NCBI GenBank assembly: GCA_000388065.2
Contig: KB932203.1
Length of the DNA: 31,402 bases
Source of the DNA: Fonticula alba ATCC 38817
Lineage: Eukaryota; Protista; Nucleariida
Strand: one strand, 5' to 3'
Positions 1 to 31,402 of this stretch are shown here, piece by piece. A program made the translations under genes and the position numbers. The first letter of the stretch is position 1. The number at the start of each line of letters is the position of its first letter. The notes beneath the pieces were generated by a model. That model was not told the origin of the DNA. It did no database searches and was given only the letters and a program-made list of their open reading frames with translations.

Positions 1-363
1 CTTGCTTGTGTGTTGGGCGTGGTTCGCTTCTTTTTTTTTTTTGCTTCCCCCACTGCCACCAGATGGTTTTCCAGTTCACATAGGACATTCAGCCACGAAG
101 ACCATGCACATGCCCCCACTGTCTTTGCAGAGTCCCCGGCCCCTCCTGTGTGGCGTGCGCGTGCGCGCCTGCGGCAAGGTGGCTGCCGCACTTTCTGGGC
201 TGTGCATGGTCGTGGGTGCCGATAGGCGCTCTATTTTTCTTCTTCGCTGTACCGCACTTGTGCGCATCATGTGGATCAAGAAAGTGACAAAGGCATGGGC
301 ACAGGCACACATCGGATATCCTTTGGCCTTACCTCTCTCCGCGCCCCTTGGCCGAGGCAATAT

Positions 364-2869
364 TTAGCGCTTGGTCCGCGAGTCGAACCAGGGCGACAGC
401 CGGGCCGTAAAGCCCGAGGCGAGGGGAACGAACACCGGCTCGGGCGCGGACGGCCCCCCAGCGACATGGGTCTCATCCGGGGTGACGGTCATCACACGGC
501 GGAGCTCCGCCTCGCAGGCCCATACCCGGGCCGCATCTCGCGCCGACCGGGGCCCGCCCTCCGGCACGAAGATGTCCACATCGCGTTCCAGCTCGCTGCC
601 TACATGGCGCGCGATCCACTTGAACTGATGGACCAAAGTCCCCTCGGGAGTTGGCAGGCGCTCGGCCGCCAGCGGATCCACCGAGAAGACAAAGAGAATG
701 TGACTGGCGGCCGGGTATTCGACATGCGCGAAGGCAGCCAGATCCACCACCGGGCCGTCGGCCTGGGCGGCGCCGGGGGACTCGGGCGCGCGACACGCCA
801 GCCGGTCATAGATCGCCCCAAGCTGACGCCGGAGGGACTTGGCCGAGCTGCACGCCGACACCGGGACCACAGCTTCGGCCCCCCGGGCACGCAGAGCCTC
901 GGCCGAGTGTAGCGACACCTGGTCGTGGTATTCGGCCGGCGACAGGCGTTCCAGCGCCGGGTCTGCATCAGACGGCCCGGCCTGGTGCCGGTGGACGTTG
1001 GTCCCGGCGCAGATCACCATGAAGCGCAGGTCCTCCAGCGTCGATGGCGATGGCACGGTCGCCGGGGGACGGTGGACATACGCCGCGACCCGGTCCACCC
1101 CGAGAGCCCAGCCGAAGGCCGGCAGTGGGGCCACCTCGCCGGGGGCCGGCTTCGCGCCTCCCGGAACCCCGGCGAAGCCCAGCTGCCCAGCCAGCATGTC
1201 GTACCGGCCACCCGCCAGCAAGGTCGAGTGGGCCGGGGCATCGGGAGCCGACCCAGACCCCGGGACAGTGGCCCCTCCGCCGGCGCCCACTTGCGTCGGG
1301 CCACAGTGGGGGATGATCTCAAAGACCAAATCATTGTAATAGTCCAGCCCACGGACCAGCTGGTGATTGATGAGCACCGGTACGCCGGCCGCGCGCAGCG
1401 AGTCGGCCACCACCTGCAGGTGGTTGCGCGCCGCCGGGGAGAGGAAGTCCTCCAGCTTCGGGGCACCGGGTGCCGTGACCACATGCTGGTCCTCCGGGCG
1501 TTTGGAGTCCAGGACCCGAATGACGGCCGCCGGGCCGGCATCCACGCGCCGGCGGCTTTCGGCCGAGAGGTGCTCCACATGCTTCGACAGGAAGGCATGG
1601 AGGGCCTGGCGGAAGCGCGACCGAGCATCGGCATCGCCCAGCGAGTTCAGATGCACCTGGCACATGCGGCGGCAATCGTGGGGCGTGTGAGCGTGATGGG
1701 CGCCATTTGGAGCGAGGAGGGGAGACCTAGAGGGAGGGGCAGGTGCGGGGGGGGNNNNNNNNNNNNNNNNNNNNNNNNNGGGGGAAGAAAGAAACTCCCC
1801 TGAGCCCCGGGGGATGGACGCACCGCGCACACTTCGCCAAGGCCGTACGCGCAAATGAGTCTCCAGGCCATGTGGATGGACTCGATGTCAAAGGCCGGGG
1901 AGGTGGCCGATCCGCCGATCATCTCGACACCAAACTGTCGGAACTGCGCGGCGGCGAGGAAGGGGGATGGTTAGCTGTTGGGGCTTGCGCGAGGATCGAC
2001 AGATCGGCCATGCGCAGGGTACCTCGCGGAAGCGGCCAAATTGCGGGCGTTCATAGCGGAACATTGGCCCATTGTAGTACAGGCGAGACAGAGTCAGCGG
2101 GCCGGGGAGGCTGCTCGCCGGGTCGAGAAAGGCCCTCATGACGCCTGTAGCAAGCGGAAAAAAAAGGGCGAACGGTCAGTGGCATGCATCAAACCGGGGC
2201 CACTCCGGCTGAGGGAGGGGGGAGGGTCTCCATAACATACCGGCAGTGCCCTCGGGCCGAAGGACAATCGCATCCTCAATGGCCGGCGTCTCTGGCCGGT
2301 CGGGCACGGAGGCGTTCAGGGCCGAGGCTGATTGGACCAAGAAAAGTTCCTTCGACACGATGTCCGAGTCCTGACCGAGAGATCGGTGATGCAAGGCAGC
2401 AGACTGCAGGATGGGCACAGTGATCTGTCATTGCATGTATGTGTGTGAGCGCACGCGGAGGAGGAAGGGGGGGGGAGGAACAGGTAAGCCTGAAGAGGAG
2501 GGCTCAAGGGATCGAGAGATCGAGGCGAAGGGAGGGGAGGGAAAAAAAAACCCCCACGCGCACCTCTTGGTATCCGTGTTCTTCGGCAATGCGGGCGGCC
2601 TGGCCGGCCAGCCACCGAAGCTGGGCCGTGGCAGCCGGAGAGAAGTCGCGCGTTCCGCGTGCCAGGTCGAAGGTGGGGAGCCGCCGAGGCCCGGCGTCAG
2701 TCGAAAAGGCTCGCCCAGAAGCCCCCATAGCCGGCATCGAGGAACGCGTGACGGCCGGCCAAGATGGACTCCGATGGAGCGCAGCACACAGGGCAGCTGA
2801 TGCCGAGCGGCTGAGAGGGCGGCTCGCTGGCCCCAGGGGCGAGGCCAATGTCACAAAAGACCTCCACAT
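364..2869 (-). CDS. hisS: Histidyl-tRNA synthetase, bacterial-type, with N-terminal mitochondrial presequence (~674 aa, 5 exons)
   Basis: Exons (-): 2869-2564, 2424-2241, 2144-2023, 1943-1824, 1656-364 (2025 nt, in frame, GT-AG introns; the 1824 donor is one of two in-frame options). Class II HisRS motifs: [78 protein letters not shown]. The N-terminus is Arg/Ser/Ala-rich, lacks acidic residues and contains GRAFST. Confidence 0.93.
1755..1779. other. Assembly gap (N run) in HisRS intron 4
   Basis: N run flanked by G runs on both sides. Confidence 0.97.
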
Positions 2870-3617
2870 CGAGCGACAGCGGGGCAGGGGCACTGCTGGA
2901 AAAAAGGGTGGGAGGGGGGGGGGAAGGGAAGCGGGGGGAGGCTATGGGTGTTCCTGGTCGGCAAGCGTTCCATCCAAATGGGGGCTGCCTTAGATAGATT
3001 GCATCCCTCTTGCTCGCTCTCTCGGCCCCCGGCTGGGGGGGTGAGGGGGGAGCTCCACGTTTCTCCTGCTGTTGCCGGGATCCGGCCCGGGCGCAGGCCC
3101 CCCCCCCCCGCACCCCCGCAGATTAAAACGCCAGGGCGCACGCGCGAGTGCGGCATGCCCGGCTGCAGCCCACGCTCGCGCTCCACAGACAAAGCGGGCA
3201 AAGACAAGCCCCCGGGTGCAGTGCGGTGGGAAGTGATCGACCCAAATGGCACATGGCCACTTTCCGGCACCCGGCCGGGATTTTCTCCTGCTCACTTTCC
3301 CGGCGGGGCCCGCCGCTTGGTTTTGGGTGTCCTTTTCTCCTCGCTCCCTTTCTCGCTGCTCCCCCCTTCGCCCGGCGAGGTCCTCCTGCCTGCGCACAGA
3401 CACACATGCACACTCTTCACCCGAGCAAAAGCTCGTCCAAAGGGATATCATTGTTTCCATTAGGCCCATGGGGCAATTTCGCAGAGGGTGCACGGCCGCA
3501 CACCGGGAGCCAGACAGCCGGGGACCGAGCGCGCTGATGTGTTTTTTTGTCTTTTTGTCTTTTTTCCCTTCCCGGCGGGCGTGCGCCCATGTAGAGGCAT
3601 CGACGAGGCGGAGCCCG

Positions 3618-5772
3618 TCAGCCGCCAACGGCCGCCTTCTTGACGATCATGACAACGTCCTCGTCCTCGACAACATGGTTGAGACCGACAATCTGTGGGG
3701 TATGCTTGGCGGAGGTGCCCTGGATGGCGGGAAAAAAACCCAAGGAGGCAAGGAGGGGAGGCTTAGAATAGGAGCAAGAGAGAGAGAGGGGGGGGGGGGG
3801 GGAGAAAATGGAGGCCAGGACATGTGGCACATGCAACGCACCCAAATCATGGCATAGTTGAACTGCTCGGCCAGCGACCGGTGAATGCGGTGGCAAACGT
3901 GCTCGATGGTGGCACCGCGACGAACGATGACCGCTTCCGACAGGTCAGGGGCCTCGGAGCGGCGCTTGGTGTAGATGCGCGACAGATCGAGGGTCTTCCA
4001 AATGCGCTCGACAAGGTAGTCCATGTTGAAGCCCTGGTCGCAGCTGTACACAGGAGAACGAGAGAGCGAGGTCAGCATGGTGCACATCGGGGGGGCATGC
4101 TCGGGCGTGGGGCGAACCTGACAACGACGGAGTTCGGCTGGCGCGCCAGACGGTCAACCTCCTCGATGCTGATCTGGTCGATCTTGTTGAAGCAATACAG
4201 GCACTTGAGGTACTTGCGCTGGCCGACAATCGCATCGATGAACTCATCTGGGTAGGCATCGTGGCACATGGCAGGAGAGAGAGAGAGAGGGCGGGATTTG
4301 GAGGGCGGTTAGCATGCGGAGATGCCGAGGTGGGGACGACCGTGGCTGGCCTCCTTTGCTTTTGTTTTGACGCACCAGGGGTGACATCCTCACGCACGAT
4401 GATCTCGGCGTTGAAGATTTCTGCACGGGGGACGAGAGAGAGAGAGGCAAGCGGTCAGAGCGAGTTCCCCTCCGGCCGGGGTGGGGGTGGGGGGTGGGGG
4501 CCGGAGGACGGCAAAGAAAAAGCACGTACTGTACTCATGAAGGATGAGCTGGGCCATGCGCGCATTCAGGTGCGTGAGCCGGAGAGTGGCGGTGAAGGAA
4601 ATACCACCACCCTGCTTGGGCTGATGTGTGACGCCGGAGAGAGGGGAGAGGGGAAGAGAGAGTCAGCAGGGGGAGGAAGCCAACATAGTGTCGCCCCGGT
4701 CAGCGGGTGAGGGAGACTTGAAACGCCCTGCCGGGTCGTACCTTGAAGTAAACGTTGGGGGGCTGGCGATTCAGGCGGATGCCGACGGCCTCCAGCTCGG
4801 CCTCAAGCTTGGCACTGCGCGCAAGAGATGTGTGTGTGTGTGTGTGTGTCAGGGTACCGCAAGAGGCAGGGGGGGGGGGGGCAAGGCGTCACAGTAAGCA
4901 TCATCGGGAGAAGGCCGGAGGAGATACAGAAGGAGGGGGAGGGGGGGGGGATTGATCGCACCGCTGAACGTCGGCCTTGGTGGCATCCAGCACCATCAGC
5001 ACCATGTCCGCTGTCCGGGCAACGGCGATCACCTGGCGACCACGACCGCGGCCTGTGAAGGGACGTGGGGAGTAGGGTAAGTATGCCGGGTCATTCACAC
5101 AAGGCATGGGATGTATGGATGGCGCGCGCGTGCGTACCTTGGGCGGCGCCCTCGATGATACCAGGAAGATCGAGCAGCTGGATGTCCGCACCGTCGTACT
5201 GCCATTTTTTCGGGTGATGGACATGCGGTTAGGGAGAAGCACACGGCAAGCTGGGAAGGGAGGGGCGAAGGAAGAGGAGGAGGAAAGAGACATAGACCCC
5301 CCCCCCCCTCCCCGCTCCCGACTCGGAGAGGGTCCTACGCACCTTGATCTTACCCGGGATACAGGTGAGGGTGGTGAACTCGTACGCCGCGGCGGCCGAC
5401 TGGGTGGGAGTCACCTTGCCCAGCAGAGTGGACTTACCGACCGATGGGAAGCCGATCATGGCCACACGCGCATCACCGGACTTCATCACGTCGAAGCCCT
5501 CGCCCTTGCCAGAGGACTTGGGCGGCTCGAGGAGCTGCAGGCGCAGGCGCGCCAGGCGGGCCTTCAGCAGACCAATGTGGCCCTCGGTAGCTACGCGCAC
5601 AAGAGGTGGTCAGTAGAGGCAGGCGGGCGGGCGGGCGGGCGGGCGGACCGGCAGACGGGGGACTCATGAGCTTGGGGGAGGTTGAGGGGCGAGCGCGATT
5701 GTGCGCACCCTTGTTCTTCTGAGTCCGGGCCATCTCGGCCTCGATCTCAGCGATACGCTCGGCAATACCCAT
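3618..5772 (-). CDS. DRG2: Developmentally regulated GTP-binding protein 2 (DRG2/Rbg2; OBG-family GTPase with TGS domain), 368 aa, 10 exons
   Basis: Exons (-): 5772-5709, 5590-5343, 5198-5138, 5052-4962, 4814-4742, 4620-4530, 4420-4376, 4247-4118, 4043-3842, 3719-3618 (1107 nt). Motifs: [43 protein letters not shown] (G1), [11 protein letters not shown] (G2), [11 protein letters not shown] (G3), NKID (G4), C-terminal TGS domain. Residue pattern is closer to DRG2 than DRG1. Confidence 0.95.
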
Positions 5773-5951
5773 GTTTGCAATGTGCGAGAGGCGGATACGA
5801 CAGGAGGGAGGGGCGGATCCGGGGAAGGGGAAAGAGGATGGGGAGAGAGGCGCGAAAGGAAGGCGCGAGGAGGAGGGAAGGGGGGAGGAGAGGTCTCTGT
5901 GATTCCCCTGTACCAGGGGGATCTGATCAGGGGTTCCTTTGTCCCCCCCCC

Positions 5952-6186
5952 NNNNNNNNNNNNNNNNNNNNNNNNNNNNNNNNNNNNNNNNNNNNNNNNN
6001 NNNNNNNNNNNNNNNNNNNNNNNNNNNNNNNNNNNNNNNNNNNNNNNNNNNNNNNNNNNNNNNNNNNNNNNNNNNNNNNNNNNNNNNNNNNNNNNNNNNN
6101 NNNNNNNNNNNNNNNNNNNNNNNNNNNNNNNNNNNNNNNNNNNNNNNNNNNNNNNNNNNNNNNNNNNNNNNNNNNNNNNNNNNNNN
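5952..6186. other. Assembly gap (N run)
   Basis: N run flanked by C runs on both sides. Confidence 0.97.
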
Positions 6187-8327
6187 CCCCCCCCCCCCCG
6201 GGGATGAAGTGCTCGGCACGCTCGAGTATGGATCGCGAGCACTGCCAGTCTCGGGGCGCCTGGCCTCCCTCCCTGTGGCACTTTCCAAAGCCGAGCGGTA
6301 ATGGATACTGCCGTGGCGTTCGGTGCCCCAGCCCTCCCTCGGCGTCGGAGATGGAACACGTGAAACGCAGCGGTGTGATCCCTGGGTGGAATCGGGCAAC
6401 GCGTGGATGAACGGTAATGTGTATATCTGGGTGCAAAGGGAATATACAATAGGCAGCGATGCAGGCGCATCGGTGGACAGAGCAGGGGCCGCAGCCTTAT
6501 ATACCTAGGCTGCGGCATTCATACAAGCGTTGGCAGTAATGGGGATCACGTGTCGTGTCACGAGCGGGGGCATTTCAACACGCCCCCTTGTCACGCCGGG
6601 CGTCGTGATCGGCACAACACCATTCCCAATATTGGGTTCATTGGCACATCGTTGGCATCTTGCCATAGTGACTACGCCCCGCGTTTCCGGGCCCGCCTGT
6701 AGCGGCGGAGACATGAGGGGGCGCCTTTTTCCCGCCCATTTGATTGCGGTAGTGAGTGATTCTCCCGCCCATCTTGAGGACCTTTTGGTCACCATTCTTT
6801 AGGTCACCCAGGGGGAGAGACGCCAGCCCACGGCCCCCCCCCCCCTCCTCCTGACTGTTGTCGGTGAGGCGGCAACAGCGGGGGGCAGGCGGGTGCGAAG
6901 GACTCGCTAGCGGCACACGGTCTCCATAACGGCGGCAACCGTCATTTGCCGAGGGAGGGCCTGTGGCCAGTTCCTGAAGAATGCCCAGTGGACCGCCTGA
7001 TTTCTCCGGAGTGCGGGCCCCAGCCCGTGGGAGGGCAGAGTTGCCCTGGTCCTTCTCCGGGGGGGGGGGAAGGCAAACGTGCACTGTGTCAAGGACATGT
7101 GGACATTCCATGCGGCCCACCCCGTCGATTTGGTGTTCGGGTGCGTCAGGCCGCAGGTGCATGAGAATGTTGTCCCGGTCCCTGGAACGGGCCGCAGGCG
7201 CCGGCGCACCTGGCACAGGTGTGTGTATGTGTGTATGTGTGTATGTGTGTATGTGTGTGTGCGTGTGTGTGTGAGTGCGGTGTTTCCCAAGTGGGGGCGA
7301 TCCGCCTCTGTTCCTGTATCTGCCCCTCCCCTGGCCCCCCGTTCTCGGGCTCTTGGCCTGACACCTGAGGCTCCTCTAGCAGGGCGGCTGGCCCTAGGAG
7401 AGAGAAAGAGAGAGAGAGAGAGAGCGTTGTCATCAGAGCGTGCTTCCACTGAACGGAGCCCGCTCCCGTTGGACCGGGCATGTCCGCGCCTCCCTTTCGT
7501 GCGGGAAAAGGGGCTGTTTTCGCCGGCGCTCGCGGCTAGGTCCCTGGCTGGTACCGCCCCTAGAGATGCTCCCCCCTCCCCCCCCGCGCCCCGTCCCTGG
7601 GTCAGGCTCCTGTGGCGCCGAGGGTGGGCTCTCCCAACCGACTGGCCACGGCAGCCGCGACACCCCCGACCGCGCACCGACCCACGGGAGAGATGGCTAC
7701 TGAGACCGGCGTTAGTCACCTCCGCCGCTGTAGCCCGGCACCGGCCCGTGCGTGTTGGAGGGATCCCCTACTGCCGCCTGGCACTTCTGGAGTAACTGAT
7801 CCCCTGCCGGTGGTGCGCCTGCACCATGTCCCATGCGCCCTGTGTTCCCCGGAGCGGGCGGGGGCGCTGCCTCGCCCAACACTCGTGCCATGCCGCCCGG
7901 TGTTCGGGGGGGGGGGGCGCATGCGCCCCCTCTGGCGCTGCCGAGGCCCCGAGCTTCCCGCCGCCGGAGGCGGTTCTGGTGGCAGTCTTCACTTCGCGCG
8001 CGCCCACTCTCACCTACCATTCTCCCGGCTATCGGACACAGGCGAGTCCGCTGGGGGCCCAACACCGCGCGACCGGGGGCACGACAAAGACAATGGATGG
8101 ACGAACACATTAACACGCCCATTCCCCCGCGCCCCCGGAATCTCATTGCCGCCGTCCCCCTTGAAGGGGAGGGCGCACCTCGCGCGTTCGGCCTTCGGCA
8201 ACCGCCCCCTCGCTTTCCGGAGGGGGGACTTGGACCCGCGGCGATTCCCCACACAGTGCGGACCGAGTACCGGTCCTAAGTCGGTGTCAACACCGGTGGC
8301 GGTCGGGCTCCTCGCTTTTCCGGCGGG

Positions 8328-8373
8328 NNNNNNNNNNNNNNNNNNNNNNNNNNNNNNNNNNNNNNNNNNNNNN
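8328..8373. other. Assembly gap (N run)
   Basis: N run followed by a C-rich tract. Confidence 0.97.
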
Positions 8374-8653
8374 CCCCCCTCCCCCCCCCTCTCCCCTCCC
8401 GCCGCCTCGCCCGAGCCTCCTCAACAAGAGGCCCCTTCGCGTTGGTTGCCCGTGTCTTGGGTTGTGGCACACCTTTCTCCCCCCCCCCCACCCCCCACCA
8501 GCCTCTTGTGCAGCACCTCTCCCTCACGCCCGACGACCCGGCGCCCCCTCTTCTCGCCTAGAGTCGACCCAGCCCCGTAGTCCCCCCCCCTCCCCCCCCT
8601 CCCGTCGCCTCCCCTCTCCGACCTCCTCCTTGGCCCTGCCCCAGCGCACCGTC

Positions 8654-10870
8654 ATGCCGCCCGAGAACTACATGCCCGGATCCGGCTCGGTTGTCGGGGA
8701 GGCGCCTGCTCGCGGCTCCTTCCACACCCACACCCCGAGCGAGCTGGCCATGCACGAGTCCTCCGAGGGTCTGGCCATGATCCCCACCTCGGGCCACCTG
8801 AATGAGGAGGGCTGGATGCAGCCGGCCCCCAGCTCCCGGCGAAGCTCCAAGCAGTTCCTCCAAGAGGAGGACTTCTACACGGTGGCGACGAGTGACGCGG
8901 CGGGCTCTGCCACGGACTTCGGCCAGCACCCTGGCGATGGGGCCCCACCGCGCCCGGTCACCAGCCCGGACTTTCTGACACACCGCCCTCCCCGGCCCCC
9001 GATGTCCTTCATCGGCTCGGGCCCGGCCGTACGGACCCTCACACCCTGCTCTCGATGCCGACTTCCCGCCCTCGCTGCACATGTGCGGGCCAGCCCCACT
9101 AAGCTGGCCCCCCTCCTCCTCCCCCCCCCGCCCCTCCCCCGTGCTGACGCGCTGCCCCCTTGCCAATGTCCCAGGCCCAGGAGCCCCACATGCAGGCTGT
9201 CGTCCGGCCAGCCACCGCCCCATCGCCGGCGTGGCTCTCCCTGCACCACCTCCAGGCCGATCCGACGCGCGGTCCAGCCGGTGTTATCTCTGGCGGTCGA
9301 GTGCCGGAGGCCGAGCTCGGCGAGCTGGCGCCCGAAGCCGGGTCCCTCATTTCGCCGGTCTCGACATTGGTCAATGAGTTTGGATCGGAGCCCGTGACGT
9401 CGTCCATGTCGGGGCCTGGCATCCGGCGACCCATGCACGAGCACATGGACACCCCTTTCCAGCAAGCTTCCAAGGCCTCGGGCGTCTACCAGCAGCCTGG
9501 CCACCATGATGCACATGCCCAGGACATCGACATCGACATTGACGACGACGACCACGACGACGACGACCACGACGAGGATGTCCGTTCGGAGTTCGGGTAT
9601 GGCGACGAGGAGGCCGACTACTCCGACGGGGACGCCGCGTGTGAGGACAGCTACCCTGGCCATGGTCGGGCCCCGGTCGCCGGATACCCACTGCCGGGTG
9701 TTGTTGCCCTCCCCCCCTATGTGCCGATCGATGTCATGCCGGATTCGGAGATGCATGTCGAGCCCCGGCATGAGCAGGAGGAGTATGCGGCCCCGGGCCC
9801 CGGTTCCATGTCGAGTGATGCGCAGCTCCAGTCGATGCCGGTGTCCGTGCCGCTGGCGGACGGCTCGCTTGGCGCCCCGCTGCCACCCTTGCCGCCGGCC
9901 CCCATGTCCGCCCCCGGCCGGGTGTTCGTTTCCTCGGCACAGGAGACCATGCTGAAGGCCCCCTTCCCGCGGCGCAACCAGGCCCCCTGCGCGCTGGACA
10001 CCGACTTCGCCAAGACCTTCCACCCGCGTCGGGTGGACCGGGCCATGTCGACGGCTCGCGTGGCGGAGCTGCTCCTGAATGAGGGCCTCCTTGGAGGTGG
10101 CCTGGTTGAGCTGGCCACCTACTCGGATTATGACTCGGAATCGGAGGACCCGCGTTCGCTGACGACCTTCGAGCCGCAGGCCCGGCCCTGGCGCCCGCAT
10201 CCGGCCGGTGTGCTGGCCGACCCCCGGTCGAGCCAGGGGCAGCATGGTAGCGCCTGCTCGCCGGACGAGCGGGGCCACATCTTCGGGGCCCTGGGCGCCG
10301 GCTATCCCGGGGATGATGCGGCCGCCACGGCCCCCTCCACCGATGGCGATCAGGACTTCCGGTTCTCCCCGTCGGCCTTCACTGGGGCATATCTCAGCTC
10401 GGAGCACTCGTCGGATGCCTGCCATTTGGAAGAGCCCCCCGGGGGGATGGTCCTGCAGTCCGACAGCCCAGCCGGAATGGACGGGGCCCCGCGCCCTCTG
10501 GCCGAGGCTTTGGCCGGGCGGACCGTCGGCCCGGCCCTGCCGACCTATGGTAACACGCACTTTGGCCATCCGGTGCTGGACCGGGCCGCCGAGACGGCCA
10601 CCTTCGTGCACCACATGCTCCGGCAGGAGGCCCGCACTCTGCCATTCCTGAACACCTGGTGGGCCGTGGCCGAGGGTCCGGCTGCGAGCGACTGCTCCGA
10701 GCGGCACCCCGAGATCCGGGCCTCCGACCGCGGGGTCGTGGCCAATTGGCTCACCGAGGTCGACCTCCTGGTGCCGGGGTCCCCACCGCAGGTTCTCGGT
10801 CTGGCCATGAACCTGTGGGATCGGTATCTGTCGATGGTGCAGGTATGTACTTGTGTTTGTGCCGGTGCTC

Positions 10871-10910
<40 letters not shown>

Positions 10911-11898
10911 TTTTAAGACCCTCCTGGAGCCTTTGCCCTCGTTACGGGCTTGTACCTCTCCGCCCTGGATCTCTCTCCCTCCGGCCAATGTGTTCTCACT
11001 CACCATGTGTTTTCCTCCCCTCCCCCCCCTCCCCGCCCCCGGCATATAGAATATCCCCAAGCATTCGGCCCAGATGATCGCCCTGACTTGCTACTTCCTG
11101 GCCATCAAGTTCGAGGACAGCAACACCGAGTGGACCATCAGCCGAGTGATGCAGATGACCGGGGAGATATTCTGCCGCTCGTCCCTGCACCTGACCGAGC
11201 GGATGATCCTGGCCGCGCTCAATTACGACCTTGCCCACCCGCCGGCCACCTCCTTCATCCGCCGGTTGGCCCTCTACAACCCGACCAACGCCTCGCCGCC
11301 GCCAACCGACGAGCCGACTTACGACAAGCAGGTATACCATGTGGCCTCTTATGTGGCCGAGGTGGTCCTCTGTTTTGGACACACGCACCCGGTTTTCGCC
11401 AATGTCCGGCCCTCGGTGCTGGCCTGCTGCGCCGTTGTCCTGGCCCGGCTGATGCTGAAGCGCTCACCACCGGAGGAGACCCCCGGCGTGCCGACCCTGG
11501 ACGCCATCCCCCCGGTCGGGTGGTGCGACTGGAATGGGCACTGGCCGTGGTCCATCGCCCGGAGCGTGGTGGCCGTGTATGGGCGCCGGCAACTGAATCG
11601 GGCCTTCCGAAATACCGCCGCCCAGGCGCCACACTCGCCACTCCTGGCTCCCCATGTCATTGCCCAGTACCACAACCGGCCATTGCCCCTGGAGTATGTT
11701 GCCCCGTACACCATCCAGGCCTTGTATCCCCTGCTTGGGGCCGCCACCCAGCTCTTGAAGCAGCCCTTCCCCGCTGCCTGCCGGGCACTCTATACCCGCC
11801 ACGCCAAGGACCACAACCTCCGTGCCAGCACATACGTTCACAAGAGCATGAAGACCTTCCTGCTGCCCGGGCTACAGCCCCGGAGAGATGGCTGGTAG
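8654..11898 (+). CDS. Cyclin (A/B-like cyclin box) with ~640-aa low-complexity acidic/Pro-rich N-terminus, ~963 aa, 3 exons
   Basis: Exons (+): 8654-9028, 9175-10842, 11050-11898 (2892 nt, both introns phase 0; CTGAC branch site near 9144). Cyclin box RGVVANWLTEV...LGLAMNLWDRYLSMVQ|NIPKHSAQMIALTCYFLAIKFED; following motif ERMILAALNYDLAHPPATSFIRR. The start codon is less certain than the domain. Confidence 0.85.
10876..10905. repeat. (TC)n microsatellite in cyclin intron 2 (representative of many intronic TC/CA microsatellites)
   Basis: Seen directly. Similar (GT)n or (GA)n runs occur near 4828, 7220-7272, 7400-7424, 16243, 16765, 19211 and 28915. Confidence 0.85.
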
Positions 11899-12928
11899 AG
11901 GGAGGAGCATGGTCCCCAGAGGCCACCGCCCTTGTCATTGTCTTTTTTTTTTTTTGCTCCCCCCCCCCTCCCCCCTGCCTTTTCCGCTCTCCCCTCGGCG
12001 ATCTAGTTTCCCTCTCGCCGTGTGTGCGCTTGTGCGCGGAATATACTCCCCATCCTTACTGTTGTGTCCCCTTCTCCCCGGCTCCCTTGCCTGTCTGGGG
12101 GGCGCGTGCGCGTGTGTGTGCGCGCAACAGAATGCAGGCCAGTCAACTTGGCTGTCAGGTGGCACGAGAGGGGGGTAACTTTACAGGGTTTATTTTTGAC
12201 GGGCGGGAAAGCCCGAGGCTTCTATGTGCAGGCACATTGCCGTGCATGTGTGTTGGGTGATGCACACGCGTGCGCCATAGGCGAGGGAGAAGGGGGGAAG
12301 GAGGGGGGGGGGGGATTGCGCGAGAAGGCCGAGATGAGGGGACTTCTCCTCGAAGGAGAATACGGGTGGGAAGGACAACAAAGACAAGGAGGGAGGGGGA
12401 GCACGCGCCAGTGTCGGGGCGCCGTGCGGAAAAAGCAGTCGGGAGGGGCAAAACCGGGCACACCCTACAGGAGTACGGGGACCGACCCAGAGGGGGGGAG
12501 GGAGGACGCTCGGCTTCCTCGGGTTTCGTGCCACGCGCGTGGATGGATGTGCACGACCACGCACACATCGACAGACCTGGGCCCGGCCCTGCTGTCTCAG
12601 CAGGCCATGCTCTTTCCCCCCGCCTCCCAGCGCGAGGGGCATGACTCTATATGTGTGCATGTTCCGGAGATTGAGGGGACGGCGAGGAGGAATGGGGGCA
12701 AAGGGGCGCCCTGCATGCGCACGCCGACAGGGCAGTCCTGCGAGTGGAGGAGCGGGTGGGTGGGCGACGAGCGGGGAAGAGGAGAAGGGCCGATGTGAAG
12801 GGGGGGGGGAGGGAGGAAGATGGGAAGGAGCAGCACGAAGCGGGCCCCAGGTGCCAGCGATGCATCGAGAGTCGAACGGGATTGGAGCCACACGCGAGGG
12901 CACAGCACAGGGGGAGAGGGAGGAGGCC

Positions 12929-13963
12929 TTAAGCGGCCGGGGCCGAGGGCGGGGTGGTCCCAGTGCCGTCGGCGGCCGGGGCACCGGCGTCAGCCTCGGC
13001 AGCCGGGGCAGTCGGAGGCGGCCCGCGGACGAGCTTCGGATTGAGGACAAACTTACAGGGGATCGGCAGCTTGCTGGCGGCCAGGCGGAAGGCCGCGCGG
13101 GCCAGCGGCTCCGGGACCTGATCCAACTCGAAGATGACACGGTTGGCCTTCAGACGCACGACCCAGTGATCGACGGAACCCTTGCCGGAGCCCATGCGCA
13201 CTTCGGCCGGCTTCTTGGACACCTGGATGTCGGGGAAGATGCGAATCCACATGCGGCCAACACGCTTCAGACGGCGAGTGATAGCACGACGAGCGGACTC
13301 AATCTGCGCGGCAGTCAGGCGCACCGGATGCTGCACTTGCAGGCCATACTTACCGAAGGCAACCTGTGTGTTGAGTCGACCAGGCGGGAGGGCAGGGGAG
13401 GGCAGGGGAGGGCAGGGGAGGGAGGGGCGGGGGGGGGGGGGGAAAGGTGCCGATACAGGGTCAGACATGGGAAATGTGACAATCAGAGGGGCAGGCCGGC
13501 CCTCTGGCCCCTCCCCCTAGGCAGGCACGCTTGGCGCATGGGCCCGTACATAGTGACCACGAGAGGCACGACCATAGACACGGCCCTTGAAGCGCTTGCG
13601 GAACTTCGACCGGCGGGGCATCATCAGACCACGGGACACCATCATCGGACCGGCAGCAGGCCCGACCAGAGCCAGGGGATGAGGCTGCTGGCCCAGCAGG
13701 CCAGCCATGACGGACGCCGGCTGGCGGGCGGCCGAGCCGACGGCCATCTGCCCGAGCGGGGCAGCGAAGCCGCGACCGGCCGCGAGGAGCGAGAACTGGC
13801 GGGCCGGCATGGCGTCCACGGCCGGGGTCGATGGGGTCGGACCGACAGCAAGGGCGGACACCGCGCCGAGGCGGGGGCCGGCAGCGGCGGCGGCCGCCTG
13901 CGCCGACAGGCGAAGGGGCGCCATGCGGGCGAGGGCCGCCGAAGAGCGGACGGCGGAGAGCAT
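12929..13963 (-). CDS. MRPL16: Mitochondrial large-subunit ribosomal protein uL16m with ~113-aa presequence (282 aa, 2 exons)
   Basis: Exons (-): 13963-13550 and 13363-12929. L16 motifs: [57 protein letters not shown]. Confidence 0.93.
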
Positions 13964-14017
13964 TGGCGGGAGCGAGGGCGGGGGCGCGCGCTTTTTGCCT
14001 GCAGAGTCGGCCGACGG

Positions 14018-14387
14018 NNNNNNNNNNNNNNNNNNNNNNNNNNNNNNNNNNNNNNNNNNNNNNNNNNNNNNNNNNNNNNNNNNNNNNNNNNNNNNNNNNN
14101 NNNNNNNNNNNNNNNNNNNNNNNNNNNNNNNNNNNNNNNNNNNNNNNNNNNNNNNNNNNNNNNNNNNNNNNNNNNNNNNNNNNNNNNNNNNNNNNNNNNN
14201 NNNNNNNNNNNNNNNNNNNNNNNNNNNNNNNNNNNNNNNNNNNNNNNNNNNNNNNNNNNNNNNNNNNNNNNNNNNNNNNNNNNNNNNNNNNNNNNNNNNN
14301 NNNNNNNNNNNNNNNNNNNNNNNNNNNNNNNNNNNNNNNNNNNNNNNNNNNNNNNNNNNNNNNNNNNNNNNNNNNNNNNNNNNNNNN
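14018..14387. other. Assembly gap (N run) upstream of MRPL16
   Basis: 370 N. It could hide promoter sequence or a small feature. Confidence 0.97.
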
Positions 14388-14934
14388 TGCGCTGGCTGGG
14401 GGGGGGGGGAGGGGCCACAGCGGAATCGCGCTTGTCCTCCCTTCAGCCGCGGGCGGATCTCGTCCTCGAGACAGGCACCCGATGGGTGGGGGGTGTTCAT
14501 GCAACGGAGGTCGAACTGCCCAGGAGGAATCCTAAATCCATCACATTCACCCAAAACACCATTCTACGATCACGGAGTAGGTTGTGGCCTAAGCGGATAC
14601 GTTGGGACCGTTGGCATCGAATCCCAACCACACGGGCAGGTGAGACACAGCCTCCCTGGCCTGGCATTGGCCGAGGCAACATGCTCCTGTGAAGAGAGGA
14701 GCCCACGCCAGGTGTCTCTGCCTCTCCCAGGCTCCGGGAGAGTGTTTCTTTTGGTCCCTATACACAGCACGCCGGCCGGCGAATGAAGTGCGGGAGTTGG
14801 GGGCTTGTATTTGGAGGAGATGGAAAAGAAGAAGAAGAGGAAGAGGAGGAAGAGGGGAGGGAGAGAGGAGGACGGCAATAAAAAAGAAAAGCGGGGCCCC
14901 CCTTCCTCTGACCAGCCTTCGCCAAGCCGCCCTT

Positions 14935-17900
14935 TCAGGAAACCGTGCGAGTGGGGTTCACCTGGCGGATCAAGGACAGGAACACCTCTTCCAGGGTGGT
15001 CTGGCTGATGGACCAGTCGCGAATGATGGCGGCCGCGGCTTGCAGAGACTCGGTCTGGTAGGCCGGCTGTGGGGGTTGCTGCTGTGACGGAGAGATCGAC
15101 GGGGCGCCGGTGGTCCGCGAAGAGGCGAGGGACCCCTGCGACCCCATGGTCAGGGGAGAGGCCGCGCCACTGGCGCCAAAGCCCCCCGGGGACTCGAGCG
15201 ACAGCAGGGTACTGGGCGGGGTGTCGCGATCGAGGGCCGGGTTTTTGGTGAAGGACTCCAGCCACCGGACGATGACCGGGACGGAATTGGTGGCAATGTG
15301 GTTGCCGATGGAGAAGATCAGCGATCCGGCCGAGTCGTCGGTCAGACGAACGTGCGTCATGGCAGCCGTGCCGATCAGCTCGGTCAGAGCCGAGCGAATG
15401 ATGTCCACGGCGCTGCGATTGGCCGCGGCGGCGATGCTGCTGGCCGTGGCCCCGCGCGTGGCCGGTCCACCACCGGAGGCAGTTCCATCGGCGCCGGACA
15501 CCGCGGACAGGTCCTTCATTTCCATCGGATCGTCGGTTGAGCTGGCGGCCGGAGCGGCGCCAGCCGGGTCCCCCTGGCCGGCAACCACCTGCAGTGCCGG
15601 GTCCGAGGACACGAGAACCGTCAGCTGGTAGCCCGCCCCGAGGGTGGTCTTCAGCCTGGTGGAGGTGCCGAAGGCGCGCAGGCGCCCGAGGGACATGATG
15701 GCAATGGTGTCGCCCAAAAACTCGGCCTCCTCCATGGAGTGCGTGGTCAGCACCACCGCACGGCCCTTCTTGAAGCGATCGATGAAGTTCCACACATGCC
15801 GGCGATTGACCGGGTCCATGCCGGTGGTCGGCTCATCGAGCACCAGCATGCCCGGGTCACCGAGGGTGGCCAGGGCCACACTCAGCCGGCGCTTCATGCC
15901 GCCGGAGTAGTCCCCGGCAAAGCGATTCCGAACGCCCCAAAGCCGGACACAGCCCAGGCGTTCGCGTGCCAGGTCCTCCAGCAGGGCCGGGTCGATGTTC
16001 CGGATGCCGGCAAAGAGGCGAATGTGCTCCATGCCGGTGAGCTGCTCGAAGAGGATGTCAAATTGGGGGCACACGCCGAGCGAATTGCGGATGGCCGACA
16101 GGCTGTTGGTGACCGATTGCCCGAAGAGGTAGACATCACCACTGGACGGGGCAGTGAAGCCGCAAATCATGGAGATGGTGGTCGACTTGCCGGCGCCGTT
16201 CTGGCCAAGCAATGCGAGGCTACGTGGATGGATGGATGAATGTGTGTGTGTGTGTGTGTGCCAACGAGCGAGCGAGGGAGATGAGGCGTGAGGCAAAGGG
16301 GGTCAGTGTCAAAGGGACACCGGGAGACGGAGAGGGAAAAAAGACAGAAGGACAGGCGGCAAAGATCCAATGGGAGACCCGCCATTTGCTCGGTGGTGAT
16401 ATCGGGACGTACACCGACCCTGGGGCAATGCGGAAGCTAGAGTCCACCACTGCGACGTTTTCCTTGCCACCGAAGAGCGACCGGTACACCTTACGGAGCT
16501 GGGTCACGCGTACGGCAGCCGAAGCGCCATCCTCGGCCAAAGTGGCAACACGCTCGGCGAAGACATCCTTGTCCTCATCGGGGAGTTGGGTCTGTGTCGA
16601 GCCCAGGAGGGGGAGAGGGAGGGGCGGAGGATGCGAGGGGACAGCATGGGAGATGGAGTTAGCTTCCCGTATGGGGACAACACTCGGCGGCGTCACGAGA
16701 GGCAGGAGGAGAAAGAAGAAGAACACTCGGGCGGGCTTTCAAGCGTGCGCGCGCGCGCGCGCAAGTGTGTGTGTGTGTGTGTGTATACATGCGTGCATGG
16801 CTGTGCATGCAGATATACACACACACACACACGGACACACGGACACACGCGGACACACTTGGGTGCACGGGGATACGCACCGGCGGCGGGAAGGACAGCG
16901 TCATCTGGCCCGCGGTTGCGCCGCCGCCGAAACCCCAATACGATGGCATGAAGGGGAACCACAGCTTGGCCGACTTGCCATAGGGGCCCGGGATGACCTG
17001 GTCGAAGTACCAAGTGAGCAGCATGAAGATCAGGAAGTTGCCAATGAACCAGAAGAAGCTGTCCCGCGGGAGGGGGATGTCGAAGTTGCCGACCGGCGCC
17101 GCGGACGGGGGGATCGGCTGGCCAAGGTGCTCCCAGCGGAAGCCCTCCCCGGGGATGAGCATGTCGCTGGCAAAGCTGAAGGCGCCCACCGCACGCGAAG
17201 AAATGTCCAGGTAGAGTTTGCCGAAGTTGAAGGGCGGCACCAGGAGGCCCATGATCCCCTGGCCGGAGGGGTGGGTCTGGGCCTCCCACCAAATATACCC
17301 GGAGTAGGAGTTGTTGAAGACGGCCGCCTGCAGCAGGAGCGAGATAATCAGCACGAAGAGCCCGACCGTGGAGGCGGTCTTGGCCGTGCGCAGGAGGGTC
17401 GACAGGAAGAAGGCCAGCGCGGTGAGCGACAGCTGCAGCATGAAGAACATGAAGAAGACGATCTTGTTGGTTGTTTTTTTTTTGCCCATCGGTCACAGGT
17501 TGTCGGGAGGTTAGGGATTGGCCCAGAGCAAGATGGGTGTGAATACGCGTGTGTGTGTGTGCGTGAGGGGGGAGGAGGGGGGGGGGGCTGGTGCATGGGC
17601 AAGTTGCAGAGGGTATAGACACGCACCCCGGGGCTGGTTTGGGAAATCCAGCTGATACCGAAGATGTTACCGAAGGCCAGGGTGACCAGGGAGATGAGGG
17701 TGATCATGGGCAGATTGCACAGGAGATGGCTGATCCAATAAACCGAGGGCTACCGGCGGTGGCAGAGGCAGGCAGACATGGCGGTGTGTGGGGCAGGTGC
17801 ACGAGGTCAGCATGCATGGCGATGTGGTGGCCGTGCGAGGCTGGCGGAGGCGCTTGCCTCGGGGCTACCAGCCCTCGGGAGGTGTACACCACCCTCCTGG

Positions 17901-19208
17901 GGGAGGGGGGGGGGNNNNNNNNNNNNNNNNNNNNNNNNNNNNNNNNNNNNNNNNNNNNNNNNNNNNNNNNNNNNNNNNNNNNNNNNNNNNNNNNNNNNNN
18001 NNNNNNNNNNNNNNNNNNNNNNNNNGGGGGGGGGGGGGGGGGGGGGGGGGCGGCAAAGGCAGCGAAAGAGCAAAATCCACATAGAGAGAGAGAGAGGCGC
18101 GTACCGCGAGACCCATCATCTGCATGCTGTGGCGCTGATAGGACTCCTTCTCTGAGACCACGGTCCCCAGCAAGAGGATGAAGTTCACCAGGCCGCAGGC
18201 AATGAGGAAGACCGGGGTCGAAGTCTGGGCAATGCGAGATGTCCCATTCGAAGCGATCAAAGGCCACGAGCGGGCGGACATTTCATATCGGAATTGGTCG
18301 TCCTGCTGGTGGTGTTGGACTGGGCAAAGGGGAGGGTCAGGGCCATGGGTGCACCGAGGGAATCAGGGGGGGGGGGGGGAAGGGAGCGGCGAGCAGGCGG
18401 CCGGGCGAGCGCATGCAAGAGGGCAAGAGAGACAAAGGTGCTCACGCACTCATGGCCTCATCAAGGGCCCGAATGAGCGATGCCAGCTGCAGGGAGGTGC
18501 GATCGGCGGCGGTCGGGGTGAAGGCCTTGTTGTCGAGTGGCGTAACCGTGGCATTGTACCACACCTGGTAGGTGTGGGTGTTGGCCCCGGCCCCGGGCTC
18601 GAAGCTGATGCCAAAGAGCGTGGAGTTGGGGTTGGACAGGCCCAGCCGAGCGAGGTCTTCGACCGTGGCCACCGGCACGAAGCCGGCATCGGCGTTGGCG
18701 GCCACCGTCGGGACCAGCCCGTCACCCGGCGGCGGGGGATACCGGGCCAGCTCCTCGGCAAAGGCAGCCCGGGACCAATCGAGGCTGACCGGGGCCGAAG
18801 CGACGGTCATATCCGGCACATGGAAGTCCCGGCCACCACGAGCGGCGTTGTTTCGCGCCACTCGCCGCATGATGTCCCGCACGGTCGGATCGTCGCCCGG
18901 GGCGAAGGCGATGGTGGCGCAGCGCTCGCGCGAGCCGGCCGAACTCTCGCGCACACGGCCCTCGAAGGGCGGCCAGCAGGGGGCCACCGGCGGGACCGAT
19001 GTATGCCAGGCGGCCTCCGGAGCGTCGGGATCGGCGCCAATTTGTCGACTGACCCGCGAGGAGCCGCGATCGAGGGCGAAGAGAATGAGAAGGAAGAGGA
19101 TCGGCGCCAGCACTTGGAGCAGGGTCGAGCGCCAGTAGCGCTTGATCTACGCGTCGTCATGTCGCAAGCGGAGAGGGGCACAAGGTCGTCCATGTGCATG
19201 TGCATGTG

Positions 19209-19251
<43 letters not shown>

Positions 19252-19550
19252 TCAGTTGTGAGAAGGCGGCCAGCTGAGCACCGTGAGGGTGTTTGAGTCA
19301 AGCAGACCCTCGACAGAGCATGTCCGGCAGTGGGCAGATGCAGGGCTCTTGGCCAGTATGTGTGTGAGTGTGCACTTGAAGGCGCATGTACCTGTAGGAC
19401 ATAGTACTTCCACAGCATGATCTTCAGCTGGGCCAGCCAGCCGGCAAAGCCGGAGTCCTGCATGCGCGAGGGGAAGGACTTGAGCGGTCCGGCGCGGGGG
19501 CCGGGCGGCGCGTCCGGGTCCACCTGGTGGGCGAGGCTGACCGAGGACAT
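14935..19550 (-). CDS. ABCA-subfamily half-transporter A (TMD + extracellular domain + one NBD), ~1079 aa, 7 exons
   Basis: Exons (-): 19550-19392, 19146-18450, 18319-18105, 17749-17627, 17462-16881, 16591-16413, 16219-14935 (3240 nt). Walker A GQNGAGKST, Q-loop GVCPQFDIL, signature YSGGMKRRL, Walker B LVLDEPTTGMDP, H-loop LTTHSMEEA, ABCA-type tail DWSISQTTLEEVFL. One N gap lies in intron 3. Confidence 0.92.
17915..18025. other. Assembly gap (N run) in ABCA-A intron 3
   Basis: N run flanked by G runs on both sides. Confidence 0.97.
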
Positions 19551-19806
19551 GATGGTGATGGTGCGCGCGCGCGCGGACGAACGGGCGGACGGGCGAGCGA
19601 GCGAGCGATCGAGTCCCCGGTTGCGGGAGGGAACAAAGGAGAACAGAAGACGGAGGGGGGGGAACGGGAAGAAGGAGGAGAGCGTGTGTATGTGTGTATG
19701 TGGGAGTGCGTGGGCGCGCGGCGTGGGGTACGGGCGGACACAGGCCAAGGCCAAGGGGGGGCTGGCTGCCCTTGAGGTGGCGGCGGCGGCGGTGGCGGTG
19801 GCGGTG

Positions 19807-19837
<31 letters not shown>

Positions 19838-22473
19838 ATGCCAGCAAAGAGAGGATTGGCCGTCGGATCTCCGGGGATCTTCAGGGGGCCCCTCCGGGGG
19901 GAGGGGTGCCGAGCGTGCGCTGGATCGTGCGTCCGGCCCCCCTTCCCCCCTTCTGCGTCAGGCTGTGTCTGCCCGCTCTGCTCCCCCCCCCCCCCCCCCC
20001 CCCGACCTGCTCGAGATCCGACCTGGGGGGCGACCTCCTGTGCTGCCAGCGAAATTTGGGCCCCGCGATGTGTTGGAGACGGGGGGGGGGGGGGCGCTCC
20101 ACGGCCGTACCAGTGGACCTCCTCCCGCGGGCTTGCCCCGTGCCGAGGGGCGGGAACGGGAGCCCGGCGAAGTGTCAAATTCCGCCGGTCAGCTCGCCAC
20201 GCAGCTCGGGCTCTCGGCCGAGCAGACGGGGGAGCCCGCAGCACGCCATTGTCCTGCACCACCGAGGCGCGTGCCTGAGCCTGCGCGCCTGCCGATGCAT
20301 GCGTTTGCGGGAACCTGCGGTGGGAGGGGGCGTGTCGGCGGGGTCGCGTAGCCCGGGACGGGCGGTGTCGCGGGCCGGCCCGGCGCCCCGCCATTTTCGG
20401 GCGAAAGTCCTCCCCGGCCAGACGATCAAGCCTCCATGGCAAGGGGAAAATTGGTGGCCTGTCCCGGGCGCCGGCGAGGCTGGCCGGGGCCTGTTCCGAC
20501 AGGGGGGGGCAGCCGCCGCTGGGGGTGGAACAGCAGCCGCATGCCGGCGACAGTGTACGTGGCCGGTGACGCCGGTGCCGTGTTTGTGTGTATGTGCGCG
20601 TGCATTTGCGAGAACATGCCCTGGCGCCGGCCTGCACACCCAGCCCGGGGCCCGGGGCCGGGCCCCTTTTCACGCTCGCTTCTCCTTGGGCTCCCGGCCG
20701 GGCAGGCGAGCGCTTCTTTGCACGTATATTGCGGACCCCAGCCCGACTTGCGCGAAGCAGGCGTGACCTCGGGGCCGAAACCCGATGCGCGCGCGCGCGC
20801 GCAGGGCCCCGTCCCCCGGGCCGCCGGCTTCGGATCGCGGGGGAAGGAAACCGAGGGAGGGCGGGGCCGGGGGCGGGGGCGAATTTCCCAGCCGCCCAGG
20901 CGACCGCGGCTTGCCAGCGTCCTGGCTAGCCCCGTGTGGTGGGCGCGTCCCGGGGCCGGGGCCGGCGGTTGGATGAGCAAGGGGTCTGTCTCCGGGGTGA
21001 GCGCCATATGGCGGAGTCAGGCGCTATTTCCGGCCGGCCGCTGGCCCCCTCGGTCATGGCCCGGCTGGAACCGGCTCGGCGTCGGGCTGCCTCTTCTCCC
21101 TACCCCCCCCCCCCCCTCCCGAGCATCTGAATGCGCGTCCGACGTCCGGGCCTGGACTCGGACACGAAAGCGCCCCCCCGCGCGCCCCCGCAAAGACCCA
21201 ACAGCAGACCTGCTGCATACCCCCCCTTTGGCGCTAGAACAATCCAGGACCAGGACATTGGGGGCCGTCCATGAGCGGCCCCACGTCTTCTTCACAGGGA
21301 TGACTGTGTGGGCACAGGGACCCCAGGGCGGCGGAAGAGACGAAGGCCGGGTGGTACCCGGACCGCGGCCGGAGGAGGGGCCCGGCGGTCGCACCGCCCT
21401 CCAGCGTGCTGTCCGAGTTTTGTCCGCGCATTCCGCCCCTGGAGGCCCCTTTCACACGCCCCCGGCCAGTCTTGCCAAGTCTGTGTGTCGGGGCGCGGGG
21501 CGCGGGGGGGGGGGGGGGGGGGCGGGGATGCGGTCGGGTGTCTGGGCTCGGGCGCTTGCGAGGTCTTCACATTTTCACTTAGACCCGCGGCCAGCCCGAC
21601 CGGGCTCTTCGCCCAGTGGTCCCTCCCCCCACCCCCCTCCTCCGAGCCCGCCTCCCCGTCCCCCGGGGCCCAAGCGTGCGGCCGCCCGGCCCGGCGTTGC
21701 CAGGAAGCCCGGGCGAGGGTTGGCACATGCTGGGCTCCGTCAGTGACACATCGTCCACGGCGGCAAGGGCGGCGACTGAAAAGAATGAAGTAGGGGCGAG
21801 CAGGCGCGTCGGTCGCTGCCCGCATTTCGCCGGCAGATCCAGGGAGGTCTCGCTGGCACACGCGACCCGGCACCTGTCCCAGTCTCGGTCCGATGAGGAA
21901 TGCGAGAGAAGCCGGAGCGCGAATTGTCCGCCGGGCGTGCCCCCCTTCCCCCCTCCCCCCCCCGGCGGCTCATGGCTTCTCTTCTCCCAAATTGCGATCA
22001 AATTTCCCCCCGCCGCTGAGTGCGATCTCTCCCCGCGGCAGGTCGGTGTCAGCCCGCCCCCCCCCCCCCTGGCCCCTGCCGCCTCCCAGCCGGCCGGGCG
22101 GATGTAACATCTGCAAGGCAGACCGCCCGACTGGTGGCCGTGTCGCTCGCTCGGTTATGGTTGGCAAGCGCCCTTCGAGCGGCTAGTGGGAGGGGGGGGG
22201 GGGGCAATCTTGGCCGCACAGGATCTCGCCTCGCCGACTCGATGGAGCCAGATCCCCTCCCCCGCCCCCCCCCCCCCCCCAAGCGGCAGCGCTGTTCCAC
22301 CGGCAGGCGAGGCCCACACCCTGCGTCCCCCAAGGCCCCAACCCGCCGCATCGTCCCCTCCCTCTCTTCCCCAGAGCCCGCTTGGCCCCCACCATCACGC
22401 TCTTTGCTTCCCCTCGCTAGCCTCCGGGTGCCACGCCTCCCTCCTCCTCGCCCCTCTACCTCGCCTCGTCACC
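19551..22473. promoter_or_regulatory. Divergent (putative bidirectional) upstream region shared by the two ABCA genes
   Basis: Lies between the - strand start at 19550 and the + strand start at 22474. No recognisable protein domain inside. Regulatory role inferred from geometry only. Confidence 0.55.
19776..19837. repeat. (GGY)n trinucleotide repeat, ~20 units, upstream of ABCA-A
   Basis: A ggtggcggcggc... run ~225 bp upstream of the ATG at 19550. Confidence 0.9.
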
Positions 22474-25400
22474 ATGGTCGAGTCGATGGAGATGTCGCCG
22501 ATGTCCGGGCGGACGGCCGCCTCCTCGGCGGCTACCATGCCGATGGCCGCCGGCTCGCCGCCTCTCGGTGGCGGCACCTCCCCTCCCCGTCGAGTTCAAC
22601 ACTCGGCCGGGGCCATCCGCCGATCACAGCTGAACGCCCTCTTTCGTAAGACGGCCACACACCAGGTACGTGCGATGCACATGCGCGCCTTGGCACCCGC
22701 CGCGCCTCTCCGCTATCCCTCCCCCCGTGGCCCAAGTGCATCCGTCCCACCCCGCCTGCCGGGGCTCTCTCTCTCTCTCTCTCTCTCTCTCGTTCTTCCC
22801 GAGCAGCGGTGCACCCTCCCGTGCAGAGGTCACCGCTGGACTCTTTCCCCGCTGGCCACTGACACTCGCTGCAAATCGTGGCCCCCTCCGCCGGGGCCTT
22901 GCCCCTGCTCCCTGCCCAGCGCTACCAAATGTTCACGAACATTTGCTGTGTCCTGGCCTGCCCATTGGTGCTGGTGGCCATCTGCGGCATCCTGGCCATT
23001 GTGATTGATCTGCTGGTCGGCGACCTCTTCCAGGCGGTCGGGGTGCAGTACTGCTCCGGCTCGCCGGAAGTCATGATCCCCGGCACATACCGGAGCTACC
23101 TGCCGAAGGCGGACCTGTCCAATGGGGCCGTCGGCGTCGATCCGGATGGCGAGCTGCGCGTCCTCCTCGGCCATGGCAAGTCCTCCTCCTATGAGGGACG
23201 TGCGTGCATGCACTTCTTCTCGACCCATGTCTATGGCACCCAGATGAGCGACCCCTTCAGCGGACCAGTGACCCCCTCCTGCCGGGGCGCCCCTCGCGCG
23301 GAGTTCTGCCCATTCCCGGCATTGTGCGTGCCTCCCTCCCCGTCCCTCCCTCCTTCGGTGGGCCTCTCCCCCGGCCCCGGCTCTTGCTCGGCCCACCAAT
23401 GCCGGTGACGTCGTCAGCCTCCTCCCTCCCCCAGTCTGACCCCTCGGCTCCCCGAATGCCAGCACGCCCTTCCCCCCGACGGAGCTCGACTGGTTCCCCG
23501 ACCCACCGGTTGGGAATGAGGACTTCCCCAGCCTGGCTTTCCGGTACTTTGTGTCCGACAACGACCGGACCTGGGGCTACTTGGCCACGAACATCCCCAC
23601 CACGCTGGACGTCGGCGGCGGCATCACCGTGCCCGGTGTGGGCGCTCTGCCGCCCCTGACGAGCCCCATCTCTCGCGAGATGATTCCCACCAATCCGCTC
23701 GAGCCGCGAGATGTGAATGAGGGCATCGAGCAGGGCCTGTTGGGCGAGCTCCCGCGCGGGTTCACCATTGTCCCGGATGCCGCGGAGCAGTACATCGCCG
23801 ACCCGGCCTCCCCCCTCAGCGCTCCGGATAACCCTCTCCTCCTGCGGTATCCCTACTTCGAGCAGCTGACCCCGGCCTCCTCGGCCACGGAGGATCTCCT
23901 GGCCGCGGTGGATAAGGAGACCTTCGACCGGGTTCAGGCGTACGTTCCCCCTCTGCTTTGCCCTGCTCTCGTCGTTTGCATGCACCATGCCCGATCCGGC
24001 CTCCTCCCTGCGTCTGTGTCTTGCCCTCTTCCTTCCTCGACTGCCTCCTTTCTCGCTGTTCCCTCCCTCTTCCTCTCTCCACCTCCGTATCTCCAAGGAT
24101 TTTTGATTGCTGACCCTGTCGCGCTCATGGGCCGGTGTTTTCTTTTTTCGCGCACCTTGTGTCCCCTCACCAGCGCCATCAAGCATCTCCAGGCTCAGCA
24201 CCTCCTTCTGTCGCTGCCGCACGTCTCCACCCCGGGCCTGTACGTTTGTCCCCCCCCCCCCCCCCCCCCGCCCCATCCCCCGCCTCGATCCCCCCCTGCA
24301 GCATGGAGCAAACTCTCGAGGCTCAGATCGCCCTGGCGGCGGTTCCCCGCGCGTCCATGACTCTGCACTCAATGTCGGCCGGTGTGGATCCCACCCATCG
24401 GTCTGACCCCACCAGCAGTCTGCTGAATGTCACCTTCCATGTGGGCTTCGACCAGCAGCTTCAGGGCCTCAGTGAGCTGGCTCCCACGCGTGGGCTGTCC
24501 ACCTTCCTGAAGGATCAGCCTGGCGTGGCGCCCCTGCCGTCGGCCCTGTTCAGCCTGCTCCGGGCGCAAACCGGCCTCACCCAGGCGCTCATTAGCCTGC
24601 GCTCCCGGGCGGCCGGGTTCCTGCAGTTTGACCTGGGCCAGGCCCTGCGTCAGTGGCCATCCAACGGGACCAGTGGCTTCTTCTTCAACACCCGGGCCCT
24701 CTTCGGCAATGCGCTCTACCCGTTTGGCATTTCCTTCCTCCTGCCGGTGTTCGTGGTGTCCCTGGTCCGGGACAAGGAGCAGCGCGTGCTCATCATGATG
24801 CGCATGAATGGCCTGTCCGACTCCTACTACTATGCCATGGAGTACTTGCATTTCTATGTGCTGTACACCATCAGCACCGTGGTGTTCATTGTCACCGGTG
24901 TGGCCTTCGGCTTGGAGTTCTTCACCCGCACCGGGGCCGGGGTGTACCTGGCCCTCTTTTTCCTCTGGGGCCACATCCTGGTGGCCATGGCGCTCTTCCT
25001 GTCGGCGCTCTTCATGCGTGCTCGCACGGCCCAGATTGTCACCTTCCTGGTGGTGCTTCTGTCGATCATCGTCAACAACGGCCTGACCTTCATGTTCACC
25101 GGCCAGGACCGGCCGGCGGGCATCAACATCTTCCCGCCCTTCGCCTTCTATGGGGCTCTGATTACCATCAACAACCAGGCGTCCGATTTGTCCCTTCGGG
25201 CGTATGCGGTGGCCGACCTGGTCCCGGGCGATCCGGTGTTCACGAGCCTCATGTTCATGCTGGCGGAGATCATCGTCCTGCTGCTGGTGAGCTTGTGCGT
25301 GTGGGCTTCTCGCTTGCTTTTGCCCTCTCCCTCGCCCCTGTCGCCTGCTTTCCCGCGTCTGGTCCATTGCTGACTCCAATGCCCCCCCGATGTCCTGCGG

Positions 25401-26623
25401 TCTTCATTCTCCGCGTCCCTTCCTCCACTTTCGATCCCTCTTCCCTGCTTGTCCCCTTCCATTCGGCCCGCATCATACCCCTGCCATCCTGTCGGATTTC
25501 CCTCTGTGTTCCCCAAACTCTCCCCCGGACCCCCCCCCCCCGGGACGCATCTGTTCGGTGTCCCCCCGGTTGCTGGCGGCATCCTGCCCCGGCGCTCAAT
25601 TCCCTTTCCTCTCCTCCATGCTGTCGCGCCCTCCTTTCTCCCCATCTCTCCCCCCCCCCGCTCCCTCATTTGCCTTCCCCCTTGCCCCTCATCCAGCTAC
25701 CTCATCCTGGTCCTGCCGTCGGAGTTCGGTCTCCAGCTCCCGTGGCACTTCCCGGCCAGTCGGACGTATGCGGCCATCCAGCGGTTTATCGCGCGCCGCC
25801 GCCGCGCCGGCAACGACAGCATCAGTCACTACATGTCGGATGCCGAGGATCTGGCCGATGATCAGGACCACTTCGATCAGGGCCCGGCTTCGGCCGATGA
25901 ATTCCTGCATGCGGCGGATGCCGTGGCGGGCGACACCACGACCGGCCCCATGCGGTGGGATATCCCCGGCGAGGTCGGCGACGCGGCTGTGCAGCAGGAG
26001 CGCCGGCGTATCTATACCGGCCGGCATTCGCCCAACTCGCCGCTGGTTCTGCGCGGCGTCAAGAAGGACTTCGCCGGCGGCAAGCGCGCCGTACGCTCCG
26101 TGAGCTTCAGCCCGGAGCGTGACCAAATTTTCGGCCTCCTCGGACCGAATGGCGCTGGCAAGACGACCCTCATTTCGCTGGTCACCGGGCTGCGGCCGCC
26201 TTCCGGCGGTCGGATCCGCGTGGCCGGGCATCTCCTGTCCTCCGGCACCCTGGACTCCATCTACCGGTCGATTGGCGTTTGCCCACAGTATGACATCCTC
26301 TGGAATGACCTTCCGGTGGAGGATCATCTGTATTTCTATGTCCGGCTCAAGGGGTCGAGCTTGCACTTGCCGCGGTCCAAGCGGGCCGCGGCCGATCGCC
26401 AAGCCGTCAGTGAGCTGCTGGCCGCCGTCGGCCTCGAGCGCTACCGCTTCACCGCGGCCGGCTCCCTGTCGGGTGGCGAGCGCCGACGCCTGTCGATTGC
26501 GATTGCCCTGGCCGGTGACCCGGAGGTCATCTTCCTGGATGAGCCGACCGTGCGCCCCCCTCCCATCCTCCTTGGCTCTCTCTTCCTTTTTTTGCTCCCA
26601 TCCTCCTCCTGCCCCCCCCCCCC

Positions 26624-26667
<44 letters not shown>

Positions 26668-27838
26668 CCCCCGCCCCCCCCCCCCCCACCCCCCCCCCCC
26701 GCCCCCGCCCCCCCCCCCCGCCCCCCCCCCCCCGCCGGCCCCCCCCACCCCCCCCCCCCCCCCCCCCCCCCGTTCGCCCACTGTCGCACCAGAGCCTGCC
26801 TCTCCCGGGCCCGGGCCCGATCGAGCGCTACGTCCACGCCTCGGATCAGAAGTATGGCCGGAAGCAGGAGGCTCTCGAGGCGCAAGCCCTCCTGGCCCAG
26901 GGGTACGTCATTGGCGCCAGTGATCTCTGCCCAATTGTCTTACAATTGGTCCTTGTCCGCGGTCCCTGGTTTTCTTCCCCTACACATGCACCCCCCCCCC
27001 CCCCCCCCCCCCTCCCCCCCCCCCCTCCCCCCCCCCCAACCGCATATGCCCGGCACTTGCTTCCTCAGGTCCTTCTGCTAACCCTGGCATGTCCGCCCCC
27101 TTTCTCCCATGTCCCTTTGTGCGGCAGACCGGTCTCGATCCCGAGGTTCGGCGTCTCATTTGGACCATTATCCAGGCTCAGCGCGTCGGCCGGACGATGG
27201 TCCTGACGACACACTCCATGGAAGAGGCCGAGGTCCTCTGCCAGAACATCGGCATCATGGTCCGCGGCTCACTGCGCGTCATCGGTGTACGTCCCTGTTG
27301 GTGGGCATTTGACGCGCCATTTTTTGCCCCTTCCTCCCCTTCCCCTTCGCTCGCTCGCTCGCTCGCCAGCGCCCTCTCGCGCGCACATCACGCGTGCCGG
27401 CCCGCCGTGCACTCACACCCACGTCCACCCTGTGCCCCGGGCGCGCAGACCCCCCTGGAGCTGAAGTCTCGCTATGGTAGCGGCGTGCGCATGTCCGTGA
27501 GCGTGGTCCCCGGACGCGCGGCCGAGGCGGCCTCCTTCGTGTGTTCGCTGATCCCGCGCGAGTGCGACCCGCGGGTCATTGAGCCGGCCGGCATCGAGGA
27601 TATCGCCGACCTGAAGACCATCTCCACCAATCGCCTGAGCATCGAATTCACAGCCAAACTGGGGCTCATCGCCCGGCTGTTCGAGAATCTCGGCGGCTCC
27701 AAGCACGGCCTCACCCCGGCCGAGATGTCCCAGCAGCTGGCCCAGCGCCATGGCGTCGTCGACTGGGGCATCTCCCAGACCTCCCTGGAGGAGGTTTTCC
27801 TGACCATCGTCGGTGATGAGGGCGCCGCCGCGGACTGA
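22474..27838 (+). CDS. ABCA-subfamily half-transporter B (TMD + large extracellular domain + one NBD), ~1177 aa, 8 exons
   Basis: Exons (+): 22474-22665, 22920-23323, 23463-23939, 24174-24239, 24302-25294, 25697-26549, 27128-27286, 27449-27838 (3534 nt). Walker A GPNGAGKTT, GVCPQYDILW, LSGGERRRL, IFLDEPT|TGLDP, LTTHSMEEAE, tail DWGISQTSLEEVFL; VRDKEQRVLIMMRMNGL after TM2. Exon boundaries in the extracellular domain are less certain. Confidence 0.9.
26612..26771. repeat. ~160-nt nearly pure poly-C tract in intron 6 of ABCA-B
   Basis: Seen directly, with only isolated T/G/A interruptions. Confidence 0.9.
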
Positions 27839-28426
27839 TTTCCCTCGGGCAATACTTGCTGCCTACCCTCGCTTGCCTCGCCCTCTCTCCCTCTCCCCCT
27901 CTGCCCCTCTCCTTCCTGACGTACGCGGGGGTTTGCGCTGCCAATACACCGTCCGTCCTTGAGAACCACCGTCCCCCCCCTTGCATTTTCGAGCTCGTCT
28001 GTGCTGGCGCATTCAGGTCACTGATATGTGTCTGTGCGCATGAGCGCACCCATGCTTGTCTCCTTGGCAGCTCCCTCATGGAGATATGTGTACAAGCGCG
28101 TGTGTGCGGCCCGAATACGCCCGTCTCACCAACAGTGTCCTTGTTCGAGGGCCCCAACCTGGGAGTCCTCTGGCGACTTTCCTGTGAAGGAGGGACGAAC
28201 CGCCCCGACAGTCAGCCAGCCAGCCAGCCCATCCGAATACGGGCGTCTCCAGGCCCGCCGTTCGCCCTTCCGGCGAGAAACACAATCCCCCGGACGATGG
28301 AACAGTAGGCACAGGCCTCGCACATGGGTAGGCGGTTGGGGGGTTCTATTTGGGCGCGCCAGGGGGGGGGGGGGGGGGAGGAAGAGGGGAAAGCAAGGGG
28401 AGGAGAGGGAGCGGGAAGGCCACCGG

Positions 28427-31304
28427 TTACTGCTGGTCGCGGAAGGCGTTGTACGCCTCATTCAGCGCATGGAAGACACCCTGTGCCAGGAGCTTGTCAG
28501 CGGTGTCGGCATTGTGCACCTTATCGGGGTGGACACTGGCAATGGCGCGCATGTAGCTGCGCTTGATCTGAGCCGGCGTCATCAAATCGGCCAAACTGAT
28601 GGCGGTGAACTCGATCGAGGCCGGGACCACCGTGTGAGCGGAGGACAGCAGCGCACGGATGTTCCCCACTCGCGGGTCCTTCCAGGCGGAGAGGGTGGCC
28701 TGCACGCGTGGCAGGGCGGCATCCGCCTCGGCCGAGTTCTGAGCGGCCTGCTCTTCCGCCGCGCGCATGCGCTTGAGGGCTATGGACGCGTGCGTGTTTG
28801 AGGGGGGAAGAGAAAGGGACAGAGAGGGGAGAGACAAGCGGCTGGTCAGAGAAACGGCGACTTGACATGCTGGTGCAGAGAGGGAAGAACGAGAAGAGCG
28901 AGAGAAAGACAAAGAGAGAGAGAGAGAGAGAGAGAGGGAGGGAGAGGGAGAAAAGCATGATCCGTTGCGATGGAGACTGGACACACCGTCAGAAGACTCG
29001 ACCTCGGCAGCGGTAACTGGGATGACGGGGGCCGTGGAGGCACTCGAGGCGAAGGCAGTCGGGGCAGCGGTGCTGGCAGGACCGGCGGAGGGGGCAGATC
29101 CAAGCGTGTCAAATTCCGACAGGTCGAAGCCGGCACTGCTGAGGGTCGGAGCCGGGGCAGACACAGCCGCGGGAGCAGCAGCAGCAGCAGCCGGAGTGGC
29201 CAGGCTGGCGCTGGAAGATGACGCCGAGGCCGAGCGGCTGGCTTCCGGCGATGACCGGCGCTTGTTCAGCATGGCCTGCGCCCGCTGGACGCGGTTCATG
29301 CCATCGGAGGCCTGCTTATCCTGGGGGCTGATCTCGCGCGCGCGCCGGAAGTCCGCCAGCGCCGGGTCCAGCTTTTCCAGCGATTCGTACGCCTGGCCAC
29401 GACGGATGAGTGCCCGGAAGTTCAAGGCATCCACCCGAAGGATGGCATCGCAGTCGGCCACACACAGGTCATAGTCCTGGGTGCGCAGGCGCGAGATGGC
29501 CCGGTTGTTGAGGATCGACACCAGGGTGGCCGGGTGCGTGCCGGCATTCAGCTGATCCAGCGCCGCCGAATAGGAGACTGTAATGGAGGGCGGGCGCAGG
29601 GCACAGACCGTGTCAGAGGCAGGGGAACGCGAAGGGAGAGGGAGGGACCGGGAGCCCGGAGGCAAGGAAGGAGGGAAACACACCAATGGCGCCCTGGTAG
29701 TCACCGGCGCGGAACTGGTCGTTACCGCGCTGACGCTCGGCCGTGACGGCCTCCGGCAGCGGGACATCCGAATCCTTGGGGGCCGGGTCAACCACCGGGA
29801 CCGGGGCCGGGGCGGCGGCAGGAACAGCCACAGGGGCGGTCGCGGCAACGGGGCGGGCACCGGCAGGGGTGTGGGTCTGCGGGGCGGGCACCGGGGCCGG
29901 GGCACTAACATAGCCCAGGCGGTCAGTCACAAGGCATGCATGGAAGCGGGGGCGAGGAGGGGGGGGGGGGGGGGGGGCGAGGGCGACGCACGCGCGCGGC
30001 TCCGAAACTGCGGAGGCGGTCAGATAGTCGATGGCAGCATCGAGAAGATGTGCGGCCGAAGCCCCGGGGCCCAGGGCCTCAGCCGACCACCGCAGGGCAG
30101 CGTGCGACTGCTCGATGTTGAAGCCCATGCCGCAAAGCTGATGCAGCAGCGCCGGATCGGCCTCCGGATGCGCGTGAGCATACGCCTCGGCCGCCACCTG
30201 CGAAGGGGCCGGAGCCGGGGCCGGAGCCGGGGCATCGGTAAACGCCTCGGCGGTCTGCTCGAACTGGGTCAGCGTGGCCACCGCCTGTGAAATGTTCCCC
30301 CGGTGGGCAATGAGCGCCTCGATGGCCATCGGCTCGGAGAAGCCCATGCTGACCAGCTGCGCGACAAAGTGCGGCGGGGGATGATACGGCTGGCCGGTCG
30401 GGGACCCGGGACCGCCGCCAGTCACCGAGGCAACCGCCGACAGGGCATTGTGGAAGTGCTCCTGCATCTGCTGGCGATTGACATACTGCGATGCCTGCTC
30501 AGTGGCCGCGCGTGCGCTCTCCGCCGCGGCGGTTGTCATGGCCGACAGCCGCGAAAAGAGGAAGGAGGTCAGGCCCTCGGCACTGCGCGAAGAGGAGGCC
30601 GACGCCCCAGTGGTGGAGGCAGCCGACGGGGAGCCGGACCCGCTGGCAGGGGATGCCGGCGACCGAGCGCGCGACGCCTCGGCAGGCTGGAAACCCGGGC
30701 CAGCGACCGCCACGGCCGGCGGCCGGGCTGGCGCGGCAGCCGTCCGGGTGGAGGGCTGAGCGGCGGGCTGGGCGGCGGGCTGGGCGGCGGGCTGAGCGGC
30801 GGGCTGAGCGGCGGGCTGGGCGGCGGGCTGGGCGGCGGGCTGGGTGGCACGGCCAAAGCCAGCGGCCGGACTCGGGGCCGGGCTCACTGCGGCCGAGGAG
30901 GCCGACGACGACGTGGACGGCGAGGCTGTCTGCGAGCCGACGACCGCAGGGCCCAAGCCAAGTCCAAGCAGGTCGCCCGAAGCCGGATGCGAGGCGCTGC
31001 TCGCGGCCACCGGCGGCTGGGCTGGCGAGGTCATCGACGATAGGGACGCCGGAGCCTTGACAAAGTCCCAGTCAGAGGCGTTGCTTGCGCTGTCCATCGA
31101 GGGGGAGGCCGTGGAGACATGCGGCTGCGGCTGCGACTGCGGGACCGCCGGGGTGGTGAAAAACCCGAAGATGTCATCATTGGCGATGGACGAGGGGGCG
31201 CCGTCAGTCGGAACCGGAGCCGGAGCCGGGGCCGCGGCGCCAGAAGCTGAAGAGGAGAAAAGGTCATCGAACGGGTCATTTGACGGGGCAGAGGCCGACT
31301 TCAT
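28427..31304 (-). CDS. Swa2/auxilin-like clathrin-uncoating co-chaperone (2x UBA + TPR + C-terminal J domain), >=825 aa; may have an upstream exon outside the window
   Basis: Exons (-): 31304-29992, 29904-29684, 29577-28987, 28779-28427 (2478 nt). UBA-like QLVSMGFSEPMAIEAL and QLCGMGFNIEQSHAAL; TPR helices RGNDQFRAGDYQGAI, NNRAISRL, RALIRRGQAYE; auxilin-type J domain NIRALLSS...VHPDK. A branch site plus CAG acceptor at 31310 suggests the first exon or a 5'UTR intron lies further upstream. Confidence 0.88.
30753..30842. repeat. Coding 12-bp tandem repeat (7.5 units) encoding (QPAA)x7
   Basis: GGGCTG(A/G)GCGGC units read directly; they translate on the - strand as QPAAQPAA... inside the Swa2-like gene. 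Confidence 0.95.
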
Positions 31305-31402
31305 GGCAGCTGGCACAGGTGCACCGGAACACGAGCGAGGGAGGGGGTGTGTCCGCCGGTCAGTGGTCGGGGGGGATGGAAAAATGAATCCATGGGGGGG
31401 GG

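What the first reader, a model, noticed from the sequence alone, without database searches (positions are those of the whole stretch)
14935..27838. Head-to-head pair of dissimilar ABCA half-transporters: candidate co-regulated heterodimeric lipid exporter
Seen: two complete ABCA-type genes diverge from one ~2.9-kb region. Each has a single TMD plus NBD, intact catalytic motifs and the DWxISQTxLEEVFL tail. They are not recent copies: extracellular domains differ in size and sequence, signatures differ (YSGGM vs LSGGE), and intron patterns mostly differ. Established: ABC exporters need two NBDs, so half-transporters must dimerise; animal ABCAs are single polypeptides with two halves, while plants and some protists have half-size ABCAs; other heterodimeric half-transporters (ABCG5/G8) are encoded head-to-head. 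Inference: the two genes encode the two halves of one heterodimer under a bidirectional promoter, resembling the unfused state of full-length ABCAs. The cargo is probably a lipid or lipophilic signal.
Basis: partly seen in the sequence, partly recalled or inferred. Interest (0 to 1): 0.75.

Follow-up and report, generated by a model that had tools for sequence, protein, structure and literature searches.

The report
Split ABCA transporter in two genes
This amoeba carries the front and back halves of a lipid-pump (ABCA) protein as two separate genes that point away from each other, a layout it shares with chytrid fungi, so the halves almost certainly reunite as one pump; it is a natural split version of a protein family behind several human lipid disorders.

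Summary
Gene A (minus strand, 14935-19550, 7 exons, 1079 aa) and gene B (plus strand, 22474-27838, 8 exons, 1177 aa) are intact, spliced and transcribed ABCA-type half-transporters. Their start codons lie 2,923 bp apart. The gap at 17915-18025 lies inside intron 3 of gene A and hides no exon.

The heterodimer reading is supported, and more specifically than proposed.
- In a maximum-likelihood tree, A groups with the N-terminal halves of full-length ABCAs and B with the C-terminal halves. Both nest beside the halves of the same six full-length proteins. A+B as a single clade is rejected (p-AU 0.0004).
- The B/A head-to-head layout recurs in six chytrid or rumen-fungus genomes. Spacers are as short as 125 bp, and one genome duplicated the pair as a unit.
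- Both transcripts have near-equal contig depth in two RNA samples.
- The extracellular domains of a chytrid pair are predicted to dock (ipSAE 0.75; best control 0.00).

The pair is best read as a full-length ABCA that split before Fonticula and Fungi diverged, not as a primitive unfused state. Binding, promoter sharing and cargo remain untested. The notes returned from this scan did not mention this pair.

The parts
14935..19550 (-). Gene A, N-half-type ABCA half-transporter (1079 aa). CDS exons 19550-19392, 19146-18450, 18319-18105, 17749-17627, 17462-16881, 16591-16413, 16219-14935 (stop at 14935-14937).
   Evidence: Homology-guided GT-AG junctions. The model equals public protein P0350. 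RNA contigs confirm the 19392|19146 junction and the exon end at 18450. Pfam PF12698 and PF00005.
19551..19721 (-). Gene A 5' untranslated region, as far as it was seen.
   Evidence: RNA contigs cover 19392-19597 and 19543-19721. Contigs cannot fix the true start.
17750..18104 (-). Gene A intron 3, which contains the assembly gap.
   Evidence: Donor GTACGC after 18105 and acceptor AG before 17749, in phase 0. Orthologues align across the junction without a missing residue.
17915..18025 (.). Assembly gap (N run) flanked by poly-C. It is intronic and non-coding.
15574..16591 (-). Gene A ATPase domain (exon 6 and the start of exon 7), with Walker A GQNGAGKST, signature YSGGM, Walker B LVLDEPT and H-loop TTHSM.
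   Evidence: PDB best hits are ABCA4 and ABCA1 at E about 1e-103.
19722..22333 (.). Untranscribed-looking spacer between the two transcripts (70-73% G+C); candidate shared promoter region.
   Evidence: No spliced or long RNA contig lies here, only short partial matches of unrelated contigs at about 20710-21310. No Pfam hit in its ORFs. No Rfam family or tRNA. Unique in the genome. G+C.
22334..22473 (+). Gene B 5' untranslated region, as far as it was seen.
   Evidence: RNA contigs of both samples start at 22334/22335.
22474..27838 (+). Gene B, C-half-type ABCA half-transporter (1177 aa). CDS exons 22474-22665, 22920-23323, 23463-23939, 24174-24239, 24302-25294, 25697-26549, 27128-27286, 27449-27838 (stop at 27836-27838).
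   Evidence: RNA contigs confirm the first four exons. The rest rests on homology-guided GT-AG junctions. The model is in frame with one terminal stop. The contig length of 3387 nt fits the model plus about 130 nt of 3'UTR.
24174..24239 (+). 66-nt exon 4 of gene B (in the extracellular domain), not predictable from homology.
   Evidence: Joint 23939|24174 with GT..AG ends, and contig pieces 24174-24239 in both samples.
24696..25295 (+). Gene B membrane domain core (PF12698).
25698..27286 (+). Gene B ATPase domain (exons 6-7), split by a 578-nt proline-coding intron that stays open in frame. Motifs: Walker A GPNGAGKTT, signature LSGGE, Walker B IFLDEPT, H-loop TTHSM.

Best explanation
The two genes are the separated N-terminal half (gene A: TMD1-ECD1-NBD1-R1 type) and C-terminal half (gene B: TMD2-ECD2-NBD2-R2 type) of one ABCA transporter.

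Origin (inferred): a full-length ABCA gene was split before Fonticula and the Fungi diverged. The two pieces have since stayed head-to-head in several lineages.

Mechanism (inferred from how full-length ABCAs work):
- The products are made in similar amounts from a common upstream region.
- They meet in the membrane as an A-B heterodimer.
- Their unequal extracellular domains pack together, and the two catalytically competent ATPase domains form two canonical ATP sites.
- The complex moves a lipid or lipid-like cargo.

Shown here: gene structures, transcription, N-type and C-type ancestry, conserved divergent linkage, and a predicted extracellular-domain interface in a chytrid pair.

Inferred: physical heterodimerisation in Fonticula, shared promoter, fission polarity, cargo.
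For: 1. Ancestry.
- The careful ML tree (65 rows, 516 columns) splits at 100/98. One side holds all 16 C-halves plus B-type plus gene B. The other holds all 16 N-halves plus A-type plus gene A plus the plant, algal and Anaeramoeba half-size proteins.
- A nests at 99/99 with the N-halves of P0367, P0359, P0366, P0372, P0362 and P0395. B nests at 99/97 with the C-halves of the same six.
- A wider quick tree with 24 full-length proteins gives the same result.
- Membrane-only and ATPase-only trees agree.
- A+B as one clade is rejected (lnL difference 146.6, p-AU 0.0004).

2. Linkage. B(-)/A(+) head-to-head pairs occur in:
- Gorgonomyces: two pairs in tandem, spacers 125 and 382 bp.
- Polyrhizophydium, Entophlyctis, Piromyces.
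- Polychytrium and Obelidium, spacer about 400-495 bp.
- Types were checked by tblastn.
- The two Gorgonomyces A copies are sisters, and so are the two B copies, so the pair duplicated as a unit.

3. Co-occurrence. About 30 species or genera have both types, including species where the two are unlinked.

4. Expression. Spliced contigs of both genes are present in two samples at mean word depth 14.3/12.9 (A) and 15.2/13.3 (B).

5. Docking. Obelidium B ECD (P0046 24-407) with A ECD (P0242 62-250) gives ipSAE 0.75, 0.78 and 0.75. The best of 3 controls is 0.00. The runs share at least 66% of contacts, and partner pLDDT is at least 74. This mark was reached by 51 of 78 solved complexes and 2 of 108 mismatched pairs.

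6. Both families keep Walker A, DEPT and TTHSMEE, so there are two live ATP sites as in full-length ABCAs.
Against: - No experiment shows binding.
- The docking pass may reflect the model's memory of solved ABCA1/4/7 ECD1-ECD2 interfaces. Homodimers were not tested, and chain 1 had a low overall pLDDT (about 40).
- N-type half-size ABCAs of plants exist without any C-type partner, so an N-type half can presumably work without one. Fonticula also has a third, unlinked N-like half.
- The pair is unlinked in Mortierella, Basidiobolus and Gonapodya. No partner lies within about 10 kb in Hyaloraphidium and Rozella.
- In Fonticula the transcript ends seen are 2.6 kb apart, which is not a compact bidirectional promoter.
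- Depth from two contig sets of one study is a poor measure of co-expression.
- Most full-length relatives in the tree are unnamed metagenomic or transcriptomic proteins.
- Neither ATP site is degenerate, so the asymmetry typical of many obligate heterodimers is absent.
Confidence: 0.77

Rival explanations
1. A and B are two independent half-transporters that each homodimerise and carry different cargoes. They are neighbours only because a divergent promoter region is hard to break up.
For: Half-size N-type ABCAs in plants have no C-type partner (tree). The pair is unlinked in zygomycete-grade fungi and Gonapodya. Both ATPase domains are fully canonical, so either could form a symmetric dimer.
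Against: This does not explain why the neighbours are exactly one N-type and one C-type half next to the halves of the same full-length proteins. It also fails to explain why all eight pairs seen are divergent and why the pair duplicates as a unit. Nor does it explain why the unlike extracellular domains are predicted to dock. C-type halves without an N-type partner were not seen in any species where both could be checked.
Confidence: 0.1
2. Partner choice is flexible. A-B heterodimers form, but A (and the third N-like half on contig C1) also forms homodimers or pairs with B in other combinations, giving several transporters from three genes.
For: A third, divergent N-like half-size gene lies at G000:C1:3915280-3918045. 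Chytrids carry several A and several B paralogues, not all paired. N-type halves work without C-type partners in plants.
Against: Nothing here shows it. Near-equal A and B depth and unit-wise duplication fit a fixed 1:1 pair better.
Confidence: 0.1
3. Assembly artefact: a single full-length gene was wrongly inverted at a scaffold gap.
For: The window has five N runs. One is inside gene A and one is just downstream of it.
Against: A exons 1-3, the spacer and all of B are one gap-free stretch. A has its own stop and B has its own 5'UTR and ATG in separate RNA contigs. The same layout occurs in six independently assembled fungal genomes.
Confidence: 0.01

Closest known systems
Full-length ABCA transporters (ABCA1, ABCA3, ABCA4, ABCA7; nearest group includes Cantina marsupialis P0362)
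   Same: Same subfamily by ATPase-domain similarity and membrane-domain family PF12698. There is a large loop between TM1 and TM2 of each half, and an EEVFL-type tail after each ATPase domain. A matches the N-half clade and B the C-half clade.
   Different: The two halves are on separate polypeptides from separate, divergently transcribed genes. The extracellular domain of the N-type half is the smaller one here (about 243 vs 420 aa). That reverses what I recall for ABCA1, where ECD1 is the larger.
ABCG5/ABCG8 (sterol exporter; obligate heterodimer from head-to-head genes)
   Same: Two dissimilar half-transporter genes sit head-to-head with a common upstream region. The products are expected to pair 1:1.
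   Different: It is a different subfamily with reversed domain order (NBD-TMD). G5/G8 has one degenerate ATP site, whereas both sites look canonical here. G5 and G8 are not the halves of a known full-length protein. Heterodimerisation here is not shown experimentally.
[quoted passage not shown]
   Same: From the paper's description these are probably the same gene families. It reports half-size ABC-A proteins only in chytrids (Spizellomyces, Batrachochytrium) among the fungi it surveyed.
   Different: In the passages read, that paper does not separate them into N-type and C-type. It does not report head-to-head pairing and does not cover Fonticula.
Plant half-size ABCA (ATH group, e.g. Capsella ABCA11-like P0233, Camellia ABCA2-like P0176)
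   Same: Half-size TMD-NBD ABCAs. They fall on the N-half side of the tree together with gene A.
   Different: They sit in a different N-type subclade, next to the N-halves of Cavostelium and Thecamonas-type proteins. No C-type partner family appeared in my searches, so they presumably homodimerise.
Xiong et al. 2015 model of ABCA origin (PMC4649718)
   Same: It also compares half-size ABCAs with the N- and C-halves of full-length ones.
   Different: They report half-size ABCAs closer to C-halves and infer full-length origin by 'heterofusion'. Here half-size ABCAs fall into both an N-type and a C-type class, and the Holomycota pair looks like a fission product.

Membership tests
ABCA subfamily of ABC transporters | ATPase domain more similar to ABCA than to any other ABC subfamily | tested here: met
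   A: ABCA4/1/7/3 at 334-349 bits against at most 126 bits for the next class. B: 171-196 bits against at most 86 bits.
ABCA subfamily of ABC transporters | Forward order TMD then NBD, with an ABC-2-type membrane domain (PF12698) | tested here: met
   P0350: PF12698 at 272-494, PF00005 at 642-784. B: PF12698 in exon 5 and PF00005 in exon 6.
ABCA subfamily of ABC transporters | [quoted passage not shown] | tested here: met
   Hydropathy: A has TM1 at 60-78 and TM2 at 322-340. B has TM1 at 75-93 and TM2 at 514-532. Topology is by hydropathy only and is not verified.
ABCA subfamily of ABC transporters | Regulatory (ACT-like) domain and conserved EEVFL-type tail after the ATPase domain | tested here: inconclusive
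   Tail motif WSISQTTLEEVFL in A and WGISQTSLEEVFL in B. PF26955 ACT_13 is listed for many A-type relatives. It did not reach threshold in P0350 or P0046. No structure was predicted.
N-half / C-half classes of full-length ABCA | Gene A falls in the clade of N-terminal halves and gene B in the clade of C-terminal halves | tested here: met
   Bipartition at 100/98; nested at 99/99 (A) and 99/97 (B). Quick tree with 24 full-length proteins. Partitions. AU test.
Obligate heterodimeric half-transporter pair (ABCG5/G8-like system) | Genes head-to-head, with the arrangement conserved in relatives | tested here: met
   Fonticula window, plus seven pairs in six fungal genomes, all divergent. The pair is unlinked in several other lineages.
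Obligate heterodimeric half-transporter pair (ABCG5/G8-like system) | Co-expression from a shared bidirectional promoter | tested here: inconclusive
   Both are transcribed at similar contig depth in two samples of one study. The transcript ends seen are 2.6 kb apart. No start-site or multi-condition data are available.
Obligate heterodimeric half-transporter pair (ABCG5/G8-like system) | The two products bind each other | tested here: inconclusive
   In-silico only, and on the Obelidium pair's extracellular domains: ipSAE 0.75 against best control 0.00. The Fonticula proteins were not tested, homodimers were not tested, and there is no experiment.
Obligate heterodimeric half-transporter pair (ABCG5/G8-like system) | One degenerate and one consensus ATP site | tested here: not met
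   Both families keep Walker A, Walker B DEPT, an SGG signature and H-loop TTHSMEE. This feature is common in such pairs but not defining for all. Full-length ABCAs also have two consensus sites.

The most novel reading that the evidence does not exclude
One inversion in an ancestor of Fonticula and the Fungi did two things at once. Its breakpoints lay upstream of the promoter and in the linker between the two halves of a full-length ABCA gene. It cut the gene and flipped promoter plus N-half, leaving the ancestral promoter between the halves to drive both. The result is an obligate A-B heterodimer held head-to-head since before the two lineages split. It would be the first split ABCA and a natural system for asking why the two ABCA halves are unequal.
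Probability: 0.3. Interest if true: 0.8.

Novelty: new variant of a known kind. Interest (0 to 1): 0.68.

Why it matters
Full-length ABCAs move lipids, and several human lipid disorders are tied to them. Because their two unequal halves sit on one chain, it is hard to ask what each half contributes.

A natural split version would help in three ways.
- It has separately encoded N-type and C-type halves that can be expressed alone or together. That would allow direct tests of half-specific assembly, ATPase asymmetry and the role of the extracellular domains.
- It is a clear case of gene fission followed by long retention of a divergent gene pair across Holomycota. It parallels ABCG5/G8 in another subfamily.
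- It revises the picture of half-size ABCAs as one homogeneous group. They fall into N-type and C-type classes.

In the papers I could search, the chytrid half-size ABC-A genes are listed, but neither the two classes nor the pairing is described.

Tried and rejected
- **Best PDB stretch as a guide to N- or C-half identity.** Both A and B hit NBD1 best in most ABCAs. This is uninformative. Only the tree with both halves resolved the question.
- **phmmer of B's membrane exon against PDB.** No hit.
- **One mis-framed reference.** Corrected and resent.
- **Raw-read RNA runs X12 and X13 ('organism B').** Only 9 and 19 partial, poly-C-ended reads were laid. They say nothing about expression.
- **A hidden gene or repeat in the spacer.**
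  - No Pfam domain in its five longest ORFs.
  - No Rfam family or tRNA.
  - Unique in the genome apart from 33-70-nt low-complexity matches.
  - The RNA-contig depth at 20710-21310 comes from short pieces of contigs that run on unlike.
- **Assembly inversion artefact.** Rejected; see the rival explanations.
- **Own-genome search for further ABCA genes.**
  - One more N-like half-size gene was found.
  - One reversed (NBD then TMD) gene was found, which is not ABCA-like in order.
  - No full-length ABCA was found at this sensitivity.
- **Left out under the operators' rule.** The joined 1177-aa model of gene B has no reference.
  - It was never sent to a database, family, fold or complex tool.
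  - Gene B was searched exon by exon.
  - The joined models were used only inside local scripts (tblastn, HMM, trees).
  - Gene A gained a reference (P0350) only.
- **Not checked for lack of look-ups.** Chytridium lagenaria (P0334/P0106) and Physocladia (P0278/P0041) are probably further pairs. That is judged only from equal contig lengths.
- **Homodimer docking controls.** Not possible; the cap is one job.

Full report
**Setting**

The window is G000:C3:3407342-3438743 of a 31.3-Mb, 214-contig genome. It is G+C-rich (61-73% over the finding) and intron-bearing. Earlier notes of this scan name the organism Fonticula alba. I did not verify the name. It fits the best B-type relative being from Nuclearia. 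I treat the organism as a holomycotan amoeba.

**The gap**

- The N run at 17915-18025 is flanked by poly-C. It lies between a GTACGC donor after 18105 and an AG acceptor before 17749.
- Joining these two sites keeps the frame (...QMMGLA|PSVYWISHLL...).
- Chytrid orthologues align across the junction without losing a residue (P0142 137-196, then 198-244).
- A 1079-aa public protein (P0350) is identical to my spliced model.
- The gap is therefore intronic. Its true length does not matter for the coding sequence.
- There is no N between 18026 and the end of the window. The 5' exons of A, the spacer and all of B are therefore physically contiguous.

**Gene models**

- Homologues of two kinds were found exon by exon. 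They were laid back on the window with tblastn.
- Junctions were chosen among in-frame GT-AG pairs by fit to those homologues. Donors are consistently GTGCGT, GTACGT or GTACAT.
- Two small runs of a 2012 study hold spliced contigs, which shows they are RNA. These contigs confirm:
  - A intron 1 (19392|19146) and the end of A exon 2 (18450);
  - B introns 1-3 (22665|22920, 23323|23463, 23939|24174);
  - a 66-nt exon (24174-24239) that homology had missed.
- Gene A is 7 exons and 1079 aa. Gene B is 8 exons and 1177 aa. Each has one terminal stop.
- B introns 4-7 rest on homology and splice signals. They also fit the length of a 3387-nt contig.
- Transcripts reach at least 19721 (A) and 22334 (B). 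The start codons are 2,923 bp apart, and the transcript ends seen are about 2.6 kb apart.
- The spacer has no Pfam domain, Rfam family or tRNA, and it is unique in the genome.

**What the proteins are**

- Both have PF12698 and PF00005 in TMD-NBD order.
- Both have ABCA4, ABCA1, ABCA3 and ABCA7 as by far their best solved relatives.
- Both have a long TM1-TM2 loop, about 243 aa in A and about 420 aa in B.
- Both have complete Walker A, Q-loop, signature, Walker B, D-loop and H-loop motifs, and an EEVFL-type tail.
  - A-type: YSGGM and GQNGAGKS.
  - B-type: LSGGE and GPNGAGKT.

**Two old families, not recent copies**

- Gene A aligns collinearly along its whole length with an 'A-type' family. 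Gene B does the same with a 'B-type' family.
- A-type is widespread in chytrids, Blastocladiomycota, Neocallimastigomycota, Glomeromycotina, Mortierellomycotina, Basidiobolus and others.
- B-type was found in chytrids, zygomycete-grade fungi, Nuclearia and Lithocolla.
- In a first tree the two families are separated by a long branch. Plant half-size ABCAs sit on the A side.

**The key result**

The large library search with A's last exon returned P0350 and many full-length ABCAs. I cut 24 of them into their two TMD-NBD cores with an HMM. I then built trees together with the half-size proteins.

- *Quick tree* (96 rows). A-type clusters with the N-halves of P0367, P0359, P0366, P0372, P0362, P0379 and P0395. 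B-type clusters with the C-halves of exactly the same seven proteins.
- *Careful tree* (65 rows, 516 columns, LG+C20+F+G4, UFBoot/SH-aLRT).
  - One branch (100/98) separates two sets. The first holds all 16 C-halves, B-type and gene B. The second holds all 16 N-halves, A-type, gene A and the plant, Trebouxia and Anaeramoeba half-size proteins.
  - The two subtrees mirror each other. A nests at 99/99 with the N-halves of six proteins, and B nests at 99/97 with the C-halves of the same six.
- *AU test*. Forcing A and B into one clade costs 146.6 log-likelihood units (p-AU 0.0004).
- *Partitions*. A membrane-only tree gives the same clean split (one change). An ATPase-only tree gives it nearly (two changes).
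- *Named full-length proteins*.
  - The nearest group includes the stramenopile Cantina marsupialis (P0362) and an MMETSP transcript (P0367).
  - A second group includes Cavostelium and Thecamonas.
  - A third includes Quercus ABCA1, Riccia, Paulinella, Nonionella and Clastostelium.

**Polarity**

The N and C subtrees root each other. In both, A and B are nested among halves of full-length proteins. One fission is therefore more parsimonious than three or more independent fusions. So 'unfused state' describes what the pair looks like, but probably not its history.

**Conserved head-to-head linkage**

| Genome | Layout | Spacer |
|---|---|---|
| Gorgonomyces haynaldii | Two B(-)/A(+) pairs in tandem | 125 and 382 bp |
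| Obelidium mucronatum | B(-)/A(+) | about 400-495 bp |
| Polychytrium aggregatum | B(-)/A(+) | about 1.6 kb |
| Entophlyctis helioformis | B(-)/A(+) | under 3.7 kb (A model is N-terminally truncated) |
| Piromyces sp. E2 | B(-)/A(+) | not measured |
| Polyrhizophydium stewartii | B(-)/A(+), both copies 5'-truncated | 62 bp between the truncated models |

- Types were confirmed by tblastn with both models.
- The two Gorgonomyces A copies are sisters (100/92), and so are the two B copies (100/99). The pair was therefore duplicated as a unit.
- Equal contig lengths suggest further pairs in Chytridium lagenaria and Physocladia. These were not checked.
- The pair is not linked everywhere.
  - No partner lies within about 10 kb in Hyaloraphidium, Rozella, Mortierella sp. 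GBAus27b, Basidiobolus meristosporus and Gonapodya prolifera.
  - The last three nevertheless have both types, on different contigs.
- Fonticula lies outside the Fungi. The shared divergent layout is therefore most simply ancestral to Holomycota, with later breaks.
- About 30 species or genera appear in both the A and the B hit lists. Absences cannot be judged from lists cut at 120 hits.

**Expression**

Both genes yield spliced contigs in both samples. Mean word depth is 14.3 and 12.9 for A, and 15.2 and 13.3 for B. This fits 1:1 production but is weak evidence: one study, and depth taken from contigs.

**Docking**

- The extracellular domains of the Obelidium pair were used (P0046 24-407 with P0242 62-250).
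- ipSAE was 0.75, 0.78 and 0.75. The best of three controls was 0.00.
- The runs share at least 66% of their contacts, and partner pLDDT is at least 74.
- This mark was reached by 51 of 78 solved complexes and 2 of 108 mismatched pairs.
- The closest contacts run along paired stretches (B 328-333 with A 228-233; B 382-385 with A 183-187).
- Caveats:
  - Solved ABCA1/4/7 structures contain a like interface, so the pass may reflect that likeness.
  - Homodimers were not tested.
  - Chain 1 was poorly folded overall (pLDDT about 40).
  - The proteins were not those of Fonticula.

**Mechanism proposed**

A and B are made from a common upstream region and assemble as a heterodimer that rebuilds a full ABCA. 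It would have two unlike membrane domains, two unlike but interlocking extracellular domains, and two live ATP sites.

- The cargo is inferred to be a lipid only from what characterised ABCAs do.
- A speculative origin is a single inversion of promoter plus N-half, with one breakpoint in the inter-half linker.
  - This would both split the gene and leave the old promoter between the halves.
  - It predicts exactly the divergent layout seen.

**Literature**

- Kovalchuk and Driessen 2010 (PMC2848647) list half-size ABC-A genes in two chytrids. The passages read mention neither two classes nor pairing.
- Xiong et al. 2015 (PMC4649718) place half-size ABCAs with C-halves and propose 'heterofusion'.
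- Searches for head-to-head or heterodimeric half-size ABCAs, and for Fonticula ABC transporters, found nothing closer.
- The library is partial, so prior description elsewhere cannot be excluded.

**Left out**

The joined model of gene B was used only in local scripts and was never sent to a search tool.

**Verdict**

The finding is real and more specific than proposed. I class it as a new variant of a known kind: a heterodimeric half-transporter pair, here formed by the split halves of an ABCA.

Noticed in passing
G000:C1:3915280-3918045 (+), held as L010+L012: A third, divergent half-size ABCA-like gene (TMD then NBD, several introns), unlinked to the pair. Summed tblastn scores make it N-type-like (mean 243 bits with A-type and 203 with N-halves, against 155 with B-type and 134 with C-halves).
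   Followed up: partly
G000:C1:566785-568870 (-), held as L011+L013: A PF12698 membrane domain with the ATPase domain encoded upstream of it (NBD then TMD order). It is therefore not ABCA-like in architecture. It may be an ABCH-like or bacterial-type ABC-2 transporter.
   Followed up: no
L002:8084-11050 (Polyrhizophydium stewartii): A head-to-head B/A pair in which both copies lack their 5' halves. B matches from residue 560 on and A from residue 598 on, and the annotated starts are 62 bp apart. It looks like a deletion across the shared promoter and both first halves (a dead pair), or an assembly fault.
   Followed up: partly
Tree (no window coordinates): Plant, Trebouxia and Anaeramoeba half-size ABCAs are all N-half-type. 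They group with the N-halves of Cavostelium and Thecamonas-type full-length proteins, not with land-plant ABCA1. This disagrees with the statement in PMC4649718 that half-size ABCAs are closer to C-halves.
   Followed up: partly
window 26550-27127 and 27287-27448: Two introns of gene B stay open in the coding frame. The first encodes long proline runs. As a result, ORF lists show 585-aa and 249-aa 'ORFs' that read through them. This is a trap for intron-blind annotation.
   Followed up: yes
window 20710-21310 and 21910-22110: Short pieces of unrelated, more deeply covered RNA contigs match here and then run on unlike. Poly-C-ended reads from unrelated runs do the same. This is G+C-rich low-complexity sequence, not a transcript of this locus as far as can be told.
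   Followed up: partly
window 14018-14387: A 370-N gap lies about 550 bp downstream of gene A's stop codon, so A's 3' end and its downstream neighbour are not fully resolved.
   Followed up: no
window 28427-29911 (-): A long ORF just downstream of gene B ends in a sequence that resembles a J-domain-like C-terminus after Ser/Ala-rich low complexity. It is a separate convergent gene and was not examined.
   Followed up: no
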